Shown here: piece by piece, positions 1 through 64,000 of the stretch
Numbering within the stretch: the first letter of the stretch is position 1
Layout of the letters: each line of letters opens with the position of its first letter
Source: an uncultured Acidobacteriota bacterium
Lineage (GTDB): Bacteria > Acidobacteriota > Vicinamibacteria > Vicinamibacterales > Fen-181
DNA: 64,000 nucleotides
Direction of reading: 5' to 3'
Assembly: GCA_963783255.1 (NCBI GenBank)
Contig: CAWAMP010000022.1
Coordinates: forward strand, 566,761 to 630,760
The notes under the pieces: generated by a model
Database searches by the model: none
Told to the model about the DNA's origin: nothing
The model's input: only the letters and a program-made list of their open reading frames with translations
Made by a program: the position numbers and the translations under genes

Positions 1-39
1 ATCTCGCGATCGTGGGATCCGTCGCACGCCGCCGGTTTC

Positions 40-127
40 GCAAGGTCCCACGTTCGCACGATCCCTGGTTCGCACGATCCGTGGTTCGCACGATCTCCAG
101 TTCGCAAGATCGCAAGATCGCAAGATA
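40..127 (+). repeat. 8-nt-period tandem array, locus A (11 phased octamers ending 13 nt before the symporter ATG)
   Basis: Read in one phase: GCAAGGTC CCACGTTC GCACGATC CCTGGTTC GCACGATC CGTGGTTC GCACGATC TCCAGTTC GCAAGATC GCAAGATC GCAAGATA. A weaker same-phase signal continues back to nt 1 at the window edge. Period 8 cannot be coding, although ORF 12..1634 runs through it. Confidence 0.85.
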
Positions 128-140
128 CGAGATTCACCCT

Positions 141-1634
141 ATGGGTTTCTCCGCCATCGACTACGCCGTCCTGCTGGCGTATCTCCTCGGGATCACGATC
201 TTCGGGACGTTGTTCCGCAAATCGCATCGCTCGGTGAAGGACTACTTCGTCGGTACGAAGACGACGCACTGGCTGGTGATCAGCCTGTCGATTGTCGCCA
301 CGGAGACCAGCACACTGACGCTGATCGGCGTGCCGGCGCTGGCCTACTCGACCTACGCCCGGCCGGAGCAGGGCGGGGCGCTCACCTACCTGCAGGTCGT
401 GGCCGGCTATGTCATTGCGCGGGTGATCATCAGCTTCCTGTTCATCCCGGCCTATTTCCAGGGCGAGCTGCTGACGGCCTACGAGCTGCTGTCGCGCCGG
501 TTCGGCGCGGCCACGAAGCACTTCGCCGCCTCGCTCTTCCTGACGATGCGCGCGCTCGCCGAGGGGGTGCGGGTGTTCGCCGCCTCGCTGGTGCTGGCGG
601 CTGTGATCGGCTCGAGCCTGCCCGGGCTCCCCCAGCTGTGGCTCTGGTCGATCGTCCTCGTGGGCCTGCTGACGCTGATCTACACCTTCGAGGGAGGCAT
701 TGCCGCGGTCATCTGGACGGACCTGATTCAGCTGGTCATCTACATCGGCGGCTCGCTGCTCGCCGCCTGGCAGCTGCTGCACATGGTGCCGGGCGGTTGG
801 GCGGCGATCGCCGCGCACGCGGAGGCGGCGCACAAGTTCGAGTGGCTGTCCTTCTCCTGGGACCTGACGCTGCCGTTCACGTTCTGGGCGGGCCTCATCG
901 GGGGCACGTTCCTGACGATGGCGTCGCACGGCACCGATCAGCTCCTGGTGCAGCGGCTGCTGACGTGCAAGAACAAGCGCGACAGTCAGAAGGCGCTCAT
1001 CGCCAGCGGGTTCATCGTGCTGTTCCAGTTCGCGCTGTTCCTGACGATCGGCGTGATGCTGTACGCCTACTACCAGCACGCCCCGCTTCCGCCACTGACG
1101 AGCAACGACGAGATCTTCCCGGTCTTCATCGTGCACGCCCTGCCGAGCGGCATCGCCGGCCTGGTGATTGCGGCGGTGTTCGCGGCGGCAATGTCGAACC
1201 TGAGCGGATCGCTGAACTCGCTTGCGTCGACGACCGTTCTGGACTTCTACAAGCCGATCGCGGGGGCGGACCGCACCGACGCCCAGCTGCTCCGGCTTTC
1301 GCGCTGGTGCACGGCAGCGTGGGGCGTCGTGCTCATCCTGATTGCGATCGTCGCGCGCGGCTGGGGATCGGTGTTCACCGCGGGACTGTCGATCGCGTCT
1401 CTCGTCTACGGCCCGATGCTCGGTGCGTTCCTGCTCGGGGTCCTGACCACGCGCGCGACGCAGCCCGGCGTGATGACCGGGATCGGCGTCTCGCTCGGTT
1501 GCATGCTGATCGTCAAGACCTGCACGCCGCTGGCGTGGACGTGGTATGTGCTGGTCGGCACGGCCATCTGCGTCACCGTCGGCTTCCTCGTGAGCCTCGC
1601 GACGCCGGCGGCCGGCCGCCCGGCAAAGGGGTGA
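141..1634 (+). CDS. sodium:solute symporter (SSS) family transporter
   Basis: The first ATG in ORF 12..1634 gives MGFSAIDYAVLLAYLLGITIFG. The protein is hydrophobic throughout, with SSS-like spacing of helices. Upstream ORF residues are translation of the octamer array. Confidence 0.85.
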   Translation: MGFSAIDYAVLLAYLLGITIFGTLFRKSHRSVKDYFVGTKTTHWLVISLSIVATETSTLTLIGVPALAYSTYARPEQGGALTYLQVVAGYVIARVIISFLFIPAYFQGELLTAYELLSRRFGAATKHFAASLFLTMRALAEGVRVFAASLVLAAVIGSSLPGLPQLWLWSIVLVGLLTLIYTFEGGIAAVIWTDLIQLVIYIGGSLLAAWQLLHMVPGGWAAIAAHAEAAHKFEWLSFSWDLTLPFTFWAGLIGGTFLTMASHGTDQLLVQRLLTCKNKRDSQKALIASGFIVLFQFALFLTIGVMLYAYYQHAPLPPLTSNDEIFPVFIVHALPSGIAGLVIAAVFAAAMSNLSGSLNSLASTTVLDFYKPIAGADRTDAQLLRLSRWCTAAWGVVLILIAIVARGWGSVFTAGLSIASLVYGPMLGAFLLGVLTTRATQPGVMTGIGVSLGCMLIVKTCTPLAWTWYVLVGTAICVTVGFLVSLATPAAGRPAKG

Positions 1635-1637
1635 TCG

Positions 1638-2447
1638 ATGGCGCAGACGCTCAAGCTCCTCCTGGTGCCCGGGTCGGTGCCGTTCCTCGCCATCGGCCTG
1701 GCACTCGGCGTGGGTTTGCTGTACGGCGGCCCGCGACCTCAGCGCTGGGGCCGCGCGTGGCTGACAATCCTGCTGCCCTTCTACCTGTTCCTCTGCACGC
1801 CCCTCGGCGCCGACGTCGTCTCGGCGCCGCTCGCGTGGCGCCACGGGTCAATCGAGCGCGCGGAGCAGGCTGCGGGCGTGGACACCATCGTGGCGATCAC
1901 CACCGGAAGCTGGGTCTACAAGGCCCGAGGGCTCGAGGTGGACGAGATGGGCAGGTTCACCTCGCACAACGCGCTCGAGACCGCGCGCGTCTACCGGCTG
2001 ATGACGAAGCCGACGGTCGTCGTTACCGGGGGCATGGTCGTCGACGGCCAGCAGCGATTCGCCGAGGCCGAGGTGATGGCAGACGGCCTCACCCGCCTCG
2101 GCGTGCCGCGCGACCGCATCGTCCTCGAAACGCGTTCGCACAACACGAGGGAGCAGGCCGCGAACTCGGCCGAGATCCTCAGGAAGCGAGGGACGAAGAG
2201 GTTCGTCCTGGTCACCGACTCCGGGCACATGCCCCGGGCCCTCGCCGCGTTCCGCGCGCAGGGCCTCGACCCGGTGCCGTCCGTGTCGGTGCTGCGGGTG
2301 TGGACGCCGCCCGGGCTTCACCACCGGCTGCGTCCGACCCTCAACGCCTACCTCCAGGGCGAACGCGCGTGCTACGAGTACGTCGCCCGGGCGTACCACT
2401 GGCTTCAGGACACGCTGCGGCGGAACGGGCCACGATCGCGGGGCTGA
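1638..2447 (+). CDS. YdcF/ElyC-like DUF218 family protein
   Basis: The ATG lies 3 nt after the symporter stop. It has N-terminal TM segments and a Rossmann-like core (TIVAITTGS, VVVTGG, FVLVTDSGHMPRA) typical of DUF218. Confidence 0.65.
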   Translation: MAQTLKLLLVPGSVPFLAIGLALGVGLLYGGPRPQRWGRAWLTILLPFYLFLCTPLGADVVSAPLAWRHGSIERAEQAAGVDTIVAITTGSWVYKARGLEVDEMGRFTSHNALETARVYRLMTKPTVVVTGGMVVDGQQRFAEAEVMADGLTRLGVPRDRIVLETRSHNTREQAANSAEILRKRGTKRFVLVTDSGHMPRALAAFRAQGLDPVPSVSVLRVWTPPGLHHRLRPTLNAYLQGERACYEYVARAYHWLQDTLRRNGPRSRG

Positions 2448-2455
2448 AGCCCCGC
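2438..2455. repeat. GC hairpin element copy 1 (GCGGGGC-TGAA-GCCCCGC)
   Basis: A perfect 7-bp stem sits between convergent genes. The TGA stop of gene 1638..2447 lies in the loop. The same element occurs at 28147 and 30105. Confidence 0.8.
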
Positions 2456-2456
2456 G

Positions 2457-3644
2457 CTACACCGAGGCACGCCCGCCGTGCGGCTGCGGCTTCCACGGCG
2501 GCAGGAGCCGGATGAGCACGGCGAGGATGACGAACGGCAGGATGAGCAGCAGGACGGCGGGCAGCAACCCCTCGCGCGTGGCCCACTCCATCTTGTAGCT
2601 GGTGTAGCCGAGGAAGCTCTTCGAGAACAGCTGGCCGCCGATCACGACGTTCCAGCGCATCGCGAAGATGCCGACCATCGTCAGCGTGCCGGCGGTCGCG
2701 TAGATCCACTGCCTCGTCTTCGCCTTGAGCGCGACCAGTTGCGTCACACCCAGCATGCCCAGCGGCACCACGGTGCCGACGATGATCTGCAGGACGACCT
2801 GCGAGGTAAAGAGGCGGGTGCGCACCATGAAGTCGAGCGCGCGGAACGACTCGTCGGCCTCGTAGACCCGGTGGATGAGGTCCAGCATCTCGAGCGAGAA
2901 GTCGACCACGAAGGCGTAGAACAGGTACCGGGCGACCGTGTCGAGGCACTCCATGTCGAACCGGCGCTCGCGCCACCAGGCCGTGACCATGTACACCAGC
3001 ATCACGGCCGCAATGCCGGACACGATCGCCGAGAACAGGAAGACGATGGGCATCAGCGGCGTGGACCACCAGGGATTCGCCTTGATCGACCCGAAGATGA
3101 ACCCGACGTAGCCGTGCAGCAGGAACGCCGACGGGATCCCGATGACGGTCAGCGCACGTCCAATCCGATCGTCGAGCGCGAGCGCCTCCGGGCCGATGTT
3201 GTCCGACCAGAGCGCCATGGCCCCGTACAGCCACCGCTTCGGCCCGCGCGACTCCCGCCACGTCAGCACGATCTCCTTCCGGTAGTCGAGCCAGATCTCG
3301 AGCACGAGCACGACCATCAGGTACCACAGGTAGACGAACCCGAACATCGCCATCGCCGACTCGGTGTGCGGCGTCAGGTACATCTCGAGCGACCGCTCGG
3401 GATGTCCCAGGTGCAGTTGCAGCGGCAGCGGCGCCACCAGCAGGAACGCGAGGGCCGTCAGCAGCGCCAGCCGGTACGTGGGCTTGACGGCCTCGACGTT
3501 GAAGACGCGCTCGAGAGAGGCCAGGATGAACGCGCCGGCCACCAGCCCCGTGACGAACGGGTAGAGGACGATGAGCACGCTCCACTGGAGCTCCAGCTCG
3601 TTCGGGTACATGAACCCCTGCACTGCCGGCAGTACGCTCTCCAT
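2457..3644 (-). CDS. NrfD/PsrC-type polysulfide-reductase-like integral membrane subunit
   Basis: A 395-aa polytopic protein whose N-terminus LQWSVLIVLYPFVTGLVAGAF is characteristic of the NrfD family. GGAGG lies 6 nt upstream of the ATG. It is last in the operon with the ferredoxin and cytochrome genes. Confidence 0.85.
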   Translation of the reverse strand: MESVLPAVQGFMYPNELELQWSVLIVLYPFVTGLVAGAFILASLERVFNVEAVKPTYRLALLTALAFLLVAPLPLQLHLGHPERSLEMYLTPHTESAMAMFGFVYLWYLMVVLVLEIWLDYRKEIVLTWRESRGPKRWLYGAMALWSDNIGPEALALDDRIGRALTVIGIPSAFLLHGYVGFIFGSIKANPWWSTPLMPIVFLFSAIVSGIAAVMLVYMVTAWWRERRFDMECLDTVARYLFYAFVVDFSLEMLDLIHRVYEADESFRALDFMVRTRLFTSQVVLQIIVGTVVPLGMLGVTQLVALKAKTRQWIYATAGTLTMVGIFAMRWNVVIGGQLFSKSFLGYTSYKMEWATREGLLPAVLLLILPFVILAVLIRLLPPWKPQPHGGRASV

Positions 3645-3660
3645 CGAGGTCCTCCGCCTT

Positions 3661-4426
3661 CTACCGCACCGAGCCGTCCAGACCGTTGTAGTAGACCTTC
3701 GAGCCCGTCGCCATCTGCGGCTTCAGCACGAGCACGTGGTGTTCGCGCAGGAACTGGTGAATCGGGTCCTTCTTGTTCTTCAGGTCGCCCAGCTGCCGCG
3801 CATCGGTGGGACACGTCTCGCAGCACGCCGTCGTCAGCCCCTTCGTGATCCGGTGGTAGCACAAGGTGCACTTGTCGACCGTCTCGGTGCGCGGGTCGAT
3901 GAACCGGCAGCCGTACGGGCACGCCTGCACGCAGTACCCGGCATCCCAGGCAGTAGGCCTTGTCCACCAGGACGACGCCATCCGGGCTCTCGAATGTCGC
4001 ACCGACCGGGCAGACCTGGACGCAGGGAGAGTGCGCGCACTGGTTGCAGAGCTTGGGCACGAAGTAGTGCTTGGCCTCAGGGTCCGCCTGCGCCTTCTCG
4101 CGGAACCCGTCGTAGCCCCCGTTCGGGGAGTCGACGATCGGGTGCTCGAAGTCGTCCGGCCTGACCTGGTAGCGCTCGACCCACGTGCGGAAGTACTGTG
4201 CCTCGCGCGGCACGTCGTTCTCTTCCTTGCACGCGCGCACGCAATTGCCGCAGCCGATGCACCGCTCGATGTCGATCACCATGCCCCACCAGTGATCCGT
4301 CATCGTGTAGTTCGCGGCCGTCTCGGGGCGGCCGGCGACAATCGCCTCCCACGCGACGGACGCCGACGCCGACAGCACCAGCAGTTTCCCGGTCGAGAGC
4401 ATGAACGCGCGTCGATCTGGATTCAT
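3661..4426 (-). pseudogene. NrfC/PsrB-like 4x[4Fe-4S] ferredoxin subunit with Tat signal, split by a +1 frame error
   Basis: The N-terminal part lies in ORF 3458..4885 (MNPDRRAFML, CIGCGNCVRAC, CNQCAHSPCVQVCP, DKAYCLGC). The C-terminal part lies in ORF 3661..4002 (YCVQACPYGCRF, CTLCYHR, CCETCP). Deleting one G of the GGG at 3937-3939 (minus sense) restores CLGCRYCVQACPYG, and 765 nt gives 254 aa. Confidence 0.8.
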
Positions 4427-4439
4427 GGCCGCTCCAGTG

Positions 4440-4901
4440 TCAGGACATCTTGGGCGCGTGCGGCTTGTGGCAGGCGACGCAGGGCCCTTCAGGGCTGTGC
4501 TCGGCCACCACGACCTGCGGGTACGCTTTCGGTTTCCACGGACTGGTCTCGTGGCACCGGGCGCACAGCGCGCGCGAGTCGGGGCGGGCCGGCTTCTTCT
4601 CGCCGCCGGCCTGCACGTGGGCGAACAGCGGCCCGTGGCAGGCCTCGCAGCCAATCCGCGCGTGCCGGCTGCCGACCCGGGCGGCGACGACGTCGGAATG
4701 GCAATCCTCGCACGCTGCCCGCCCCGCGTACTGCAGCGGCCGCGCCCTGACGTCGTCGAGCGCCGGGGCCCGGTAGTGGCCGTAGAGCCCGAACCCGGGC
4801 GGCACCATTGCCCAGCGGAGCACGAAGAACGACGTGATGCCGATGGCGAACAACCCCGCCATCCGCACCAGGTGCTGCCTGTCACTTGGCCGACCGCTCA
4901 T
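4440..4901 (-). CDS. membrane-anchored tetrahaem c-type cytochrome
   Basis: A 153-aa protein with four CxxCH motifs (CEDCH, CEACH, CARCH, CVACH) and one N-terminal TM helix (MAGLFAIGITSFFVL). It ends 13 nt upstream of the ferredoxin gene. Confidence 0.8.
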   Translation of the reverse strand: MSGRPSDRQHLVRMAGLFAIGITSFFVLRWAMVPPGFGLYGHYRAPALDDVRARPLQYAGRAACEDCHSDVVAARVGSRHARIGCEACHGPLFAHVQAGGEKKPARPDSRALCARCHETSPWKPKAYPQVVVAEHSPEGPCVACHKPHAPKMS

Positions 4902-5130
4902 CGGGCGCTCCTTGATCGAAGCCCGCGGGAATCCGGTCCGAACCGGCGACCATCCGAGCCTCCGCTCGGGCGGCCGTCCGGGGTGACGAAAGGGTATCAT
5001 TAAACGAAAGCAAGCGTCTGGCCAGTCGGGCCCGGCGTCCGCTTCCCGGCGAAAACCAACGGGTTTCGTCTCGTTCGGCTCGTAGGGCAGCAGACGGCCC
5101 GCTGGTCGTCTGCCGAAAAGCCGGCAGGCG

Positions 5131-7278
5131 TCAGGGCCGTTCTGCCGCCGTGGCGCGGCCGCCGGCCGTTTCGTCGGACAATGACGCCCGGCCAACGGGC
5201 CGCGTGCCGACGTTGCGCAGGAAGAGGACCACCGACCGGGCCCGTACCACGTAGTCGAGCGAGTCCAAGCCAACCGGTGCCTCGTCGGCCACGATGTCCT
5301 CGGGCGACGTCCGCGCCGTGTCCACCACCCGTCGCCACTCGACCGCCGTGCCCTCCTGAATCGCGAAGGTCAGGTCGTCCGGCCCCGCGTTGATCATCAC
5401 GTAGAGGTCGCGGTCCGCCTGCGACGCCCCGCGCAGGCAGTACGCCAGCTGGTGGGAACCATCCGACCAGTCGACGTCGCGCCCGGTGCCGAACCACTCC
5501 ACGTCGTCTCGCCAGAACCGGCTCCGGCCGATCGACGGGTGCGCCTTTCTGAAGGCGATCATCATCTTGAAGAACCGGTGAATGCCGCGGTTCCTGCCGA
5601 GCAGCGACCAGTCGACCCAGGTCGTCTCGTTGTCCTGGTTGTACGGATTGTTGTTGCCGCCCTGCGTCTGCATGAACTCGTCGCCCGCGCAGAACATCGG
5701 CGTCCCGTTGGACAGGAACAGCAGCGCGCAGAAGTTCTTCACCTGTTGCCGACGGAGCGCGAGCACCTCGGCGGGCGCTCCTTCGTCGCCCTCGTGCCCG
5801 CAGTTCCAGCTGACGTTGTGGTCGTTGCCGTCGGCGTTCGCCCAGCCGTTGGCGAGGTTGTGCTTCTGGTTGTACGACACCAGGTCGTACAGGCAGAACC
5901 CGTCGTGGGCTGTGATGAAGTTGACACTCTGGTACGCGTGGTAGGCGTCTGGCAGCGCGTCCGGGAACTGATCGGAACTGCCGTAGAGCCGGGTCATCAG
6001 GCCGGCAACGGTGCACCGGTCGCCCCTCACGAAGGCGCGTACCTCGTCGCGAAACCGGTCGTTCCACTGGTACCATTCGATGCCCGGGAACTGCCGCCCC
6101 AGGAGGTAGCTCCCGAGGTCCCACGCCTCGGCAATCAGCCGCAGGCCCCTGAAGTCGGGGTCGGCGTCGATGGCCGAGATGACCGGCGGGTCGTCCGTGT
6201 CGATCGAACCGTCGGTCCGCCGGGTGAAGATCGACGCCAGGTCGAACCGGAACCCGTCCACGTGCATCTCCCGCACCCAGAACCGCATGCTGTCGACGAT
6301 CAGCTTCCGCACGGCCGCATTCGCCGTGTGGAGGACGTTCCCCGTGCCGGTGTCGTTGCGATAGCGGCTGCGGTCGTGGTGCAGCAGATAGTAGGTGGGG
6401 TTGTCGATTCCGCGATACGAGTACGTCGGGCCTATCTCGTCGGCCTCGACGGTGTGGTTGTACACCACGTCGAGGACCACCTCGATCCCCGCCGCGTGCA
6501 GCGCCCGCACCATGTCCTGCATCTCGGCAATCGCGCGTTCGGGGGCGTGCGCCGCGGCGTACTGCGCGTGCGGCGCGAAGAAATTCAGCGGCATGTAGCC
6601 CCAGTAGTTGCACTCCTGGGGATCGCGCTGAACGACGGGCAGCAGCTCCACCACCGTGACGCCGAGGTCCACGAGATATGGGATCTTGTCGATGACGCCG
6701 GCGAACGTGCCGCGGCGGTCGGCAGGCACGCCCGAGTTGTCGCGCCTCGTGAAACCGCGGACGTGCATCTCGTAGACCACGGTGTCCCAGGAGTGGCGCG
6801 GCCGGCAGCCTTCGTCCCAGCCGTTCGCCTGCCGGCTCGCCTCCAGCACCCCGAGCGGCGCCCGGCCCGCGTTGGAGCCGCGGAGCTTGGCCATCTCGCG
6901 ATCGAACGCCGGCGGAAAGAACACGGCCCGGGCGTACGGGTCGAGCAGGACCTTGTCGGGATCGAACCGAAGCCCGGCAGCGGGATCGTCGGGGCCGCCC
7001 ACCGAGTACGCGTAGTAGCACGCCCCGCGAATCGCCTCATCCGAGAGCCAGCAGTGCCAGACGCGGCCCGACTTGTTGACGAGCGGGTCGAGCGTGATGC
7101 GGTGGAGCGGCTCGGTGAACTCGTCGGCGCCGTAGAGCAGCAGGGTGACCGAGGTCGCGTGTTTCGAGTAGAGCGCGAAGTTCCATGCACCGGCCTTCGC
7201 GTTCCAGGTCGCACCGAGCGGCGACGGGAGCCCTTCGATGCGGGCCCACGGATCTGGCTGGCAGTCGGATGTGCTCAT
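5131..7278 (-). CDS. glgX: glycogen debranching enzyme (GH13, GlgX type)
   Basis: A 715-aa protein with GH13 signature blocks VVLDVVYNH, DGFRFDLAS, IAEAWD and FITAHDGF. Confidence 0.9.
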   Translation of the reverse strand: MSTSDCQPDPWARIEGLPSPLGATWNAKAGAWNFALYSKHATSVTLLLYGADEFTEPLHRITLDPLVNKSGRVWHCWLSDEAIRGACYYAYSVGGPDDPAAGLRFDPDKVLLDPYARAVFFPPAFDREMAKLRGSNAGRAPLGVLEASRQANGWDEGCRPRHSWDTVVYEMHVRGFTRRDNSGVPADRRGTFAGVIDKIPYLVDLGVTVVELLPVVQRDPQECNYWGYMPLNFFAPHAQYAAAHAPERAIAEMQDMVRALHAAGIEVVLDVVYNHTVEADEIGPTYSYRGIDNPTYYLLHHDRSRYRNDTGTGNVLHTANAAVRKLIVDSMRFWVREMHVDGFRFDLASIFTRRTDGSIDTDDPPVISAIDADPDFRGLRLIAEAWDLGSYLLGRQFPGIEWYQWNDRFRDEVRAFVRGDRCTVAGLMTRLYGSSDQFPDALPDAYHAYQSVNFITAHDGFCLYDLVSYNQKHNLANGWANADGNDHNVSWNCGHEGDEGAPAEVLALRRQQVKNFCALLFLSNGTPMFCAGDEFMQTQGGNNNPYNQDNETTWVDWSLLGRNRGIHRFFKMMIAFRKAHPSIGRSRFWRDDVEWFGTGRDVDWSDGSHQLAYCLRGASQADRDLYVMINAGPDDLTFAIQEGTAVEWRRVVDTARTSPEDIVADEAPVGLDSLDYVVRARSVVLFLRNVGTRPVGRASLSDETAGGRATAAERP

Positions 7279-7282
7279 AGCG

Positions 7283-7600
7283 CTACTGCAGGAGCGTGGC
7301 GAGGTGTTCGGAGATCACCTGCCCGACCCGTTCCTCGCCGAGGAAGGTCTTGACGAGCGGCGGCAGCTCCGATTCCACGACGACGCGGTCGTCCATCACG
7401 TCCATGGTCCCGCGGAACGAACTGCCGAAGAACCCCATCGCGATCGCGAACGAGAAGGTCATGCGGTCGCCGTCCCAGTCCTTCGTCGGATCCTTGACCG
7501 TGACTCCGCCTGGCGGCTCCTGGATCAGCCGGTCGAGAAACCGATCCACCCTGCCGATGGCCTCCTGCCGTCCGAGCGTGTGCGGCAGCTCGATGCGCAT
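7283..7600 (-). CDS. small protein resembling the putative polyhydroxyalkanoic-acid system protein family
   Basis: A 105-aa protein. The pattern MRIELPHTLGRQEAIGRV...WDGDRMTF...V...LPPLVK resembles that family from memory. It ends 4 nt upstream of glgX. Confidence 0.5.
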   Translation of the reverse strand: MRIELPHTLGRQEAIGRVDRFLDRLIQEPPGGVTVKDPTKDWDGDRMTFSFAIAMGFFGSSFRGTMDVMDDRVVVESELPPLVKTFLGEERVGQVISEHLATLLQ

Positions 7601-7703
7601 GACGTTCCCTCAGCCGGGCCTCCGGTCGGGCCGGCCCGCATACTGTAGCATCCTTGCGGGCGTGGCGCCGCTTGGGTCACGATGGGTGGCAGGGGGCGCG
7701 ACC

Positions 7704-8561
7704 ATGAAGGTACTGGTGATCGGCGGAACGGGCACGGTCGGTTCGACGGTGGTGAGCCAGTTGACGGCCGGCGGGCACGAGCCGCGCGTGATGACGCGAT
7801 TGGCGGAGAAGGCCGCCCGCGTGCCGCCTGGCACGGCGCACGTGGTCGCAGATCTCGAACAGCCGGCTTCCCTTCCGGCGGCGTTCGCGGGCGTCGGCGG
7901 CGTGTTCCTGATCGCCGCGGTCGGCCCGACCGAAACCGAACAGGGCCTCGCCGGAGTCGCAGCCGCAAAGGCCGCGGGCCTCCAGCGCATCGTCTACGTG
8001 TCGGTGGCCATGCCGCCGGGTTCCGAGGTGATCCCGCACTTCGCGTCGAAGATCCCGGTCGAACAAGCCGTCCAGGCGTCGGGAATCCCGTGGACCATCC
8101 TCAGACCGAACAACTTCTTCCAGAACGACCTGTGGCTGCGCGACGCGATCACGGTCCACGGCGTCTACCCCCAGCCGCTGGGCCCGCGCGGCGTCAACCG
8201 CGTGGATGTGCGCGATGTCGCCGAGGCGGCTGCCAACGCCTTCACGCGCGGCGTCGGCGGCATCGTGCCGCTCAACGGCCCGCGGGGCCTGACCGGCGAC
8301 GACACCGCGCGCGTCTACTCCGAGCACCTGAAGCGCCCGGTGCGCTACGGCGGCGACGACCTCGACGCGTGGGAGCGGCAGGCCGCGATCATGTTCCCGC
8401 CACGGATGGTACAGGACCTCCGGATCATGTACGACTACTTCATCAGGAACGGGATGCATGCCAGCGGAACGGACTTCGCCGCTCAGGAACGCCTGCTCGG
8501 CCGGGGCCCGCGGCCTTTCGAGGCGTTTGCTGCAGAACTCACGGACAGTTGGAAGAAGTAG
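7704..8561 (+). CDS. NmrA-family NAD(P)-binding protein
   Basis: It has an MKVLVIGGTGTVGS Rossmann motif at the internal ATG of ORF 7296..8561 and NmrA-like length (285 aa). Confidence 0.8.
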   Translation: MKVLVIGGTGTVGSTVVSQLTAGGHEPRVMTRLAEKAARVPPGTAHVVADLEQPASLPAAFAGVGGVFLIAAVGPTETEQGLAGVAAAKAAGLQRIVYVSVAMPPGSEVIPHFASKIPVEQAVQASGIPWTILRPNNFFQNDLWLRDAITVHGVYPQPLGPRGVNRVDVRDVAEAAANAFTRGVGGIVPLNGPRGLTGDDTARVYSEHLKRPVRYGGDDLDAWERQAAIMFPPRMVQDLRIMYDYFIRNGMHASGTDFAAQERLLGRGPRPFEAFAAELTDSWKK

Positions 8562-8562
8562 G

Positions 8563-8675
8563 GATCTTGCGACGTTGCGATCTTGCGAACTGGTTATCCC
8601 GCGAGCTGGGATCTCACGGAATGGAGGCTGGCCGAAGTCCTTCGCAAGATCTCGACTTCGCACGATCGCAAGGTG
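8563..8675. repeat. 8-nt-period array, locus B, arranged as two inverted arms between convergent genes
   Basis: Arm 1 is GATCTTGC GACGTTGC GATCTTGC GAACTGGT (8563-8594). Arm 2 is AGTCCTTC GCAAGATC TCGACTTC GCACGATC GCAAGGTG (8636-8675). GATCTTGCGA at 8563-8572 is the exact reverse complement of 8642-8651. Confidence 0.85.
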
Positions 8676-8690
8676 CCCGCTGGTGGCACC

Positions 8691-10556
8691 CTACGTCTTC
8701 CCCATCCAGTGCAGAATACCGAGCGACATCCACTCCGAGTAGGTGATCAGCAGCACGCCGATCGCGAGGATGATCAGGAACGGGATCACGTAGCGATACA
8801 GCTTCGGCAGCGACGTGTTGAACCGCGACGACGACAGGAACAGGTTCAACCCGACCGGCGGGAACAGGAACCCCAGTTCCAGGTTCGACAGGAAGATCAC
8901 GCCGAGGTGAATCGGGTTGATGCCGTAGGCCGCCCCGAGCGGCACGACCAGCGGCGCCAGGATGACGATGGCCGCGTAGATCTCCACCACGCTGCCCACG
9001 ACCAGCAGGAAGACGTTCAGCGCGAGCAGGAACATCGCGGGCGACTGGATGTGCGCCTGGACCCACGCGAGAATCTGGACCGGAATCTGCGCGTCGACCA
9101 GATAGTTCGTGAACCCCATCGCGATGCTCAGCAGCATCAGCACGGCGCCCATCAGGCCCGCCGCCTTCAGCAGCACGCCCGGCAGCGTCCTGAACACGTG
9201 CAGGTCGCGGGTGATGAAACACTCGACGGCGACCGCGTATGCGAGCGCCGCCGCCGCCGTCTCCATCATCGTGAGCCAGCCCGAGGCGAACAGCCCCATC
9301 ACCACGAACGGGAGGCCGAGTTCCCACTTGGCCCGCCAGGTCGAAACGGCCAGTTCCTTCCAGGAGAACGCCTGCCGCTCCCGGCTGACGCGCCGGCCGA
9401 TGAAGATGCCGTAACCCGCCGTGAGGACGACGAGCAGCAGCCCCGGCAGCAGTCCGGCGATGTAGAGCTGATCGAGCGGGACGATCTGGTCGCGTGAGCT
9501 GGCGACGACCGAGTAGAGCACGACGGGGAGGCTCGGCGGGAACAGCAGGCCGAGCGAGCCGGAGGCCGTCACCAGCCCCAGCGAGAACCCTTCCGAGTAG
9601 CCGTCCTTGCGCAGCATCGGATACACGAGCCCGCCGAGCGCGATGATGGTCACGCCCGACCCGCCCGTGAACGTCGTGAACAGCGCGCACACGGCCGCCA
9701 CCATGACGGCGAGGCCGCCGGGCATCCACCCGAACAGCGAACGGAAGAACCGCACCAGCCGCTCCGCCGCCGCGCTCTCGGCGAGCACGTAGCCTGCCGC
9801 CGTCAGCAGCGGGATGGCGGGAAGCGTCGGTGAACCGATCAGGTCGTAGACCTTGCGCGTCACCGCCGACACCGGCGTGCCTTCCGAGAAGAACAGGACC
9901 GCGGCGATCCCGCCCATCGCGATGAACACCGGCGCGCCCAGCAGCGCCGCCGCCAGGACCACGAGCGCCAGCGGCCAGAGGTAACCGACCGCATCGGCGG
10001 GCAGCAGCCCGGTCGCGAACGCCGCCGGGATCGCGAGAAACGCGACCGAGCGCCCCCACCACCGGTCGGACGCCTTGTACGCGAACGCCAGTGCCATCAG
10101 CGCGAGCGCGATCGGCATCACGGCTTCCGATGCCCACTGCGGGATGCCGATCGGCAGCATCTTCGGCTCGGACGCTGCGCGATGCATCCGGACGATGTCG
10201 AACGCGCCCTTGCCGAGGACGGCGATGACCGCCGCCGACACCGAGAAGCCGAACAGCCGCGAGAGGCGGCGCGCGAGTCCCTCGCCGAAGAACTCCGCGG
10301 TCGAGAGCGTCAGGTGCTTGCCCTGGATCGCCGCCGCGAGACCGCCGACGAAGGCCAGCCACAAGGTGAGCTGCTTGACGTACTCGTCCTTGCCCGGCAC
10401 ATGGAATCCGCCGAACGGCCTCCCGACCGCGTCGACGAGCAGGAGGATGGTCGTCAGGGCGAGCGTCGCCGTCAGGATGGTCTGCTCGGCTCCCTTGAGC
10501 GCCCGGGCCAACACGCCCGGGCGGCTGCCGGAGGATTCCCGTGTCGTCTCGATCAT
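8691..10556 (-). CDS. TRAP transporter fused small+large permease (DctQ-DctM type)
   Basis: A 621-aa polytopic protein with an N-terminal DctQ-like four-helix part followed by a DctM-like body. It ends LITYSEWMSLGILHWMGKT. The solute-binding gene is immediately upstream. Confidence 0.9.
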   Translation of the reverse strand: MIETTRESSGSRPGVLARALKGAEQTILTATLALTTILLLVDAVGRPFGGFHVPGKDEYVKQLTLWLAFVGGLAAAIQGKHLTLSTAEFFGEGLARRLSRLFGFSVSAAVIAVLGKGAFDIVRMHRAASEPKMLPIGIPQWASEAVMPIALALMALAFAYKASDRWWGRSVAFLAIPAAFATGLLPADAVGYLWPLALVVLAAALLGAPVFIAMGGIAAVLFFSEGTPVSAVTRKVYDLIGSPTLPAIPLLTAAGYVLAESAAAERLVRFFRSLFGWMPGGLAVMVAAVCALFTTFTGGSGVTIIALGGLVYPMLRKDGYSEGFSLGLVTASGSLGLLFPPSLPVVLYSVVASSRDQIVPLDQLYIAGLLPGLLLVVLTAGYGIFIGRRVSRERQAFSWKELAVSTWRAKWELGLPFVVMGLFASGWLTMMETAAAALAYAVAVECFITRDLHVFRTLPGVLLKAAGLMGAVLMLLSIAMGFTNYLVDAQIPVQILAWVQAHIQSPAMFLLALNVFLLVVGSVVEIYAAIVILAPLVVPLGAAYGINPIHLGVIFLSNLELGFLFPPVGLNLFLSSSRFNTSLPKLYRYVIPFLIILAIGVLLITYSEWMSLGILHWMGKT

Positions 10557-10569
10557 CGCAGTGGCTCGC

Positions 10570-11626
10570 CTACTTCTTCGGCAACGCAGCCTGCTTCTTC
10601 CGGAACTCGTCGCGCGCCTTCATCGCCTCGTCGAACGCATCGGCGGGCACGAAGTCGCCGCGGACCTTTCCGTACGCGGTCTCGGCGGTCTTCCGCCACA
10701 GCTCCTTCGTCCTGGCATCGACCGGCACGACGGTCAGCCCGGCGGTCTTCATCGCGGCCACGTCCTTCTCGCCGCTCTGCCGGATGTCGGCCTGGAGCTT
10801 CGCGCCCGCCTCCTGCATCGCCTTGAGCAGGGCGGGCTTGATGTCGGCGGGGATCTGCGCCCACGTTTCCTTCTTGATGACCGTCCCGCCGAGCAGCAGC
10901 GCCCAGTTGAGGTCGGTCATGAACTTCGCCCTCTCGTAGTAGCGCCCGATCTGCGCCACCTGCGGCGACATCGAGCACGCCTCGAAGAGGCCGGTCGAGA
11001 GACCCATCGGGAGGTCGGCGAGGGCGGCGGGACGAGGGTTGAAGCCCGCCGTCTTCCAGAATCTCGAGCGACTTCGGGTCGCCCGCCCACTGGAACAGCT
11101 TGAGCTTTCTGAGGTCGTCCGGCGTCGCGACGGGCCTGGTCGTGAAGAAGTGGAGCCAGCCGGCGTCGGCCCAGTTCAGCATCAGGAAGCCCTTGGCGTC
11201 GATGGCCGTCTCGAGCCGCGACCTCAGCCGGTCGAGGACGAAGTAGGCCTCCTCGTAGGAGTCGTACGCCATCGGGATGCTCACCGCGTAGACCGACTTC
11301 TCGACCTCCGCGATCCCGACCGAGGTGAGCACGGCCCCCTGCAGTTCGCCGAGCCGCATCGCCGCCACGACCTCCGGCTCGTCACCCTTCGTGCCGCCAC
11401 CATAGAGAATCACCCTCACCCTGCCGTTCGAGAGCTTGCTCCACCTGTCGGCCACTTCCTTCAGCACGAGGAACCAGGACGAGTTGGTGGGCACCGAGGT
11501 GGCCATCTTGATCGTGATTGTCTGGGCGGACGCCGCCGAGGGGAGGGTAAGCGTGCCAACCAGGATCCCGGCCGCAACGACCCACGGGGTCCACCGGGGC
11601 CGTCGAACGTTCATTCTGGGGTTCAT
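10570..11626 (-). pseudogene. TRAP transporter solute-binding subunit (DctP/TatP type), split by a +1 frame error
   Basis: The N-terminal 190 aa lie in ORF 10553..11626 (signal peptide, ITIKMATSVP, GELQGAVLTS). The C-terminus lies in ORF 10570..11007. Deleting one A at 11054-11055 (minus sense GGAAGA) gives SLEILETAGFNPRPAALADLPMGLSTG, and 1056 nt gives 351 aa. Confidence 0.8.
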
Positions 11627-11648
11627 GATGCGGTTTCTCCGTATGCAA

Positions 11649-12560
11649 TCAAAACAGCTCGTCGACCCGCGACAGCAGCCACCGGGCCCGCCGCTGCGAG
11701 AGCACGTTGGCCAGCTTCTGCTCGGGCGGCGCCTTCTCGATGTCGACGGCCAGCGCCTCGTTCAGCAACTGCTCGAACTCCTTCTTCTTCTGCTCGGGCT
11801 GCAGCACCGACTCGGCGAACGACACGAGCGGCGACACCCGCTGTCCGGCCGACAGGTCCCTGGAGCGGGCGTAGTGCTCCCGCGCCTTCTCCACCGAGCC
11901 GCCGGCCGACGAGTGCCCCGCCTCCCAGGAGATGAAGAAGTCGTGCAGCGACCCCTTCTCCCACGCCTCGTCCAGCGCCAGCGCGCGGCGCATCATCTTC
12001 TCGATCGCCGTCTGGTTCACCGACAGCGACGAGTCCGCGACATCGATCGCGAAGGCCGCGGCCCAGGCCGCCCCGGTGTAGTACAGCAGCGGCACGTGCT
12101 TCCTGGTGGCCTTCGCGAGCGCCGCGTCCGGGTCCGTGCGAATCCGCTCGCTGAAGCCGGGGAGCTCCAGGTCGAGCGCACGCATCCCGTAGCCCACCGC
12201 CCTCATGTAGAGCTTCTTGGCGCGGGCGCGCATCGCGGTCGCCTTCTGGAGGTCCTGAGCCTCGACGAAATCGGCCTCCTGCTGGACGAACGCGTAGGAG
12301 TACTGGGTGAACCCGCTGCACGCGGCAAACAGCAGCCCCTTGTGCTTGGGCGACTGCGCCAGCAGGCCCTCGATCGTCTTGAGGCCGAACGGGATGGCGC
12401 CGGCAATGAGTTCGGGGTCGTCGTCGCTGGCGAAGTTCGAACCGGACTCGGCCAGCGCGTTCCCGACCGTGTTGATCGCCATCTTCTTGATGGAGCAGCC
12501 CGGAAGCGACACCACCGCGACGAGGAGCACCAGCAGGCGAACGTGGGTGTGTGAGGCCAT
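11649..12560 (-). CDS. TatT-family (TRAP-associated TPR-like) lipoprotein
   Basis: A 303-aa protein with lipobox LPGC and an all-helical body with a TatT-like N-terminus (INTVGNALAESGSNFASDDDPELIAGAIPFGLKTIEGLL). It is first in the operon with the TRAP genes. Confidence 0.7.
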   Translation of the reverse strand: MASHTHVRLLVLLVAVVSLPGCSIKKMAINTVGNALAESGSNFASDDDPELIAGAIPFGLKTIEGLLAQSPKHKGLLFAACSGFTQYSYAFVQQEADFVEAQDLQKATAMRARAKKLYMRAVGYGMRALDLELPGFSERIRTDPDAALAKATRKHVPLLYYTGAAWAAAFAIDVADSSLSVNQTAIEKMMRRALALDEAWEKGSLHDFFISWEAGHSSAGGSVEKAREHYARSRDLSAGQRVSPLVSFAESVLQPEQKKKEFEQLLNEALAVDIEKAPPEQKLANVLSQRRARWLLSRVDELF

Positions 12561-12679
12561 AATCGCAAAGAGCCGGACCGTTTATTGTAGCCGATTCCCG
12601 CCCGTCACCGCCCTCGCCGGTCCCTCCTTCCTGTATCTGACGAAGCGCCGGTCGGAGGTTACAGGCGGCCGTCGGGCCG

Positions 12680-15337
12680 TCAGCGCCCCGGGGTGTAGAT
12701 CGCCGCGTTGAACAGGACGCGGAACGTCCCGAACGACTGGTCGCGCCACTGCGGGCGGAACCCGAGCAGCACGACGTGCCCCTGGCCGAGTTCGACGTCC
12801 AACGCCGCCGCCTTGCCCAGGAGATACTTCTCCCCAATCAGGTAGCCGGACAGCAGCGGCGAGCCGGCCTCGGCGTACCGGGCGATCACCGTGCCCTTGA
12901 ATCCCTCCAGCGTGTCGAAGACCGGGCTGCCGTCCACGAAGACCGCCGCCCGATCCGGCATCCCGGCCATGACCGGATGGGTCGGGTCTGGCCTGACGTC
13001 GACAATCGAACCGCGCAGGAAGAAGTCCTCGGGCTTGAGGCCCTCGACCGCGTTCTTCACCGGCAGCTTGAGCTGCTGGACGGCCCACCGGGTGGCGCCG
13101 TTCATCGCGACCAGCGTGCCGCCGCTCCTGATGAACGCCTCGAACGCCTGGAGGTCGGCCGCCGTCAGCGCGTACGCGTACTCGGGCCTGACCACGCGGC
13201 TACCGCCGCCTCTCGCTCCACCCGCCGGCGCGCCTTCGACCGGAATCCTCGCGTCTTCCGCCAGGATGACGACGTCGACGCGGCTCCCGAGCGGCGTCCG
13301 GAAGTCCTCGGGGCGGAGGACGACGAAGTCGAAGCCGTATTGCTCCAGCAGCCAGCGCGTCCAGCCCTCGTCGATGCTGCCGCTCCACGGCTGGAACAGC
13401 CCGATGCGCGGCTTCTTCATCGGCGCGGCGGCGGCACTTGTTCGCTCGGCAATGAGCGCGAGGGCCTTCACCACGTCCGCCTGCGCCGCTTCCGTCATCC
13501 CGCTAATCGCGTACCGTGCGCCGGACGCGCCGGGCACGAGGGCCACCGAGGCCCCCTGCTTCCACGCGCGATTGATCGCACGGTAGGCGTTGTTCTGCGC
13601 GGGGTTCACGAGCAGCGTCAACCCGGTCCCGCTGACCCGGCCCGGCGGCGGGACGATGGCCGCGGCGGCGGGGCTCGAATCGAACCCGATGCCGGGCACG
13701 CTGTCGAACGGCGCCGCGTCCCCGGCATCGGTCATGTTGTACGCCGTCGCCTTCCCCTTCGGGGCGACCGGCGTCCCGAGCGGTGCCAGTCTCGCCCGCA
13801 CGTCCGCCTCCAGGGGCTTGGACGCGTACGCGATCTGGACCCCCATCTGAAGCGGTAGCGTCCAGCCGGCCGCGTCGTAGGGTCTCATCGGCGGCCCGCC
13901 CGGGTACTGGCGGAGGTCGGGGTACTTCTGCGGATCGAGCACTTCGCGCGCTACCGCCGCGAACTCCTGGTCGGTCGGCACCACCCACGTGCCCGCAGGA
14001 TAGCTCACACCATCGATCGTCGCTTCCGCCGTCAGCTGGGACACGCGCACGCCGCCGAACGCCAGGCGGCGGAGCATCTCGACGGGGGCGACCGGATCGC
14101 GCTGCTGCTGGTGAATCACGTAGGCGAACGGCGCCGTCGTCTTCCCCTTCGCGATCTGGTCGCGGCCGGCCTGGTAGCGGTTGTAGAGCAGCGAGTCCTT
14201 GTACTTCGCGGCGTACTCCAGCGTCGCGATCGCCGCCGTCTCGTTGTAGTTCACCGCGTCTGCCAGGCGCCACCACCCGGCCGGCCACGGACTCGAGTAG
14301 AGGCTCTGCGGGCGCAGATCCCGAAAGGCCTGGGGCAGGTCGTCGGGCGTGTACTCGCGCGGCGCAGCCTGGTTCCCCGCGGTTTCGGTCCAGAACGCCG
14401 GGATGTTCTTGAACACGGGCGCGTAGTCCACGTAGCCCGGGTACCACGCGTCGAAGGACGTGCCCATGTGGGTGGCGCCGACCTGCCCTCGCGCGTCGAG
14501 CCCCTGCGCGATCGCCATGCCGATCATGTTGATCTCGCGGGAGACGATCGGCGGCGCATGGAGGCCGACCGGCTCGGAGAACGGCGGCAGCCAGATCCTC
14601 GCCGGAAACGGCGCGGTCTGGTGGAAGACGTAGATGATGTGCGGTTCCCACTGCCGCCAGAAGTGCTCGAGCACCCGCGACTCGATCATGTTGACCATGT
14701 AGCCGTCGCGGTTGTTGTCGTGGCCGACGTACTCCTGGTAGAGCCGCGGCAGCCCCGACCGCTCGAACGGCGTGCCCGCGTTCGTGGCCAGCCACTCGCC
14801 CACCATCTGCATCCCATCCGGGTTCATCGTCGGCCACAGCATGACGACGTCGTTGGCGAGGATCTCCTGGATGACCGGGTCACTCGTCCCGGTGAGCAGG
14901 CTGTAGGCGAGCTGTGGCGCCATCTGCGGCCCCGCCACCTCGGTGGCGTGGCAGCCGCCGTCGATGTGGACGAACGCGCGGCCCTCGCGCGCGAGCGCCC
15001 GCGCCTGGGCGTCGGTCAGGTTCCGGGGGTGCGCCAGTTGCTGCGCGATCTCGCGGAGGCGATCGATCCTGCCGAGGTTGGCCGGGGCCGACACGAGGGC
15101 GAAGTACATCGTCCGGCCCTGAGTCGTCCTGCCGGCCTCGACCAGCCTGATCGAACGGCTCGCCGCCGCGAGCTTCTTCAGGTACTCGATGGTCTGGTCG
15201 TAGGTCGCCAGCCTGTTGTCGGCGCCGGGCGTGAACCCGAAGATCGATTCGGGTGTCGGAATCGCCGGCCCGGCCGCCTGGAGCACGACGTAGCTGGCCG
15301 CGACCAGGGCGAGGATCGTGTTGGCGATCTTGCGCAT
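12680..15337 (-). CDS. secreted M14-family metallocarboxypeptidase-like protein with a large C-terminal extension
   Basis: The ATG at 15337 gives the signal peptide MRKIANTILALVAASYVVLQA. The zinc motif is HIDGGCHATEVAG (HxxE). The 885-aa product includes a class-I amidotransferase-like C-terminal region. Confidence 0.75.
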   Translation of the reverse strand: MRKIANTILALVAASYVVLQAAGPAIPTPESIFGFTPGADNRLATYDQTIEYLKKLAAASRSIRLVEAGRTTQGRTMYFALVSAPANLGRIDRLREIAQQLAHPRNLTDAQARALAREGRAFVHIDGGCHATEVAGPQMAPQLAYSLLTGTSDPVIQEILANDVVMLWPTMNPDGMQMVGEWLATNAGTPFERSGLPRLYQEYVGHDNNRDGYMVNMIESRVLEHFWRQWEPHIIYVFHQTAPFPARIWLPPFSEPVGLHAPPIVSREINMIGMAIAQGLDARGQVGATHMGTSFDAWYPGYVDYAPVFKNIPAFWTETAGNQAAPREYTPDDLPQAFRDLRPQSLYSSPWPAGWWRLADAVNYNETAAIATLEYAAKYKDSLLYNRYQAGRDQIAKGKTTAPFAYVIHQQQRDPVAPVEMLRRLAFGGVRVSQLTAEATIDGVSYPAGTWVVPTDQEFAAVAREVLDPQKYPDLRQYPGGPPMRPYDAAGWTLPLQMGVQIAYASKPLEADVRARLAPLGTPVAPKGKATAYNMTDAGDAAPFDSVPGIGFDSSPAAAAIVPPPGRVSGTGLTLLVNPAQNNAYRAINRAWKQGASVALVPGASGARYAISGMTEAAQADVVKALALIAERTSAAAAPMKKPRIGLFQPWSGSIDEGWTRWLLEQYGFDFVVLRPEDFRTPLGSRVDVVILAEDARIPVEGAPAGGARGGGSRVVRPEYAYALTAADLQAFEAFIRSGGTLVAMNGATRWAVQQLKLPVKNAVEGLKPEDFFLRGSIVDVRPDPTHPVMAGMPDRAAVFVDGSPVFDTLEGFKGTVIARYAEAGSPLLSGYLIGEKYLLGKAAALDVELGQGHVVLLGFRPQWRDQSFGTFRVLFNAAIYTPGR

Positions 15338-15480
15338 CGAGAAGTCCCCCCACACGTGTCTCGCGCCTGCGAACAATCGCATGACGCGGCACGTTGTGCG
15401 TACTATACGACGCTCTGAACCACGGAGCCTCTGTGGTCCCTGTGTGCTCCACGGCTGGCCTTCGGTTACCATGGGCGCCT

Positions 15481-16230
15481 ATGAGCCTGCTCTTCGAAGT
15501 GTGCGTGGATTCGGCCGAGGCGGCCGTGGCAGCCGAGGAGGGCGGCGCGGACCGCGTCGAGCTGTGCAGCGACCTGCTCGAGGGCGGCCTGACGCCGAGT
15601 TGCGGGACGCTGGCCGTGGCACGTCGGCGGCTGCGCATCGACATCATGGCCATGGTCCGCCCGCGCGGCGGCGACTTCTGCTACACCGACACCGAGTTCG
15701 CCGTGATGCGCGAGGACCTGCTGGCGGCGAAGCAACTCGGGGCAAACGGCGTCGTGTTCGGACTCCTGAGTCCGGACGGCACCGTCGACCGGCCGAGAAC
15801 GGCGGAACTCATCGCGCTGGCGCGGCCGCTGCCGGTCACCTTCCACCGCGCGTTCGACGTGTCCCGTGACCCGTTCGAAGCGCTGGACACCTTGATCGAT
15901 CTCGGCGTCGAGCGCGTGCTGACGTCCGGCCAGGAGCCGAGCGTTCTCGAAGGCCTCGACCTGATCGCCGCCCTCGTGAAGCGCGCGGCGGGGCGCATCA
16001 TCGTCATGCCCGGGGGCGGCATCACCGAGCGCACGGTCGGCAGGATCGCGCCCGTGTGCGGCGCGACCGAACTGCACTTTGCCAGCCTGGAGCCGCGTGA
16101 GGGGCGGATGACGTATCGGAACCCGCGGGTGTTCATGGGCGGCACACTCCGGCCCCCGGAATACGCGCAGGACGTGACGCGGCCCGCGTCGGTCGCCGCC
16201 ATCATCGCGGCGGCCCGCGGCCGTGCGTGA
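15481..16230 (+). CDS. cutC: copper homeostasis protein CutC
   Basis: A 249-aa protein starting MSLLFEVCVDS, with GADRVELC, VTFHRAFD and VLTSG blocks typical of CutC. Confidence 0.85.
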   Translation: MSLLFEVCVDSAEAAVAAEEGGADRVELCSDLLEGGLTPSCGTLAVARRRLRIDIMAMVRPRGGDFCYTDTEFAVMREDLLAAKQLGANGVVFGLLSPDGTVDRPRTAELIALARPLPVTFHRAFDVSRDPFEALDTLIDLGVERVLTSGQEPSVLEGLDLIAALVKRAAGRIIVMPGGGITERTVGRIAPVCGATELHFASLEPREGRMTYRNPRVFMGGTLRPPEYAQDVTRPASVAAIIAAARGRA

Positions 16231-16240
16231 GCGTCTCTCT

Positions 16241-19200
16241 ATGAACCGTTCGGCGTCGGCGACAGTGACGGCTGCGTGTGCGGCGCTGCTGGGCGCAGTG
16301 TGGCTGACGTCCTGGAGTCCGTCCGCGCAGTCGGACCCAGGCACGCCATCCCGGCCTCGTGTCGCCGTGTTCTTCGAGTCGGGGTTCCCGGCGGTTGACA
16401 TCGACGCGATCGCTGAAGCCGCGCTGCGGACGGCGCTGGCGGGTCTGGACGCGGAGTTCGTGACAGCCGGTCGGCTTTCCTCAGAGCTGACCCGGAGCCG
16501 CTACGACGTCCTGGTGATGCCCTTCGGGAGCGCGTATCCCGAAGAGGCGTGGCCAGCCATCCTGCGATTCCTCGAAGGCGGCGGGAACTTCGTCAATGTC
16601 GGCGGGCGCCCGTTCGCGGTGGCGGTGTCCCGGCGCGGAACGGCCTGGCACGCCCAGGCCGAATCGCCGGCCTGCTACAAGGCGCTAGGCTTCACGCACG
16701 TCTTCCAGGTTCCGGCCGCGGCGGTGTCGGTGTGGACGGCGGCGGGCGCGACGCCGGCCGTCCCCCAGTCTCTTGCCACCGGCTTTCGCGCCGACGCCGT
16801 GTTCGAGGCGGATATCCGGCTGACCAACACGAAGACCTTCCCCGACGAGGACGGCTCGGACGGACCGCGCGAGGGCCGCGTGCAGCCGCTGGTCGTCGGC
16901 ACAGACGCCGCAGGCAGGCCCATCGCGGCGCCCATCATCCGAATCGATCGGCTGGCCGGCCGCTTCTCCGGCGGCGCCTGGGTGCTGGCGAGCCTGCGCG
17001 GACGCGTCAGCCCGGCGGCCGTGCGAACGCTCGTCGAGGCGGCCTCGACCGGTGCGATCGAGATCACCGCGCGACCCACCCTCGCGGGCTATCACCCCGG
17101 CGAAGTGCCCGAGGTGGAGGTGACCGTGAGGCGGCCCGGTGCCCGAACGGACGAACCTCGGCTCCTCGAGGCGACGCTGGCCCTCACCGGCCCTGATGGG
17201 CGGCGCCTCGGCTCGCAGGCAGCGACCCTCGCCGGCACCGCCGCGCTCTCCACGGTACGGGTGCCGTACTCCGGCCTCGATCGTCCGCTCGGCCGGGGCC
17301 TGCACGACGTGCGCGTTACTGTCGTCGTCCGGCCGCCCGGAGTCGGGATGGCGGCCACGCGCCTCGAGACGCGCACCGGCTTCTGGATCTACGACGCGTC
17401 GATGCTCGCAGGGGGCGCGCCCCTCGCCGCGTCGACAGACGGCTTCGCGCGAGGCGGCCGCCCGTTCCCGGTCCTCGGCACCACCTACATGGCGTCGGAC
17501 GTGCACCGCCGGTTCCTCCTCGAGCCGAACCCGTTCGTCTGGAATCGCGATTTCACCGAGATGAAGGCCGCGGGCGTCAACCTGATCCGAACCGGCATCT
17601 GGACCGGGTGGAAGACCTACATGCCCGAGGTCGGACGGCTGGACGAATCGGCCCTCAGGGCGCTCGATGTCTTCCTCCTGACTGCGCGGCAGCACGACAT
17701 CCCGGTCATCTTCACCTTCTTCGCGTTCCTCCCCGAGGCCTGGGGCGGCGAGAATCCGTTCCTGGATCCGCGTGCCGTCGAAGCCCAGCAGGCGTTTCTC
17801 GGCGCCATCGCCCGGCGGTATGCGTCCGCGAACGATCTGATCTGGGACGTGATCAACGAGCCGTCGTTCAGCTCGGCCGCACAGCTGTGGCGGACGCGCC
17901 CGAACGGCGACGCATCGGAGAACGCCGCCTGGGACCAGTGGCTGAGGACGCGCTACGGCACTGGCGGCGAGGACTACCGTGCGGCGGCGCTGCGGGCCTG
18001 GGGCGCGGCGCCCGACGAGACGATCGCGCCGCCCTCGCTCGACGACTTCACGGACCGCAACCTGTTCGGCACGGTCCGCCCCCGGAAGGCTGCCGACTAC
18101 AAGCGGTTCTCGCAGGACATGTTCACGGCGTGGGTCGGCCGGATGACCGAGGCGCTGCGGAGCAACGGAAACCACGCGCAGCTCATCACCGTCGGCCAGG
18201 ACGAGGGCGGCCTGAGCGAGCGGCCGAACCCGCTGTTCTTCGGCCGACGCGTCGACTTCACCTGCATGCACACGTGGTGGAACAACGACGCGCAGGCCTG
18301 GGACGCCGTCCTGTCGGCGCTGCCCGACCGGCCGCTGCTCGTCGAAGAGACGGGCATGATGCGCTACGAGCGGGTCGACGGCACGCCGTGGCGAACCGAG
18401 GAGGAGGCGGCGCGCCTGCTGGAGCGCAAGCTGGCGATCGCGGTCGGATCGGGAAGCTCCGGGTACGTCCAGTGGATCTGGAACACGAATCCGTACATGG
18501 CCAGCGACAACGAGGCCGGCATCGGCTTCTTCCGCGCTGACGGCACGGCGCGCCCCGAACTGGAACCGTTCATCCGCCAGTCGCGCTTCCTGCGCACGCA
18601 CGCCGACCGGCTGCGAGGCCGGACGCTCGAGGACGTCGCGCTGCTCGTCCCGCATTCGCAGATGTTCTCGCCCCGAAACCTGGCCGTCGAGGCCACGCAG
18701 CGCGCGGTCCGGGTGCTGGCGAACCACCTGCACGTACAGGCGCGCGCGGTTGGCGAGTACGGGCTCGCCGACACGCTCGGTTCGCCGCGGCTCATCGTCG
18801 CGCCGTCGCCGCGCGTGCTGACCGACGCCGCCTGGCAGACGTTGATGGCGGCCGTCGAGCAGGGCTCCACGCTGCTCGTCACCGGCATCATCGACGCCGA
18901 CGAACGGTGGCTGACGGTCGAACGGACGAAGGCACTCGGCGTGCGGGCCTCGTCGAGGCCGGTGGCCGGCCAGGAATCAGCGGTGGTCGCCGGCACGACC
19001 TATCGGCTTGGCTACCGGGGCGATCGCCTCGAACGGCTCGAGACGGCATTCGTCGTGGACGATTCGCCAGCCGCGGTTCACAAGGTCGTGCGGGGCAAGG
19101 GGCGCATCCTCTGGATGCCGTTGCCGGTGGAACTGTCGGATTCGCCCGACGCCACGGTCGCACTCTATCGTGCGGCGGTCATCGAGGCCGGCGTCCGACC

Positions 19201-19459
19201 CACCGTCGTCGTCGAGCCCGCCGACGGCAGCACGTACGTGGGCGCCATCATCTACGCCGATGCGGTACTGGTCGCGCTGGCGTCCGAATCGGGCGCGGAC
19301 CTGAACGTCACCGTGTCGCTGCCCGGCACCGCCGGCACAATCGTCCGACTGCCTGCCGGCCGCGCGACGCTGCTGCTGATGGACAGAAAGAGCGGGAAGG
19401 TCGTGGGGACGGACAGGGACTGGGACAGCGGGCCGCAGGCAGCTATCAGCGGACCGTGA
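16241..19459 (+). CDS. large secreted glycoside hydrolase (TIM-barrel, GH5-like) with amidotransferase-like flanking domains
   Basis: It has a signal peptide. The central region has GVNLIRTGIW, IPVIFTFF and DVINEPSF (the NEP acid/base motif of clan GH-A). The exact family is not assignable by eye. Confidence 0.6.
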   Translation: MNRSASATVTAACAALLGAVWLTSWSPSAQSDPGTPSRPRVAVFFESGFPAVDIDAIAEAALRTALAGLDAEFVTAGRLSSELTRSRYDVLVMPFGSAYPEEAWPAILRFLEGGGNFVNVGGRPFAVAVSRRGTAWHAQAESPACYKALGFTHVFQVPAAAVSVWTAAGATPAVPQSLATGFRADAVFEADIRLTNTKTFPDEDGSDGPREGRVQPLVVGTDAAGRPIAAPIIRIDRLAGRFSGGAWVLASLRGRVSPAAVRTLVEAASTGAIEITARPTLAGYHPGEVPEVEVTVRRPGARTDEPRLLEATLALTGPDGRRLGSQAATLAGTAALSTVRVPYSGLDRPLGRGLHDVRVTVVVRPPGVGMAATRLETRTGFWIYDASMLAGGAPLAASTDGFARGGRPFPVLGTTYMASDVHRRFLLEPNPFVWNRDFTEMKAAGVNLIRTGIWTGWKTYMPEVGRLDESALRALDVFLLTARQHDIPVIFTFFAFLPEAWGGENPFLDPRAVEAQQAFLGAIARRYASANDLIWDVINEPSFSSAAQLWRTRPNGDASENAAWDQWLRTRYGTGGEDYRAAALRAWGAAPDETIAPPSLDDFTDRNLFGTVRPRKAADYKRFSQDMFTAWVGRMTEALRSNGNHAQLITVGQDEGGLSERPNPLFFGRRVDFTCMHTWWNNDAQAWDAVLSALPDRPLLVEETGMMRYERVDGTPWRTEEEAARLLERKLAIAVGSGSSGYVQWIWNTNPYMASDNEAGIGFFRADGTARPELEPFIRQSRFLRTHADRLRGRTLEDVALLVPHSQMFSPRNLAVEATQRAVRVLANHLHVQARAVGEYGLADTLGSPRLIVAPSPRVLTDAAWQTLMAAVEQGSTLLVTGIIDADERWLTVERTKALGVRASSRPVAGQESAVVAGTTYRLGYRGDRLERLETAFVVDDSPAAVHKVVRGKGRILWMPLPVELSDSPDATVALYRAAVIEAGVRPTVVVEPADGSTYVGAIIYADAVLVALASESGADLNVTVSLPGTAGTIVRLPAGRATLLLMDRKSGKVVGTDRDWDSGPQAAISGP

Positions 19460-19508
19460 TCCGCTGCCGGCCATCCGCTGACAGCTAACAGCTGACCGCT
19501 GCCAGCCG
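19446..19508. repeat. weak 7-nt-period tract (NNNGCTG units) spanning two convergent stop codons
   Basis: Units read TCAGCGG ACCGTGA TCCGCTG CCGGCCA TCCGCTG ACAGCTA ACAGCTG ACCGCTG CCAGCCG. The hairpin CAGCGGA-CCGTGA-TCCGCTG (19447-19466) carries the hydrolase TGA in its loop. Confidence 0.4.
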
Positions 19509-20687
19509 TTCCCCGACCGCCCGTTCGATCCGCTCGAGCGCCTCCGTGAGCGTCGCGCGCGGGCACCCCAGGTTGATCCGCTCGAACCCGGCCGCCTCCT
19601 CGCCGAACCACGGCCCGCTGTCGAAGTAGACCCGCGCGGTCCTCAGGAAGAAGTCGTCCAGCGCCTTCTGCGGCATCCCAAGCCTGCGGCAGTCGATCAG
19701 CGCCAGATACGTGCCCTGCGGCCGGATGAGGCGAAGCGCCGGGATTCGCTCCCGGATGAATCGGTCGGTGAAGTCGACGTTCGCCGCGACGTACTCGAGG
19801 AGCTGGTCGAGCCACTCGTCGCCGCTCCGGTACGCCTCCTCCAGCGCGACCGTTCCGAACAGGTTGGCAATCTCGAGGCCTGCGGCGTCGAACTGCCTGT
19901 CGTAGCGCGCGAGCAGTTCGGGATTGCCGGCCACGATCAACGACATCGACAGGCCTGCCAGATTGAACGTCTTGCTCGGCGAGACGCACGTCACGGTGCG
20001 CTCGGCCAGTGCCGGCGACACCGCCGCCAGCGGCACGTGCGTGTGGCCGGGCAGCGTGAGGTCCATGTGGATCTCGTCCGACACGACGACGAGGTTCCGA
20101 CGGACGCACACCTCTCCCAGCGCCTCCAGTTCCTCACGCGTCCACACGCGCCCCACCGGGTTGTGCGGGCTGCACAAGATCAGCATGCGCGTCCGCTCGT
20201 CGATCTTCCGTTCGAGATCGGCGAGGTCCATCCGGTAGGTGTCGCCGTCGGCGGCGAGCGGGTTCCTGACCAGCCGGCGCCCGTTCTTCTCGACGGCGCG
20301 GAAGAACGGGTAGTACACCGGGGTCTGAACGACGATGCCGTCACCGGGCTCGGTGAAGGCGTTCACGCAGAGGCTGAGCGCAGGGACGACGCCCGGCGCG
20401 CGGTGGAGCCAGCGCCGGTCCACGGCCCACTTATGACGCCGCCGCAGCCAGGCGATGGCCGATTCCCAGAACGACTCGGGCACCGACACGTAGCCGTACG
20501 CGCCGTGAGCGGCCCGCCGCTCCACGGCCTCAACGACGGTCGGCGGCGCCGCGAAGTCCATGTCCGCCACCCACATCGGGATCACGTCGTCGAGGCCGTA
20601 CGCGTCCCTGCATCGATCCCACTTCAGCGAATGGGTGTGGCGGCGATCGAGCACAGTGTCGAAGTCGTGGCGCATCCCCGCGATCAT
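19485..20687 (-). CDS. MalY/PatB-type PLP-dependent C-S lyase (class I/II aminotransferase fold)
   Basis: A 400-aa protein whose N-terminus FDTVLDRRHTHSLKWD is typical of PatB/MalY. Its ATG overlaps the upstream stop (ATGA). Confidence 0.85.
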   Translation of the reverse strand: MIAGMRHDFDTVLDRRHTHSLKWDRCRDAYGLDDVIPMWVADMDFAAPPTVVEAVERRAAHGAYGYVSVPESFWESAIAWLRRRHKWAVDRRWLHRAPGVVPALSLCVNAFTEPGDGIVVQTPVYYPFFRAVEKNGRRLVRNPLAADGDTYRMDLADLERKIDERTRMLILCSPHNPVGRVWTREELEALGEVCVRRNLVVVSDEIHMDLTLPGHTHVPLAAVSPALAERTVTCVSPSKTFNLAGLSMSLIVAGNPELLARYDRQFDAAGLEIANLFGTVALEEAYRSGDEWLDQLLEYVAANVDFTDRFIRERIPALRLIRPQGTYLALIDCRRLGMPQKALDDFFLRTARVYFDSGPWFGEEAAGFERINLGCPRATLTEALERIERAVGERLAAVSC

Positions 20688-22183
20688 ACAGGGGACGCCG
20701 ACCCCTTCAATTCCTCGAGCCCTTGGCGGACGACCGACACGATGAGGCCGATTTCCTCGCGGGTGATGTCGAAGGCAGGCGTGAAGCGGAGGCCGGTGTC
20801 GCCGCCGTGGATCATCTCGATCCCGTGCGTCCGGAGGTACTGCTCGAACCCTCCTTCGCCGAGCACGCGGTAACGGGCCGGATTCAGCATCGCGCTCACC
20901 ATCAGGCCGGTCCCCTCAACCCGGTCGATCGCTCCCGGGAACTCGGCGGACAGCCGCGAGAGCGCGTCCAGGAAGTCCCGGCCGCGGTCGCGGATGTTCT
21001 GCCGGAGCGGCTCGGTGATCGCGTCCATGACCGCGCAGGCGGTTTCCATCGCGCGTGGATTGCCGGTCATCGTGTTGCCGTAGAGGCCCGTGGCGTATTC
21101 GGCGGCCGCCTCGTCGGTCAGCGCGACGATCGACAGCGGGAACTGGCCGGCATTGAGCGCCTTCGAGTAGGTTTCCATGTCCGGAGGCGCGCACGACTCG
21201 AAGCCCGGATAGTCGACGATCGAGAGGCACCCGGCGGCGCGCAGCGCGGCCTGGATGGAGTCGACGACGAGGAACGAACCCATGGCGGCGGTCGCGGCCC
21301 GCAGCGCGTCGTAGTAGTCGCGGGTCATCGCGAGGCCGGGCACCCCCTCCCCCATCACCGGCTCGACGAACGCCGCCTCGATGTAGATGCCGTCCCGTTC
21401 GGCGTCAGCGAACGCACGAGCGATCGCCGCGACGTCGTTGATGGGCACGAAGACGATGTCGTCGGTCCGGCGGAACGAGGCGAGGCGCGCGACGTACGCC
21501 GGCCGGCACGAGTCCGACATTCGCGCGGGCCCTTCGGTCCGGCCGTGGAAGCCGTCGGTCACGGCCAACCGCACGATGCGCTTGCCTTCGTGACGGCTCC
21601 CGGGGTTGGTCATCGCGCGCGCACGGGCGTCCGTCACGCGGCACGTGAAGGTGACCGCCTCGGAGCCGCTGTTCAGAAAGACGAACTTCCCGAACGGACA
21701 GCCGCCGCGCGTCCGCCCAATCTCGCTCCCGAGCCGTTCGGTCAGCCGGCGCTGGCTGAAGGACGGGGTCATCACGTTGGCCATCGCCAGCGGCCGGCCC
21801 ATCGCCGTCAGGACCGACTCGGGACCGTGTCCCAGTCCCAGCATCCCGTAGCCGCCGGAATCGTGCACGACGGCACCGTGAGTGGTCACAATCCACGGCC
21901 CGCACGCGGCGAGCGGCACGTAAGGATTGATGCCGGAGGCGGGGTAGAAGTTCAGGATCTGATCCTGGAGCCACCGGCAGAGGTCCGTCTCGCTCATTCG
22001 AACGTAGCCGTCGAACGCCGGTTCCAGGGCCGCCCGGGACTCGACCGCCAGTTCGATCGCCCGCAACAGCCTCGGGTCGCGTCCGGCCCAGTCCTCCACG
22101 AGGTCGTCGGTCAGGCCGCGCGTCCACGCCGGACCGGCTGCCGCGCGAAGAGTGTGCAGATTCTCGAGAGGCGACGAAGTCAT
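20684..22183 (-). CDS. class III (acetylornithine/GABA-type) aminotransferase
   Basis: It contains LNSGSEAVTF, GFHGRT and a DSIQAALRAAG region of class III aminotransferases. The start is taken at ATG 22183; TTG 22219 is also possible. Confidence 0.8.
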   Translation of the reverse strand: MTSSPLENLHTLRAAAGPAWTRGLTDDLVEDWAGRDPRLLRAIELAVESRAALEPAFDGYVRMSETDLCRWLQDQILNFYPASGINPYVPLAACGPWIVTTHGAVVHDSGGYGMLGLGHGPESVLTAMGRPLAMANVMTPSFSQRRLTERLGSEIGRTRGGCPFGKFVFLNSGSEAVTFTCRVTDARARAMTNPGSRHEGKRIVRLAVTDGFHGRTEGPARMSDSCRPAYVARLASFRRTDDIVFVPINDVAAIARAFADAERDGIYIEAAFVEPVMGEGVPGLAMTRDYYDALRAATAAMGSFLVVDSIQAALRAAGCLSIVDYPGFESCAPPDMETYSKALNAGQFPLSIVALTDEAAAEYATGLYGNTMTGNPRAMETACAVMDAITEPLRQNIRDRGRDFLDALSRLSAEFPGAIDRVEGTGLMVSAMLNPARYRVLGEGGFEQYLRTHGIEMIHGGDTGLRFTPAFDITREEIGLIVSVVRQGLEELKGSASPV

Positions 22184-22202
22184 GGGAAGCGACGCCTGCC
22201 TT

Positions 22203-23834
22203 CTACCTGTTACTCGCAATGAGCGACGCGTCGTAGCCCTCCGGCTTCTCGAAGCCGAGCAGCGCGAGCAGCGTCGCCGCGACGTTGCTCAATCCGGGCG
22301 ACGGCACACCGGCGAGCGACAAGCGGTTGGCGACCGAGAAGTCTTTCACGATGAACGGCACGGGATTGAGCGTGTGCGCGACCATCGCCTCGCGCTTGCC
22401 CTTCTTCTCGGTGAACATGCAGTCGGCGTTGCCGTGGTCGGCCGTGACCACCAGGACGCCGCCCGCGGCGCGAATGACCGGCAGGAGGCGCTGGAGGCCG
22501 AGGTCGACCGACTCGACCGCGACCCGGACCGCCGGGATGATGCCGGTGTGGCCCACCATGTCGCCGTTGGGGTAGTTCAGCCTGACGAACCGGTATCGCC
22601 CGGACTGGATCGCCTCGATCACGGCGTCGGTGATCTCTGCCGACTTCATCCACGGCCGCTCGTCGAACCTCACCTTGTCGGAGGGGATCTCGACGTAGCG
22701 CTCCAGGCCCTCGTCGATGTAGCCGGAGTTGTTCCCGTTCCAGAAGTACGTGACGTGCCCGAACTTCTGCGTCTCCGAGATCGCGAACGACGTGACGCCC
22801 GCCGCGCAGAGATACTGCGACACGGTGCGGTCGATGGCGGGTGGCTCGACGAGGAACTGCTTCGGAATCTGCGCGTCGCCGTCGTACTGCATCATCCCGG
22901 CGTAGAAGACGTCGGGCACGCGCACGCGATCGAACTCGCTGAAGTCCTCCTCCTCGAATGCGCGCGAGATCTCGATCGCGCGGTCCCCGCGGAAGTTGAA
23001 GAAGACCACCGCGTCGCCGTCCTGGATCGTCCCGACCGGTTCGCCGCCCGACTCGATGACGAAGCTCTCGAGGTACTGATCGGTGCTCGCCGGATCCTCG
23101 CGATAGAAGGTCTCCACCGCCTGGCGGGCCGACGCGAAATGGCGCCCGACGCCGAGTACGTGCGCCTTCCAGCCGCGCTCGACGACCGACCAGTTGGCGT
23201 TGTAGCGGTCCATCGTCGTCACCATGCGACCGCCGCCCGACGCGATCCGAAAGTCCCGCCCGCCCGCGGCGTTCAACTGCGCGAGTCGGCCTTCGAGCGC
23301 GTCCAGATACGTGAGCGCGCTTCGCTCGCCCACGTCGCGGCCGTCGAGCAGCGGATGCACCCGCACACGGGCCATGCCCTCTTCCGCGCATCGGTCGAGC
23401 AAGGCGAACAGGTGGTCAATGTGGCTGTGCACGTTGCCGTCGGAGAGCAGCCCGATGAAGTGGATCGTGCCGCCGGCCCTGCCACGGGCCATCGCCGACT
23501 GCCAGGCGGCGCTCATGACAATCGAACCCGAGGCAACCGCGTCGTTCACCAGCTGCGCGCCCTGGGCGAACACCCGGCCGGCGCCGAGCGCGTTGTGCCC
23601 CACCTCGGAGTTGCCCATGTCCTCGTCCGACGGCAGGCCCACCGCCCTCCCATGGGCCCTGAGCGACACGGAGAGCGGTTCGGCGAGCAGCGCGTCGAGG
23701 ACCGGCGTGTTCGCCAGGAAGACACCGTCCGATTCGTCCCGCTTGCCCAGGCCGACGCCGTCCATGATGACCAGAACGATGGGACCCGGAAACGGGTGAA
23801 AGCCGGGAAGCGGATCGAGATGAAGCTTCGTCAC
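22203..23834 (-). CDS. gpmI: 2,3-bisphosphoglycerate-independent phosphoglycerate mutase
   Basis: It contains VLVIMDGVGLG, NSEVGHNALGAG, GLLSDGNVHSH and VTADHGNAD. The GTG at 23834 has AAGGAG 10 nt upstream; GTG 23864 is the alternative. Confidence 0.9.
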   Translation of the reverse strand: MTKLHLDPLPGFHPFPGPIVLVIMDGVGLGKRDESDGVFLANTPVLDALLAEPLSVSLRAHGRAVGLPSDEDMGNSEVGHNALGAGRVFAQGAQLVNDAVASGSIVMSAAWQSAMARGRAGGTIHFIGLLSDGNVHSHIDHLFALLDRCAEEGMARVRVHPLLDGRDVGERSALTYLDALEGRLAQLNAAGGRDFRIASGGGRMVTTMDRYNANWSVVERGWKAHVLGVGRHFASARQAVETFYREDPASTDQYLESFVIESGGEPVGTIQDGDAVVFFNFRGDRAIEISRAFEEEDFSEFDRVRVPDVFYAGMMQYDGDAQIPKQFLVEPPAIDRTVSQYLCAAGVTSFAISETQKFGHVTYFWNGNNSGYIDEGLERYVEIPSDKVRFDERPWMKSAEITDAVIEAIQSGRYRFVRLNYPNGDMVGHTGIIPAVRVAVESVDLGLQRLLPVIRAAGGVLVVTADHGNADCMFTEKKGKREAMVAHTLNPVPFIVKDFSVANRLSLAGVPSPGLSNVAATLLALLGFEKPEGYDASLIASNR

Positions 23835-23903
23835 GAGGCACCGACTCCTTGCTGGCGGGAACACGGCACGGTGCCCGCCCTGACAGTTAACGTATCGCTC
23901 GGA

Positions 23904-24773
23904 CTACTGATTCGTCACGTCAGCGGCCAGCTTCCAGCCGTCGGCCAGTCGCTTCCAGACGTGGAGGTAATAGCCGCGCCTGGGATCTCCCCGCTCGGCC
24001 GCCTCGGTGTAGGCGCCGTAGGTGAAGCCCAGGTCGCCCGCCTGTGAGGCCTCTGCGTGTGAAGGTTGCAGCGTCAGGCGCAGCGGCGCGGACGGCGTGG
24101 CGGACAGGACCGCCACCCGGCCTTCGAGTGGCCTGCTGCCCTGTCGATAGACCAGCACGTCCTTCGTCGACCACTCCCCGTAGGTCGCCTGGAGCCCCCG
24201 CTCGACGGCCAGCGCGGCGAACGCCGCGTCGGCGGCACGGAGTTCATCCGCGGATACCTTCGGCCCCGGCTTCCCCTTCGGTTGAGCGGCCCGAACGTCC
24301 GCCCGCTTGAACGCGCGGGGCCGCAGCGGGCCGGAGGCGGGGCCCTCAATCCCGAAATCGGCCGCGACCTTCCACTGGACATCACCCCGCCACCGCCACA
24401 CCGAGAAGAACCATCCGGTTCGAGGCGCCCCGTCGGACGCCCTCGGCGTCGACACATAGGGGCCGGTCGTGTAGCCGAGGTCCCCCGACGCCGCCACGTC
24501 GCCGGTCGTCGGCTCCCAGTCGAGCGTACGGACCGGCGGACCGGCCGGAGCCGGCTGCTTCCGCAGGGCGTCCTTCGTGTTCTCCGGCCCCGGGCTGAAC
24601 CATACGCCATCGTCGGCGAAGTTCGCCAGGAACGCTTCGCGCTGCGACGTCCCCACGCTCATCCGGGCGAACTCCCGTTCGGCCTTCACCAGCGAGTCCA
24701 TCGAGCCGGAGCCTGCCTGCGCCCCCACCGCCACCGCTGCAAGCGCCCCCGCCATCCACAGCCTTCTTGCCAT
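23904..24773 (-). CDS. secreted protein with two NTF2/SnoaL-like (DUF4440-type) halves
   Basis: It has a signal peptide and an internal duplication (..GDLGYTTGPY..WFFSVWRWRGD.WKVAADF and ..GDLGFTYGAY..YYLHVWKRLADGWKLAADV). Confidence 0.5.
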   Translation of the reverse strand: MARRLWMAGALAAVAVGAQAGSGSMDSLVKAEREFARMSVGTSQREAFLANFADDGVWFSPGPENTKDALRKQPAPAGPPVRTLDWEPTTGDVAASGDLGYTTGPYVSTPRASDGAPRTGWFFSVWRWRGDVQWKVAADFGIEGPASGPLRPRAFKRADVRAAQPKGKPGPKVSADELRAADAAFAALAVERGLQATYGEWSTKDVLVYRQGSRPLEGRVAVLSATPSAPLRLTLQPSHAEASQAGDLGFTYGAYTEAAERGDPRRGYYLHVWKRLADGWKLAADVTNQ

Positions 24774-24854
24774 GCCCTCTCTCCTCCGCTCACCAGTATG
24801 CGCCGGGCAGCAGGCCGGTGACTCCCTTCACCCCGCCGTCCGACCTCGTGAATA

Positions 24855-25382
24855 ATGGACGGCATGCCGAGGCTGATTGTCGGGCCCGCCGGGCGGACGA
24901 TGGCCAGAATCGTCCTCATCGCCATCATCGCAGTGGCGGTGGCGTACCTCGCGTTCCTGCGCCCGATGCAGATGCAGTGGGGAGCGACCGCCCTCGAGAG
25001 GGCCCGTCCCATGCCTGGCGACCGCGTAATCGGCAGCGCCACCTTCGTGGCCACCCGCGCCGTCACGGTCGAGGCGGCGCGCGACCAGGTCTGGCCCTTG
25101 ATCGAACAGATGGCCCGGCGCCAGCGCTACTTCGTCAAGGGGTTCGAGGCCAACCGATACATGTTGTGGCTGTCGCGTTCGGCGCCCCGGCTGTCGTGGT
25201 GCTGGGAGCTCGAACCGACCGGAACCCGCCAGACCCGTCTGGTCACGCGGGTTCGTTTTCGCCACCCGTGGCTGTCGACCGGGATCTTCCGCGCGCTCGC
25301 CGCCGACGTCCGCAACGGATTCACCGTGCGAGACGCCATGCTCGAGGTGAAGGCGCAGGCGGAGGCGGCGACCCGGAAGTGA
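24855..25382 (+). CDS. SRPBCC-like (polyketide cyclase/START fold) protein, membrane anchored
   Basis: A 175-aa ORF with a TM helix followed by RDQVWPLIEQM and a beta-rich body. The start is uncertain (24855 or 24900). Confidence 0.45.
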   Translation: MDGMPRLIVGPAGRTMARIVLIAIIAVAVAYLAFLRPMQMQWGATALERARPMPGDRVIGSATFVATRAVTVEAARDQVWPLIEQMARRQRYFVKGFEANRYMLWLSRSAPRLSWCWELEPTGTRQTRLVTRVRFRHPWLSTGIFRALAADVRNGFTVRDAMLEVKAQAEAATRK

Positions 25383-25385
25383 CCG

Positions 25386-25411
25386 ACGGGCCCGCGCGGA
25401 CGCGGGCCCGT
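25386..25411. terminator. bidirectional GC hairpin between convergent genes
   Basis: ACGGGCCCGCG-CGGA-CGCGGGCCCGT forms a perfect 11-bp stem. It lies 3 nt after the TGA at 25380-25382 and 12 nt before the stop at 25424. Confidence 0.7.
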
Positions 25412-25423
25412 TCGTGGCGGAGG

Positions 25424-26263
25424 CTACTTCACCTTTGTGGCCGACCACGCCGTGCTGGTCGAACCGGTGGTCGCCTTCCCTTGAATCGTCGAGCCATTCA
25501 CCGTGCCGGTGTACTTCGTGCCGCCCACCGTAAAGGTGATCTGGTCACCGCGAAGCCTGCCGTCCGAAATCGGAGCGCTCCTGTCGCCGCTGCGGGCCGT
25601 GCCCGCCAGCATCTGAAACGTCTGAGTCAGCGTCAGCTCGCCGTTGGGGAACGTCCAGGTTCCGCCCGCCTTGGCCGGGACGATCCAGAAGAGCGCCGTG
25701 CACCATGACGTGCAGTCCTCGCCAATCGTCGCAATCTCGTCCGCGTTCCAGTCGTCCATCGTGAACGTGTTCGAGACGACGCGTGTGCCCGGCTTCAGGT
25801 CGAGGATGTTCGGACGGAGGCGCAGGTTGATGTCGGGGAGCAGGAACATGGTGATGACGGTCGCCTTCGAGAGGTCGGTCTCGAACAGGTCGGCCTTGAT
25901 GAACTCCGCGCGAGCGCTCACGCCTTCCTTCTCGGCGTTCTGCTTCGAAAGCTCCACCATGTCGGGGTTGTACTCGATGCCCTGGGCGCGCGCCCCGCGC
26001 TTGGCCGCGGTGATGACCGTCCGGCCGTCGCCCGAACCGAGGTCCATGACGAAGTCCTGCGGTGTCACACCCGCCATGTCCAGCATCTTGTCGACGAGGG
26101 CTTGCGGCGTCGGCACCCACACGACGTCCTTGCCCCCCTGCCCGACCTGCGGCTGAAACGGCTGGGGCTTCTGTGTCTGAGTGGCCTGGGCGAACGCCGG
26201 CACGGCGGCCAGCAGCAGGCAGAGGGCCAGGAGCGTCTGGCGCATACGAAGCGAACGGTGCAT
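25424..26263 (-). CDS. class I SAM-dependent methyltransferase carrying a signal peptide and a C-terminal beta-rich domain
   Basis: The signal-like N-terminus is MRQTLLALCLLLAAVPAFAQA. SAM motif I is VMDLGSGDGR. The start is ATG 26263 or 26245. Confidence 0.75.
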   Translation of the reverse strand: MHRSLRMRQTLLALCLLLAAVPAFAQATQTQKPQPFQPQVGQGGKDVVWVPTPQALVDKMLDMAGVTPQDFVMDLGSGDGRTVITAAKRGARAQGIEYNPDMVELSKQNAEKEGVSARAEFIKADLFETDLSKATVITMFLLPDINLRLRPNILDLKPGTRVVSNTFTMDDWNADEIATIGEDCTSWCTALFWIVPAKAGGTWTFPNGELTLTQTFQMLAGTARSGDRSAPISDGRLRGDQITFTVGGTKYTGTVNGSTIQGKATTGSTSTAWSATKVK

Positions 26264-26854
26264 GTGTCTTCTCCTCACGCGGATGGTTCGATTCTCTCCA
26301 TGGCTGACAACCGGCCGATTATACAGCCGGTCGGCCTCCTTCAGGGCGACTTCCCGGAGGCGCAGCCACTCCTCGGGTAGGTCCGGGGTCATCCGGCCGG
26401 GCGCGGGCAGTGATGCCACACGTATCGGTCGCGGACGCAGCCGCCCTTCGAGTGTCCCGGAGCCTTCGGTGGGCACGTACCGTTGGCGATCCGCCGGCGA
26501 TTGACAGCCCCGCGGGACCGGATGTAGGGTGCGCTCCGTTCCGGCGTTCGGCGGTCGGTCGGGTCGCTGGCACTCCCGCCCGGATTCCCCGGGGGGATGT
26601 CGCACGGAGAACCTGGCGGTTCACCTCGTGCTGCTCGGGGGGGTCGCGCTGGCGGCGATTCTCGTTACCGGCGGCGGCCTCATGGGCAGCATGACGACCC
26701 TGAGCGATCGCGAGACGCGCATGATGGCCGCGCTCTACTCGCTGCCGCACGGGGCGGCGGTGGAGGCCGACGGAGCCTGGCGAATTCTGCCGTAGCGCAC
26801 GGCCGACGGCGGACGTGTGTCTTCATCCCGTGCGGACGAGCCGGGCGGCCGGGG

Positions 26855-27581
26855 CTACCGGACGCCAATCGTGCCGACGAGCACGTGCCGACCGGAGCTG
26901 AGCCACGTGTAGTCGACCCCGACGTACAGGGGCGGGCGGACATGCCAGCGGGCGCCGGCGCCGACGCCCAGGACGGTGCGCCAGCGGTCCTCGCAGCGGT
27001 TCTGGTACGCCGTCAGGTCGCAGACGTTCTCGAAATCGCCCTCACAGATGGTGCCCGTCGCACCGTAGTAGCAGGATGGGTTGGATCGCTCGAGCAGGAA
27101 CGTCCTGTACCTCTTCGACAATCGACGGGCCGGCGTGGATGTCCACGAAGAACCGCGGCGTCTTGACGACGTCGAAGGCGATTGCAGGCGTCACCGCAAA
27201 CCAGTGTCCCTCCCGCTTCACTCGGCTGCCCAACTCCGGATCGATGTATTCCGACGACCCGAGGGGCGCGTAGTCGAACACGAACTGCAGGTTCAGCCGA
27301 CCGTCGAGATGGCTCGTGAAGTACCAACCGAACCGCGCGCCAAAGACCGGTTGGGTCGTCGATGTGTCACCATCGGACCCGTCGACTACGAGCGGGGGCT
27401 GCGGCCACAGCGCTCCAAATCGGCCCTCGAACATCAGTGGCGGAGCCTGCGCGGCCGAGGGTGGTGCCTGGGCCGGCGCCGCGGCCGTCGGCTTCACGGT
27501 CCCCTGTGCCGACACCGTGTCTGCCAGGCACGCTCCGAGAAGTAGCAACGCCGCTGCCGCTGCCGTCGTCCTTCGGTGCAT
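26855..27581 (-). pseudogene. putative outer-membrane beta-barrel protein, split by a +1 frame error
   Basis: The N-terminal part lies in ORF 27042..27599 (signal peptide, alternating beta pattern). The C-terminal part lies in ORF 26855..27121. The frames meet at about 27098-27115, and 726 nt after removing one base gives an intact frame. Confidence 0.5.
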
Positions 27582-27761
27582 GGCGCCTCCTTGCGGCACC
27601 CATGCCGCTGCCCGCTCCTACCGTCCGGATGCGAAAAGGGGTCGCAGACCGGCTCACGCCGGGAACAACAGCCTGGCACAGGGAGCGACTGGTGCGATCG
27701 ACGTGCGGCCGGCGGCGGGAGACGTGCGTCCTGGCTGCTGAATTCTGGATTCTTCCTGGCA

Positions 27762-27847
27762 TGCCGGGGGTGGGGATCGAACCCACACGACCCTTGCGAG
27801 TCCCAGGATTTTAAGTCCTGTGCGTCTGCCAGTTCCGCCACCCCGGC
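27762..27847 (-). tRNA. tRNA-Leu (anticodon UAA)
   Basis: Cloverleaf read by eye. The acceptor is GCCGGGG/CCCCGGC. The anticodon stem is CAGGA/TCCTG with loop CTTAAAA. It has a long variable arm and T-loop GGTTCGATCC. Length is 86 nt, and CCA is not encoded. Confidence 0.9.
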
Positions 27848-27914
27848 TCAAGGTGGGTTGCCGGGATCATAGCACCGCTCGCCGAAGACCGACGGGCGGA
27901 GGCGGCAGATCGCG

Positions 27915-28100
27915 CTATCGCCGTCCGAGGCTCAGGACGCGCGCGGGCAGCATGACCACCGCGCGGAAGAGCTCCAGAACGCCCTCCACCGCGATCCCCA
28001 GCAGCCGGAACGGCAGCAGGAACAGCCAGACGATCGGGTACAACAGGATCGCGAGCAGCGCCAGCGGCCAGCAGAAGAACAGCAAGACGAGCCACAACAT
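27915..28100 (-). CDS. small two-TM membrane protein (hypothetical)
   Basis: The ATG at 28100 gives MLWLVLLFFCWPLALLAILLYPIVWLFLLPF (61 aa). No family was recognised. Confidence 0.35.
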   Translation of the reverse strand: MLWLVLLFFCWPLALLAILLYPIVWLFLLPFRLLGIAVEGVLELFRAVVMLPARVLSLGRR

Positions 28101-28146
28101 GAACTTGAGCACCGGAACCTCCGTCACGCTGAGCCATCTGCCCACC

Positions 28147-28164
28147 GCGGGGCTGAAGCCCCGC
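28147..28164. repeat. GC hairpin element copy 2 (GCGGGGC-TGAA-GCCCCGC)
   Basis: It is identical to copy 1, including the loop and the 3' flank GCCAC. It lies 69 nt downstream of the stop at 28233. Confidence 0.8.
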
Positions 28165-28232
28165 GCCACGACAGAGGACGACTCCGCATCGCCGTCCCCA
28201 ACCCAATTCGACGAGGGAACGGGCGGGAAGGT

Positions 28233-30092
28233 TCAGCGCCCCTCTCCCGCATGCCACGACGACAGCGCCGTCAGCATCAGCGGCACGGCTCGGCCCATCT
28301 TCGTCAGCCGCGAGGCGAAGAGCCTCAGCGTCCGCTCGATCTTGTCGCGGCTATCGTCCGGCGCCGCACGAAGACGCGCCAGCGTCTGGAGGTTGCGGAC
28401 CGATACCGAACTCGCGGCGGGCTCCGCGCCGTCGTAGTCCTCCTTGAAGCGCCAGCGGATGGTCGGGTCGCGGCCGTCGGTGCTGTACCAACCGCCCGAC
28501 ACGCGGTCCCAGAACAGCGCGTCCTGGCGGCGCTGCAGGTCGACCGCCCAGTCGAGCCACACTCGGTCGCCGTCCGCCTGATGCAGCTCGAGGAGTCCAA
28601 AGATCAGGCAGGCGTAGTCCTCGGCGAACGCGTCGATCGCCGCCTCGCCGTCGCGGTAGCGGCGGCACAGGCGGCCGGTGGCCGGGTCCCACAGGCGGGT
28701 GCGGACGAAAGAGGCGGCGCGTCGGGCGGAAGACAGGTAATCGGACTCCGGCACGGCACAGCTCGCGCGCGCGAAGGCACCGACCATCAAGCCGTTCCAT
28801 GCCGTGAGGATCTTGTCGTCGAGCTGCGGCCGGCGCCGCGCGCTGCGCGCGCGCAACAGGGCCCGCCGCGCGCGGCCCAACGCCGCGGTGACCTCGTCGA
28901 CCGTCCCGTCGGTCTCGCCCGCGATGGCCTCGATCGGCCGCGCCTCGTACAGGATGTTCCGGCCCGTGAACTCGCCATGCGGGTCGCTCAGCGCGTTTCC
29001 GTCGCGCTCCACGCCGTAGCGCTCGCAGAACACCTGCGCGTCCGGCCCGAGCAGCCGTTCGAGCTCGTCCATGGTCCACAGGTAGAACGCTCCCTCGGAC
29101 GCGTGCGCGCCAGGAGGCGCATCGGCCGGAAGGCTGTCCGCGTCCTCTGCCGAGAAGAACGCGCCCTCCTGGCTCGTCATGTCCCGCTGGACGTAGCGAA
29201 GCGTGTCTTCGGCCACGTCCGTGAGACGGCGGTCCCCGGTCGCCTGCGCGGCATCCAGATAGGCCAGCACCAGCTGCGCCTGGTCGTACAGCATCTTCTC
29301 GAAGTGGGGAACCCGCCATCGGGCGTCCACCGAGTAGCGGTGAAACCCGCCGCCGATCTGGTCGCGCATCCCGCCGGCCGCCATGGCCGCCAGCGTGCGC
29401 GCGACGACATCGAGCAGCTTCCAATCGCCGGTCCGGCGGTGCTCCGCCAGCAGGAACAGCAGCTCGGAGGGCCGGGGGAACTTGGGAGCGCCGCCGAATC
29501 CGCCGTTCCGCCAGTCGTAGCTGGACAGGAAGTCCCGTGTCGCGGCATCGAGCGCGCCTGTGCCGGGAACGTCGGCCGCCGCGTCGTTCGCCCCGCCCGT
29601 GGCGGCCAGCCGTTCCGCGACGCTCTCGGCCGCCCGCTCCACCCGCACCCGCTCGTCGCGCCACAGCCGCGCCATCTCGAGCAGCAGGTCGCGGAAGCCG
29701 GGCTTCCCCCAGCGCTCGGTCGGGGGAAAGTACGTGCCGCCGTAGAACGGCCGCCGGTCGGGCGTCATCCAGACGCTCATCGGCCACCCTCCCCCACCCG
29801 TCGTCTGTTGCACGAACGCCATGTAGACGCGGTCCACGTCGGGGCGCTCTTCGCGGTCCACCTTGATGGAAACGAAGTGTTCGTTCAGCACGGCAGCCAC
29901 GTCGGCGTCCTCGAACGACTCGTGCGCCATCACGTGACACCAGTGACACGTGGCGTAGCCGACTGAGAGGAACACGAGCTTGTCCTCGCGGCTCGCCGCC
30001 GCGAACGCGTCCTCACCCCACGGGCGCCAGTCCACGGGGTTGTGGGCGTGCTGCAGGAGGTAGGGGCTCTTTTCGGCGGTCAGGCGATTCAT
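28233..30092 (-). CDS. thioredoxin-domain protein of the DUF255/YyaL type (thioredoxin + six-hairpin glycosidase-like domains)
   Basis: A 619-aa protein starting [26 protein letters not shown], with [11 protein letters not shown] and [12 protein letters not shown]. Confidence 0.9.
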
Positions 30093-30104
30093 GCAGATCC
30101 GATC

Positions 30105-30122
30105 GCGGGGCCAAAGCCCCGC
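30105..30122. repeat. GC hairpin element copy 3 (GCGGGGC-CAAA-GCCCCGC)
   Basis: It has the same stem and 3' flank GCCAC as copies 1 and 2. It lies 24 nt after the stop at 30146 and 13 nt before the start at 30092. Confidence 0.8.
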
Positions 30123-30145
30123 GCCACAGCGATCACGGCCACGCG

Positions 30146-31054
30146 CTACACCTGCTGTTCGCGCAGGAGGCGGGCGTAGGCGGCCGTGAACTCCACGCCG
30201 TACAGCAGGATGACCGACGAGGTGTAGACCCACACGAGAAACACGACGACGGCCGCGATCGACCCGTGTACCAGATTGAACCGGCTCATGTCGCGCAGGT
30301 AGAACGAGAACCCCTCGAGCGCCAGCTGCCAGAGGACACCGGTCACGATGGCGCCGGGCCACACGTCGCGCAATCTCACCTTCGTATTCGGCACGAAGTA
30401 GTAGATCAGGCCGATGCCGACCGTCAGCAGGATGGTCGCGCCGTAGCGGAGGAAGAACGTTCCCAGGGCCGCGAATCCGGGGGCGCGCCAGGTGGCGTCC
30501 GAGAACCACGTTGACTGGACGATCTGGAACACGCTCCCGACGAGCAGCAGCACGAGGAGACTGACCGCGGCAGCGACCAGCATCAGGAACGAGAACAGCT
30601 TGTGGCGCAGAAAGCTCCGCGGCTGCTCCACCCCCCATGCGTGATTCACGGCGGAACTCACGGCGCCGAAGACGCCATGAGCCGCCCACAGCAGCGCGAC
30701 GGCGCCGCCAATCCCAATCCGGTACCGGATCTGCTGAAGGGCATCCAGCTGCCCGGACAGGAAGTCGAACTTCGTCGGGAAATACCGAAGGAGGAAATTG
30801 ATGACCGCCGTCCGCCGGCCTTCAGACGACGTGATGCTGCCGAGGATCGAGAACATCAGGAGGAAGAACGGAAAGAGCGACAGCAGGCCGTAGTAGGCGA
30901 CGGCCGCCGCGTGAGTCATGTCGTCGCTGCCGTAGAGCCCGACGACTCCCCGCCACGCCGCGCGGCCGAAGAGGCTGAACCACGACGTCACGGCCCGACC
31001 CGCCGGTCTCAGGCGGCCTGCCGGGCGTAGGCCCGTCCGCTCGCTGGGTGCCAC
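30146..31054 (-). CDS. YihY/BrkB (ribonuclease BN-like) family membrane protein
   Basis: It contains [19 protein letters not shown] and [14 protein letters not shown] blocks. The start is uncertain and no ATG is available; GTG 31054 was chosen. Confidence 0.7.
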
Positions 31055-31180
31055 GGCGGCTATTCTCTCACGGACACGGGCTGCCGCAGGAACAGTTACC
31101 GCCCGCCGAACCCCGGCGGCGGTATGAGACGGGGCCGATCGGCAGTATGATGGAAGGCCTTCAAAGGAGGAGGGGCCCGC

Positions 31181-31846
31181 ATGAAGAAGCTCGCAATCGG
31201 GTGTGCGATCGTGCTCGTGGTGCTGATCGTCGTCGGCGGCATCGCCGGATACTTCATTTGGTCGAAGGTGGGCGGATCCATTACGGGTATCACGAAGTTC
31301 ACGACCAGCATGCAGGCGGTGGCGGAGATCGAGAAGGAGGTGAAGAACACCTCGTCCTTCACGGCGCCGGAAAACGGGGAGCTGACCGAGGAGACGGTGT
31401 CCCGCTTCATGAAGGTGCAGGCACACATGCAGTCGAAGCTCGGCAAGCGGGTGGACGAATTCAAGGCCACCTACGACAAGCTCGACAAGACGCTGAAGGC
31501 GGAACAGCGAGATGCGTCGTTCACGGAGGCGATGGGCGCGCTCGGGGATCTGGCCGCGCTGATCACGGATGCGAAGAAAGCGCAGGTCGAAGGCCTGAAC
31601 CAGGCCGGCTTCTCCATGCGGGAGTACCAGTGGGTCCGTACCCAGGCCTACGCGGCAGTCGGGGTGCTCGCCGGCGGCTTCGACATGACGAAGTTCGCCG
31701 AGCAGATAAAGGCAGGCGACGCCGAAGGGCTGTCGAAGGCTGACGCGGAATCGCTGCCTGACGTCCCCGAGAAGAACAAGGCACTGGTCGCGCCCTACGA
31801 AAAGCAGCTCAAGGAGTGGGCGCCGCTGGCCTTCTTCGGCTTCTGA
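31181..31846 (+). CDS. hypothetical membrane-anchored helical protein
   Basis: AGGAGG precedes the ATG. It has an N-terminal TM helix (LAIGCAIVLVVLIVVGGIAGYFIW) followed by a Lys/Glu-rich helical body. Its stop overlaps the next ATG (TGATG). Confidence 0.55.
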   Translation: MKKLAIGCAIVLVVLIVVGGIAGYFIWSKVGGSITGITKFTTSMQAVAEIEKEVKNTSSFTAPENGELTEETVSRFMKVQAHMQSKLGKRVDEFKATYDKLDKTLKAEQRDASFTEAMGALGDLAALITDAKKAQVEGLNQAGFSMREYQWVRTQAYAAVGVLAGGFDMTKFAEQIKAGDAEGLSKADAESLPDVPEKNKALVAPYEKQLKEWAPLAFFGF

Positions 31847-32517
31847 TGCGGGGGGCCATTTTCGACCTCGACGGCACGATCGTGGACAACATGCCGGTCC
31901 ACGCCGATGCCTTCGCGATCTTCGTCGAGCGTCACGGGCTCCGCCCGCTGACGCTCGACGACCGCAGGCGGCTCGACGGCCGCCGCAACCGCGACATCTT
32001 CCCCGATCTTCTCGGGCGCGAGTTGACCGACGCCGAGCAGGAGGCCTTCGCGGACGAAAAGGAGGCGCTCTACCGGGAGCTGTCGGTCGGGCGCCTGGCG
32101 CCGGCCGCCGGTTTCGTCAGGTTGCTCGACAGCCTGGCGGCCAGCGGCATCCCGGTCGCGGTGGCCACCTCGGCCCCTCCCGACAACGTGAATCACACGC
32201 TCACCGAGCTCGGCCTGGCCTCGCGCCTGACGTCGGTCGTTCGAAGCGACCAGGTGCCGCGGGGCAAGCCGTTCCCGGACGTGTTCCTGGCGGCGGCCGA
32301 GCGGCTGGGGGTGCCGGCGGCTGACTGCGTGGCGTTCGAGGACGCGCCGATCGGCATCGTCGCGGCGCGGACAGCCGGCATGACGACGGTGGCCATCGGC
32401 AGCAGCTTCTCGGCGGACGTCTTCCTTGCCCCTGAAGTCGGGGCAGACGTCGTCGTGAAGGACTTCGAGGAGTACCTGGACGGACCGGGACGGTGGCTCA
32501 CGCGCCCGAAAATGTAG
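31846..32517 (+). CDS. HAD-superfamily hydrolase (beta-phosphoglucomutase-like subfamily IA)
   Basis: HAD motifs are FDLDGT (motif I), VATSA (motif II) and K...FEDAPIG (motifs III/IV). Confidence 0.85.
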   Translation: MRGAIFDLDGTIVDNMPVHADAFAIFVERHGLRPLTLDDRRRLDGRRNRDIFPDLLGRELTDAEQEAFADEKEALYRELSVGRLAPAAGFVRLLDSLAASGIPVAVATSAPPDNVNHTLTELGLASRLTSVVRSDQVPRGKPFPDVFLAAAERLGVPAADCVAFEDAPIGIVAARTAGMTTVAIGSSFSADVFLAPEVGADVVVKDFEEYLDGPGRWLTRPKM

Positions 32518-32607
32518 AACTGGGAATGTAGAATTGAGAAGGGAGCCTCCCTACTGCTCAGTTCCTGATTCCCAGTTCCCAATACTCAATACTCAATCTT
32601 CCAATTC
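32510..32607. repeat. 7-nt-period array, locus G (14 phased heptamers, dyad centred on GGGAG-C-CTCCC)
   Basis: Units read AAATGTA GAACTGG GAATGTA GAATTGA GAAGGGA GCCTCCC TACTGCT CAGTTCC TGATTCC CAGTTCC CAATACT CAATACT CAATCTT CCAATTC. They fill the spacer between convergent stops at 32517 and 32609. Confidence 0.8.
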
Positions 32608-32608
32608 C

Positions 32609-35862
<3,254 letters not shown>

Positions 35863-35866
<4 letters not shown>

Positions 35867-37284
35867 GACTCGCCTCCCCGCTCGCCGCGCTGGCCTCGCT
35901 GCCCGCCGCCCTCGGCGCCGGCACCGGGCCGGCCGCCGCCCGGCTGCCCGCCGCCTTGCGAGCCGCCCTGCCGTCCGCCCGGGCCGCGGCGGCCTCCGCC
36001 TTCCTCGCCCGTGCCAACCTGCACGCTCATGCCGGTCGCCAGCTCGTTGAGCCGGTTGTTCGCCAGCGTTTCGTCGCCCTTCAGCCCCTCCACGATCTCC
36101 CACAGGGGACCCTGACGAACGCCGAGCGTCACCTGCTGCTGCGTGATCCGGCCGTTCCTGATGACGTAGACCGACGAGACGCCGGCCAGGGTGGATACGG
36201 CGGTGTCGGGAACGGCCAGCACGCCTTCATCCTTGTTCGTGAGGATCACACCCTTGGCGAAGAACCCGGGCTTCAGCCGGCGGTCGGTGTTGTCCACCAG
36301 CGCCTCGACCGCAAACGTCCGCATCGTCTGATCCAGCGACGGACTCACGTAGGCCACCTTGCCGTGGAACAGCGTGTCGCCGTACGACTCCACACGAAAC
36401 TCGACCGGCTGCCCGGGCTGGATGAGGCCGGCGTGCTTCTCCTGCGCCCCCGTGCGCAGCTTCAACGGATTCACCTGGACGATGGTCGCGACCACGGTGC
36501 GCTCGCTGATGTACTCGCCAACCTGGACGGGACGTTCCGACACGATGCCGGAGATGGGAGCCCGCACCGTGGCGTCGTTGAGCTTCTTCACCGCCAGATC
36601 GTAGGACGCCCGGCGGTCCTGCAGCAACGCCTTCTGGCCGCGCATGGTGTCGGTGGCCGACTGGTGGGCGGCTTCGGCCACCTTCAGCCTCGTGTCGGCG
36701 GCCTGCAGGTCGGAGGGCGATACGATGCCCTTCCCGGCCAGCGTATGGATCCGGTCCGCGGTGGCTTTGGCGTCGAGGTAGGTCGCGTATGCGTTCTTGA
36801 CCGACGCGACCTCGTCGTCCGGCGGCGGGTTGTCGCCTTCTTCGAGCGGCCCATGCATTCCGAGCTGGGCCCGCGTCTGGCGCAGTGCGCTTTCCGCTCG
36901 GGCCAGCGCGAGCTGCAATTCCCTCGGCTCGAGCCTCACGAGCGGGGTGCCGACCTTCACCTCGGCGCCAATCTCGACCATCACGGCGCGCACCACGCCG
37001 GCCGCCTCGGCGCTCACCTTCGCCTGGTCGGGCGACAACAGCGTGCCGGCCAGGTCGACCATGCGCTGGACGCTCATCCGCTGAACCGTCGTGGAGCGGA
37101 CGCTCACCGCCGGGCCTCCCCGGCCGCCGCGAGCGCCGCCGCCGGCTCGGGCCCCAGAGGCCGCGCCGCCGCCCGAAGCCGGCGCGCCAGGCGCGGAACC
37201 GCCGCAGGCGGAAAGAACCACCGCCAGAAGTCCAGCCAGGACCGCCAGGCGCAAGGACACAGGTCGTTCGATGATCTGGGCCAT
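35863..37284 (-). CDS. RND periplasmic adaptor (membrane fusion protein) with Gly/Arg-rich termini
   Basis: The ATG at 37284 gives a lipoprotein-like N-terminus (LLAVVLSACGG). It has hairpin, lipoyl and beta-barrel regions (GTPLVRLEPRELQLALARAESAL). The C-terminal 50 aa are Gly/Arg/Gln rich. Confidence 0.85.
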
Positions 37285-37487
37285 GAGAAGGAATCCGAAA
37301 TCAAAACACAGCAGGAGCCGGGCACACCACAGACGTCGGAGTCTACTACGACAGGTGGCTGGCACTCGCTTACCCGGACCCGTTCGAGGCCCGCGGACTC
37401 CGGGCCGGACTTTTCTCTGGTGCGTGTAAGCAACGGGATGGAGTGCGCCGTATATCGCTGGTGGACCTAGAGCAACCCACCTCCCTT

Positions 37488-37518
37488 GGGGCCCCTTGCG
37501 AAAAGGGGCCCCCTTTTT
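37488..37518 (+). terminator. orphan Rho-independent terminator-like hairpin in a divergent spacer
   Basis: GGGGCCCCTT-GCGAA-AAGGGGCCCC (perfect 10-bp stem) is followed by C and TTTTT. It lies 85 nt upstream of the DUF2339 ATG. No plus-strand gene lies upstream. Confidence 0.6.
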
Positions 37519-37602
37519 CACCCTTTGCAGTAACATCCGCCGGACGATCATTCAAGTCTGGGCAGAACCGACCCGGGGTGCTCCCGGGGGAGGACCGAAG
37601 CC

Positions 37603-40600
37603 ATGTTGCTGGTGGTTCTCGCGCTCGTTGTCCTGTTCATCGTTGTCGTCCGGTTGGCCTCGAGGGTCTCGGACCTCGAATCACGCGAATCCGAATCGGC
37701 GGAAACGCTGTCCCAGCTCAGCCGGAGGCTCGACGAGTTGGCAAGGGCGTCGGGCCCGGTACGGCAGGCCGCTGCGGCTCCTGCCGGCCCTGCCCCGGCC
37801 GGCCCTGCCCCCGCTGCCACGCCACCCCCAGTCGTCCTGACACCGCCGCCAGTGGTCGCCGAACCGGTCGCCGCCGTGGAACCGGTGGCGCGGTCCGTCG
37901 AGGCGCCACCCGTTCTGGCGCCGCCCCCGCCCGTGGCCGTTCGCATCCCGGAACCGTCCGTCGCGACCGAGGGGCCGAAGACGACCCCCGATGCCTTGGC
38001 TGCCGCCGAGGCGGAGGTGCCGGCGGCCGAGCGCAAGCCGGCGTTCGATTGGGAGGAACTGGTCGGCGTCCGGCTCTTCTCGTGGGCCGCAGGGATTCTG
38101 CTCGCCCTGGCCGCGGTCTATTTCCTGGGCTACTCGATTCAGAGGGGCTGGCTGCAGCCGCCGGTGAGGATGGCCATCGGGACGGCGGTGGGCATCGGCC
38201 TGCTGGTCGGGTGCGAACTGAAGGCCGCACGCCGATACCCGGTCACGGCGAACGCCCTCGACGGTTCGGCCGTCGCGATCCTGTTCGCCACGTTTTTCGC
38301 CGCCTACCGGCTGTGGGCGCTACTCAGTCCGGTCGTGGCGTTCGGGCTGATGGCCCTGGTCACGGTGGTGGCGGTGCTGCTGTCGATCCGGCGCGACTCG
38401 GTGTTCATCGCCCTTCTGGGACTCGTCGGGGGCTTCTCGACCCCGGCGCTGCTCTCGACCGGCCAGGACAACCCGGTCGGCCTGTTCAGCTATCTCCTGA
38501 TGCTGAACGCCGGCCTCGGCTGGGTGGCCTACAGGAAGCGATGGCCGGTGCTGGTCGGGTTGAGCCTGCTCTTCACTACGCTCTACCAGTGGGGCTGGGT
38601 GACGACGTTCCTCACACGCGACAGCGGCAATCAGGGGATTGCCACGGCGATCTTCCTGGCGTTCCCGACGCTGGGCTATGTGTCCCTCGGCCTGGCGGGC
38701 AGGTCGGGCGCGCTCGACACGGAGGCCGAGGACGGGCGGCGGCCGTGGTTCGAGGAAATCGCCCGGATGAATGCGGCGCTGCCGCTGCTGTTTGCGTTGT
38801 TCATGGCCACGTCGGAAGCCTACGGCGGGCACCCGGCGCTGATGTTCGGGTTCCTGTTCTGCGTCGACGCCGGGCTGTTCGCGGTCGCGCTCTGGCGCCG
38901 CCAGCCAATGCTGCACGTGCTCGGCGGCATCGCGACACTCCTCGTATTCGGGGCCTGGATGAGCAGGCTCTACGGCGGGACCGTGCCGGTCGACGTGGCC
39001 GACGGGTCTGCGGCCGCCTACCCGGTGAGCCTCGGCTACGTGAGCCTGTTTGTCGTGCTCTACCTGGCATCGGGGCTGACCGCCCGTCGCGGCCCCGTAC
39101 GGCTCGAGGGCGTCGGCCGGCTGGCGAGCTACGCCGCGCCGCTGCTGCTCTTCGTCTTCCCGACGGTGCTGGCCTCGGACCCGGGCGCGGCATGGCCGAC
39201 GCTCCCCTTCACCGTGCTTTTTGCACTCCTTGCCGCCTGCGCCGCGTTCGCCGCGTTCGAAGGCGAAGGCGTCGTCTACTTCATCGGCGCGTTCGTGGCG
39301 GTGGCCGCCGAGGCGGCCTGGTCCGCCCGGCACCTGGCCGGCGACACGCTCCTCCATGCGGTGGCCATCTACGGCCTGTTCGGCGTCCTGTTCCTCTTCG
39401 TGCCAATGGCAGCGAGGCGATGGGCGAAACCGCTCCAGCCCGAGTGGCTGGCCGGCGCGGTCCTCGTCGCAAGTATCGCGCTGCTCTTCTTCCTCTCGAA
39501 CGAGGCCGTGGCGCCCGAATCGCTCTGGGGCCTGGCCCTCCTGCTCGGCGTGCTCAACATCGCGCTCCTGGTTGAAACGAGGGCGGCGGGGTTGCGATGG
39601 CTCGCGGTTGGGGGCGGGGCGTTGTCGTGGGTCGTGATCGGCGCGTGGTGGGCCGGCGGCACGCTGACGAGCCAGGTCGTGCCCGCCGTGTCCGTCGTCG
39701 CCGGGTTCGGGCTCCTGATGCTCGGCGGCCAGCTCTGGGCCGGCGGCGAGGAGGCGGCGGACGACGCGACCCAGGCCGGCATGTCGCTGACGCTCGTCGG
39801 CCACGTGTTCATGCTGGCCGTCGCGGCCCGGCAGGCGCTCTCGATTCCCCCGTGGCCGATGTTCGCGGCGCTCGCCGCGCTGGACCTGGCGGTGGCTGCC
39901 GCCGCGCTGCGCACGCGGCGGGCCGAGCTGCTCGCGGCGGCGCTCGGACTGTCGCAGATCGATCTGATCGTCTGGGCGGCCGTGGGGGGCTTCAGCCCGT
40001 GGCCGCTCACCGCGATGCTCGCCGGCAGCGTCGTGGCCGCGCTCGGCCTCGGGTGCGCGGCGATGGCGGCCACGCTCGTCACCGAAGAGACCCTGCGAGA
40101 GCGTTTCCACATGGCCGCCGCGATCTCGGTCATCCTCGGTGAGGCGCTGCTGGTCGTGGCCGCTGCCGTCAGCGAGCCACCCGCCGCGATCGTGCTCGCG
40201 GCGTTCCACCTGCTGTTCCTCGTCGCACTGCTCGCTCTAGCCTCCTTCATGCGCTGGTACGTGCTGGCGATGGCGGCTGTCGCCCTCACGTGGGTCGCCA
40301 CCTGGGGTTGGCAGTCGACGCACAGGGGCCCCGACGGCTGGGTGGACGTGCTCGCGCTGGCGACGCCAATCTACCTGGCGTTCGTGGTGTACCCGCTGGT
40401 CCTCGGCAAGCGGGTCGGGCGCGAGATGTGGCCGCACCTGGCTGCCGTCCTGGCCAGCGCGTCCTTCTTCCACGTCGCCCGCCTCAGCATCGTGGCGGCC
40501 GGCTACGAGGACTTCATCGGCGCGCTGCCGGTGCTGCAGGCCGCGCTGCTCGGCGTCGTCCTGGCCGGCCTGTTGCGCGTCGAGCCCCCCGACGGCCGGA

Positions 40601-41340
40601 CGCTCGGCCGGCTCGCGCTCGTCGCCGGTGCGGTGCTGGCCTTCGTCACCGTCGCCATTCCGCTGCAGTTCGACAAGCAGTGGATCACGCTCGGGTGGGC
40701 GCTCGAGGGCGCCGCGCTCGCGTGGCTCTACCGGCGCGTCCCGCATCGCGGCTTGTTCTGGTGGGCCATCGGCCTGCTGGCGGCGGTCTTCGTGCGGCTG
40801 GCGCTCAACCCCGAGGTGCTCGTCTACCACGCGCGGAGCGAGGTGCCGATCCTCAACTGGTACCTCTACACGTATCTGACGTCGGCCGCGGCCATGCTCG
40901 CGGCGGGCTGGATGTTCTCGACGACCGACGACACCGTGGCGGAGCCGCTGCGGGGATCGCAGATGGCGCCCGCTGCGGGCACGATCCTGCTGTTCCTGCT
41001 GATGAACATCGAGATCGCCGACTTCTTCGCCACCGGCGACACGATTCGCTTCAACCTGTCGGCCGGCCTCGGGCAGAACCTCACCTACACGCTCGGGTGG
41101 GCGGTGTTCGCCGTGGCGCTCCTGGCGACCGGCATCGCGCTCCGCTCCCACGCCGCGCGGCTGGCGGCGATCGTGCTCCTCACGGTCGCCGCACTCAAGG
41201 GTTTCCTCTCGGATGTGGCGCGGCTCCCGGGCCTGTACCGCGTGATGTCGCTCGTGGGCCTCGCCATCTGCCTGTCGCTGGTGGCCGTCGTGCTGCAGCG
41301 GTTCGTGATGGCACCGAGGAAGTCGGAGAAGCAGGAATGA
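37603..41340 (+). CDS. DUF2339-like giant polytopic membrane protein
   Basis: A 1245-aa protein with GGAGG before the ATG. It has an N-terminal TM helix, an acidic coiled segment and a Pro/Ala/Val-rich linker. FDWEELVGVRLFSWAAGILLALAAVYFLGY follows, and hydrophobic segments then continue to the C-terminus. Confidence 0.75.
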   Translation: MLLVVLALVVLFIVVVRLASRVSDLESRESESAETLSQLSRRLDELARASGPVRQAAAAPAGPAPAGPAPAATPPPVVLTPPPVVAEPVAAVEPVARSVEAPPVLAPPPPVAVRIPEPSVATEGPKTTPDALAAAEAEVPAAERKPAFDWEELVGVRLFSWAAGILLALAAVYFLGYSIQRGWLQPPVRMAIGTAVGIGLLVGCELKAARRYPVTANALDGSAVAILFATFFAAYRLWALLSPVVAFGLMALVTVVAVLLSIRRDSVFIALLGLVGGFSTPALLSTGQDNPVGLFSYLLMLNAGLGWVAYRKRWPVLVGLSLLFTTLYQWGWVTTFLTRDSGNQGIATAIFLAFPTLGYVSLGLAGRSGALDTEAEDGRRPWFEEIARMNAALPLLFALFMATSEAYGGHPALMFGFLFCVDAGLFAVALWRRQPMLHVLGGIATLLVFGAWMSRLYGGTVPVDVADGSAAAYPVSLGYVSLFVVLYLASGLTARRGPVRLEGVGRLASYAAPLLLFVFPTVLASDPGAAWPTLPFTVLFALLAACAAFAAFEGEGVVYFIGAFVAVAAEAAWSARHLAGDTLLHAVAIYGLFGVLFLFVPMAARRWAKPLQPEWLAGAVLVASIALLFFLSNEAVAPESLWGLALLLGVLNIALLVETRAAGLRWLAVGGGALSWVVIGAWWAGGTLTSQVVPAVSVVAGFGLLMLGGQLWAGGEEAADDATQAGMSLTLVGHVFMLAVAARQALSIPPWPMFAALAALDLAVAAAALRTRRAELLAAALGLSQIDLIVWAAVGGFSPWPLTAMLAGSVVAALGLGCAAMAATLVTEETLRERFHMAAAISVILGEALLVVAAAVSEPPAAIVLAAFHLLFLVALLALASFMRWYVLAMAAVALTWVATWGWQSTHRGPDGWVDVLALATPIYLAFVVYPLVLGKRVGREMWPHLAAVLASASFFHVARLSIVAAGYEDFIGALPVLQAALLGVVLAGLLRVEPPDGRTLGRLALVAGAVLAFVTVAIPLQFDKQWITLGWALEGAALAWLYRRVPHRGLFWWAIGLLAAVFVRLALNPEVLVYHARSEVPILNWYLYTYLTSAAAMLAAGWMFSTTDDTVAEPLRGSQMAPAAGTILLFLLMNIEIADFFATGDTIRFNLSAGLGQNLTYTLGWAVFAVALLATGIALRSHAARLAAIVLLTVAALKGFLSDVARLPGLYRVMSLVGLAICLSLVAVVLQRFVMAPRKSEKQE

Positions 41341-42293
41341 CACGCCGCGCAGCGACCGCGCTGCTGGCACTCGCAGCCGTCCTGGTCGTCGCGGACGGTT
41401 CGGTGATCGCCGCCCCGCAGGCGGCGCCGTCGGCGGCCGGAGGCGCGTCCATCGACCGCGGAACGTTCGAGCACCAGCGCCGGATCCCTCCCGGCCCGAT
41501 CGGCGTCTCGCTGCTGCGGCTCGATGTCCAGGCCCTGGCCCATGCCCGGCTGGCCGACGTCCGCCTGGTCACGGCCGACGGGTTTCAGGTGCCCTATGTG
41601 CTCGAGAACGACGAGACGCCGTGGCGCATCGAGCTCGCGCCGTTGGTCGCGGTCGACGAGCCACGGGTCGCGGCTCGCCTGAGTCAGAGGCAGGGCCGGT
41701 CGCGCAGCGTCTACCAGATCGTGTTCCCGATCGCCGGGATGCCGCCGTGCGACCTCATCCTCGAAACGAACGCGCGGGTATTCGAGCGCGAAGTCAGCCT
41801 GCTCGTGAAGGACGACGGGCGTCGGAGACGGCCGCCAGGGGATTGGGAGACGGCCGCATGGGCGGCGTGGCGGCATGCGGACCCCGACACGCCGGCGGCA
41901 CCGCTCGTCCTCCACCTGCCCCGCCTGCCCGTGCCGGGATCGGCCACGGGCCGCCTGGTTGTAGACGAGGGGGACAACCGGCGGTTGCCGATCGCCGCGC
42001 CGAGGATCGAGGTGCGAACCTGTCGGCTTCGGTTCGTGAGGGAATCGCCCGACGAGATGTGGTTGGTCTACGGACGGGCGGGACTGACCGCGCCGCAGTA
42101 CGACCTGGCACTGCTCGACCGACGGCTACGCAGGTCGGAGGCTCACGAGGTGATGGCCGAGGCCGAACGGCCGGCGGGCGGCCCCGAGTTCGACGGCCGT
42201 TCGCGAGCGGTGTTCTGGGGGGTACTGATCGCGGCGGTGGTGGCGCTGCTGGCCGTCGTCGCCCGGCTGCTGATGTCGCAGCCGGGCCGCTGA
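41337..42293 (+). CDS. secreted, C-terminally anchored protein (DUF3999-like; family name tentative)
   Basis: Its ATG overlaps the upstream TGA (ATGA at 41337-41340). The 318-aa product has a signal peptide, a beta-rich body and the C-terminal TM helix VFWGVLIAAVVALLAVVARLL. Confidence 0.6.
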   Translation: MTRRAATALLALAAVLVVADGSVIAAPQAAPSAAGGASIDRGTFEHQRRIPPGPIGVSLLRLDVQALAHARLADVRLVTADGFQVPYVLENDETPWRIELAPLVAVDEPRVAARLSQRQGRSRSVYQIVFPIAGMPPCDLILETNARVFEREVSLLVKDDGRRRRPPGDWETAAWAAWRHADPDTPAAPLVLHLPRLPVPGSATGRLVVDEGDNRRLPIAAPRIEVRTCRLRFVRESPDEMWLVYGRAGLTAPQYDLALLDRRLRRSEAHEVMAEAERPAGGPEFDGRSRAVFWGVLIAAVVALLAVVARLLMSQPGR

Positions 42294-42309
42294 CCTGCCG
42301 GCACGGCCG

Positions 42310-42330
42310 CGCCCTGGGATTCGCAGGGCG
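42310..42330. terminator. hairpin between convergent genes
   Basis: CGCCCTG-GGATTCG-CAGGGCG forms a 7-bp stem. It lies 17 nt after the stop at 42293 and 4 nt before the infA stop. Confidence 0.5.
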
Positions 42331-42333
42331 AAC

Positions 42334-42552
42334 CTAGCGGGCGCGGAAGGTGATGATCCCTCGCACGAGGTCGTAGGGAGAGACGCTGACGGTCACGCGG
42401 TCGCCGGTGACGACCTTGATGCGGAACCGGCGCATCCGGCCGCTCAGCTGGGCGAGAACCTCGTGCCCGGCGTCGGCCTGGACGCGGTAGAGCCCGCCGC
42501 CGTGGATGGAAGTGACCGTGCCCTGGATGTCGAGAAGATCCTCTTTGCTCAA
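42334..42552 (-). CDS. infA: translation initiation factor IF-1
   Basis: The TTG start at 42552 gives a 72-aa product, (M)SKEDLLDIQGTVTSIHGGGLYRVQADAGHEVLAQLSGRMRRFRIKVVTGDRVTVSVSPYDLVRGIITFRAR. This is canonical IF-1 length and sequence. Confidence 0.9.
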   Translation of the reverse strand: MSKEDLLDIQGTVTSIHGGGLYRVQADAGHEVLAQLSGRMRRFRIKVVTGDRVTVSVSPYDLVRGIITFRAR

Positions 42553-42596
42553 AGTGCGATGCCCTTCGTAGCAGTGGCCAGAATCGGAAGAAGTTC

Positions 42597-42699
42597 GATC
42601 TTGCGGTCTTGCGATCTTGCGAAGTACGCATGGGCTGCTGGACGCCCCCGACCGCGCGATTGCACGTCGCACGATCGCACAATCGTACTTCGCAAGATG
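42597..42699. repeat. 8-nt-period array, locus C, two inverted arms in the infA leader / 3' region of the RRM gene
   Basis: Arm 1 is GATCTTGC GGTCTTGC GATCTTGC GAAGTACG (42597-42628). Arm 2 is GCACGTC GCACGATC GCACAATC GTACTTC GCAAGATG (42662-42699). ATCTTGCGAAGTACG at 42614-42628 is the exact reverse complement of 42684-42698. Confidence 0.85.
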
Positions 42700-42709
42700 C
42701 GACTACGAA

Positions 42710-43021
42710 CTACCAGCGCGGCTCGCGCCGCCGGTTGCCGCCACCGCCGCCGCCGAAACCGCCCGAGCGCTCTGGGCGCGGCTTCGCCTCGTTGACCGTC
42801 AGGCTGCGGCCGCCGAGATCGCGGCCGTGCATCTGCGCGATGGCGTTCTGCGCGTCCGCCTCGGACGCCATCTCGACGAACGCAAAGCCGCGCGCCCTGC
42901 CCGTCGCCATGTCGCGGACGACGTTCACCGATGCCACCTGTCCCGCCGTGCCGAAGAGGTCCTGCAGGTCCTGCTCGGTCGTGTTGAACGGGATGTTGCC
43001 AACGTAGAGTCTCATGCCCAT
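42710..43021 (-). CDS. RRM-type RNA-binding protein with C-terminal Gly/Arg tail
   Basis: RNP motifs are LYVGNIPF (RNP2) and RGFAFVEM (RNP1). The tail is SGGFGGGGGGNRRR. GAGGAG lies 10 nt before the ATG at 43021. Confidence 0.9.
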   Translation of the reverse strand: MGMRLYVGNIPFNTTEQDLQDLFGTAGQVASVNVVRDMATGRARGFAFVEMASEADAQNAIAQMHGRDLGGRSLTVNEAKPRPERSGGFGGGGGGNRRREPRW

Positions 43022-43323
43022 ATCCGTCTGGCTCCTCTGATCCCAGCGCCTGCGACCGCCGCACCGTGGCGCCACGCGGTTGGTGAAGTCGAGGGGTCCC
43101 CCTCGATGCAGCTGTTAGCCGGTGAAAACGTCGCAAGAGAGAGGAGCGAGTCCGGACGACTCGTTTCAGCTCGTGTCGCGGGCTTTCGAGGATAGGCTAC
43201 GGAAACAGTATAGCACGGGCGGGCCTGGCGTCCGGCCCCGGCATTCGGTCCTTGATCTCCGGCCGGGAACGGCGTAGTGTCGTATGGAGCCCCGGCTCCG
43301 AAACCCAGCCTGTCGAGGTACCC

Positions 43324-43536
43324 ATGGCGACGTTCAAGGTAGGCGACCGCGTCACACAGCCGAACTACGGCGACGGCACGATTACCGGCGCGGACGACCA
43401 CCACATCGTGATTGACTTCGACGGGCACGGTGTCAAGCGGTTTGCCAGCAGTCTCGTCGTCCTCGAGCGCACGTCCGCGCCCGCGCCTGCCAGGGCCGTC
43501 AAGCCCAAGCGGGTCCCCAAGACCGCCAAGGCGTAG
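43324..43536 (+). CDS. small protein with Tudor/DUF3553-like N-terminal domain and basic tail
   Basis: A 70-aa protein. FKVGDRVTQPNYGDGTITG...IVIDFDGHGVKRF resembles the UvrD/PcrA C-terminal Tudor-like fold. The C-terminus is Lys/Pro/Ala rich. Confidence 0.5.
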   Translation: MATFKVGDRVTQPNYGDGTITGADDHHIVIDFDGHGVKRFASSLVVLERTSAPAPARAVKPKRVPKTAKA

Positions 43537-43686
43537 GGCGCCTGGCGGTTTGGTGCTACACTTTCTTCGGGACTCCCAACACGAATATCGCTGGTTCCCG
43601 CCAGGACGGCACGCGTCGACTGCGGCGTACCCTCTGGTTCGGTGGCTCGGTTCCACGTCCGGCATCCGGGAGATTGGCTTCGCAGC

Positions 43687-45312
43687 ATGCACATCCTGTT
43701 GTACGTCCCCGACAACCACGTCACCCGCAACTTCCTGCCGCAGCTGTGGCCGTTCATCCTGAAGGAACGGACGCCGCCTGGCCACCGCGTGACGATTATC
43801 GACGGCAACGCCCAGCGTCTGACCGTCGCCGAGATCGTGCAGTTCGTGCGTGACGAGGACGTGGATCTGGTCGGCATGGGTTTCATGACGCGAATGGCGC
43901 GAGCCGCCTACCGGCTCGCAACCGCCATCCGCGCCGAGACGCGCGCGAAGGTCGTCCTCGGAGGGCCCCATGTGACGGGGTTGCCCGACGAACCGCTCGG
44001 CCGGACGGGAATTCCCCGCATGGCGGACGCGATCGCAATCGGCGAAGCCGACGACATCTGGGCCGAGATCGTCGCGGATGCCGAGCGCGGGACGCTCGCG
44101 GACACCTACGGCCCGGACGGGCACGGCGTCAAGCCCACGCTCAAGGATTACCGTGCCGTCGACTGGGAAACGGTGGATCTCGGTCTGTTCGACCTGATGC
44201 GGTTCGCGCCCAGGTCGGTTCGGCGGCTCTTCACCGCAATGCACATCCCGTTCCAGAAGGCCTACTTCATCCCGGTCGAATCGGGCCGCGGGTGTCCGTA
44301 CGGCTGCGAGTTCTGCACGGTCACCGGGTTCTTCGGCCGGGAGCTCCGCTTCCGGTCGAACGAGAGCGTCATCGCCGAACTGCTCGCGCTCAAGCGGGTG
44401 GCCAAGCGAGACCGCGCGCTGGTGAGCGTCTTCTTCGTCGACGACAACTTCGCGATCAACAAGAACCGGCTGAAGTCGCTCCTGCGTGACATGATCCGCT
44501 ACGACGCCTGCGTGCCGTGGACCGGGCAGATCAGCGTCAACCTGCTCGACGACGAGGAACTGGTCGACCTCATCGGCCGGAGCAACGGTCGTTTCATCTT
44601 CATGGGCCTCGAGTCGGTGGACGCAGACAGCCTGAAGAGCGCGCGCAAGGCATTCAACAAGCCGGCCGACTACGCGCGCATCCTCGAGCGCATGGCCCGC
44701 CACGACGTCTACGCGGTGACCTCGTTCATCGTCGGACTGGACGGCGACCGGCCGGGAACCGCGGACCGGATCGAGGCGGAGCTCGTGAAGTGGCCGCCGG
44801 TGCTGCCGGTGTTCGGGCTGCTCACCCCCTACCCGTCGACGCCGTTGTACGACAAGCTCAAGGCAAGCGGACGGCTGCTTCGGCCCACGCACTGGCTCGG
44901 AGGCGAAGCGTTCAAGGCGACGTTCGAGCCCGAGGGGTTCACGACCGAGATGTTCGAGGCGGAGCTTCGGCGCGCGTGGGCGCGCGCTTATCGGCCGGCG
45001 TCATTCGCGCGCTCGCAGAAGTGGATGCTCTCCCAGGGCAAGGGGATGGAGAAGCAGGTGACGTTCTTCATCACCCGGATGCTGTTCCGCGGCATCTACT
45101 TCCCGCAGGCGTCGGGGTGGAACTGGGTGCGGCTGCTCGCCGCCAACCTGCCCACCATCACCAGCATCGTGGCCCGTCAGCTGCTGGGGGGCCGGCCGAA
45201 GACCGCCGCGCCGGCGGCGGTGCAGGCGCCGGCGCCTGAACTGGTGGCGGCCGTACCCGCCGACGGGCCCGCCCGCGCGTTTGCCTCGGAGGATGGTTCG
45301 GCCGCGGCGTGA
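43687..45312 (+). CDS. B12-binding-domain radical SAM protein (DUF4070-type C-terminus)
   Basis: It has an N-terminal cobalamin-binding-like domain (MHILLYVPDN...VDLVGMGFMT). The radical SAM cluster motif is GRGCPYGCEFCTV (CxxxCxxC). Length is 541 aa. Confidence 0.85.
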   Translation: MHILLYVPDNHVTRNFLPQLWPFILKERTPPGHRVTIIDGNAQRLTVAEIVQFVRDEDVDLVGMGFMTRMARAAYRLATAIRAETRAKVVLGGPHVTGLPDEPLGRTGIPRMADAIAIGEADDIWAEIVADAERGTLADTYGPDGHGVKPTLKDYRAVDWETVDLGLFDLMRFAPRSVRRLFTAMHIPFQKAYFIPVESGRGCPYGCEFCTVTGFFGRELRFRSNESVIAELLALKRVAKRDRALVSVFFVDDNFAINKNRLKSLLRDMIRYDACVPWTGQISVNLLDDEELVDLIGRSNGRFIFMGLESVDADSLKSARKAFNKPADYARILERMARHDVYAVTSFIVGLDGDRPGTADRIEAELVKWPPVLPVFGLLTPYPSTPLYDKLKASGRLLRPTHWLGGEAFKATFEPEGFTTEMFEAELRRAWARAYRPASFARSQKWMLSQGKGMEKQVTFFITRMLFRGIYFPQASGWNWVRLLAANLPTITSIVARQLLGGRPKTAAPAAVQAPAPELVAAVPADGPARAFASEDGSAAA

Positions 45313-45324
45313 GCGTCGCGGCGT

Positions 45325-46260
45325 CTACTCTGGCCGGCTGCCGGCCACCACGCACCGGTTGCGGCCGAGCGCCTTCGCCCGGTAGAGGGCGGTGTCCGCC
45401 GACCGGACCAGCTCTTCCACGGTCGCGCCGTCGGCCGGGTAGGTCGCCACGCCGATCGAGATCCGCACCTGGTAGCTGGTCCCGCCGTAGTCGAACGTCC
45501 GAGCCGCCAGCGCCTCCCTGACCCGCTCGGCCACCATCAACGCCGCCGCCGTGTCGGTCTCCGGAAGGAACGACACGAACTCCTCCCCGCCGTAGCGGCC
45601 ATTCACGTCCGTGACCCGCGTGGTTTCGCGGATGAGCAATCCCACTTCCGACAGGCAATGCGAGCCGACCAGGTGTCCGTGGGTGTCGTTGACCTGCTTG
45701 AAGTGGTCCAGATCCATCATGAGGACCGAGACCGGGTGCTGGTAGCGTTCGGTCCGAATCAGTTCCTTCTCGAGCTCCCGGAACAGCGACCGCTTCGTCA
45801 GCAGTCCGGTCAGGTCGTCGAGGTGGATCATCTGGACGATGCGCGACTGATAGGCGACGTCGGCCTTGTCCACCATCTCGAACTTGAGGATCCGGCCGCC
45901 GATGGCGACCTTGCTGCCGGGCGCGAGCGCCTGGCGCTCCACCCGCTGCCCGTCCACGAACGTCCCGTTGGTCGAACCGAGATCCACCACCTCGAAGTCG
46001 TCGGCGCCGCGGGCCGCTCGGCGGATGACCGCGTGGCACCGCGACACGCGCGATTCCGGGATGACGATATCCGCCCCGGCCGTGCGGCCGATCACCGTCT
46101 CGTCCTTGGTCAGGCTGTGGAGGCCGCCAATCTCGTCCCCGTCGTACAGGATGAGCGCGGGCATGCGGCGGTCGCCGGCCGGATCCGGAGGGCGGACCTC
46201 CACCCGGGGAAAGACCAGTGTGCGGTCGTCGAAGTCCCTGTCCGGCCCTGGTTCGATCAT
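45325..46260 (-). CDS. FHA-domain diguanylate cyclase (FHA-GGDEF)
   Basis: The FHA core is TVIGR...SRCHAVI...DLGSTNGTFVDG. The GGDEF domain has active site GGEEF and I-site RVTD five residues upstream. GGGAGG precedes the ATG. Confidence 0.9.
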   Translation of the reverse strand: MIEPGPDRDFDDRTLVFPRVEVRPPDPAGDRRMPALILYDGDEIGGLHSLTKDETVIGRTAGADIVIPESRVSRCHAVIRRAARGADDFEVVDLGSTNGTFVDGQRVERQALAPGSKVAIGGRILKFEMVDKADVAYQSRIVQMIHLDDLTGLLTKRSLFRELEKELIRTERYQHPVSVLMMDLDHFKQVNDTHGHLVGSHCLSEVGLLIRETTRVTDVNGRYGGEEFVSFLPETDTAAALMVAERVREALAARTFDYGGTSYQVRISIGVATYPADGATVEELVRSADTALYRAKALGRNRCVVAGSRPE

Positions 46261-46309
46261 GGGCGGGGCCTCCCACTACAGGATTTCGGTGGGAGAAGGA
46301 CAGGACTTC

Positions 46310-46349
46310 AATCTTGCGATCGTGCGAAGTGGCGAACTGGCGAACTGGC
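46310..46349 (-). repeat. 8-nt-period array, locus D (5 phased octamers)
   Basis: The plus strand reads AATCTTGC GATCGTGC GAAGTGGC GAACTGGC GAACTGGC. This is the same unit vocabulary as locus E. It lies 50 nt upstream of the FHA-GGDEF start. Confidence 0.85.
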
Positions 46350-46354
46350 GGCCG

Positions 46355-46418
46355 GCGACTGGCGGCTTGCGGCGGTGTCACGGGCGACAGCGTGACCCGG
46401 CCGCAAGCCGCCAGTCGC
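46355..46418 (-). terminator. long GC hairpin after the M28 peptidase gene
   Basis: GCGACTGGCGGCTTGCGGC (46355-46373) is the exact reverse complement of 46400-46418, a 19-bp stem. The 26-nt loop contains a further GTCACG/CGTGAC pair. It starts 7 nt after the stop at 46425. There is no U-tract. Confidence 0.75.
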
Positions 46419-46424
46419 GAGCCG

Positions 46425-48410
46425 CTACTTGATCGGCGTGAGCTTGCCCCAGCCCTGCTCCTTCACCGTCTTCATGTCGTTGACCAGCTGCTCGGGCAGC
46501 TTCTCGTTCAGCTTCGGGCGCGTGGCCGCGTTGCCCAGGACCCAGCTGACCGCGTACACCGTCTTGGTCACGGCCTCGAGTTTGTCGTAGTCGATCCTCT
46601 CCGCGCTGTCGGTCACGCGGTGGTAGTCGCTGTGCAGCCCGTCGCAGAAGAAGGCGATCGGAATCCCCATCTTGACGAAGTTGTAGTGGTCGCTGCGGGA
46701 GAAGATCCGCTGGCCGCTCGTGCCCGGACCGAGGTTGTCGTGCGTCGCGTCCGGCACTACCGTGTCGTAGAAATCGCTGAGCTTCATCTTCAGGTAGCGG
46801 CCGTTCACGTCCGCCACGATCTTCCCGAGCTCCGCACTCGCGATGCGGGGACCGACGACGAACACCTCGTTCGGCTCGGCCAGCTTGTAGGATGGCGGGT
46901 CGACGTAGCCGGGTGTCTTGCTGCGGCCGACCATGTCCATGTTCAGATCCGCGACGACCTTGGTGATGTCGACCGGCGGGAACTGGTTGAAGTACTGCGA
47001 GCCCCAGAGCCCCTTCTCTTCGCCTGCCATCCACAGGAAGATGATGGTCCGCTTCGCGCGCCGGCCCTTCGCGGCACCGGTCGCGTACGCTCTCGCCATG
47101 GCCATCATCGCGACACATCCCGACGCATCGTCATCGGCGCCGTTGTAGACGCCGTCGCCGTTCGCGTCGGCAGCGGCGAGGCCGTTGTGATCGAGGTGGG
47201 CGCTGATCACGACGTACTCGTTCTTCAGCACCGGGTCGCTCCCTTCGACCATGGCCATGACGTTGTAGGCGTACTTCTTGTCGGAGGTGACCGCGAGCTT
47301 GAGCGTCACCTTCTTGTCCGCCGCGAGGTCGAACGAGTCGAGCCTGGCGTTGGCCGCGGCGCCGTTGAACACCTGCGCGCCGGTCAGCTTCTCGCCCTGG
47401 AACAGGCCGTTGATGAGCTCGACGCCTGCCATGATCGCCGGCACGGAAGCGGGCCGGTTCGCCTGGAACTTCACGACCTGGTAGGACGGGCCGTTGAGCG
47501 AGGCGCGGGGCGCGGTCGGCGTCGCCATGCCGGAGAGTTGCTGGAACGTGGGAATCGTGATGATGCCGACGGCGCCGTTCCTCGCGGCGTAGGTCTGCGG
47601 CGTCGTAAAGTCGGTGTTCTCGACGCCGAGCGGGTTGGGCGGCCCGCCGCGGCCACCGCCGCCACGCCCGCCGGCGCCCGCGCCCGCCGCGGCCTGGGCT
47701 GCCGCGAGCTCGGCGGGCAGGCCGGCCACCACCATCACCTTCCCCCGAACGTCGATGCCCTCGTACGGATTCGTCTTCGTCTTGTTGATGACGTAGCCGT
47801 TCCCGACGAAGACGAGGTTGGCCGACGAGATCTCGGCCGGCGTCACGCCGCCGCCCCCGCGCCCACCGCCGCCTCCGCCCGCCGTCCAGTCCTTACCGTA
47901 CTCGAACGCGCGAGGTACGGCGGGCGGCACCGGCGCCGGCGCGGCTGCGCGGGCTCCTGGCACGGCCGCCGCGCCCGCCCCGGCGGGTGCACCCGCGCCG
48001 CCTCGCCCGCCCCGTCCACCGGCCGCGGCCAGCGTGATCGACAGCTTCATGTTCGGGGTGTCGTTCTGGCTGCTGATCAGGTCGAACGGCACCAGATAGG
48101 CCTGGAGCGGTCCGTCGGCCGGCGCGACGCTGCGAGCCGGCGTAAGACCCCATTCCTTCATGTGGCTGGCGATATAGAGCGCTGCCGTGTCGTATCCGCG
48201 CGAAGGCAGATTGCGGCCCTCGAGTTGGTCGGAGGAGAGGAAGTACTCGTAGGTCTTCAGTTCGTCCTGGGTGATCGCGTCGGCGTTGCCGAACGCCTTG
48301 CCGGACGCCTTGATGTACGGCGACTTGGCCTGCTGAGCCGCCACGCCTGTCCACATGAGCAGCGCCAGCAGCCCGATGAGAAGTGAGGTGGAACCAGTGA
48401 TTCGACGCAT
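46425..48410 (-). CDS. secreted M28-family aminopeptidase with PA-like insert and Gly/Arg/Ala low-complexity segments
   Basis: It has a signal peptide. M28 metal-ligand blocks are VISAHLDHNG and YNGADDDASG. Length is 661 aa. Confidence 0.85.
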   Translation of the reverse strand: MRRITGSTSLLIGLLALLMWTGVAAQQAKSPYIKASGKAFGNADAITQDELKTYEYFLSSDQLEGRNLPSRGYDTAALYIASHMKEWGLTPARSVAPADGPLQAYLVPFDLISSQNDTPNMKLSITLAAAGGRGGRGGAGAPAGAGAAAVPGARAAAPAPVPPAVPRAFEYGKDWTAGGGGGGRGGGGVTPAEISSANLVFVGNGYVINKTKTNPYEGIDVRGKVMVVAGLPAELAAAQAAAGAGAGGRGGGGRGGPPNPLGVENTDFTTPQTYAARNGAVGIITIPTFQQLSGMATPTAPRASLNGPSYQVVKFQANRPASVPAIMAGVELINGLFQGEKLTGAQVFNGAAANARLDSFDLAADKKVTLKLAVTSDKKYAYNVMAMVEGSDPVLKNEYVVISAHLDHNGLAAADANGDGVYNGADDDASGCVAMMAMARAYATGAAKGRRAKRTIIFLWMAGEEKGLWGSQYFNQFPPVDITKVVADLNMDMVGRSKTPGYVDPPSYKLAEPNEVFVVGPRIASAELGKIVADVNGRYLKMKLSDFYDTVVPDATHDNLGPGTSGQRIFSRSDHYNFVKMGIPIAFFCDGLHSDYHRVTDSAERIDYDKLEAVTKTVYAVSWVLGNAATRPKLNEKLPEQLVNDMKTVKEQGWGKLTPIK

Positions 48411-48485
48411 GCCTGCCTCGGTTCTTTGTGTGTCAGAAGATGGACGGGAGCTTGGGTCGCATTACGACACGGGCCCCGCGGTCGT

Positions 48486-51400
48486 TTAGTGCGGGTGTCC
48501 AGACCCCGGGGCCGGCCACTCGACCAACACGCGGTGCTCCAGGGTGCCAGGCTTGGGGGGCGTGGGCGGGCCAAGGCGGTCCGTGATGGCCTGCGCCTCG
48601 GCTGGCCGGCCGAGCCGCACGAGACATTGCGCCTGGAGCCGGTCTTCGAGCCGTTCGTCCACATCCTCCGCGTACGGCTTCCCGGCACCCAGGTTCTCCG
48701 GCCACTCCCGCGCGGCGGCCACGCGCCTCGCGGCTTCGGCCCACCTCCCCGCCCGGGCATCGGCGGCCCCCAGCATCAGCTGCGCCTCGCGGTAGAGCGC
48801 CCGCCCCTCGGTGGCGCCTTCGTACGGCAGGACCCTCAACCTGGCGAGGGCGTCGCCCGCCTCGGCGAACCGCCGACTGAACAGCAGCGCCTTGGCGTGC
48901 AGCATGCCGAGCATGTAGTTGCCGGGCGACGCCTTGAAGTAGCGCGCCGCGATGTCGAGCGCCCGGTCGAACGCCTTGTCGTCAATGAAGCGCTCTGCCA
49001 AGAGCTTGCCGTAGCGCCATTCACGCGGGTCGAGCTCCGCCGCGTGCCGCAGGTCGGCCAGTGAGCTCTCACGCGAGGCCGATTCGAGCGCCTTTGCCCT
49101 CCCCGCGTAGAACGGCGCGAAGTCCGGCACGTTCCCGCAGGAGACGAGGAGGTCGCGCGCCCGCGCCACCTCGTGTCGGCTCCAGAGGACGAGCGCCAGG
49201 TAGTACTTCGGACGCCAGTTCTCGGTCCGGCGCATCGCCCACTCGAACACCCGCGCGCTCTCGGACCGGAACGGGAACACGAGCCGCGGCGACGCCGCGT
49301 CGGCCGTCTTCAGAGTCCCGGCGGCAGCGGGATCGTGGAGCGCGTCCTGGATGAACGCAAGCCAGTAGAAGACTTCGCCCTGCGGAGGCGCCAGTTCGAG
49401 CACCTGCCGGGCCTCGTGCAGCAGCCCGAGGTCGTGATACCAGGAGGCGAGTTCGAGGAACGTCTCGTGCGGCATCTCGTGCCTGACCCCGCCCACGAAC
49501 TCCTTCCGGCTCGTCTCGTCCTTCTGGTTCAGGTAGCGCTCGAACCGAGCGAAGTGGTTGAGGGGAAGGTGCAGCGGAGCCGAGTCGTCGGCGAGAGCCA
49601 GCGTCAGGTTGCCGCGCAGCCGTTCGACCACCGTCGTGAGCTGGAACGCCTCGACGTTGTTCGGGTCCGACAGCCACGCGCGCTCCGTATAGTCCCGAGC
49701 CTTGGCCAGATTCCCGCCCCGGAGGTGGATCTTCGCGAGTTCGACCTCGGCGGCGGACCGAAACGCAGGTGACGAGGCCGCCACCTCGAACCCGTCCAGC
49801 GCGTCCACGATGCGGCCGAGGCGGACCGACGCGAGGCCGTAGTAGTAGTTCGACGCCGGGTCGTACGTGTCGATGGCAAGGCCTCTCCGGGCAAGGTCCC
49901 ACGCGCCCTTGTAGTCCATGGCCCGGTAGCGCACGATCGCCAGGTCGGCGAGCGCGGGAAGGAAGTTCGGGTCCCGTTCGAGGCACGCCTCCAGTTCGGT
50001 CTGAGCCCGGACGTAGTCGCGCTGACGCATCCACTCCTTGCCCTTCAGGTGGAGCCCCTGGACCGACTGCCAGTCGAAGTTCTTCGGCGACTCGACCGGC
50101 CGCGACAGTTCGTCGCCCGCCGCCGGCCGGTAGTCCATCCAGGTCCCGATGCGCACGCGCAGCCGGTCGGCGGGCACCCGCACGTCGACCGACTGCGACC
50201 AGGTCTGCATCGGCGCCAGCGACAATCGGGCCGCGAACACGACCCGCTCGCCGTCGAGCACCTCGAGTGGCTCGTTCAGCAGCACCCGGAGCGGCGAGAA
50301 CCGGAGCTCCATTGCCTTCGCCGTCACGTCCGGCGCGCCCTTCCCCACACCCGGCCGCTTCGTCCCCGGCAGGACGACGTTCAGCGCGCCGTGCTCGTTG
50401 GCCTTGACGTAGCCGCGCGTTTCTTTCACCGGGAACCAGGTACTCGGTCCACGTGTCGGTCGAGTACCGGCTCGAAGCCGCGGTGCTTGAACGGCGTGAG
50501 GGTGCTCCCCTCCGCAGCCTGATTGAACAGCCGGCCCGACTGCACCTCCACGTATTGCCCGTCGGCGTCGGTCAGGAGCTTCTCCCAGATCATCCCTTGT
50601 CGCGACAGGCCCCAGATCCACGCCTTCTTCCCGAGCTTGTCGTCGCGCGTCGAGTACCGCCCCATCCCGAAGTCGTCGTCGTGCCAATACGCGCCGAAGA
50701 AATCCGAGTAGCGGCCGAAGACGTGGTAGGACTTGTAGGGGCCGAAGTCGTTTTGTTCGTAGAACGCCAGGTTCCTCCCGTTGCCGGGGTGGATGGGCCA
50801 CGGGAAGACCTCGCCGCCGTGCCCCAGGTAGTGCGTGCCCGGGTAGACCAGCTCGAGATTGCCGGCCGCCTTGATGCCCGCGTTCATCCACGTGTAGTAG
50901 GGCTGCTCGATCGGCGTCGCGTTGTGCCAGACCGAGCGCGTCGTGAAATACGCCTTGTCGTGCGGGAGGGTGATGACGAGCCGCCAGGGCGTGCGCGTCA
51001 GCAGGTCCAGCACGCCGATGACGACCGTCGCGCCGTCCGCGTCGGTCCGCGTCGCGTAGTCCACCGGCGTCGCGCAGTTCGGCGTGTGGCCGATGATGCC
51101 GTAGTTCGGCTCGATCCCGCCGCTCGTCCACGGCCCCCGCATCGCGATGTCGCGGAACTTCACCACCTGATTGTTGTAGATGAACGACCGGGCCGTGGAC
51201 TTCTCGAAGGCCGCCCAGATCTTCCCGCCAATCTCGGGCAGGATCATCACGCGCAGGTGGTCGTTCTCGAGCTCGACGACCGTCCACTCGCGGTCCACCG
51301 GCGTATCCGTGTAGCCCTCGAACCGGAAGTACGGGTAGATCCGGCCGACCTCGGGAATCGGGTTGGGATCGGAGAACGGATAGGTGCGGAAAACCTTCTT

Positions 51401-51502
51401 GAACTCGCGCACGGTCGCGCGGCCGGGCTCCGCGCCCGCCGGCGCTGCCGCCATCAAGACCAGGGCCACCGCCAGCGTCGTCCATCGTCTCCAGGTCTTC
51501 AT
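48486..51502 (-). pseudogene. DUF5107-like (aldose-epimerase-like N-domain + TPR C-domain) secreted protein, frame-disrupted
   Basis: The N-terminal 355 aa lie in ORF 50426..51769 from ATG 51502 (signal peptide, FKKVFRTYPFSDPNPIP). The C-terminal 650 aa lie in ORF 48486..51485 (WFPVKETRGYVKANEHG, then TPR-like repeats). The frames change at about 50437-50470. Confidence 0.7.
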
Positions 51503-51574
51503 TGTGGGTCGGATTCTAGCACCCCTTGACGCCCGCCGGCCTCGCGGTGAAACATCGTGGACCCGAGGTGGCCG

Positions 51575-51793
51575 ATGCGAGCCCGACTGTCGGTGGTCAC
51601 GGCGTTCGTCCCAGCACTGGCGCTGGTGGCCGGCCTGCCGTTCGTGAACCGTCTTGAGCCGATGGTGTTCGGCCTGCCCTTTCTCCTGTCCTGGATCCTC
51701 GGCTGGGTGCTGGCGACCCCGCTCTTTCTGGCCGCCGCCTACCTCCTGGCCGATCGGACGTCCGATCATCCGGAAGACGGGTCGCGCGGATGA
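51575..51793 (+). CDS. DUF3311-like small membrane protein partnered with a symporter
   Basis: A 72-aa protein with two TM helices and GAGGTG 5 nt before the ATG. Its stop overlaps the symporter ATG (ATGA at 51790-51793). Confidence 0.55.
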   Translation: MRARLSVVTAFVPALALVAGLPFVNRLEPMVFGLPFLLSWILGWVLATPLFLAAAYLLADRTSDHPEDGSRG

Positions 51794-53223
51794 CGGTCCC
51801 CCTGCTCGTCATTCTGGCGTTCATCCTCGCGTCGGCGGCGGTCGGGATGGTGGGACGCGGCCGGGGCGAGATGAACCTCGAACGGTGGACGGTCGGCGGC
51901 CGCCGTTTCGGCCTCATCCTCGTCTGGCTGCTGATGGCCGGAGAGATCTACACGACGTTCACGTTTCTCGGGGCGAGCGGCTGGGCCTATTCGCGGGGCG
52001 CCCCGGCCTTCTACATCCTCGCCTACGGCACGATCGGCTACATCATCTCGTTCTTCCTGCTCCCGCCGGTCTGGCGCATGGCGAAGCGCCTCGGCCTCCA
52101 CACGCAGCCCGACTTCTTCCTCGCGCGATACGGCAGCCCGGCGCTCGCCGGGATGGTGGCGGTCGTCGGCGTCGTCTCGATCGTGCCCTACCTGCAACTC
52201 CAACTCGCGGGCCTCGGCATGATCGTCGAGACCGCCAGCGGCGGAGCGATCGCCTCGGCTCCGGCCATCGTCCTCGCCTTCGTGCTGACGTGCGTCTTCG
52301 TCTACACGAGCGGCCTGAAGGGAATCGCGTGGGTCGCCATCGTCAAGGACGTTTCGATGGTGGTCGCCATCGTGGTCATCGGCGTCGGCCTGCCCGCGAT
52401 GTACTTCGGCAGCCTGCGCGGAATGCTGGCCGAGCTCGTCCGGCAACATCCCGCCCACCTGACGTTTCCGGGCGCGACGACGACGATGGACGTGGGGTGG
52501 GTGGCCAGCACCATCCTGCTGACCGGCATGGGCTTCTACTGCTGGCCGCACGGGTTTGCGGCGACATTCTCGGCGAAGGACGAGCGCACGATCCGGCGCA
52601 ACGCCGTGATCATGCCGCTCTACCAGATCCCGATCCTGCTCGTCTTCTTCGTCGGATTCACGGCCCTGCTCGTCCTGCCCGGCCTCGAGCAGCCGGACAA
52701 GGCACTGCTGACGCTGGTCACCCGCAGCTACCCGGGCTGGTTCGCCGGGTTCGTGGGCGGCGCCGGGGCGGTCACGGCGATGGTCCCCGCGTCGATGCTG
52801 CTGCTGGTCTCGTCGACGCTCGTGGCCAAGAACATCTACCGGCCGCTGCGACGGTGCGAGGTGGGCGACGCGGAACTGATGCGCGCCTCGCGCGGGTTCA
52901 TGCTGGTCATCGCGGTCGTCGCGCTGGTGCTGGCGCTCTGGTCACCCAACGAGCTGGTGAAGCTGCTGATCTTCGGCTACGACGGGATTGCGCAGTTCTT
53001 CCCCGGCATCGCCCTGGGTGTGTTCACCCGCCGAGTCAGTGCGCGCCCGGTCATCCTGGGCCTCGTCGCCGGAGAAGCCGTCGTCATCTCGCTGATCTGG
53101 ACCGGCCACGACCCGTTCCTGGGCATGAACGCCGGGTTCGTGGGACTCGCCGTCAACGGACTGGTCGCACTGGTGTCGATGGCGATCGGTGGCTCGCCCG
53201 CGGCACTCGAGGGCGAGGCGTGA
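51790..53223 (+). CDS. sodium:solute symporter (SSS) family transporter
   Basis: A 477-aa polytopic protein (GRRFGLILVWLLMAGEIYTTFTFLGASGWAY). It is translationally coupled to the upstream small membrane protein. Confidence 0.9.
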   Translation: MTVPLLVILAFILASAAVGMVGRGRGEMNLERWTVGGRRFGLILVWLLMAGEIYTTFTFLGASGWAYSRGAPAFYILAYGTIGYIISFFLLPPVWRMAKRLGLHTQPDFFLARYGSPALAGMVAVVGVVSIVPYLQLQLAGLGMIVETASGGAIASAPAIVLAFVLTCVFVYTSGLKGIAWVAIVKDVSMVVAIVVIGVGLPAMYFGSLRGMLAELVRQHPAHLTFPGATTTMDVGWVASTILLTGMGFYCWPHGFAATFSAKDERTIRRNAVIMPLYQIPILLVFFVGFTALLVLPGLEQPDKALLTLVTRSYPGWFAGFVGGAGAVTAMVPASMLLLVSSTLVAKNIYRPLRRCEVGDAELMRASRGFMLVIAVVALVLALWSPNELVKLLIFGYDGIAQFFPGIALGVFTRRVSARPVILGLVAGEAVVISLIWTGHDPFLGMNAGFVGLAVNGLVALVSMAIGGSPAALEGEA

Positions 53224-53305
53224 GTCCGCAGTCATCCGTTCTGAGTTCGGAGTTCGGAGTTCTGAGTTCTGAGTTGTGAGTGGTGAGTGGTGAGGCGAGA
53301 GGAAC
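53222..53305 (+). repeat. 7-nt-period array, locus F (12 phased heptamers filling the whole spacer from stop to start codon)
   Basis: Units read GAGTCCG CAGTCAT CCGTTCT GAGTTCG GAGTTCG GAGTTCT GAGTTCT GAGTTGT GAGTGGT GAGTGGT GAGGCGA GAGGAAC, then AC-ATG (53308). Confidence 0.9.
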
Positions 53306-53307
53306 AC

Positions 53308-54471
53308 ATGGACAGGGCACTGGCGGCAGAAGTCGAGTCGATGGCCGGCACGCTGGTGGCGTGGCGGCGCGACTTCCACCGGCACCCGGAACTCGGGTTC
53401 GAGGAGCACCGGACGTCCGGCGTGGTGCGCGCGTTCCTCGAGGCGACGGGCATCGAAGTCCGCTCGTGCGGCAGGACGGGGCTCCGGGGCTTCCTCCGAG
53501 GCGGAAGGGCGGGCCGGACCGTGGCGCTTCGCGCCGACATGGACGCGCTGCCGGTCGCCGAGATCGCCGACCACGACTACCAGTCCGAGCATCAGGGCGT
53601 CATGCACGCGTGCGGGCACGACGGCCACATGGCCATCCTGATGGGCGCCGCCAGGATCCTGGCCGCCCGGCGCGACACGCTCGCCGGAAACGTCGTGTTC
53701 CTGTTCCAGCCGTCCGAGGAGAGATCGCCGGGCGGCGCGCCGCTCATGATCGAGGAAGGCGCCCTCGAGGGAGTGGACAGCATCTTCGGCCTTCACCTGT
53801 GGCAGCCACTGCCTTCGGGCGTCGTGGGCCTGCGCGCGGGCGCCATGATGGCGCAGGCCGACGAGTTCGAGGTGGTCGTCCACGGTCGCGGCGGCCACGC
53901 GTCGCAGCCGCAGATGACGGTCGATCCCGTCGTGGTCGCCTCGCACCTCGTCGTCGCGGCGCAGACCATCGTCAGCCGGTTCGCGGACCCGGTGAAAGCC
54001 GCCGTCGTGTCGTTCACCACGATCCACGGCGGTCGGATTCACAACATCATCCCCGACTCGGTGACGATGGCCGGGACCGTGCGGACGCTCGACCTGGCGA
54101 CTCAGCGGGCCGTGAAGCAGCGGCTCGGCGAGGTGTGCGAGGCGACGTGCCGGTTGTTCGGCGCCACCGCCGAATTCACGTACGCGGACGGCTATCCGCC
54201 GCTGCTGAACGACGAGTCGTCGGTGGACCTCGTGTCCCGCGCGGCCGCCCGCGAACTGGGCGCCGACCGCGTCCGAACCATCGCGCCGGTGATGGGCGGC
54301 GAGGATTTCGCGTACTTTCTGCAGCGCGTCCCCGGAGCGTTCGCGATGCTGGGCACCGGCGACAACCGGCCGTACCCGCACCACAACGCGCGGTTCGACA
54401 TCGACGAGAGCGTCCTGCCGATCGGTGTGCGGCTGATGACCGCCGTCGCGCTGGAGATGATGCAGGGGTAG
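53308..54471 (+). CDS. M20D-family amidohydrolase (N-acyl-amino-acid amidohydrolase / hippuricase type)
   Basis: It contains WRRDFHRHPELGFEE, MHACGHDGH, FQPSEE and the GGEDFAYF blocks of M20D. Confidence 0.9.
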   Translation: MDRALAAEVESMAGTLVAWRRDFHRHPELGFEEHRTSGVVRAFLEATGIEVRSCGRTGLRGFLRGGRAGRTVALRADMDALPVAEIADHDYQSEHQGVMHACGHDGHMAILMGAARILAARRDTLAGNVVFLFQPSEERSPGGAPLMIEEGALEGVDSIFGLHLWQPLPSGVVGLRAGAMMAQADEFEVVVHGRGGHASQPQMTVDPVVVASHLVVAAQTIVSRFADPVKAAVVSFTTIHGGRIHNIIPDSVTMAGTVRTLDLATQRAVKQRLGEVCEATCRLFGATAEFTYADGYPPLLNDESSVDLVSRAAARELGADRVRTIAPVMGGEDFAYFLQRVPGAFAMLGTGDNRPYPHHNARFDIDESVLPIGVRLMTAVALEMMQG

Positions 54472-54596
54472 ACCGCAGCCGCTTGCGACTGGCGGCCCTT
54501 CGACACGCTCAACGTTCTCCCGACCCAAGTCGAGGGACGATTGGCGGCGGCGCGAGTTGATTGAACGCACCCGTTCGGCTATACGATAATCCCCCC

Positions 54597-55956
54597 ATGA
54601 GATACGTCGCTGTCGTCGCCATCGCCCTCGCCGTGCTCGCGGCCCCGCTCGGTGCCGCCGACGCCTGGCGGCCCCTGTTCAACGGACGAACCCTCGACGG
54701 CTGGGTGGCCTGCAACGGCACGGCGCCGTTCACGGTCGAGGACGGCGCCATCGTCGGCAGGACCGTCGTCGGCTCGCCGAACAGCTTCCTCTGCACCAAG
54801 GAGGCGTTTGGCGACTTCATTCTCGAGTACGAGGCCCGGATCGAGTCGGAGATGAACAGCGGCGTCCAGGTCCGCGGCATCAGCGACCCGGCCATCAAGG
54901 GCGGCCGCGTGCACGGCTACCAGGTGGAGATCGACCCGTCGGCCCGCGCGTGGACCGGTGGCATCTACGACGAGGCGCGCCGCGGCTGGCTGCACACGCT
55001 CGAGGGGCAGAAGGACGCGCAACAGGCCATCCGCAAGGGCGAATGGAACCGATTCCGCGTCGAGGCCATCGGCACGTCCATCCGGACGTGGCTGAACGGC
55101 GTCCCGTGCGCGGACATCGTCGACGATCTGACGCCGCGCGGCATCGTTGCGCTCCAGGTGCACGCGATCGGATCGGACCAGACCAAGGTGGGCGAGACCA
55201 TACGATTCCGCAACATCCGCGTGCTCACCGAGAACCTGGAGAGGAACCGGACGAAGGACCTCAAGGACACGCCGCAGTTCAACTACATCCCGAACACGGT
55301 CAGCGAACGCGAGAGGGCCGACCGCTGGACGCTGCTCTGGGACGGCAAGACGACGGCGGGCTGGCGGGGCGCGAAACTGGATCGGTTCCCGGCCTCCGGC
55401 TGGGAGATCAGGAACGGCGAGCTCTCGGTGCTCGAAGCCGAGGGGCGCGAGGCGGCGGCCGGCGGCGACATCGTCACCGTCGCGAAGTACAAGGACTTCG
55501 AGCTGATCGTCGACTTTAGCATCACCAAGGGCGCCAACAGCGGCATCAAGTACTTCGTCGACACCGAACTCAACAAGGGCGAAGGGTCCTCAATCGGCTG
55601 CGAGTTCCAGATCCTCGATGACGCGGTGCACCCGGATGCCAAGCTGGGGGTGAACGGCAACCGGAAGCTGGCCGGGCTGTACGACCTCATACCGCCGCGG
55701 AACGTGCGGTTCAATGGCGTCGGCGAGTGGAACCGCGCGCGGATCGTCGTCCGCGGCTCCCGCGTCGAGCACTGGATGAACGGGTTCAAAACGGCGGAGT
55801 ACGAGCGCGGCACCCAGCTGTGGCGCGCGCTGGTCGATCACAGCAAGTACACGGTGTGGCCGGCGTTCGGCGAGGCGCCCACCGGCCACATCCTGCTGCA
55901 GGACCACGGCAACCGCGTGTCCTTCCGGTCGATCAAGAATCAGGAAGCTGGAATAG
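54597..55956 (+). pseudogene. secreted protein with two DUF1080 (3-keto-disaccharide hydrolase-like) domains; native stop lost through a +1 frame error
   Basis: It has a signal peptide. Two repeats match WRPLFNGRTLDGW...FRNIRV and WTLLWDGKTTAGWRG...VSFRSIK. Deleting one A at 55938-55939 gives ...VSFRSIKIRKLE-TAG (stop 55954-55956). As given, the ORF reads on antisense to the S46 gene as far as 56936. Confidence 0.75.
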
Positions 55957-55967
55957 GCAGAGGGCCG

Positions 55968-58133
55968 CTACTGCACGCCCATCTCCTTCAGCAGGAACCC
56001 GGCCTTGCCGACCTTCTCGGTGACCCAGAGCACGTAGCGGATGTCGACGGCGATCGAGCGGCTGTAGGCCTCGTTCCACGCGTAGTCGTTGATGGTGGCG
56101 CCCCAGGCGCGATCGAAGTTCACGCCGACCAGTTCGCCCTTCGCGTTCATCACCGGACTGCCCGAATTCCCGCCCGTCGTGTCGGTGTTGTAGAGAATCG
56201 CCACCGGCAGCTCGTTGACCTTCGGCAGCCGGTACCGGCCGTAGTCCTTCGCCTTGAACAGGTCGCGGACCGCCTGCGGCGTCGCGTACGGATACTCGTC
56301 GCGCGTCTTCTGCATGACGCCGGTCAGCGTCGTGATCGGCGTGAGGTGGGTCGCGTCGGCCGGCGAGTAGCCGCGAATGTGTCCGTAGGTGAACCGCAGC
56401 GTGCTGTTGGCGTCGGGCACGAAGTCCTTCTGGAGGAACGCCTGCTTGACGTCGATGAGCAGCGCCGAGAGCTTCGACAGCTCGGCGGCGCGCCGCTGGC
56501 GGGTGTCGCGCAGCTTCTGGAGAAGCGGAGCCACGTCCTTGACGAAGTTCACGAACGGATCGTCGAGCCTCGCCATCTCCTCCGGGGTCCTGCCGATGGC
56601 GCTCGCCAGCCCCTCGGGCGTCTTCAGGGTCGTCGCCGCGAGCGCCTCGTCCACCGCCCTCCCGATGTTCTGGTCCGAGAAGTCGCCGCTCAAGCGGTCG
56701 TCGACCGGGGCAATCCGCTGGTCCTTCGGCAGACGGGCCGCCATCGCGAGCATCTTGCGCAGGAACAGCCTCTCGGCCGGCTCGTGGTAGTTGGCGAAGT
56801 TGGCCGCCGACGCCTTCCTCGTGTCGGCCAGCGCGCCATCCCGGTACGGCGCCGCGCGCTCGGCGCTCGGCCGGGCCATCTCGCGGCTCGCCTCGAACAC
56901 GGTGGTCGCCAGCCGGACGAGCTGGGACATCCCTGACGACGTGCCCGAGAAGGTATCGAGCGCCAGCTCGTACTGCGAGCGGCTCGTCATGTCGGCGTAG
57001 ACCCTCCCGGTCTCTTCGAGCACCGTCCCGTACGCCGCCTTGCGCCGCGGGTTCGCGTCGATGAACTTCTGGAGCGCCGCTTCCTCCTGCCGCTTCGAAG
57101 CCACCAGCCCGAGCCGCCCCATGCCCACGAGCTTCCCGCGGTAGTTCTTCATCGTGTTGGCGAGCCCTCTGATCCGCGCGTCGAACTTGAGCGCCGTCCC
57201 GCGATCCGCGCGGCCCAGCTCCTCCATCGTCCGGATCTGCCACTCGTTGAGATCGGCGACGAACGGCATGCGCACGTCCTCCTCGTACGCCATGTAGAAG
57301 GAGGTCTGGTGCCGGTAGGTACGGCCGGGATACCCGAGGATGAAGACGAAGTCCTCCTCGTTGACGCCCTGCGGGTTCACCTTGAGGAACCGCTTCGGGT
57401 GATACGGCACGTTGGTCACCGCGTAGTCCGCCGGCTTGCCGTCGGCCGCGGCGTACGCGCGCAGGAACGAGAAGTCTCCGGTGTGGCGCGGCCACACCCA
57501 GTTGTCGTCTTCGCCGCCGAACTCGCCGATCGAGCGCGGCGGCACGTACGCCAGCCGGACGTCTCTGAGCGTGGTCGAGATGAACATCAGGTACGACTTC
57601 CCGGGCAGCATCTCGGAAATGCCGATGGACTTGCCCGGCAGGTCCTTCTCGGCCGCCCTCGTCAATTCGGCGATGCGCCCTTCGATCGCCTTCGCGCGTC
57701 CGATCGGGTCCATCGTGTCCGTCACGGCGCTCATCACCTGGGCGGTCACGTCGCGCATCTGCTCGGTGATGCGCGCCGTCATGCCGCGGGCGCGGATCTC
57801 GTCGGAACGCGTGGCGGCGAGGAACCCGTTGGTCAGGTAGTCCCTCTCCACCGTGCTCACGGCCTGCACGGCGCTGAACACGCAGTGGTGATTGGTGATG
57901 ATCAGGCCGTCGGGCGAAACGAACGACGCGCTGCACCCGCCGAGGCTGACGATGCCCTCGATGAGGCTCGTGCCCTTCGGGTTGTAGATCTCGTCGGTCT
58001 CGATCTTCAGCCCCTTTTCCTTGAGCTTGAGGCCCGCGATCGACGTAATCGGGTACATCCCCTCTTCGCCGATCGTCGGGCGGAGAAGGGCCGCACACAG
58101 GATGATGGCAACGGCAAGCGCGCGTCGAGGCAT
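55968..58133 (-). CDS. S46-family dipeptidyl-peptidase (DPP7/DPP11 type)
   Basis: GGCSASFVSPDGLIITNHHC is the catalytic His block, and GGNSGSPV is the Ser block. The ATG at 58133 has GAAGGAG 7 nt upstream. Confidence 0.9.
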   Translation of the reverse strand: MPRRALAVAIILCAALLRPTIGEEGMYPITSIAGLKLKEKGLKIETDEIYNPKGTSLIEGIVSLGGCSASFVSPDGLIITNHHCVFSAVQAVSTVERDYLTNGFLAATRSDEIRARGMTARITEQMRDVTAQVMSAVTDTMDPIGRAKAIEGRIAELTRAAEKDLPGKSIGISEMLPGKSYLMFISTTLRDVRLAYVPPRSIGEFGGEDDNWVWPRHTGDFSFLRAYAAADGKPADYAVTNVPYHPKRFLKVNPQGVNEEDFVFILGYPGRTYRHQTSFYMAYEEDVRMPFVADLNEWQIRTMEELGRADRGTALKFDARIRGLANTMKNYRGKLVGMGRLGLVASKRQEEAALQKFIDANPRRKAAYGTVLEETGRVYADMTSRSQYELALDTFSGTSSGMSQLVRLATTVFEASREMARPSAERAAPYRDGALADTRKASAANFANYHEPAERLFLRKMLAMAARLPKDQRIAPVDDRLSGDFSDQNIGRAVDEALAATTLKTPEGLASAIGRTPEEMARLDDPFVNFVKDVAPLLQKLRDTRQRRAAELSKLSALLIDVKQAFLQKDFVPDANSTLRFTYGHIRGYSPADATHLTPITTLTGVMQKTRDEYPYATPQAVRDLFKAKDYGRYRLPKVNELPVAILYNTDTTGGNSGSPVMNAKGELVGVNFDRAWGATINDYAWNEAYSRSIAVDIRYVLWVTEKVGKAGFLLKEMGVQ

Positions 58134-58157
58134 GAACGGGCTCCTTCTCACAAGGAT

Positions 58158-58241
58158 GGCTCCTGGCTCTTGGCTCTCGGCTCCCGGCTCTCGGCAGAGA
58201 GCCAGACGCGGCCTGAGGCCGAAGGTCGAGAGCCCAGAGCC
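58158..58241. repeat. 7-nt-period array, locus H (12 phased heptamers with inverted arms)
   Basis: Units read GGCTCCT GGCTCTT GGCTCTC GGCTCCC GGCTCTC GGCAGAG AGCCAGA CGCGGCC TGAGGCC GAAGGTC GAGAGCC CAGAGCC. There is a perfect hairpin, GGCTCTC-GGCA-GAGAGCC (58186-58203). Confidence 0.85.
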
Positions 58242-58245
58242 GGTA

Positions 58246-58674
58246 TTATCGTGCAGGTCGGATGCGGAGGATCCCCAACTGGGCGAGCAGGCCGGTAAAG
58301 TCGTAGAAGCGCCGCTCCGCGGCGATGAGCAGATCGGGGTTCAGATCGAACAGCGACACGCCGTCGAACGAGCACCGCTTGCCCGTCCCGGCAAGCCCCA
58401 TGAAGCTGCCTCTGTGGGTGGCGCTGACCGAGAAGGCGACCGCCAGTCGGTGACCGTCTGTGATGGGTGTGTCGAAGCCGATCTGCCAGTCGGGGAAGAT
58501 CTCGAACAGCGTTTCATACGTGCCGCGAATCGCCAGCTGCCCCTCGACGCGGGCGAACATGGGGCTGTCGATCACACCGTTCTCGGCATGGTCGAGCGAG
58601 AGGGCCACCGCGTCGCGATGATTCCACCCGGCCGTGTGGCGCTCGATGAATGACGTGATCGGGTCGGTGGTCAT
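58246..58674 (-). CDS. SnoaL-like ester cyclase family protein
   Basis: A 142-aa protein with ITSFIERHTAGWNHRD, FEIFPDWQ and the THRGSFMGLAGTGK blocks typical of ester cyclases. Confidence 0.7.
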   Translation of the reverse strand: MTTDPITSFIERHTAGWNHRDAVALSLDHAENGVIDSPMFARVEGQLAIRGTYETLFEIFPDWQIGFDTPITDGHRLAVAFSVSATHRGSFMGLAGTGKRCSFDGVSLFDLNPDLLIAAERRFYDFTGLLAQLGILRIRPAR

Positions 58675-58845
58675 CGCCCTCTCCCATCTTCAATGGCGGT
58701 GGGTGCCTGATGGTCGCCCGGGATGGATGTGAGTATACCGCGATTGCGGCGGCTACGCCTGCAGGAGGCAGCCGGCTTCGAATTGACGCATAATGGCGGT
58801 TTCGGCCCAGCTGTTCTGAAGCCGATTCCGGACAAAGAGGACATC

Positions 58846-60270
58846 ATGGCGACGAAGCGAGAGGAAGCCATGGAACGGCCGGAGCAGAACGCTCCCCTGC
58901 CTGTTCCTGCCTCGGTGAAGGGGCTTTCCAGAGACGAGGCCTACGGCCTCGGGAAGCAGTTGCGGAAGGCCTGTCCGAGGTCCTCCCACGCCGACTGGAA
59001 GCCGCCGCACGGCCGCCCCGATGCCGTCCTGCTCGTGCTCGAGGCCGAGAAGGGACGGATGCCGGACCTGCTCCCGCTCCGCCACGGGCGGATGGCGAAG
59101 TCGGCGTTCACCTTCTACAGGGGCGCGGCGCTCACCATGGCCTTCGACCTCGGCCGGTCGCCGGTGTCAGGCATCCGCGTGCAGTGCTGCGGGGACGCGC
59201 ACCTCTGCAACTTCGGCGGATTCGCCACGCCGGAGCGGAAGGTCATCTTCGCCATCAACGACCTCGACGAAACGCTCCCGGCGCCCTGGGAGTGGGACGT
59301 CAAGCGCCTCGCGGCCAGCTTCGTCGTGGCGTGCCGGGACAACGGCCTGAGCGAAGCGATCGCCAAGGACGCCGCAAGGACAGCGGTCCGCACCTACCGC
59401 GAGTCGATGGCCGAGTTCAGCCAGATGAAGACGCTGGAGCTCTGGTACTACACGCTGGAGGCGGACGAAATCGCGGCAAGCATCAAGGATGCCGCCATGC
59501 GCAAGCGTGTGATTGCCCGGATTCAGAAGGAACGGGGCAAGAGCATTGCGGAGGACGTCTTCCCGAAGCTCGTGGAGCACAAGGGGGACAAGCCCATCAT
59601 CAAAGACCAGCTCCCCACCATCTTCCACCTCGAGGGCCATCCGCCAGGCGAAATCCAGAAGGCCATGCACGACGCCCTCGCCGTTTATGCCGAGAGCCTC
59701 AATCCCGCCACACGGTCGTTGCTGAGCCGGTACGAACTCCACGATGCCGCCATCAAGGTGGTCGGCATCGGCAGCGTCGGCACAGCCTGCTGGGTGTTCC
59801 TGTTCACGGCCGGCGAGGGTGACCCGCTGTTCCTGCAGGTCAAGGAGGCGCGGGCGTCCGTGCTCGAGCCGTACGCCGGCGCGAGCGTCTTCCCCAACAA
59901 TGGCCAGCGCGTCGTGCACGGCTACCGGCTCATGCAGCCGGCCAGCGACATGTTCCTCGGCTGGTCCCAGGGCCCGAGGCGCCACTTCTTCATCCGCCAG
60001 CTGAGGGACATCAAGATCAGCGCTCGAGTGGAGGTGTTCGATTCGGCCGCAATGGACACGTACGCGACCTGGTGCGGACGGGCGCTCGCGCTCTCCCACG
60101 CGCGGTCCGGAATGTCGCTCCCGATCAGCGGGTACATGGGGAAGAGCGATGCCTTCGACAAGGCGCTCGCGTCGTTTGCGGCCGCCTACGCGGATCAGAA
60201 CGAGAAGGACCACGCAGCCCTGAAGCGGGCCATCAAGGCGGGCAAGGTCGACGCAGGTCACCAGGAGTAG
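58846..60270 (+). CDS. DUF2252 family protein
   Basis: A 474-aa protein from ATG 58846. It contains RHGRMAKSAFTFYRGAALTMAFD, CGDAHLCNFG and INDLDETLPAPWEWDVKRL, as I recall for DUF2252. Confidence 0.8.
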   Translation: MATKREEAMERPEQNAPLPVPASVKGLSRDEAYGLGKQLRKACPRSSHADWKPPHGRPDAVLLVLEAEKGRMPDLLPLRHGRMAKSAFTFYRGAALTMAFDLGRSPVSGIRVQCCGDAHLCNFGGFATPERKVIFAINDLDETLPAPWEWDVKRLAASFVVACRDNGLSEAIAKDAARTAVRTYRESMAEFSQMKTLELWYYTLEADEIAASIKDAAMRKRVIARIQKERGKSIAEDVFPKLVEHKGDKPIIKDQLPTIFHLEGHPPGEIQKAMHDALAVYAESLNPATRSLLSRYELHDAAIKVVGIGSVGTACWVFLFTAGEGDPLFLQVKEARASVLEPYAGASVFPNNGQRVVHGYRLMQPASDMFLGWSQGPRRHFFIRQLRDIKISARVEVFDSAAMDTYATWCGRALALSHARSGMSLPISGYMGKSDAFDKALASFAAAYADQNEKDHAALKRAIKAGKVDAGHQE

Positions 60271-61382
60271 CCGAACTTCAGGTAGATCCCGTAGTTGTCC
60301 TCTCTGCCTCGGGCGTACTCGAAGTTGACCAGCATGTGGTCTTCCGGCTTCAGCACGAAGTGGACGCCAGCCCCGTACGATGGATAGTAGCCGTCGTTGT
60401 TGAGAGGAGCGCTCGAGCCGCCGTAGAGCCACGCGACGCCGCCGAAGATGGTCGCGCCCCACCTCCTCGAGAAACGGATCCGCTCCTCCACTTCGATCGA
60501 GGACATGTAGCGGCCGAGGTACTGCTCCAGCTTGTAGCCCCGCAGGTCGATCGTCGCCTCGGCGCTCGTCGGCGCGTTCGAGGTGATCTGGTTGTTCTCG
60601 CGCATCGCGAACACGTGTCCCTTCCCATGCTCGACGAAGCCTTTGACTTCCAGCCGGTAGGAGGAGTAGTCGTCGTCCGCGCCGAGCCAGGTGCGGTTGG
60701 CGAGGTTGTTCAGGTTGGCGTACCACCCTTTCACGGGCATGTCCTGGTTATCGCGCGAGTCGTGCATCACCACCAGGCCGAGGCCCCCGGAATTGACCCC
60801 GGCGAGCCCCAGGACGTCGAGTATCCTCTGGTCCGTCTCGGTCGCTCCTGCGACCACGTAGTTCGCGCCTACGCCCTGCGCGCCGACGAACCAGCCACCC
60901 TTTACGCGATACAGGTACCGGCCGGCAACCGCGCGGAGGTCGTCGGTCGTTTTGAACGGCTTGCCGGTACCGAGGTAGTCCTCGTACTCGTTCTCCACGT
61001 AGCCGAAGCCGACGAAACCCTCCAGCCGGTGGTGGTCGGCACCGAACGAGGTGCGCGCGAAGACGCCTCCGAGCATCGAGTGCGTGGTGCTGTATTGGAA
61101 GATGGCGCCGAACATCGACACTGCCGACTTCGGGTCGAAATAGTGCAGGTAGGCCCCCAGGCCGCCAAACGACGTGCCCATCTTCGGACCGTTCGAGACG
61201 AGCGGTACCAGCAGCCAGGGAGATTCCTTCTTCGTCTGCGACTGGTCCTGGCCGGGGACCATGGTCGTCGCCAGCCGCAGTTCTCCGTCATCAGCCGGGT
61301 TTGGAGTGGTCTGCCCGGCCGCGGGGGATGGTGTGACGAGGATTCCGAGCAGACATGCAACGCGCAGGACAGTCGTGTTCAT
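60258..61382 (-). CDS. Omp85/surface-antigen (D15) type outer-membrane beta-barrel protein
   Basis: The ATG at 61382 has GGAGGG upstream. It has a signal peptide, alternating beta pattern and aromatic C-terminus YLKFGYSW. Its 3' end overlaps the convergent DUF2252 gene by 13 nt. Confidence 0.7.
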   Translation of the reverse strand: MNTTVLRVACLLGILVTPSPAAGQTTPNPADDGELRLATTMVPGQDQSQTKKESPWLLVPLVSNGPKMGTSFGGLGAYLHYFDPKSAVSMFGAIFQYSTTHSMLGGVFARTSFGADHHRLEGFVGFGYVENEYEDYLGTGKPFKTTDDLRAVAGRYLYRVKGGWFVGAQGVGANYVVAGATETDQRILDVLGLAGVNSGGLGLVVMHDSRDNQDMPVKGWYANLNNLANRTWLGADDDYSSYRLEVKGFVEHGKGHVFAMRENNQITSNAPTSAEATIDLRGYKLEQYLGRYMSSIEVEERIRFSRRWGATIFGGVAWLYGGSSAPLNNDGYYPSYGAGVHFVLKPEDHMLVNFEYARGREDNYGIYLKFGYSW

Positions 61383-61715
61383 CTCTCCCTCCAGCTTCAA
61401 TCGCGGAACCGAGAGCGCACGCCTTCCTCACGCTCCATCTCGAAGAGCTTGCAGGGATTCTACTCCTGGCCGAATGACGCTGCCACCAAACCGGCCATCA
61501 CGCCGGCCATCACCGGCCGGCGTAGTCGCGCAGGAGACACGCGACGCGATCCTGCGGGGCTTGATGACGCTGATCGACTGGAAGCGAGCAGGCGCCTGGC
61601 AGTCGTCACCTGCCCTTCCCTGGCGGCCCGGAAGCCAGGCGGGACAAGGGGCTGCTTCGGCGAGGTTTTCGGCCCGGCCTGATTCCATCAGCAGTTGATG
61701 TTGGGAGAACGAGTG

Positions 61716-61789
<74 letters not shown>

Positions 61790-61828
61790 CCGAGGGTCCC
61801 GCGCGGAGCGTCAGCTGCCGGCGCGGAC

Positions 61829-61854
61829 AAAAAACGCGCGGTCACGGCCGCGCG
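61829..61854 (-). terminator. Rho-independent terminator directly after tRNA-Gly
   Basis: In minus sense, CGCGCGG-CCGTGA-CCGCGCG is followed by TTTTTT (plus-strand A6 at 61829-61834). It lies between tRNA-Gly and tRNA-Cys. Confidence 0.65.
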
Positions 61855-61871
61855 CTTGGCAGGGAAAAAGA

Positions 61872-61946
61872 TGGAGCGGGAAACGGGATTCGAACCCGCG
61901 ACTTCGACCTTGGCAAGGTCGCACTCTACCACTGAGTTATTCCCGC
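61872..61946 (-). tRNA. tRNA-Gly (anticodon GCC)
   Basis: The acceptor is GCGGGAA/TTCCCGC. The anticodon stem is CGACC/GGTCG with loop TTGCCAA. The T-loop is GGTTCGAATCC. Length is 75 nt including an encoded CCA. Confidence 0.9.
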
Positions 61947-61982
61947 CCGAGCGAAGTCTGAAAGTACCACACGAGGCCGCCT

Positions 61983-62513
61983 CTAGGCAAGAGCGGGTGC
62001 CGCCGCGCCGAGGTCCGTCGGCCGAAACACCTGAATCCCCTCCACACGCTCGAAATCGCGATCGGCCGTCGCAATCGCACTCACCCCCGCATCGCGCATC
62101 GTCGCCACGATGATCGAGTCGTTCGTGAGAAGTCCCGTCTCGGCGCGAACGTCGGCAGCACCCATGAACAGTCTCACGTCGAGCGGAAGCACATCGATTC
62201 CCACGAGGGGAATCCGCTGGAGATACTCCCGATACTCTGTCAATTGCCGCACAACATCGGGCCGACTGCGCAGTTTCCTGCCGACTCCACCGGGCGGCAT
62301 CAGACCCTTCGAGAGAGCCTCGAACGCCATCAGACGATGACAAACCTCGGCCATGACGACCGTCGAGGTGACGCCGGTGATGGCGTGCTCCTCGCATCGG
62401 CGCAGCAGTGCTCGACACTCCGCGGATGAAGCAGAGAACACGTACAGAAGAACCGGGGAGTCGAGAAAGACCGTGGTCCCCGGCGGCAGGGCGTCAAGAC
62501 TCGAGCCAGTCAT
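61983..62513 (-). CDS. PIN-domain ribonuclease toxin (VapC-like)
   Basis: A 176-aa protein with acidic residues in PIN spacing (VFLDSPVLLY, MAEVCHRL, LTNDSIIVATM, TADRDFERV). It overlaps the upstream small gene by 20 nt. Confidence 0.8.
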   Translation of the reverse strand: MTGSSLDALPPGTTVFLDSPVLLYVFSASSAECRALLRRCEEHAITGVTSTVVMAEVCHRLMAFEALSKGLMPPGGVGRKLRSRPDVVRQLTEYREYLQRIPLVGIDVLPLDVRLFMGAADVRAETGLLTNDSIIVATMRDAGVSAIATADRDFERVEGIQVFRPTDLGAAAPALA

Positions 62514-62739
62514 CTTCGTCTTCCATGATCTCGCGCACCACCTCTGGCGGGAGCCGGAACACTCCCCAACTCGCGTCGACCAGGCTGGCCTTTGGAGCCG
62601 CATCCTGGGCCGGGCCGGCAAAGTAGCGCCTCAAGGCGTCCTCGAGAATCGCCGCCATCGGCCGCCCTTGGCGGGCGGCCTCGAGCTTCGCCCGGTGAAA
62701 CAGCGACGCGTCCATGACCGTACTCACCTTCTTCCTCAT
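62494..62739 (-). CDS. putative antitoxin of the PIN toxin
   Basis: An 81-aa protein, MRKKVSTVMDASLFHRAKLEAARQGRPMAAILEDALRRYF (ribbon-helix-helix-like), with an acidic tail. It sits upstream of and overlapping the PIN gene. Confidence 0.55.
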   Translation of the reverse strand: MRKKVSTVMDASLFHRAKLEAARQGRPMAAILEDALRRYFAGPAQDAAPKASLVDASWGVFRLPPEVVREIMEDEDDWLES

Positions 62740-62745
62740 TTCATA

Positions 62746-62777
62746 ATGATACCATGATTTCATGATATCATCATGAT
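62746..62777 (-). promoter_or_regulatory. AT-rich putative operator/promoter of the toxin-antitoxin pair
   Basis: This is the only AT-rich patch in the window. ATGAT occurs four times, starting at 62746, 62754, 62762 and 62773. The palindrome ATGATATCAT spans 62762-62771. It lies 7 nt upstream of the antitoxin ATG. Confidence 0.4.
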
Positions 62778-62782
62778 GTCGC

Positions 62783-63160
62783 CTATCGGTAGACCGCGTC
62801 GAACGCGTTCTGGAACACGACAACCTTCAGGCCCGCGCCCGGCTCGAACTGCACAGCCACCACGTCGAACCGGCACGGCACGCCGTGCAGATGACGGCGA
62901 ACAAGGTAGTCCTCCGCCATGGCGGTCACCTTCGCCTGCTTGTGCAGCGTCACGGCGTCGGCCGGCTCGCCGTAGCGGTCGTTCGTCCTCGCCTTGACCT
63001 CCACGAAGACAATCGTCGGCCCGTCGCGGCAGACAATGTCAATTTCGCCAAAGCGAGTGCGGTAGCGGCGAGCAAGAACTGAGTACCCGCGGCGCTCCAG
63101 CTCGCGGCAGGCGAGGTCCTCGCCCGAAATTCCTAAGGAAATGCGATCCAGGGTGGGCAT
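62783..63160 (-). CDS. yraN: YraN-family (UPF0102) endonuclease-like protein
   Basis: A 125-aa protein with GEDLACRELERRGYSVLARRYR, GEIDIV and the VFVEVKAR blocks. Confidence 0.85.
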   Translation of the reverse strand: MPTLDRISLGISGEDLACRELERRGYSVLARRYRTRFGEIDIVCRDGPTIVFVEVKARTNDRYGEPADAVTLHKQAKVTAMAEDYLVRRHLHGVPCRFDVVAVQFEPGAGLKVVVFQNAFDAVYR

Positions 63161-63206
63161 ATGCCCGGATCAACGTGCAAGGACGGGGCCGGGGGGAGAA
63201 TCCAGC

Positions 63207-63286
63207 GATCTTGCGATCTTGCGATCTTGCGATCTTGCGATCTGGCGAACTGGCGAACTGGCGAACTGGCAATCGTGCGAAGTTGC
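63207..63286 (-). repeat. 8-nt-period array, locus E (10 phased octamers, best copy)
   Basis: The plus strand reads GATCTTGC x4, GATCTGGC, GAACTGGC x3, AATCGTGC, GAAGTTGC with no phase slip. It lies 47 nt upstream of the yraN start and 29 nt downstream of the ribF stop. Confidence 0.95.
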
Positions 63287-63314
63287 GAACCGGGAGGGAG
63301 CGGTCCGTCGACGG

Positions 63315-64000
63315 CTATCGGGGGCTCGTCGACAACGCGGTGCGGGCGGAGTGGCAGTCGGCGGCGATCTGCGCCTTCAGCGCCTCGACACCGTCGAACG
63401 TTCTTTCGTCGCGGATGCGGTGGACGAACGACACGCGGATCGGCGCACCGTAGAGATCGCGGTCCATGTCGAGGATGTGGGTTTCGACGACGGTCGCCGA
63501 CGGCAGGTGGAACGTCGGACGGATTCCGATGTTCGTGACCGACGGGTACTCGACGCCATCGAGCGTCGCGAGCGTCGCGTAGACGCCGTTGGGCGGCAGC
63601 AGTTCGTTCGGCGTGTCCAGGTTGGCCGTTGGAAACCCGAGCGTCCGTCCTCTCTGGAGCCCGTGGACCACGACGCCGTCCATACTGTAGCGGCGTCCCA
63701 ACAGCGTGGCCGCCTCCTCAACCCGCCCCTCCGCGATCAGCTGCCTCGCACGCGAACTCGACACGACGAACTCCTTGTACCGCACCGGCTCGATGGCCTC
63801 CGCGCCGAATCCGTACCGCGACCCGAGCTGTCGCAACGTCGAGAGGGTTCCGGCCCGGTCGTGCCCGAACACGAAACCCGCGCCAACCCAGACCTCCGCG
63901 ACGCCCAGCCACCCGGCCAGCACCAGCCGCACGAACGTCTCCGGGTCCCATGCCGCCACGTCGCGCGTGAACGTGACAATCGCGACGCCCTGCACGCCGA
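63315..64000 (-). CDS. ribF: bifunctional riboflavin kinase / FMN adenylyltransferase, 3' part (5' end outside window)
   Basis: The riboflavin-kinase blocks are GVVVHGLQRGRTLGFPTANL and VETHILDMDRDLYG. The ORF is open to the window edge. Confidence 0.85.
   Translation of the reverse strand, partial: GVQGVAIVTFTRDVAAWDPETFVRLVLAGWLGVAEVWVGAGFVFGHDRAGTLSTLRQLGSRYGFGAEAIEPVRYKEFVVSSSRARQLIAEGRVEEAATLLGRRYSMDGVVVHGLQRGRTLGFPTANLDTPNELLPPNGVYATLATLDGVEYPSVTNIGIRPTFHLPSATVVETHILDMDRDLYGAPIRVSFVHRIRDERTFDGVEALKAQIAADCHSARTALSTSPR

Follow-up and report, generated by a model that had tools for sequence, protein, structure and literature searches.

Locus B, a pair of inverted octamer arms lying in the 129-nt spacer (8562-8690) between an NmrA-like gene on the plus strand and a DctQM permease gene on the minus strand, is in our reading one member of a family of extragenic short-tandem-repeat palindromes that is dispersed and evolves fast, REP-like in kind and growing by slippage. 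The probability of this reading is put at roughly 0.6. The element, which is dispensable, does not qualify as a canonical intrinsic terminator. The stretch of DNA analyzed as a whole (64 kb, here called the window) has a GC content of 68%, and the host genome is that of a Vicinamibacterales-like soil member of the Acidobacteriota. The closest relatives of the DctQM permease come from Acidobacteriota MAGs (92% for L001, 84-87% for the others), one of which is labelled Vicinamibacterales. The product of the NmrA-like gene is 100% identical to a database protein of 285 aa, from whose length the start coordinate 7704 was inferred.

The anatomy of the locus is given in Table 1. Arm 1 begins 1 nt past the TAG stop codon of the NmrA-like gene (8559-8561), the intervening base being G, and the rest of the spacer 3' of arm 2 is CCCGCTGGTGGCACC, the DctQM stop codon being TAG as well (cta, 8691-8693, minus strand). 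Read on the minus strand, arm 2 is CACCTTGC GATCGTGC GAAGTCGA GATCTTGC GAAGGACT and has a 16-nt periodicity (spacing of direct repeat D2, 16). The TRF analysis reports period 8 at the locus, that is, head-to-tail tandem units of the 7-9-nt class. The initial annotation, which had described octamer arms inverted between convergent genes, was borne out: all its coordinates and complements were correct when checked in the sequence, including the placing of arm 1 just past the NmrA-like stop and of the end of arm 2 near the stop of the TRAP permease. The core GATCTTGCGA occurs exactly at 8563 and 8579 on the plus strand and at 8642-8651 on the minus strand, so the 10-bp complement (8563-8572 with 8642-8651) and the 11-bp complement (8579-8589 with 8641-8651) pointed out earlier are both real. 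The two arms pair because one core unit is common to both; the unit itself, taken as 8 or 16 nt, has no self-complementarity. The octamers have 50% GC, compared with 68% for the genome. The last codons and stops of the convergent genes, 8551-8563 (GGAAGAAGTAGGG) and 8689-8701 (CCCTACGTCTTCC), are 92% complementary, and the palindrome thereby reaches into both coding regions.

Table 1. Coordinates of locus B, its flanking genes, sister copies and related features (window positions unless a contig is named)
Feature	Position	Strand	Evidence or remark
NmrA-like NAD(P)-binding protein gene, 285 aa	7704..8561	+	Pfam NmrA/NAD_binding_10, NmrA E=2.6e-25
Arm 1, four octamers GATCTTGC GACGTTGC GATCTTGC GAACTGGT	8563-8594	+	sequence, direct repeat D1, TRF, motif matches
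Unique central region, 41 nt	8595..8635	.	centers of other copies unrelated
Arm 2, five inverted units AGTCCTTC GCAAGATC TCGACTTC GCACGATC GCAAGGTG	8636-8675	-	sequence, direct repeat D2, motif matches
Main interrupted stem, 23-24 pairs, 4 mismatches	8563-8589 with 8641-8667	.	inverted repeat I2 85%, MFE folds
Small hairpin GGTGCC-N7-GGCACC, 7-8 pairs	8670..8692	.	MFE folds; abuts/overlaps DctQM stop codon
Fused DctQ-DctM TRAP transporter permease gene	8691..10556	-	Pfam DctM E=7e-72, DctQ E=2e-15
Sister copy, ~7 units, 16-nt period	1..127	-	ends 13 nt before ATG of SSF transporter gene
Sister two-armed copy	42596..42703	.	motif matches; folds z -3.1 and -4.4
Sister single-arm copy AATCTTGC GATCGTGC GAAGTGGC GAACTGGC GAACTGGC	46310..46350	+	TRF, motif matches
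Longest array, 10.5 units: GCGATCTT x4, GCGAACTG x3, others	63205..63288	+	TRF, motif counts
tRNA genes, three	27762-27847, 61719-61789, 61875-61946	all -	Rfam
Arrays running into gene 3' ends	L089 ~850-910; L146 ~430-470; L086; L121/L142		gene calls on metagenome contigs
Arrays in other MAGs	L038:6650-6840, 8630-8850; L044:6540-6690; L039:11815-11950, 15373-15473; L012:11804-11935		spacers

Folding of both strands against shuffled controls, which the initial annotation had proposed as a check, gave structures better than the shuffles, with z from -3.4 to -4.9. For 8555-8695, the predicted RNA fold has -60.3 kcal/mol on the plus strand (z -3.7) and -62.7 kcal/mol on the minus strand (z -4.9), and on either strand none of 200 dinucleotide shuffles was as good. 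A tighter segment of the locus gave z -3.6 and -3.4 as RNA, and a fold with DNA parameters gave z -3.9. On both strands the main stem is the dominant register; 51 nt lie inside it, and 22-24 of its pairs are expected in the ensemble. According to the inverted-repeat search the arms can pair in three registers, spanning 27 nt (85%), 18 nt (89%) and 33 nt (76%), and forcing the two alternatives costs 5-10 kcal/mol. Thus, the earlier statement that the arms can pair in several registers holds in so far as three registers exist, but the alternatives are unpopulated at equilibrium, and register slipping is, by these predictions, a possibility and not the ground state. The GGTGCC...GGCACC hairpin noted at 8672-8690 is seen in the MFE fold of both strands; in alignment A1 it is not retained as a hairpin in L080 or L001. 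The central region adds a mini-hairpin of 10 pairs on the minus-strand RNA (8596-8605 with 8613-8622).

Comparison of the same spacer in relatives, another check put forward in the initial annotation, showed that the array ranges from 4+9 units down to a spacer of 3 nt. Two long contigs run collinear with the window, L081 and L080, the latter at about 89% nucleotide identity. In the alignment of the NmrA-DctQM spacer (A1), the window has 4+5 units, L080 has 4+9, L001 one and L081 none. In L080, arm 1 has four units, and arm 2 has grown to four 16-mers (ACTTCGCAAGATCGAT) and one further unit. The spacer of L001 is 27 nt long, with GATCGCAAGATC as its sole unit, that of L081 is reduced to 3 nt (TAG-AGG-CTA), and L005-L007 have tiny spacers between the same genes, with the array absent. 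Since relatives have spacers of 3 nt (L081) or 27 nt (L001), the array is dispensable for this gene pair, and the NmrA and DctQM gene ends are ancestral because they are found in L081 without it. Judged from the alignment, the array evolves fast and resizes in place at the orthologous spacer. No compensatory changes between the stems of the window and L080 were found by eye on alignment A1, and the mismatches are lineage-specific. Some of these results count against our reading: the element is missing in L081 and L005-L007 and nearly so in L001, the fold of the L080 orthologue does not beat its shuffles (z -0.9 and -1.4), and the longest member of the family has no hairpin.

The L080 contig carries the GATCTTGC family at two sites orthologous to the window; in the roughly 21 kb examined per contig, L081 has no unit of the family and L001 has one. 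Upstream of the SSF gene, L080 has a two-armed element (2160-2310, z -5.7), and comparison with it indicates that the copy at the window's first positions probably represents one arm, the second, of an equally two-armed element that the window edge truncates. At the same site, L081 and L001 have a different unit, of the GCTGGCA type, and in alignment A2 the boundary of conservation backs the position of the SSF ATG. The DctM genes of L080 (11001-12872) and L081 (10862-11961) were called as fragments, which are probably frameshift errors of long-read MAG assemblies, and small indels in the spacers of these two contigs therefore need cautious reading.

Within the window, GATCTTGC occurs 12 times against 1.9 expected, and none of 100 shuffles reaches 12. 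Eleven of the 12 occurrences in these 64 kb fall within five arrays, all in spacers, and only one unit is isolated; the arms often show a 16-nt period of the form GATCTTGC+GAAnTnnn. The two-armed sister copy lies 6 nt past the stop of an RRM_1 protein gene (42710-43075, minus strand) and 44 nt upstream of the start of an ORF (~42334-42552, minus strand) that the gene caller missed and that, from its sequence, we take to be infA-like (IF-1). The single-arm copy at 46310-46350 adjoins a separate perfect hairpin of 19 pairs (46356-46416), to which its z of -6.0 is wholly due. For the longest array, 63205-63288, an inverted arm is absent and no structure is predicted (z +0.25).

Other arrays of the window are built from other units, namely GCTGACA at 19477, a CAATACT type at 32518-32608, GTTCTGA at 53238 and TGGCTCT at 58157. 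The CAATACT-type array (z -4.1) and the TGGCTCT array (58152-58245, z -4.8) have inverted arms, and the GTTCTGA array (53224-53294) also beats its shuffles (z -2.95). Several unit families therefore coexist in one genome, as the CAATACT-type, GTTCTGA and TGGCTCT arrays stand beside those of GATCTTGC. With genes called by a simple GC3 rule, under which stop codons are exact and start codons approximate, arrays were present in 8 of 23 spacers holding a gene 3' end and in none of 9 divergent spacers (p=0.047). The GCTGACA-type array (19460-19510) crosses the TAG of the window gene 19485-20687 (minus strand). A Pfam scan of 14 array-flanking genes returned ordinary, functionally unrelated proteins. 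No match to the curated RNA families of Rfam 15 was found at E<=1 in 8300-8900, and a scan of the whole window at the gathering score yielded the three tRNAs and nothing else. An AT-rich ATGATATC-type repeat (TTCATAATGATACCATGATTTCATGATATCATCATGATG) lies in the 43-nt spacer 62740-62782 between a small gene (62494-62739, minus strand) and a UPF0102 gene, and it may be an operator.

The family extends beyond this genome. A metagenome scan for the 20-mer GATCTTGCGATCTTGCGATC returned 92 stretches; 56 of these belong to contigs with a GC content of 62-72% and share the layout, and a scan of viral contigs gave 0 matches. The BLAST comparison of the metagenome loci with the window returned no orthologous loci, so these copies sit at other sites. 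The counts that follow come from a set defined by GC content and layout, in which a few loci are duplicates of one site and start codons are approximate. Fifteen of the copies are two-armed. The arm order (GATCTTGC)n...(GCAAGATC)n outnumbers its reverse by 15:1 (p=5e-4). Arrays oriented as GATCTTGC begin within 43 nt past a stop codon, on the sense strand, in 24 of 56 cases; about 4 by count follow a stop in antisense orientation, and 12 lie within 60 nt of a start codon. Usually a copy, single arms included, begins shortly after a stop codon, at a distance of 0-20 nt. Among 36 array contexts, 15 are convergent, 14 co-directional and 7 divergent, and convergent spacers are over-represented relative to the window background of 7/32 (p=0.006, or p=0.013 when likely duplicates are removed). 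Two-armed copies lie between convergent genes in 9 of 9 cases, compared with 6 of 27 single-arm copies (p=5e-5).

The centers of different copies are mutually unrelated. In 16 two-armed copies, 51 unit variants are common to both arms and 203 occur in one arm only, a count made with a crude choice of register in the script, and it suggests that each arm evolves on its own. The origin of the arms by inverted duplication, considered because a GA(C/A)GT variant is mirrored in both, was downgraded on the same count. Some metagenome arrays overlap the stop codon (L086, L089/L146, and L121/L142; for example, L089 reads ..AAT CTT ACG ATC TAG), and because they run into gene 3' ends, both the stop codon and the final residues are encoded by repeat units. 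Other Acidobacteriota MAGs contain heptamer or octamer arrays, often with inverted arms in spacers, of quite different units; in L009, (GCGGTCG)5 abuts (CCGACCG)n between convergent genes (10751-10843). These MAGs were fetched by a DctQM query and are labelled Acidobacteria, Acidobacteriota or Thermoanaerobaculaceae, and from their sequences such arrays look like a phylum-wide habit of Acidobacteriota.

Under the reading as a dispersed family of slippage-grown palindromes, the arms would lengthen and shorten independently by replication slippage, as the copy-number differences and the independence of the arms suggest and in line with the explanation proposed for the bacterial heptamer excess. 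The family would be spread or kept by some process under which the sequence of the unit and the order of the arms are conserved. Both convergent transcripts would carry the element as an interrupted stem of 23-24 pairs with its foot 1-2 nt from the NmrA stop, and the main stem and the small hairpin together would extend to the DctQM stop. By analogy with REP and BIME, the most likely effect of such a structure at the 3' end would be to block 3'-to-5' exonucleases and to slow or partly stop read-through RNA polymerase in both directions. A role as RNA 3'-end hairpin, whether exonuclease barrier, pause site or weak terminator, is plausible on that analogy.

The array may also be a neutral or selfish by-product of mutation, in which slippage-prone repeats of 7-8 nt gather in tolerant spacers, convergent ones best, and the hairpin has no function. 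We consider this unlikely, though several observations agree with it: gain, loss and resizing at orthologous sites are rapid, many different units are used across loci and MAGs, arrays enter gene 3' ends and supply stop codons, single-arm copies exist without structure, and the flanking genes are functionally unrelated. Copies just upstream of starts, with 7 of 36 contexts divergent, are accommodated by a neutral or selfish repeat as well as by a functional one. Polymerase slippage has been proposed for the excess of heptamers in bacteria, as cited in PMC4692102. Against it, the same unit in the same arm order (15:1) is present at many loci and in many environmental contigs, isolated single units are uncommon (1/12 in the window), and independent local slippage should yield arbitrary units and orders. 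Local slippage alone does not explain the recurrence of the GATCTTGC unit and its arm order at many loci, and this recurrence therefore implies some process of dispersal or recognition.

The locus was first annotated as a bidirectional terminator. The part of this claim that stands is a tandem-unit hairpin set flush between convergent stops; what speaks against the function is that the element has no T-run or terminator-like site and is dispensable in relatives. A dedicated bidirectional intrinsic terminator, whose hairpin efficiently ends both convergent transcripts and whose shifted registers give robustness, is in our estimate improbable. Its position, a fold that beats shuffles on both strands, the 9/9 two-armed metagenome copies between convergent genes and the scarcity of canonical terminators in the window would all agree with it. 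But the intrinsic-terminator scan of 8300-8950 found 0 terminator-like sites and no T-run on either strand; the flanks read GCAAGG... and CCCUACUUCUUCC, with no U-tract directly 3' of the stem. The main stem, with its 51-nt interior and 4 mismatches, is not a compact GC-rich stem, and only the 8672-8690 hairpin is compact. One register dominates while the others cost 5-10 kcal/mol, and relatives manage with spacers of 3-27 nt. The sister copies lie 13 nt (SSF) and 44 nt (infA-like) before starts and thus leave no room for a promoter downstream, so that transcription must traverse them or begin inside. The poor fold of the L080 orthologue and the unstructured longest copy weigh against an efficient intrinsic terminator as well. 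A sigma-70 promoter scan found nothing at locus B itself. By comparison with described elements, the geometry of the stem, which is long, interrupted and relatively AT-rich for the genome, is typical of REP-like elements rather than of intrinsic terminators.

In 60 kb, 18 canonical terminators were found against about 22 expected, and since they are not enriched, hairpins lacking a U-tail, or Rho, would end most transcripts. The sole convincing canonical terminator in these 60 kb is at 37488-37512 on the plus strand (GGGGCCCCTT-GCGAA-AAGGGGCCCC followed by CTTTTTC). It lies within a divergent spacer of 342 nt (37261-37602) with no Rfam match, and it may end an unannotated small RNA.

As improbable as the dedicated terminator is a more specific proposal, in which (GATCTTGC)n...(GCAAGATC)n serves the Vicinamibacterales-like Acidobacteriota as a sequence-specific cis element of constrained polarity, with a trans-acting factor of its own to read it. 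That factor could be an enzyme that mobilizes the elements, or a protein binding RNA or DNA to mark gene boundaries. If this were true, the conserved unit, the arm order of 15:1 and the position flush behind stops would reflect recognition rather than a shared history of slippage, and a new REP/RAYT-like system made of tandem octamers, not of single palindromes, would be at hand.

It is quite improbable that locus B is a non-autonomous mobile element (REP/REPIN or MITE type) that an enzyme recognizing the octamer hairpin copies in trans to new spacers. Such an element would account for a multi-copy extragenic family of conserved unit and polarity that occurs in many genomes and for inverted arms resembling REPIN doublets. 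Yet no target-site duplications are visible, there is no conserved internal sequence, the centers being unrelated, and the aligned orthologous spacers point to a change of size in place, not to an insertion; the unit of 8 nt is not palindromic, unlike REPs, and viral contigs hold 0 copies. Least probable is a DNA-level array of protein-binding sites (clustered GATC methylation, SeqA-like, or a nucleoid protein) with an incidental hairpin, for although a conserved core of 10-11 nt, GATCTTGCGA(A), recurs every 8 or 16 bp and many units contain GATC, variants without GATC are frequent (GAACTTGC, GAACTGGC, GAAGTnnn), other arrays of the same genome use unrelated units, and the 8/16-bp spacing is out of helical phase.

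Other candidates were discarded. CRISPR, phase-variation contingency loci and G-quadruplex repeats were ruled out by period, position and composition; the units have no G-quadruplex potential because they lack G-runs. A link between TAG stops and arrays (TAG at 5/5 adjacent stops) was rejected, as TAG already makes up 50% of window stops. Among the 48 GC3-called genes of the window, 24 end in TAG, 22 in TGA and 2 in TAA, a TAG share unusually high for a bacterium.

The Acidobacteriota are among the most abundant soil bacteria, and their non-coding genome is almost undescribed. A density of about nine arrays per 64 kb would amount to hundreds per genome if it holds throughout. The arrays lie against gene ends, differ in length from one close relative to the next and in some cases overwrite stop codons. 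In practice, short-read assemblies will break at them and annotated gene ends will be shifted, and they could serve as strain markers. Together with the Xanthomonas heptamers they make two independent cases in which to ask why repeats of 7-8 nt accumulate near stop codons, and they raise the question of whether such hairpins replace canonical terminators in a genome with few of them. Only the conserved arm order is left unexplained by slippage, and it can be tested directly.

Known bidirectional intrinsic terminators, seen in Escherichia coli by 3'-end profiling, have a compact GC-rich stem between an A-tract and a U-tract. Locus B shares with them one palindromic hairpin common to two convergent genes, and it differs in having neither A- nor U-tract and in its 51-nt interior. 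The REP, BIME and REPIN elements of gamma-proteobacteria are abundant extragenic elements at gene 3' ends, often in inverted pairs with long hairpins; REP/BIME protect upstream mRNA from 3' exonucleases and can attenuate transcription, and a REP near a stop codon affects translation. The family of locus B is likewise abundant, extragenic and often arranged as inverted pairs at gene 3' ends. However, a REP is a single imperfect palindrome of 20-40 nt whose 5' tip is conserved and GTAG-like and for which a cognate RAYT transposase exists, whereas the arms of locus B are tandem non-palindromic units of 8 nt with no such 20-40-nt palindrome, and we know of no RAYT for an octamer family of this type. 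Unlike a MITE, the family has no conserved internal sequence and no visible target-site duplications.

Among short tandem repeats, the STRR heptamers of heterocystous cyanobacteria, which Mazel and co-workers reportedly described in 1990, are tandem repeats with units of 7 nt. They are scattered over intergenic regions, one genome carries several unit families, and they have no known function. The locus B family resembles them as dispersed intergenic short tandem repeats of several unit families; in contrast to it, the cyanobacterial STRRs are mostly direct arrays, with few inverted pairs in Nostoc, and their unit length and sequence differ. Heptanucleotides of Calothrix are cited in passages of the Xanthomonas study (PMC4692102). 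The TAACTGA heptamers of marine Beggiatoaceae form 169 intergenic sets at a fixed position relative to gene boundaries; nearly all are direct and lie just upstream of starts, with one inverted case, and a role in translation has been proposed (MacGregor 2015; PMC4679880). The family of locus B is of the same broad kind, that is, short intergenic tandem repeats tied to gene boundaries.

In the collection searched, literature searches for the GATCTTGC-type repeat sequence found no paper, and those for repeat elements of Acidobacteria or Vicinamibacter found nothing specific. Of the described cases, the GGGAATC heptamers of Xanthomonas campestris and X. axonopodis come closest; they form tandem arrays at about 180 loci, and 89-93% of the loci are intergenic (Rehm et al. 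2015, PLoS One 10:e0144275; PMC4692102). These arrays usually lie 0-50 nt from a stop codon or overlap it, and 70-75 facing pairs of arrays are inverted repeats able to form a stem-loop. At the same site, length and sequence differ widely among close species, and a role in termination was considered, not established (PMC4692102). Hence, the unusual design that the initial annotation saw in stems of tandem units is only partly so: the tandem-unit stem is real, but it recurs in the lineage, and paired inverted heptamer arrays have been described in Xanthomonas (PMC4692102). Like the GGGAATC family, that of locus B is tandem, intergenic, near stops, with some inverted pairs and variable between relatives. 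It differs in its unit, an octamer or 16-mer, in its phylum, the Acidobacteriota, in its strongly conserved arm order, and in the several unrelated unit families that share one genome.

Follow-up and report, generated by a model that had tools for sequence, protein, structure and literature searches.

The window, which is the whole stretch of DNA analysed here (64,000 nucleotides of an acidobacterial contig), contains a convergent pair of genes encoding a HAD-family phosphatase and an RND (AcrB-type) transporter. The HAD protein consists of 223 amino acids (P0001, 100% identical). The spacer between the two genes is 91 nt long and is filled with an array of heptamers, designated array G. The features at the locus are as follows.

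31846..32517, + strand: HAD-family phosphatase gene (Pfam HAD_2, 6.3e-29)
32510..32544, + strand: left arm of array G, GAA-headed heptamers AAATGTA GAACTGG GAATGTA GAATTGA GAAGGGA
32517..32578, both arms: dyad proper, an imperfect hairpin (11 + 8 + 5 bp) predicted by folding and shuffle z
32541..32551: palindrome GGGAG-C-CTCCC, which makes the hairpin apex and is richer in G+C
32559..32607, + strand: right arm of array G, heptamers CAGTTCC TGATTCC CAGTTCC CAATACT CAATACT CAATCTT CCAATTC
32579..32625, + strand: predicted unpaired, pyrimidine-rich tail of the HAD transcript, resembling a Rho-loading site (21 C and 2 G in 47 nt)
32609..36103, − strand: RND (AcrB-type) transporter gene (Pfam ACR_tran, 1.4e-257)

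The positions of the two stop codons should be noted. The HAD stop codon TAG (32515-32517) is located within array G, and the final two HAD codons (ATG TAG) come from the first repeat units. The RND stop codon is seen as TCA on the + strand at 32609-32611, with one extra base (32608) after the last unit. Both positions agree with the preliminary description of this DNA, in which the former overlapped the array and the latter lay just beyond it. In the window and in the related genomes L001, L002, L025, and L205, the HAD C-terminus (...WLTRP(K/R/G)M*) falls inside a GAATGTA-G unit, and in L207 the protein ends with ...TRSGI* inside GAATCTA-G. The position of the RND stop codon is constant across all orthologues compared.

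The letters quoted in the preliminary description for 32510-32607 are exact, and all 14 heptamer slices were reproduced. The lag-7 autocorrelation of the array is 0.54, compared with 0.25 ± 0.045 in 5000 dinucleotide shuffles, none of which scored as high even when the best of lags 2-15 was taken. The left arm gives 0.54 at lag 7 and 0.76 at lag 14, and the direct repeat D2 was also detected there. The right arm, in which the heptamers tailed with TTC or ACT are the reverse complements of the GAA units, gives 0.64 at lag 7. TRF alone reports only CAATACT x2.6 (32580-32597). Comparable lag-7 periodicity is found at only four loci in the 64 kb, and the GAA-N4 x4 pattern has seven matches (0.07 expected), four of them at array G and three in an array at 53.2 kb. 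Phased heptamers with dyad symmetry between the convergent HAD and RND genes are real. The periodicity exceeds that of shuffles, and the orthologues make the heptamer reading unambiguous. A continuous phase of 14 units is an overstatement, because GCCTCCC and TACTGCT constitute the apical stem and loop and are not repeat units. The spacer is also as AT-rich as had been claimed (45% G+C, against 67.7% in the flanks), and is one of the five stretches of the window where the G+C content over 60 nt drops below 50%.

The relationship of array G to an octamer family in the window, which had been proposed from a common GAACTGG core, is less clear. The core does occur in both, but this is weak evidence, as the 7-mer is common genome-wide: the window has 33 occurrences where 6.4 would be expected (about 5-fold), mostly inside genes, and the link to the octamers is therefore uninformative. 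GAACTGG is found on both arms only in the window genome's copy of array G. A search of the 64-kb window with GAAYTGRGAAT gave four matches (1.1 expected), three of them at array G, and a GAATTGA-type array is present at one locus in the window. The cyanobacterial HIP1 palindrome, GCGATCGC, is not enriched (12 matches, 9.1 expected). A G-quadruplex was rejected, as there are only two G3 tracts in 32500-32620 where at least four would be required, and so was a CRISPR, as the units of the array are contiguous and have no spacers between them. Rfam at gathering thresholds detects three tRNAs only in the window, and in an E-value search of 32400-32720 the gathering score of the best match is 60 but only 17.8 bits are reached, which represents generic hairpin similarity.

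The arms of the dyad (32517-32541 and 32554-32578) are 25 nt each, 80% complementary, and 12 nt apart. The + strand RNA is predicted to form a hairpin of −32.6 kcal/mol (z −3.6 to −4.2), and none of the 200 shuffles folded as well. A DNA fold of the dyad gives a z of −3.3. The same helix is formed by the − strand RNA, with a z of only −1.4. Folding of both strands against shuffled controls thus upholds a stable structure on the + strand, with the palindrome GGGAG-C-CTCCC at its apex where the preliminary description had centred the array. The + strand z values of the window and three relatives are −4.2, and −6.0, −5.6, and −10.9, respectively, and the three relatives give similar values on the − strand. 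A stable, long, and imperfect hairpin is predicted in all six dyad-bearing genomes despite the turnover of the sequence. The apical sequence differs among the orthologues, most of which still pair at the apex into a short stem, made of GAGAAC/GTTCTC in the case of L001 and L205 and of GGGAG/CUCCC in that of L002. The tips in L025 and L207 show weak pairing only. In an arm-swap test of whether the arms have co-evolved within each lineage, the native combination gave −44.8 kcal/mol versus −38.1 kcal/mol. This advantage is weak and the native pairing is not consistently the best, so that the test demonstrates neither that pairing is selected nor that one arm corrects the other.

We compared 12 orthologous HAD/RND junctions from Vicinamibacteria-like MAGs. 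Several of these loci have fragmented, frameshift-like gene calls, and the unit counts given for the relatives may err slightly. The dyad is present in the window and five other genomes, with spacers of 91 nt in the window, 187 nt in L001, 85 nt in L002, 78 nt in L025, and, by our own count from the sequence, about 98 and 97 nt in L205 and L207, respectively. The number of units differs in each of them. In L001, the left arm is (GAATTGA)x6 and the right arm consists of a 21-nt super-unit repeated 3.4 times. Perfect recent runs in the relatives include this (GAATTGA)x6, the 21-nt unit x3.4 (98% match), and (ATTCTCA)x4.6 (100% match). The orthologues differ by whole units rather than by a fixed element that was inserted or excised. 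Repeated GGA is observed in the L002 and L025 versions. L206 retains the right arm only, the spacer in L204 is 4 nt, and the genes overlap in L003, so that two nested relatives are without the array. In the four outgroups (L005-L008), the stop codons overlap or nearly abut, in the latter case with only a short, array-free spacer. The dyad-bearing versions and the variants in L206, L204, and L003 are found among genomes that are 85-94% identical in HAD DNA.

In the HAD tree, L003, L204, and L206 are nested in the clade that carries the array, and L005-L008 are placed outside, a placement that calls for one gain and at least three whole or partial losses. The sequence comparison thus shows that array G arose once, at the base of a Vicinamibacteria-like subclade, between genes whose stop codons overlap or nearly abut in the outgroups. 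The same comparison shows that unit number and sequence have changed in every genome since the gain, with at least three whole or partial deletions. With repetition beyond chance, copy-number variation, and an intergenic location, array G has the properties of a heptanucleotide long SSR (LSSR).

GAATTGA-type arrays occur at this junction and only one other in 627 kb of Vicinamibacteria-like DNA, in line with a local origin. Related structures are found elsewhere. In another organism, rpsC and rplP are separated by a dyad of the same GAATTGA-type unit. In the 64-kb window, the octamer TTGCGAWC occupies five or more junctions, but it does not occur in about 640 kb of DNA from relatives. An identical 18-mer of this octamer family is present at two loci, and an octamer dyad is situated between RRM and infA, genes that are contiguous in the relatives. 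Direct (GAATTGA)n arrays show an apparent 3:1 strand bias with respect to the flanking ORFs, a bias that is confounded because the unit makes stop codons on one strand only.

Several known repeats resemble array G. REP, BIME, and REPIN elements and inverted pairs of DNA-uptake sequences form extragenic hairpins past the 3' ends of genes, are tolerated in operons, and are co-transcribed. Such REP-type hairpins can stabilize the upstream mRNA or terminate transcription. They are fixed motifs of 10-40 nt in hundreds of near-identical copies, and REP and REPIN are mobilized by RAYT transposases. Array G is similar to them in being an extragenic, hairpin-forming inverted repeat after a gene 3' end, but differs in that it is made of tandem 7-nt units of variable number. 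The many near-identical copies of one palindromic motif of 20-40 nt that mark REP/REPIN are not found for array G, judging from the GAAYTGRGAAT matches in the window and from 627 kb with no further GAATTGA dyads.

The GGGAATC heptamers of Xanthomonas and the short tandemly repeated repetitive (STRR) hairpins of cyanobacteria come closest to array G. Xanthomonas has about 70 convergent inverted pairs per genome, located on average 28 nt past the upstream ORF and varying extensively in length between species (Rehm et al. 2015, PMC4692102). Here as there, heptanucleotides are repeated in tandem between genes, often as close convergent tracts whose opposite strand orientation allows a stem-loop (the 25-nt arms in array G). 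Both repeats lie near the upstream ORF's 3' end and show depletion between divergent genes, and both occupy the same gene pair in related species with wide variation in length and sequence. In contrast to the G-rich Xanthomonas unit, those of array G are A+T-rich (GAATTGA, GAATGTA, GAACTGG) and give no G-quadruplex, the host is acidobacterial, and GAATTGA is apparently no genome-wide family: in the DNA covered it is seen at one locus in the 64 kb and at two junctions in the 627 kb of relatives. A repeat of the Xanthomonas type would have a single unit family at more than 100 loci per genome. In cyanobacteria, the hairpin of a 7-bp STRR lies between hupS and hupL (PMC2670836), and roles in transcript stability, translational coupling, and pausing or termination have been proposed for STRRs (PMC2670836; PMC4679880). 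They share with array G the 7-bp tandem intergenic units able to fold into hairpins, including inside operons, but belong to another phylum, have other unit sequences, and are dispersed genome-wide, whereas array G is local.

Heptamers are described as the commonest bacterial long SSRs and attributed to polymerase slippage (Mrazek 2007, as cited in PMC4679880). The LSSRs of 5-11 nt (Mrazek, Guo and Shah 2007) and array G have in common the heptamer periodicity, the intergenic location, and the fast change of copy number. The inverted-pair hairpin architecture and the anchoring at two stop codons, both features of array G, do not belong to the LSSR concept as outlined in that source. The paired sites of Geobacter metallireducens are likewise intergenic tandem short repeats on opposite strands, with three to five units of 7-9 nt per strand at a variable distance apart (Aklujkar et al. 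2009, PMC2700814). They form multi-copy families (about 16-48 aligned copies), are read as regulator sites, and in some cases lie beside IS elements (PMC2700814). Array G differs from them as a single locus with much larger swings in copy number.

These observations lead us to regard array G as a known kind of bacterial repeat and not a new system. It is probably a lineage-specific, hypervariable inverted pair of heptanucleotide SSRs, grown by slippage and acting as a dispensable 3' hairpin or insulator rather than as a canonical intrinsic terminator. The architecture is (GAATTGA/GAATGTA/GAACTGG)n, a short G+C-richer apical stem-loop, and then (TCAATTC/CAGTTCC)n. Slipped-strand mispairing in a 7-nt (and 21-nt) register may have lengthened and shortened both arms of a small palindromic seed, with the first unit anchored by the HAD stop codon. 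For either incoming strand, GAATTGA-type units would supply TGA or TAG in each of the three frames, and the tract could therefore expand against two gene ends harmlessly. Once transcribed, the tract would give a 3' stem-loop on both convergent mRNAs, which might act as an exonuclease barrier or a pause site. In the HAD transcript, the stem-loop would be followed by the 47-nt unpaired, C-rich, and G-poor tail, which could load Rho. Its net role may be that of a dispensable insulator between two transcription units. All these effects at the RNA level are inferred.

Several observations sit uneasily with this explanation. Slippage alone leaves the adjacent complementary tract unexplained, and the seed palindrome is hypothetical. 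The − strand z of the window and the arm-swap advantage are both weak. Of the dyads among metagenomic (GAATTGA)n arrays, 19 begin with the GAATTGA arm and five with the TCAATTC arm, a difference explained only via the stop-codon argument. The octamer TTGCGAWC pattern is hard to obtain by independent local slippage; it hints at active dispersal, possibly touching array G, given GAACTGG on both arms. It is thus conceivable, though rather doubtful, that the arrays are written or spread by an active, genome-specific process and not by passive slippage, for which the octamer "dialect", the de novo arrays, often inverted pairs, at RRM-infA and rpsC-rplP, and the GAACTGG units on both arms can be cited. 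If so, Vicinamibacteria would have a new repeat-generating or repeat-dispersing mechanism, of which array G is one product, or, in an alternative form, an uptake-signal-like or terminator-like code of phased 7-8-mers.

The implied role of the hairpin as a terminator does not hold well. Array G shares with intrinsic terminators a stable stem-loop directly 3' of the stop codon, and could serve both convergent genes, but its stem is A/U-rich and bulged whereas theirs are compact and G+C-rich. No U-rich tract is found on the + strand directly 3' of the stem, where the sequence of the tail is CCAAUACUCAAUAC; on the − strand there is just a UUUU, located 5 nt past the stem. A scan for canonical terminators and promoters found none at the locus, with no terminator-like call in 32300-32800, and canonical terminator-like sites are at background level (20-40 kb). 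A selected, bidirectional, U-tract-independent intrinsic terminator, in which the hairpin stops RNA polymerase arriving from both genes and prevents antisense read-through, would account for the location exactly between two convergent stop codons, for the hairpin that persists in six of six dyad-bearing genomes with an apex that varies by lineage and still mostly makes a short stem, and for the mild depletion of tandem 7/8-mer arrays between divergent genes (5, about 9.6 expected). We nevertheless consider it unlikely. The array is dispensable in close relatives, as three nested ones are without all or half of it, and the outgroups have overlapping genes or short array-free spacers. Moreover, convergent pairs mostly lack room for a hairpin (25 of the 73 overlap or are ≤20 nt apart and leave no space), the GAATTGA-unit dyad between rpsC and rplP is inside the S10 ribosomal operon, the octamer dyad is inserted between RRM and infA, and the native arm pairing is not always the best. 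Similarly improbable as the main explanation is a Rho-dependent terminator, in which the pyrimidine-rich distal arm is a rut site of regularly spaced YC dinucleotides and the hairpin only marks and protects the processed 3' end. On the + strand, the 78-nt stretch 32548-32625 contains 33 C and 6 G, like a rut site (about 80 nt, C-rich and G-poor), and its C/G of 4.86 is essentially the maximum over both strands of the 64 kb (5.0). The predicted unpaired tail, the rarity of canonical terminators here, the retention of the right arm alone in L206, and a right arm at least as long as the left in most array-carrying genomes (our own unit counts) point the same way. However, the length excess of the right arm is not statistically significant, the C/G on the − strand does not exceed a modest 1.7, the stem takes up about half of the C-rich region, and the sense strand of other arrays in the window is rich in G (e.g., 53238-53294).

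The presence or absence of the array at a precise junction and its A+T content, far above that of the genome, would also suit a non-autonomous mobile element (MITE- or REPIN-like) inserted between the genes, with the heptamer tracts as terminal inverted repeats. (GAATTGA)n-loop-(TCAATTC)n dyads do appear at unrelated loci in many metagenomes, L116 and L002 have GAATGA(G/A)GAACTGAGGGG in common beside the loop at different loci, and the octamer family of the window genome behaves as dispersed. Against this, the interiors of the dyads are wholly different between loci, the sole candidate for a target-site duplication is CTCAC in both flanks, the GAATTGA unit is at just two junctions in the 627 kb, and the change by whole units is not that of a fixed element. 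In viral contigs, (GAATTGA)3 is found at 51 loci, against 39 and 10 for permutations of the same composition, and so is not markedly more frequent than a permutation; TAACTGA reaches 107, and GAATTGA as a universally favoured unit was rejected. We regard a mobile origin as improbable, and a MITE proper was rejected for its non-conserved interior and lack of a clear target-site duplication. An array of sites for a sequence-specific DNA- or RNA-binding protein, one per heptamer (a global regulator, a nucleoid protein, or one of the S1/Csp/CsrA type), is a distinctly improbable reading. Cooperative binding typically goes with a short motif at regular intervals, the repeated GGA mentioned above would fit, and there are precedents: the paired hepta-/octanucleotide sites of G. 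metallireducens are annotated as putative global-regulator sites (PMC2700814), and TAACTGA heptamers of Beggiatoaceae were proposed to provide post-transcriptional regulators with sites (PMC4679880). However, the sequence and number of units are not conserved in close relatives, in some of which the array is dispensable, unit families change by locus and by genome, and the strand is inconsistent with respect to transcription. The frameshift-like, fragmented gene calls in several related MAG loci might raise the suspicion that the array is an artefact, produced by assembly or sequencing where complexity is low. This is extremely improbable, as six independent assemblies have the array at this junction, many independent metagenome contigs contain identical-unit dyads, and both flanking ORFs terminate correctly within the array.

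The inverted SSR pair favoured here bears on the wider problem of how heptamer repeats originate and function, which also concerns Xanthomonas, cyanobacteria, Beggiatoaceae, and Geobacter. The HAD/RND junction provides, for a single gene pair, a natural series of overlapping ancestor, gain, 187-nt expansion, decay, half loss, and full deletion. The series can be used to measure the slippage and deletion dynamics of hairpin-forming repeats, and could test the insulation of convergent genes by hairpins in Acidobacteriota, a phylum seemingly poor in canonical terminators. In annotation work, it should be noted that the 3' ends of both genes are set by a repeat that shifts stop codons, and that long A+T-rich hairpins in high-G+C MAGs are not necessarily terminators, small RNAs, or mobile elements. 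We found no description of such repeats specific to Vicinamibacteria in the literature searched. At the other junction with a GAATTGA-type array, L002 has a spacer of 9 nt (GAATTGGAG), the place of which is taken by an array of 45 nt in L025 and by one of 100 nt in L001.

Array G, an inverted heptamer array, is located between two convergent genes, which encode a HAD-family phosphatase (+ strand) and an RND transporter (− strand).

31846-32517, + strand, HAD-family phosphatase gene (Pfam HAD_2, 6.3e-29)
32510-32607, array G
32609-36103, − strand, AcrB-type RND transporter gene (ACR_tran, 1.4e-257)

The sequence of array G quoted in the preliminary description and its fourteen 7-nt slices match the window exactly. 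As described there, the HAD stop codon (TAG, 32515-32517) lies within the first units. The RND stop codon (TCA on the + strand, 32609-32611) is separated from the last unit by one base. The AT-richness is also confirmed, since the 91-nt spacer has 45% G+C, compared with 67.7% in the flanking 2 kb; the G+C content of the window is 68%. The count of 14 units holds for the slices but not for repeats, because the apical stem, GGGAG-C-CTCCC, and its loop account for the two central "units". TRF on its own detects CAATACT ×2.6 and nothing further.

The periodicity of array G is more than chance. Its lag-7 autocorrelation is 0.54, compared with 0.25 ± 0.045 in 5000 dinucleotide shuffles, none of which is as high even when the best lag from 2 to 15 is taken for each shuffle. 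Equally strong lag-7 periodicity is found at only four places within the 64 kb, and four GAA triplets at 7-nt spacing occur seven times (0.07 expected), four of them at array G. The arms (32517-32541 and 32554-32578) show 80% complementarity over 25 nt. The proposed dyad folds as + strand RNA into an 11+8+5-bp hairpin (−32.6 kcal/mol, z −3.6 to −4.2), and as DNA with z = −3.3. The mirror helix is also obtained on the − strand, but its significance is weak (z −1.4) owing to the G-rich composition.

Homologues of the HAD protein are named Vicinamibacterales or Acidobacteria, and their genome records are Acidobacteriota or Vicinamibacteria MAGs. Among twelve orthologous convergent HAD-to-RND junctions, five possess an array G-type element, in which the heptamers are unmistakable.

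Spacers at the orthologous HAD-to-RND junctions (L numbers denote loci from other genomes or contigs), with z scores of the predicted hairpins
L001: 187-nt spacer; left arm GAATGTA ×2, GAATTGA ×6, GAATGTA, followed by apical stem GAGAAC-TGCCCC-GTTCTC; right arm of ~17 units of TCAATTC, CTAATTC or TCCATTC, including a 21-nt super-unit ×3.4 (98% match); z −10.9 (+), −8.6 (−)
L002: shorter variant, 85-nt spacer; z −6.0 (+), −5.7 (−)
L025: shorter variant, 78-nt spacer; z −5.6 (+), −5.4 (−)
L205, L207: shorter variants
L206: right arm alone, TAATTCTCAATTCTCAATTCCCAATTCC
L204: 4-nt spacer, CTTC
L003: zero spacer; last 12 HAD codons also missing
L005, L007, L008 (outgroups): stop codons overlap
L006 (outgroup): 26-nt spacer without array

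In L001, L002, L003, L206, and L207, RND and neighbouring genes are called in pieces (RND, for example, as 2-3 ORFs), suggesting frameshift errors in the MAGs; exact unit counts should therefore be taken with some caution. In a neighbour-joining tree of HAD DNA, the array-bearing clade includes L003, L206, and L204 but not L005-L008. The HAD DNA identity is 94% between L003 and L025 and 92% between L206 and L205. The CTTC of L204 looks like the last remnant of a right arm. In the simplest history, array G was gained once, its units kept changing in number and sequence, and it was deleted, wholly or in part, at least three times.

Long imperfect hairpins are predicted for all six dyad-bearing versions, and shuffle controls are strongly significant in all four versions to which they were applied. 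The apical stem varies by lineage, being GGGAG/CTCCC in the window, GGGAG/CUCCC inside GGGGAGAACUCUCCC in L002, and GAGAAC/GTTCTC in L001 and L205, while the tips pair weakly in L025 and L207. When arms are swapped among orthologues, the mean energy is −38.1 kcal/mol versus −44.8 kcal/mol for native pairs; the native pair is not consistently best, and lineage-specific compensatory evolution was not demonstrated by this test. The complementarity arises mainly because both arms draw on one unit family. The sole suggestive hint of compensatory arm evolution is GAACTGG-GAAT, which is present on both arms in the window and absent from every orthologue.

Only two junctions in 627 kb of related DNA have GAATTGA-type arrays, that of array G and one other (L001 5496-5589, L025 5509-5540, L002 about 5612), where a gene ending in ...CGCATGTAG is on one side and the next start codon on the other. 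There, a 9-nt spacer GAATTGGAG in L002 corresponds to 45 nt in L025 and 100 nt in L001, a series in three close relatives that shows an array growing from the seed GAATTGGAG. Perfect runs and the 21-nt super-unit indicate recent duplications. Slipped-strand mispairing would act on both arms of a small, hypothetical palindromic seed. Read outward from each gene, the arms begin at or right after the stop codon (HAD, GTAGAAT...; RND, TGA-GGAAT...), and every reading frame of GAATTGA-type units contains TGA or TAG, so that a GAATTGA-first tract can expand harmlessly against two gene ends. Among the matches listed, GAATTGA-first dyads outnumber the opposite orientation by 19 to 5. The unit is not intrinsically special, since (GAATTGA)3 occurs at 51 loci in viral contigs versus 39 and 10 for same-composition permutations. 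A MITE was rejected, as each locus has a different dyad interior and no target-site duplication could be seen.

Array G is unlikely to be an intrinsic terminator maintained by selection, judging from its tail, the background, gene spacing, dispensability, and operon context. The locus has no U-tract and no terminator-like call in the terminator scan, and canonical terminator-like sites in 20-40 kb number 11, against a background of 8.0 ± 2.5. Of 73 convergent pairs from 32 Vicinamibacteria-like loci, 25 either overlap or are separated by ≤20 nt; an intergenic hairpin is routinely dispensed with in these genomes, and array G itself is dispensable in close relatives. In a metagenome scan, about one-fifth of the (GAATTGA)3 arrays among the matches listed have an inverted (TCAATTC)n partner ≤250 nt away. 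One such dyad, (GAATTGA)4-loop-(TCAATTC)4, is located between rpsC and rplP on a metagenome contig with 61% G+C (L092 204-300), and an efficient terminator inside this ribosomal operon would be harmful. Further (GAATTGA)n dyads are found in tandem (L109, L143) and convergent (L116) contexts.

A role as a 3′ stem-loop at which polymerase pauses or exonucleases are blocked is plausible. C-rich, G-poor unpaired RNA typically marks a Rho loading site. After the hairpin, 47 nt of the HAD transcript are predicted to be unpaired, with 21 C and 2 G, and the C/G ratio of the 78-nt stretch 32548-32625 (4.86) is essentially the highest in the whole window. The tail may thus be a candidate Rho loading site, as a rival or complement to the stem-loop role.

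Of the canonical terminator-like sites in 20-40 kb, a single one is convincing, at 37488-37512 (+), GGGGCCCCTT-GCGAA-AAGGGGCCCC followed by CTTTTT. It is positioned just 5′ of the DUF2339 start, inside the 5′ end of a divergent membrane-fusion-protein ORF, and may be a leader or attenuator.

Array G is a hairpin of inverted heptanucleotide SSRs, hypervariable and dispensable; a canonical terminator, an Rfam RNA, and a recognisable mobile element were rejected. The pattern agrees with published descriptions. Heptamers are the dominant bacterial long SSR, and slippage is given as their origin (Mrazek 2007, as cited in PMC4679880). Xanthomonas has 186 GGGAATC arrays, including ~70 convergent inverted pairs, which are found on average 28 nt downstream of the preceding ORF, are under-represented between divergent genes, differ in length among species, and have no known function (PMC4692102). 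Cyanobacterial 7-bp STRR hairpins occur between hupS and hupL (PMC2670836), and paired tandem octa-/heptanucleotide sites on opposite strands occur in Geobacter (PMC2700814). Our literature search found no description of such repeats for Vicinamibacteria; array G extends this known, functionally unresolved class to a new phylum with a new unit.

Period-7/8 arrays reach 9.7 per 100 kb in Vicinamibacteria-like loci, about 3-fold the density in 52 loci of other phyla (3.0). By flanking ORFs, 26 are tandem, 12 convergent, and 5 divergent (background 158, 76, and 67). Inverted pairs with other units occur in the window at 8562-8690 and 42560-42709, and in further Vicinamibacteria-like MAGs and other acidobacterial ones at L008 20295-20560 (AACTGAAC with CCAGTTCC ×18), L053 9849-9957 and 17586-17675, and L035 20113-20219; the L053/L035 unit pairs are AATGCTG with TTCAGCA and AGTTTAA with CTTTAAA.

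The misfit with a passive slippage model concerns the octamers more than array G. TTGCGAWC/GCGAACTG octamers have 25 matches (1.8 expected) at five intergenic junctions of the window (85-123, 8567-8672, 42601-42681, 46313-46344, 63203-63289), and an identical 18-mer CTTGCGATCGTGCGAAGT is at 8655-8672(−) and 46313-46330(+). None of 413 fetched loci, which include about 640 kb of relatives, matches the exact two-unit pattern. Independent slippage from random seeds would not readily yield one unit at five loci in a single genome, and the family behaves like a dispersed REP-like or uptake-signal-like "dialect" instead. The 157-nt spacer between the RRM-protein gene and infA (42553-42709, − strand) holds an octamer dyad (hairpin z −3.5) and is an insertion; L001, L002, and L025 have nothing between these genes (TAG, then directly TTG), and L004 has a different, non-array spacer of ~140 nt.

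The longest array of the window, at 63205-63288 between two − strand genes, comprises 10.5 octamers, direct only: GCGATCTT ×4-5 grading into GCGAACTG ×3, then GTGCGAAG and TTGCGAAC. A very stable G+C-rich hairpin with a ~30-bp near-perfect stem (46353-46420; region z −5.2) lies directly behind the stop of a − strand gene, with octamer units coming next, a layout of hairpin and flanking array also seen at L004 13564 and L005 19151. An A+T-rich octamer array, ATGATACC ATGATTTC ATGATATC ATCATGATG (62746-62771), lies in one of the rare stretches with less than 50% G+C, close to two tRNA genes and the end of a − strand gene. Direct heptamers GAGTTCT/GAGTTCG ×6 grading into GAGTGGT ×3 (53238-53294), with no inverted partner, span the gap from a stop codon (53223) to the next start (about 53309). 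Other heptamer arrays, each with a private unit, are at 58157-58195 (GGCTCYY ×5) and at 19477-19506 (GCTGACA ×4), the latter in the 25-nt gap between two other convergent genes.

Follow-up and report, generated by a model that had tools for sequence, protein, structure and literature searches.

The 318-nt spacer that separates the divergent RND adaptor and DUF2339 genes of the window (the whole 64-kb stretch of DNA analysed here) contains an intrinsic terminator which, in our view, probably ends a discrete small RNA made from B1, a two-box element located upstream of it; we hold this reading with moderate confidence. The comparison of orthologous loci points to this RNA as a new, lineage-restricted candidate family with no match in Rfam, and to the motif TAAGC-N17-CGTA and the block B2 as two previously undescribed promoter-like motifs. 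The spacer would be composed of three independent transcription modules, namely P_RND, the small-RNA unit with its B1 element, and B2. The position of these features is indicated in Table 1.

Table 1. Features of the spacer and of the two flanking operons, with positions in the window
Feature	Position	Strand	Remarks
Divergent RND efflux operon	32609..37284	-	adaptor (HlyD/RND adaptor lipoprotein gene) 35863-37284, permease ~32609-35869; Pfam, NCBIfam
P_RND, two-box promoter-like GTAAGC-N17-CGTA	37347..37373	-	faces the RND adaptor/permease operon; exact match
Minor G+C-rich hairpin with T-rich tail	37388..37412	+	between the divergent promoters; closest relatives only
B1, two-box GTAAGC-N17-CGTA, running on as CGTATAT	37426..37452	+	predicted small RNA promoter; GTAAGC 37426-37431, 17-nt spacer, CGTA 37449-37452, then T-N-T
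Predicted small RNA, ~57-60 nt	roughly 37459-37518	+	5′ end predicted to within ~4 nt; 3′ end in the T-run
Invariant ACCCACCUCC, then (C)UU	37475..37484	+	C/U-rich, anti-Shine-Dalgarno-like candidate seed; 13/13 loci
Intrinsic terminator	37488-37518	+	10-bp stem 37488-37512, then C, then T5 37514-37518
B2, GTAAC(ATC)-N17-TCA-N8-CAGA	37530..37566	+	predicted to provide the DUF2339 operon with its promoter and start region; general form GTAAC(A/G)TC (37530), 17-nt spacer, TCA (37552), 8-9 nt, CAG(A) (37563)
DUF2339 (Arc3A-family) giant membrane protein gene, 1245 aa	37603..41340	+	Pfam PF10101, E = 4.9e-76
Downstream ORF	41337..42293	+	overlaps the DUF2339 stop (ATGA); weakly DUF3999-like, Arc3B-like position

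Genomic context and related loci

The gene starts bordering the spacer, placed by a preliminary description of this DNA at 37284 (HlyD/RND adaptor, minus strand) and 37603 (DUF2339, plus strand), were confirmed, as was the existence of an ATG 85 nt past the T-run of the terminator. The RND permease resembles multidrug-type RND permeases, with scores below the family cut-offs. The ORF downstream of DUF2339 has orthologues carrying PF13163 marks in loci L048 and L050. The same description stated that no plus-strand gene lies upstream of the terminator, which is true within the window. A plus-strand HAD gene with a hairpin of its own was observed upstream in two related loci, L001 and L042, where the conserved unit begins after that gene.

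A search of species-representative genomes with the DUF2339 protein located 41 loci, of which the close ones all belong to metagenome-assembled genomes of uncultured Acidobacteriota. One extra locus (L042) came from a DNA-pattern scan of metagenomes, and contig look-ups of DUF2339 homologues with 58-87% identity provided seven further loci with DNA. Using nhmmer and a covariance model, the spacer core was recognisable once in each of 13 loci, one of which is the window; these 13 loci come from a single clade and include several close relatives, and they represent fewer independent evolutionary events than sequences. The covariance model of the small-RNA stretch likewise revealed one copy per locus in the 13 loci, scoring 36-98 bits; nine DUF2339 loci of more distant Acidobacteriota had none. 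The spacer core was also absent from these nine loci in the nhmmer and covariance-model searches, as well as from all other DUF2339 loci checked. All three modules were missing in DUF2339 loci with identity of 52% or lower, and this absence from the more distant loci indicates that the system is lineage-restricted. Within the 13 loci, the alignments showed that conservation is confined to sharply bounded blocks and is not spread along the spacer. The sequence upstream of B1 is unrelated between subclades, and the conserved unit begins at B1.

Conservation of the terminator hairpin

The terminator reads GGGGCCCCTT-GCGAA-AAGGGGCCCC, followed by C and TTTTT, and both sequence reading and pattern scan revealed it on the plus strand exactly as previously claimed. 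Eight of the 10 stem pairs are G-C, the tail is T-rich, and the fold computed for the window sequence has an energy of about -22.8 kcal/mol. A strict scan of both strands (7 or more perfect pairs, 5 or more of them G-C, a loop of 3-8 nt, and 5 or more T in 8) identified it as the sole canonical intrinsic terminator in the 64-kb window, whose G+C content is 68%. The hairpin had been presented as the only one with a U-tract apart from that of a tRNA-Gly; its uniqueness was borne out by the scan, whereas the tRNA-Gly hairpin was not, as a looser scan found none near tRNA-Gly/Cys.

The hairpin and its T-run are kept in 13/13 orthologous loci, the window included. Per-sequence folds of the 13 loci resulted in stems of 7-10 bp, with energies from -17 to -23 kcal/mol and 5-8 U, and with a loop that varies freely in length between 4 and 10 nt. 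The covariation check on orthologous spacers suggested in the preliminary description was carried out on a covariance-model alignment of the 13 loci, in which 93.5% of the cells are paired and 6 of the 10 terminator pairs have changed on both sides, these figures being derived from an alignment fitted to the structure and including several changes common to close relatives. The observed pairing was matched by 0/500 shuffles and by no slid register. It must be mentioned that a MAFFT-only alignment misplaces the 3′ arm of the hairpin, and that per-sequence folds and the covariance-model alignment were used instead; the independent folds agree with the hairpin of this alignment.

Compensatory changes were found at pair 6 (C-G to U-A, in L050), at pair 7 (C-G to U-A, in L001, L002, L042, and L047), and at pair 8 (C-G to G-C, in L045). 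Other changes in the stem consist of a G-U at pair 5 in L044 and a register shift in L048. The compensatory changes indicate that the terminator hairpin is maintained by selection on RNA pairing. Outside the terminator, no covariation was found in the spacer in the 13-locus comparison.

B2 and the DUF2339 operon

A second conserved block, B2, is located between the terminator and DUF2339. It is present as one exact copy per locus in 13/13 loci, at a constant 70-73 nt ahead of the start codon in most cases and, L050 apart, 10-24 variable nt past the T-run. B2 displays the same geometry as B1 (GTAAC-N17-TCA), vaguely RpoE-like, with an invariant CAG at the expected start. Further along are a GGAGG-like ribosome-binding site and, about 70 nt past GTAAC, the start codon of DUF2339. 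Two natural rearrangements separate this block from the small-RNA unit. In L045, the T-run and B2 are pushed apart by an insertion of 12 nt. In L050, the small-RNA unit lies 1.1 kb from DUF2339, on the other side of an inserted NAGPA-domain gene; B2 (GGTAACGTCC...TCATTCAGGA...CAGAACC, at L050 2950-2990) stands directly ahead of DUF2339, and B1, the small RNA and the terminator adjoin the RND operon. Since B2 stays with DUF2339 in L050 and tolerates the insertion in L045, we infer that it is the own 5′ element of DUF2339, most simply a promoter. The comparison predicts a DUF2339 start downstream of the hairpin, alongside an RNA end at 37518, and the operon may receive some read-through as well. 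Read-through of the terminator appears to be used at least in L050, because the ATG of the inserted ORF abuts the T-run; at least there, the small-RNA unit would also act as a 5′ leader.

This arrangement bears on the proposal, made in the preliminary description, of a riboswitch, attenuator or T-box-like leader controlling the DUF2339 operon. According to such a model, the DUF2339 operon is transcribed from B1, with the terminator as a conditional stop operated by a riboswitch or by protein- or ribosome-dependent attenuation; the anti-Shine-Dalgarno-like stretch acts in cis, for instance on the DUF2339 ribosome-binding site of read-through transcripts, with which it would pair, and the short RNA is a by-product. 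The model accounts for the location of the unit directly upstream of DUF2339 in 12/13 loci and for the functional read-through implied in L050, where the next ORF leaves no room for a promoter of its own, and in every locus the GGAGG-like ribosome-binding site of DUF2339 is a possible pairing partner for the C/U-rich stretch. Against it, the energy of this cis pairing does not surpass that of shuffles; in most loci, the seed pairs no better with the ribosome-binding region of DUF2339 than with shuffled sequence. The same promoter motif would also drive an unrelated operon. Moreover, in 12 loci the terminator is separated from DUF2339 by the invariant B2, and in L050 the unit is split off, so that an obligate linkage of unit and gene with no promoter in between was not found.

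The search for known RNA families also argues against a leader as the main function. At the gathering score, Rfam 15 gave three tRNAs only for the window and nothing for the 12 orthologous loci, and no match to an aptamer or riboswitch class was obtained at any threshold of weight. Extending the search of region 37150-37750 to E values of up to 10 yielded sub-threshold matches (E = 0.05-0.9) to BjrC68 (17.7 bits vs 39) and mmgR/'suhB' (16.5 bits vs 41), which align only to the CCUCCC stretch and the terminator. Membership in RF02353 (BjrC68) or RF00519 (mmgR) was rejected, since the scores are under the gathering thresholds and are driven by the terminator and CCUCCC.

Structure prediction led to the same result. 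The predicted start is followed by about 30 nt before the stem, and neither a conserved antiterminator or alternative pairing nor any covariation beyond the terminator was found: RNAalifold and single-sequence folds gave the terminator only, any other pairs being invariant or broken. A pairing proposed by RNAalifold between the -10 region of B1 (GCCGU) and B2 (GCGGU) was discarded, as none of its columns covaries: they are either invariant or, as with the C-A of the window and L043, broken. No large structured RNA was detected either, the 318-nt spacer folding no better than shuffles (z = 0.11). Altogether, we consider that a DUF2339 leader is an unlikely explanation of the terminator, and that the small-RNA unit is probably not a riboswitch for DUF2339.

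The predicted small RNA

The 5′ end of the predicted small RNA was estimated from the typical ECF geometry, with a start 6-10 nt past CGTA; B1 is located about 7 nt upstream of the small-RNA unit. The body of this unit is composed of about 8 variable nt, a loose RGAYC, 7 variable nt, the invariant ACCCACCTCC, (C)TT, the hairpin and 5-8 T. The sequence ACCCACCUCC is invariant in 13/13 loci while the positions adjoining it vary, and it has the conservation and the predicted accessibility of a seed in 13/13 loci. The stretch is complementary to ribosome-binding sites of the GGAGG type, and in six loci it reads CACCUCCUU, which matches the canonical 16S rRNA 3′ tail exactly. A 5′ hairpin (GGUGG/CCACC) that partly covers ACCCACCUCC is present in the window and broken in four relatives (L044, L045, L001, and L050), and it was dismissed as a conserved element; given that this competing hairpin is not conserved, ACCCACCUCC is probably single-stranded. 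A coding function of the region, either through the ORF at 37443-39575 or through tiny ORFs, is ruled out by 1-nt indels and by the changes in loop length.

The preliminary description had also contemplated that the terminator might form the 3′ end of an independent small RNA of up to about 200 nt. The comparison favours the independent small RNA and reduces its length to the 57-60 nt of Table 1, as conservation starts at B1. Furthermore, in several relatives the RND promoter, or the terminator of a plus-strand gene, is located about 25 nt upstream of B1, a spacing too tight for a longer conserved RNA. Whatever the upstream gene, the unit is retained, and its persistence under natural rearrangements (those of the upstream gene and those of L050 and L045) argues for an independent small RNA gene. 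With regard to possible targets, the sites complementary to the seed in the window are few, and none of them is found at start codons or ribosome-binding sites.

A different function that does not involve any RNA product of weight can be envisaged for the hairpin, namely to stop stray plus-strand transcription that originates in the region of the divergent promoters before it reaches DUF2339, with ACCCACCTCC and the boxes being DNA sites for a regulator. Such an insulator would be in line with the shuffle-like folding of the whole spacer (z = 0.11), with the absence of conserved structure in the 5′ part of the predicted RNA, and with the fact that no target was found among the window sites. 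However, it leaves unexplained the invariant 10-nt stretch located immediately 5′ of the stem, as well as the presence of the two-box motif, specific in direction and at a fixed distance upstream, in 13/13 loci, including L001 and L042, which have no divergent promoter, and the compensatory changes point to selection on RNA pairing. For these reasons, we regard an insulator as very unlikely.

The two-box motif

The pattern GTAAGC-N16-18-CGTA had two matches in the 64-kb window vs 0.08 expected, and two matches were obtained in 0/100 shuffles. Both copies are located in this spacer, on opposite strands and facing away from each other, and the motif is found nowhere else in the window. Analysis of the 13 loci revealed 24 copies, 13 of them ahead of the small-RNA unit and 11 ahead of the RND operon. 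No copy departs from TAAGC, the G at -2 or CGTA, and all except one (23/24) have a spacing of N17. The consensus can be written as gTAAGCg-N14-G(C/T)CGTA, with a 14-nt spacer of freely variable sequence. On the small-RNA side, TAAGC, G(C/T)CGTA and the N17 spacing of B1 are invariant in 13/13 loci, whatever the upstream gene, and the spacer is variable except for the G two positions ahead of CGTA. On the RND side, P_RND is kept as (G/C)TAAGC-N17(16)-GTCGTA in all 11 loci with a divergent RND operon, the first box being CTAAGC in L002 and L047.

The distance between B1 and P_RND ranges from 24 to 89 nt across loci, and this variation identifies them as separate modules. In L001 and L042 the RND operon and the minus-strand copy are missing, and B1, the small RNA, B2 and DUF2339 are kept. 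The minor hairpin at 37388-37412 is absent where the divergent promoters stand 24-25 nt apart, and it probably represents spacer material.

Each copy of the motif has a constant orientation and a constant distance relative to its downstream unit, a behaviour that is promoter-like and not that of a dimeric-regulator, palindromic or fixed-spacing operator site. The motif has the form of ECF promoters, with two boxes spaced by 16-17 nt and CGT within the -10 box, and from this form we infer that the TAAGC-N17-CGTA boxes are promoters of the ECF type. For P_RND, a start is predicted near 37340, with a 5′ UTR of about 55 nt. A scan of region 36800-38000 detected no sigma-70-like promoter. A sigma-54 reading of CTGGCACTCGCTTAC was rejected on the basis of its wrong spacing and its lack of conservation in L003; the reverse strand fits TAAGC-N17-CGTA. 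Tblastn searches covering the window and 50 loci revealed no RpoE- or SigW-like ORF.

The sigma-W promoter of B. subtilis is TGAAAC-N16-CGTA. CGTATA and CGTAT are given as -10 consensus for ECF11 and ECF18, and CCGTATA has been mapped at the CnrH-dependent cnrYp promoter (PMC13492112). The motif described here resembles these CGTA-type ECF promoters in its two boxes, its 16-17-nt spacer, its CGTA(T) -10 box and the AA core of its -35 box. On the other hand, its -35 box is GTAAGC and not GAAC/GTAAC-like, and no autoregulated sigma gene was found in the loci searched. GTAAGC was not found in the literature as a described -35 box.

That the TAAGC-N17-CGTA boxes are instead transcription factor sites, for example for a regulator of the pump, with the small RNA, if any, starting elsewhere, is highly improbable: although inverted copies precede an efflux operon, where repressor operators are common, in 11 loci, the distance between copies is variable (24-89 nt), L001 and L042 retain a single copy, the orientation of each copy and its distance to the unit that it precedes are fixed, the combination of a 5-6-nt box, a 17-nt variable spacer and CGTA has the geometry of a promoter and not of a palindrome or direct repeat, and no regulator gene adjoining the locus was found.

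Discussion

The data lead us to propose a model in which a single ECF-type sigma factor would read both oppositely oriented copies of the two-box motif. The minus-strand copy would drive the RND adaptor/permease operon, and the plus-strand copy a transcript of about 57-60 nt consisting of a poorly conserved 5′ part, ACCCACCUCC(C)UU and the Rho-independent terminator, so that the small RNA would accumulate in co-regulation with the efflux pump. The C/U-rich stretch is the likely seed, which might pair with GGAGG-type ribosome-binding sites of target mRNAs and block their translation. The start region of the RND adaptor gene is pyrimidine-rich and has no Shine-Dalgarno sequence in any of the loci, and hence the adaptor mRNA is not expected to be a target of such an anti-Shine-Dalgarno seed. 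The DUF2339/DUF3999-like (Arc3AB-like) operon would be served by B2, with possible read-through from the small-RNA unit.

Small RNAs under the control of ECF sigma factors are well documented, as is the case of the sigma-E-dependent MicA, RybB and MicL of E. coli and Salmonella. The predicted RNA has features in common with this group, which includes FoxJ of Fusobacterium, reported to be sigma-E-dependent (PMC11005410): it is short, with its own predicted alternative-sigma promoter, a Rho-independent terminator and a short single-stranded seed, and it would be co-regulated with envelope functions, in this case the RND pump, next to an Arc3A-like membrane-defence operon. In contrast, it has no sequence or Rfam kinship with these RNAs, its seed is situated just 5′ of the terminator and not at the extreme 5′ end, and its promoter boxes are TAAGC/CGTA, unlike those of RpoE promoters. 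The presence of CCUCCC directly ahead of a G+C-rich terminator is shared with the alphaproteobacterial RNAs mmgR/alpha-r8 (RF00519 'suhB') and BjrC68 (RF02353), although the host here belongs to the Acidobacteriota and the match is limited to the terminator and CCUCCC. Riboswitch and attenuator leaders likewise have a terminator in the 5′ intergenic region upstream of an operon, with read-through as that implied in L050; unlike them, the present unit has no aptamer or alternative structure that could be found, is followed by B2, and is separable from the gene.

Regarding the DUF2339 operon, Arc3A (DUF2339) of P. aeruginosa and its neighbouring partner protect against phospholipase toxins, and the Gac/Rsm small-RNA pathway activates arc3AB (PMC8926400). 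The locus studied here has a similar organization, in which a partner gene overlaps the end of the DUF2339 gene, and arc3AB offers a precedent for a link with small RNAs. The Rsm small RNAs titrate a protein via GGA motifs, whereas the RNA predicted here is unrelated to them and carries the opposite, C/U-rich motif. As DUF2339 corresponds to the Arc3A family, protective in P. aeruginosa, the neighbourhood of the locus suggests envelope defence.

Envelope defence is a typical theme of ECF sigma factors. A wider hypothesis, which we consider quite unlikely as formulated, is that of a compact envelope-defence regulon in which one ECF-like sigma factor would induce both the RND pump and a 60-nt RNA that masks the Shine-Dalgarno sites of selected or many mRNAs. 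According to this hypothesis, the invariant CACCUCC(C)UU would copy the 3′ tail of 16S rRNA, the pump mRNA, with its pyrimidine-rich start devoid of a Shine-Dalgarno sequence, would escape masking, and the Arc3AB-like operon would be tied in via read-through or through the related GTAAC-N17-TCA promoter. If this holds, it would represent the first description in Acidobacteriota of a regulatory small RNA and sigma-factor regulon of such kind.

Small RNAs that depend on a sigma factor and carry a C/U-rich seed are a well-known kind of regulator, and the present candidate should be seen as an annotation lead and not as a conceptual surprise. Its relevance comes from the organisms involved. Acidobacteriota are a dominant, mostly uncultured phylum of soil bacteria, and to our knowledge almost nothing is known of their promoters, alternative-sigma regulons and regulatory RNAs; nor do we know of any description of the control of Arc3A-like (DUF2339) operons outside Pseudomonas. 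By comparison of sequences, this locus yields a promoter motif, TAAGC-N17-CGTA, and a candidate small RNA family absent from Rfam, and it suggests a testable regulatory link among an efflux pump, a small RNA and an Arc3A-like (DUF2339) membrane-defence operon. In addition, a lone textbook terminator in a genome with 68% G+C and almost no canonical ones is a useful marker for small RNA genes. The locus constitutes a candidate for the first regulatory handle on this uncultured clade of Acidobacteriota.

Genes located downstream of DUF2339

Analysis of the region 3′ of the DUF2339 gene revealed an ORF that overlaps the DUF2339 stop codon (ATGA) and occupies the same position as Arc3B in P. aeruginosa; this ORF was only weakly similar to DUF3999 (E = 0.002, falling short of the cut-off) and had no NCBIfam match. 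Gene order 3′ of the DUF2339 pair was partly conserved between the window and the orthologous loci, involving genes for an eIF-1a/InfA-like protein, an RRM_1 RNA-binding protein and a B12-binding radical SAM protein. A Peptidase_M28 gene was also present in this downstream region in relatives.

Features of the intergenic region and of the RND adaptor 5′ UTR

Two further elements were detected in the window (see table): a second, weaker hairpin, and a copy of the predicted promoter-like block B2 (GTAAC-N17-TCA). A T-rich tract located 5′ of B1, the predicted promoter of the candidate small RNA, was found again in the closest relatives only.

No Shine-Dalgarno sequence was found for the RND adaptor gene in its start region in the window or in the same region of related loci L002, L003, L007, L043-L048, and L050. 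A pyrimidine-rich CGGAT(A/T)..(C/T)TC-ATG is conserved immediately 5′ of the adaptor start, along with GT(G/A)GTGTGCC in the 5′ UTR, ca. 25 nt past the −10 box (CGTA) of P_RND, the putative promoter of this operon. An additional hairpin and a CCCACCGTCAAC block were observed in this 5′ UTR region in L044, L045, L050, L002, and L047.

Coordinates of features in the window and in related loci
Feature	Locus	Coordinates	Strand	Remarks
Second hairpin, GGCCCG-CGGACTC-CGGGCC GGACTTTTCT	window	37388-37412	+	T-rich tail; between P_RND and B1
B2-pattern copy, GTAACCTC-N14-TCA	window	12638-12662	-	one mismatch
RND adaptor start region	window	37285-37346	-	
ORF 3′ of DUF2339	window	41337-42293	+	
Partly conserved gene order	window	43642-45312	+	
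HAD-family gene homologue	window	31816-32517		
HAD-family gene	L001	3156-3830		
HAD-family gene	L042	204-880		
NAGPA-domain gene	L050	1874-2797		PF09992
Region with tandem duplication	L050	2800-2950		TTCTACGTTCTCAGTTCTTC x2
Fragmented RND matches	L007	1-3500		tblastn

Variation of gene content around the candidate small RNA

In L050, a gene encoding a secreted protein with a NAGPA domain has been inserted between the small-RNA terminator and DUF2339, with its ATG directly adjoining the terminator T-run; behind it, ca. 20 nt are tandemly duplicated. In L007, the tblastn hits for the RND permease and adaptor were fragmented into many pieces in differing frames, indicating that this MAG contains either pseudogenes with frameshifts or errors from long-read assembly.

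L001 and L042 lack the RND operon together with its predicted promoter; in these loci a HAD-family gene, homologous to that of the window, carries its own terminal hairpin (AGACTTTCGC...GCGAAAGTCT) ca. 25 nt upstream of B1. The RND operon thus represents an indel between the HAD gene and the small RNA.

Follow-up and report, generated by a model that had tools for sequence, protein, structure and literature searches.

A stem-loop between an RRM-protein gene and infA belongs to an intergenic, lineage-specific palindrome family built of octamer repeats in some soil Acidobacteriota

The window, i.e., the whole stretch of 64,000 nucleotides analysed here, has a G+C content of 68% and carries on its minus strand infA, the gene for translation initiation factor IF-1, preceded by a gene for an RNA-binding protein of the RRM type. 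The spacer between these two genes contains a repeat-built stem-loop, hereafter locus C. The features of this region, in the order of the minus strand, are as follows.

42710–43021, minus strand: gene for an RRM-type RNA-binding protein (103 aa, ATG at 43021)
42684–42698, minus strand: 5′ arm of the stem in the mRNA sense, AUCUUGCGAAGUACG, made of one antisense-type octamer plus a GAAGTACG unit
42629–42683, minus strand: loop region with degenerate antisense-type octamers (GATTGTGC GATCGTGC ...), containing an 11-bp inner hairpin and a 4-bp hairpin
42614–42628, minus strand: 3′ arm of the stem, CGUACUUCGCAAGAU, running directly into the octamer array
42597–42620, minus strand: tandem octamers GCAAGATC GCAAGACC GCAAGATC, three units
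42553–42596, minus strand: start-proximal infA leader, with a Shine-Dalgarno-like GAAGGG at 42562–42567
42334–42552, minus strand: infA (IF-1, canonical 72 aa, TTG start)

The TTG start given to infA in the preliminary description of this DNA is well founded: it yields the canonical 72 aa and is shared by each of the 16 leaders compared (see below). The closest named IF-1 is from the Vicinamibacterales (85% identity), and the RRM protein of the window has no exact match on record. The RRM gene is preceded by a long untranslated stretch (43022–43250, minus strand) with a GC hairpin (CGAGGGGGACCCCTCG, about 43086–43101), a lone octamer-like sequence (TCTTGCGACG, about 43129–43138) and a weak match to Rfam family RF04354 (E = 0.38), which is at chance level.

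The stop codon of the RRM gene (42710–42712) and the TTG of infA (42552) delimit a spacer of 157 nt, and the stem starts 11 nt after the stop codon. A perfect 15-bp stem with a 55-nt gap had been described here, and the coordinates and sequences are correct: 42614–42628 (ATCTTGCGAAGTACG) is the exact reverse complement of 42684–42698, with 55 nt (42629–42683) between the two arms. The longest perfect inverted repeat found in 2000 dinucleotide-preserving shuffles of the spacer measured 12 bp, and the real arms can be prolonged, with imperfect pairing, to 22 nt (86% complementarity). Read in the infA sense, the proximal arm is CGTACTTC GCAAGATC GCAAGACC GCAAGATC; the array stops at 42597, which leaves 44 nt up to the TTG, and the sequence after the stem is CGCAAGACCGCAAGAUCG. 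The 93-nt hairpin has a predicted energy of −51.7 kcal/mol (z = −5.4) in the infA sense and of −43.0 kcal/mol (z = −4.5) on the opposite strand. The segment between the arms, earlier called a 55-nt loop, has that length but is not open in the predicted fold, in which it forms an 11-bp inner hairpin (42649–42677), with two G-U pairs in the mRNA sense, and a 4-bp hairpin. The Shine-Dalgarno sequence and the TTG of infA are unpaired in the predicted fold. In the window only, a predicted 8-bp helix between 42702–42709 and 42565–42572 places the element beside the Shine-Dalgarno sequence.

The stem is longer than chance would allow because both of its arms are units of one dispersed repeat family. 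The units have the form (A/T)TCGCAAG, with the variants TTCGCACG, TTCGCCAG and TTCGTACT; the consensus is ATCGCAAG, which reads GCAAGATC in the other phase. The window contains 13 copies of GCAAGAYC, where 4.25 would be expected. Period-8 arrays were detected with TRF at 86–126, 8566–8588, 42596–42622, 46324–46350 and 63205–63288, all of them intergenic. Besides locus C, the window holds four octamer-array sites, all intergenic on the GC3-based gene map.

22–126, plus strand: locus A, units of 16 and 8 nt with TTCGCAAGATCGCAAGATCGCAAGAT at the end, single orientation; the ATG (142) of a transporter-like gene follows after 15 nt
8563–8672, no strand assigned: locus B, antisense units, spacer and sense units (divergent arms), between convergent genes
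46313–46366, minus strand: locus E, variant octamers TTCGCCAG, TTCGCACG and ATCGCAAG, single orientation, with a minus-strand ATG (46261) about 50 nt downstream and, on the upstream side of the array, a separate GC-rich hairpin
63205–63288, minus strand: locus D, about 10 octamer units, 4 of them perfect GCAAGATC, single orientation; a minus-strand ATG (63162) lies 44 nt downstream of its end

The distribution of the family was examined by searching one genome per species, 185,579 species in all, for exact matches to the 22-nt pattern CGCAAGATCGCAAGATCGCAAG, which corresponds to nearly three units. In all, 42 loci matched, and 25 of them come from five Acidobacteriota MAGs (BP8.bin110, MFD00032.bin.2.43, MFD01872.bin.1.18, fen_299 and MFD01476.bin.1.216); the remaining matches are sporadic singles. 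A scan of JGI metagenomes added 55 octamer-array loci. A literature search on the octamer string and on repeat elements of Acidobacteria returned nothing specific, and the family appears to be undescribed so far. On these data, the hairpin at locus C belongs to a family of intergenic palindromes built from octamer repeats, which is lineage-specific and found in some soil Acidobacteriota. An array of 3 to 6 (GCAAGATC)n units is also found in Burkholderiales, upstream of one conserved gene (L010, L065 and L084, i.e., a MAG and metagenome contigs with common downstream sequence). It looks like an independent single-locus simple repeat that stands outside the Acidobacteriota family.

The anatomy of the family was derived from a pool of 89 arrays at 82 high-GC loci. 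The arrays are found in convergent, divergent and co-directional intergenic regions, and their orientation relative to the next gene shows no preference (31 same-strand, 31 convergent). We had considered them as 5′-UTR or promoter elements, given about 19 sense versus 5 antisense arrays beside gene starts in the first 32 clusters; this idea was abandoned with the 31 versus 31 obtained on all 89 arrays. The arrangement of paired arrays, on the other hand, is strict. Where opposite arrays lie within 160 nt of each other (L006–L110 plus the window), the inverted partner precedes the sense array in 19 cases and follows it in 0, so that the order is always (GATCTTGC)n, centre, (GCAAGATC)m. Locus C obeys the same order and is a small, asymmetric example of this divergent-arm architecture. 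Hairpin formation alone does not explain the 19:0 count, because either order would pair; to our knowledge, no rule of this kind has been reported for the short tandemly repeated repetitive (STRR) sequences discussed below.

The paired-array loci fold into hairpins of about 85–210 nt in which the outer consensus units pair well, and the inner parts of the arms are degenerate and not mirror images of each other. Arm length ranges from 2 to 18 units across loci. The outer ends of the elements read GAATC, GTATC, TCATC, GCATC or CGATC. The centres differ from locus to locus and are unrelated; a BLAST search with the centre of locus C finds only its orthologue in contig L001. A few small copies resembling REP sequences exist, for example GATCTTGCGAAGT-GGGG-AGTTCGCAAGAT in L019. 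Polar growth of the arrays, with degenerate units at the 5′ side and perfect ones at the 3′ side, was rejected: the difference (157 versus 119 in-phase units, 36 versus 35 arrays) is not significant.

Four orthologous sites other than locus C could be compared between species, namely window locus E/L059, L041/L067, L013/L081 and L007/L030/L108. At each of them the array persists while the number of units, the variants and the partner arm change; L059, for instance, differs from locus E in unit composition. In L007, L030 (54–120) and L108, whose array compositions all differ, the last unit ((A/C)TCGCA) occupies the −35 position of a perfect TATAAT box placed only 12 nt before the ATG. An mRNA started from this box would be nearly leaderless. 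The octamers could also be read as a self-contained sigma-70 promoter (TTCGCA as −35, CAAGAT as −10), a candidate that we rejected: the spacers measure 13–14 or 21–22 nt, never 17, and the promoter scan was negative.

The preliminary description proposed that the stem-loop could be part of a structured leader of infA and that the infA upstream regions of related genomes should be compared. Leaders were collected through IF-1 homologues and contig look-ups, and 16 were compared (the window, L001–L005, L048–L055, L111 and L112). The RRM gene is directly upstream of infA wherever the upstream gene is visible among these 16. The same order is kept on nearly every contig with a visible upstream gene, the exception being the P0007 contig, in which infA is preceded by a 71-aa minus-strand gene in place of the RRM gene. 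The spacer between the two genes varies widely in length (42, 56, 61, 94, about 132, 138, 140, 157, 160 and 165 nt; the 140-nt one belongs to the JGI 3300075153 contig, which encodes an IF-1 with 96% identity), and the element is present in 2 of the 16 leaders only, those of the window and L001. It is missing from seven contigs that encode an IF-1 either the same as that of the window or 99% identical to it, a result that speaks against the proposal. Six of these seven, L002–L005 (identical IF-1) as well as L049 and L050 (99% identical), have a 61-nt spacer devoid of any hairpin, in which a single octamer or a degenerate remnant (GATCGCACGATCG, GATCGCAAGATC or GATCGCCCGACCG) sits exactly at the position of the window's array end. 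The seventh, L048 (99% identical), has an unrelated 42-nt spacer, also without a hairpin. Several close relatives being hairpin-free, the hairpin is dispensable. A search of JGI metagenomes with the invariant infA-leader 20-mer GAAGGGCATCGCACTTTGAG gave 0 matches.

The comparison between the window and L001 is informative about the pairing itself. The nucleotide identities of the two are 95.9% for infA and 92.1% for the RRM gene; in infA, 9 of 219 nt differ, all synonymously, and the protein is identical. The array consists of 5 octamer units in L001 and 3 in the window. Of the 48 pairs predicted in the window, 41 are kept in L001 and 7 are broken, with 0 compensatory changes. Two of the broken pairs belong to the main stem, which acquires C-A and C-C mismatches, and the minimum-energy fold of L001 does not contain the window's main stem; the inner stem shows an A-U to G-U change, and the enclosing 8-bp helix loses 2 of its 8 pairs. 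Given the lack of compensatory changes, the two broken main-stem pairs and the L001 fold without the stem, the pairing at locus C is, in this two-sequence comparison, under no visible selection. The element differs by 13.4% between the two sequences and the 45-nt start-proximal leader by 4.4%, i.e., the element evolves about three times faster; the start-proximal leader is conserved in L001 and in the relatives with 61-nt spacers. The constrained part is the short leader beside the start codon, not the hairpin.

Other lineages have hairpins of their own at the same position. A GC-rich hairpin unrelated to the octamer element is found soon after the RRM stop codon in L051, L052 and L112 (spacers at L051:931–1064, L052:548–683 and L112:711–851; sister lineage), and L053 and L111 (94-nt spacer, L111:271–364) each have their own hairpin after the RRM stop, again unrelated to the octamers. 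Between L051 and L112, 18 of 19 pairs are kept; one change is compensatory (G-C to C-G) and four are wobble-mediated, a faint sign of covariation since effectively two sequences are compared. Across lineages, at least four sequence-unrelated stem-loops thus occur in the RRM-infA spacers that were read, and three lineages have none; a fifth long spacer is present on the P0004 contig. This recurrence suggests that a stem-loop after the RRM gene is useful, and that there may be selection for uncoupling the RRM gene from infA. In L111, a 12-nt direct repeat (TGGGATCACGAT twice) abuts the infA TTG.

We then compared the octamer family with known kinds of elements. The Rfam scan of the window at gathering thresholds returned three tRNAs only, and the local scan at E ≤ 5 gave two chance-level matches, both outside the element. 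A conserved infA leader structure was rejected, given an element present in 2 of 16 leaders, spacers of 42–165 nt and no compensatory pair. The preliminary description had also considered that the structure could terminate the RRM gene. Like an intrinsic terminator, the element is a strong stem-loop that closely follows a stop codon, and the non-homologous hairpins found there in relatives agree with a function at this end of the transcript; on the other hand, the U-tract is missing, the two arms are 55 nt apart and the terminator scan of 42000–43500 was negative, which excludes an intrinsic terminator of the canonical kind. A 3′ stem-loop with a protective or attenuating role is the better fit.

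Among dispersed repeats, the STRR sequences of heterocystous cyanobacteria are similar in several respects: they are tandem arrays of 7–8-nt units, intergenic, dispersed in one lineage and able to form hairpins. A description in terms of head-to-tail arrays of 7–8-nt units at many intergenic loci of a lineage applies to the octamer arrays as well. However, the unit is 8 and not 7 nt long, its sequence is unrelated and the hosts belong to the phylum Acidobacteriota, so that membership in the STRR1–3 heptamers is excluded; the octamer family is an analogue of the STRRs, not a member. STRR hairpins are found between the co-transcribed genes hupS and hupL, where their function is unsettled and a stabilisation of the transcript has been proposed (PMC2670836). 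The REP, BIME and REPIN elements are high-copy intergenic hairpins, lineage-specific, persistent at orthologous sites and sometimes in tandem (PMC3733652; PMC3116915), and roles in termination and mRNA stabilisation have been proposed for REP sequences (PMC3733652). The octamer elements share with them the intergenic location, the multiple copies, the hairpins, the restriction to a lineage and the persistence at orthologous sites. They differ in that a REP is a fixed imperfect palindrome of 20–40 bp, whereas here an 8-nt unit is repeated in arrays, the loops are long and non-conserved, and some elements lie between divergent genes. The GTAG- and CGTC-tagged REPs were excluded: the ends of the octamer elements have no consistent tag, and GTAG occurs only as an internal junction variant (GAAGTAGGGATC) or as part of a stop codon. 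Finally, Correia elements are co-transcribed with their neighbours, form hairpins that RNase III can bind or cut, and alter adjacent expression (PMC2649163). Like these and other MITEs, the octamer elements are intergenic, roughly 100–150 bp long and have inverted ends; unlike Correia elements, which have a conserved core, defined 26-bp terminal repeats and a target duplication, they have a locus-unique centre and array ends of variable length, and no target duplication was seen. A MITE with conserved core and fixed inverted repeats is excluded as well, since the centre of locus C retrieves only the L001 orthologue and the arms vary.

Our preferred reading, held with moderate confidence, is that the family copy at locus C acts as an intercistronic stem-loop of the REP/STRR type, protecting or attenuating the RRM transcript, and is not a leader specific to infA. 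The comparison of leaders shows that, in the ancestor of the window and L001, the element came to occupy a short RRM-infA spacer of about 61 nt, either beside the single octamer that the spacers of relatives already contain or by growth from it. Slippage has since altered the copy number of the array, and the drift of the arms has been roughly neutral in rate. The RRM gene and infA are probably co-transcribed, because the gap between the array and the start codon is only 44 nt and the relatives have spacers of 42–61 nt; the promoter scan found no promoter-like site in the RRM-infA spacer. The common transcript would fold, 11 nt after the RRM stop codon, into a hairpin of roughly −50 kcal/mol, which by analogy with REP/BIME, STRR and Correia elements could serve as a barrier to 3′ exonucleases and/or as a partial stop to read-through. 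The consequence would be a level of RRM mRNA raised relative to infA mRNA. Initiation on infA would probably be left alone by the hairpin, because the Shine-Dalgarno sequence and the TTG are 30–45 nt downstream and unpaired. The stronger fold in the mRNA sense (−51.7 versus −43.0 kcal/mol) and the G-U pairs of the inner hairpin, with its A-U to G-U change in L001, count for a role of the RNA hairpin; however, with no orientation bias in the family (31 versus 31), a neutral repeat or an element acting as double-stranded DNA fits as well as RNA.

The main alternative is that the element does nothing at this locus and is neutral or selfish repeat DNA, expanded by slippage, the stem being a by-product of opposed arrays. 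We regard this as possible, though on the unlikely side. Much of the evolutionary record agrees with it: the 13.4% divergence of the element is close to the synonymous rate of the neighbouring infA, the pairs have changed without compensation, close relatives lack the element, and the units change in number and type at five orthologous sites. In addition, the family uses all types of intergenic region without regard to gene orientation, and within the arms only the consensus outer units pair. It accounts less well for the persistence of arrays at one intergenic site across species-level divergence, for the strict divergent order, unexpected from random slippage, and for the unrelated hairpins, one with covariation, that recur in the RRM-infA spacer elsewhere. 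The lack of orientation bias also suits a strand-symmetric target, i.e., an array of double-stranded sites to which a clade-specific protein would bind, be it a regulator, a nucleoid protein or a repeat-spreading enzyme, with an incidental hairpin potential. The sharply defined octamer consensus, the fixed arrangement of the arms, which resembles paired binding sites, and, in L007, L030 and L108, the last unit located where a perfect TATAAT promoter would have its −35 element point in the same direction. Nevertheless, such a protein is hypothetical, the 8-bp period does not match the helical repeat, the number of units is highly variable at orthologous sites, and some arrays are placed between convergent genes, a location in which one would not expect a promoter; we consider this explanation decidedly improbable.

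A regulatory leader specific to infA, whether a thermosensor or an autoregulatory site for IF-1 or the RRM protein, that tunes the weak TTG start is hardly credible. Its attraction lies in the position of the hairpin in the spacer upstream of infA, in the TTG start universal in the clade, in an upstream gene that codes for an RNA-binding protein, and in the window-only 8-bp helix that brings the element beside the Shine-Dalgarno sequence. Yet this enclosing helix has itself lost pairs in L001, the predicted fold leaves the Shine-Dalgarno sequence and the TTG unpaired, no Rfam family matches the element even at E ≤ 5, and the hairpin is absent from the seven contigs with an identical or 99% identical IF-1. 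Moreover, the same type of element lies beside many unrelated genes and between convergent genes. Together with the lack of compensatory changes, these data do not sustain the structured infA leader of the preliminary description. A last and more ambitious possibility, quite unlikely in our judgement, is that the clade, which is Vicinamibacteria-like, actively maintains a genome-wide system of palindromic tandem-octamer elements whose divergent-arm architecture is obligatory, and that a dedicated protein spreads or homogenises them or uses them as bidirectional transcript-end or insulator signals. If so, the infA copy would be one node of a regulon-scale layer extending over hundreds of intergenic regions.

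As regards infA, the outcome is deflationary: the stem is a recently acquired, fast-drifting repeat and not an ancient control of an essential translation factor. More generally, an abundant and mostly uncultured clade of soil Acidobacteriota carries apparently undescribed tandem-octamer palindromes with a strict arm order, a counterpart of the REP elements and of the cyanobacterial STRRs that may affect transcript ends. The octamer elements also mislead gene callers, and many IF-1 genes are annotated 20–50 codons too long through the leader. Many database IF-1 entries of the clade measure 90–126 aa because the open reading frame was extended in this way; in the window, a GTG at 42672 would give 112 aa.

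Other short repeats are present in the same DNA. An unrelated 7-nt intergenic array, GCTGACA, lies at 19477–19506; a GTTCTGA/TGAGTGG array at 53238–53294 runs straight into a Shine-Dalgarno sequence and an ATG at 53308; and a TGGCTCY array at 58157–58250 has an inverted GAGAGCC partner. Loci of related MAGs contain still other families with units of 7–8 nt (TACTTCG, GGCTAGT and CGGCGGT), and the clade seems to be generally rich in intergenic short tandem repeats. Finally, an AT-rich patch with ATGATATC-like repeats (CATTTCATAATGATACCATGATTTCATGATATCATCATGATG) stands out at 62720–62800 from the 68% G+C of the window, with a gene end at 62783 on one side and two tRNA genes (61719–61946) on the other.
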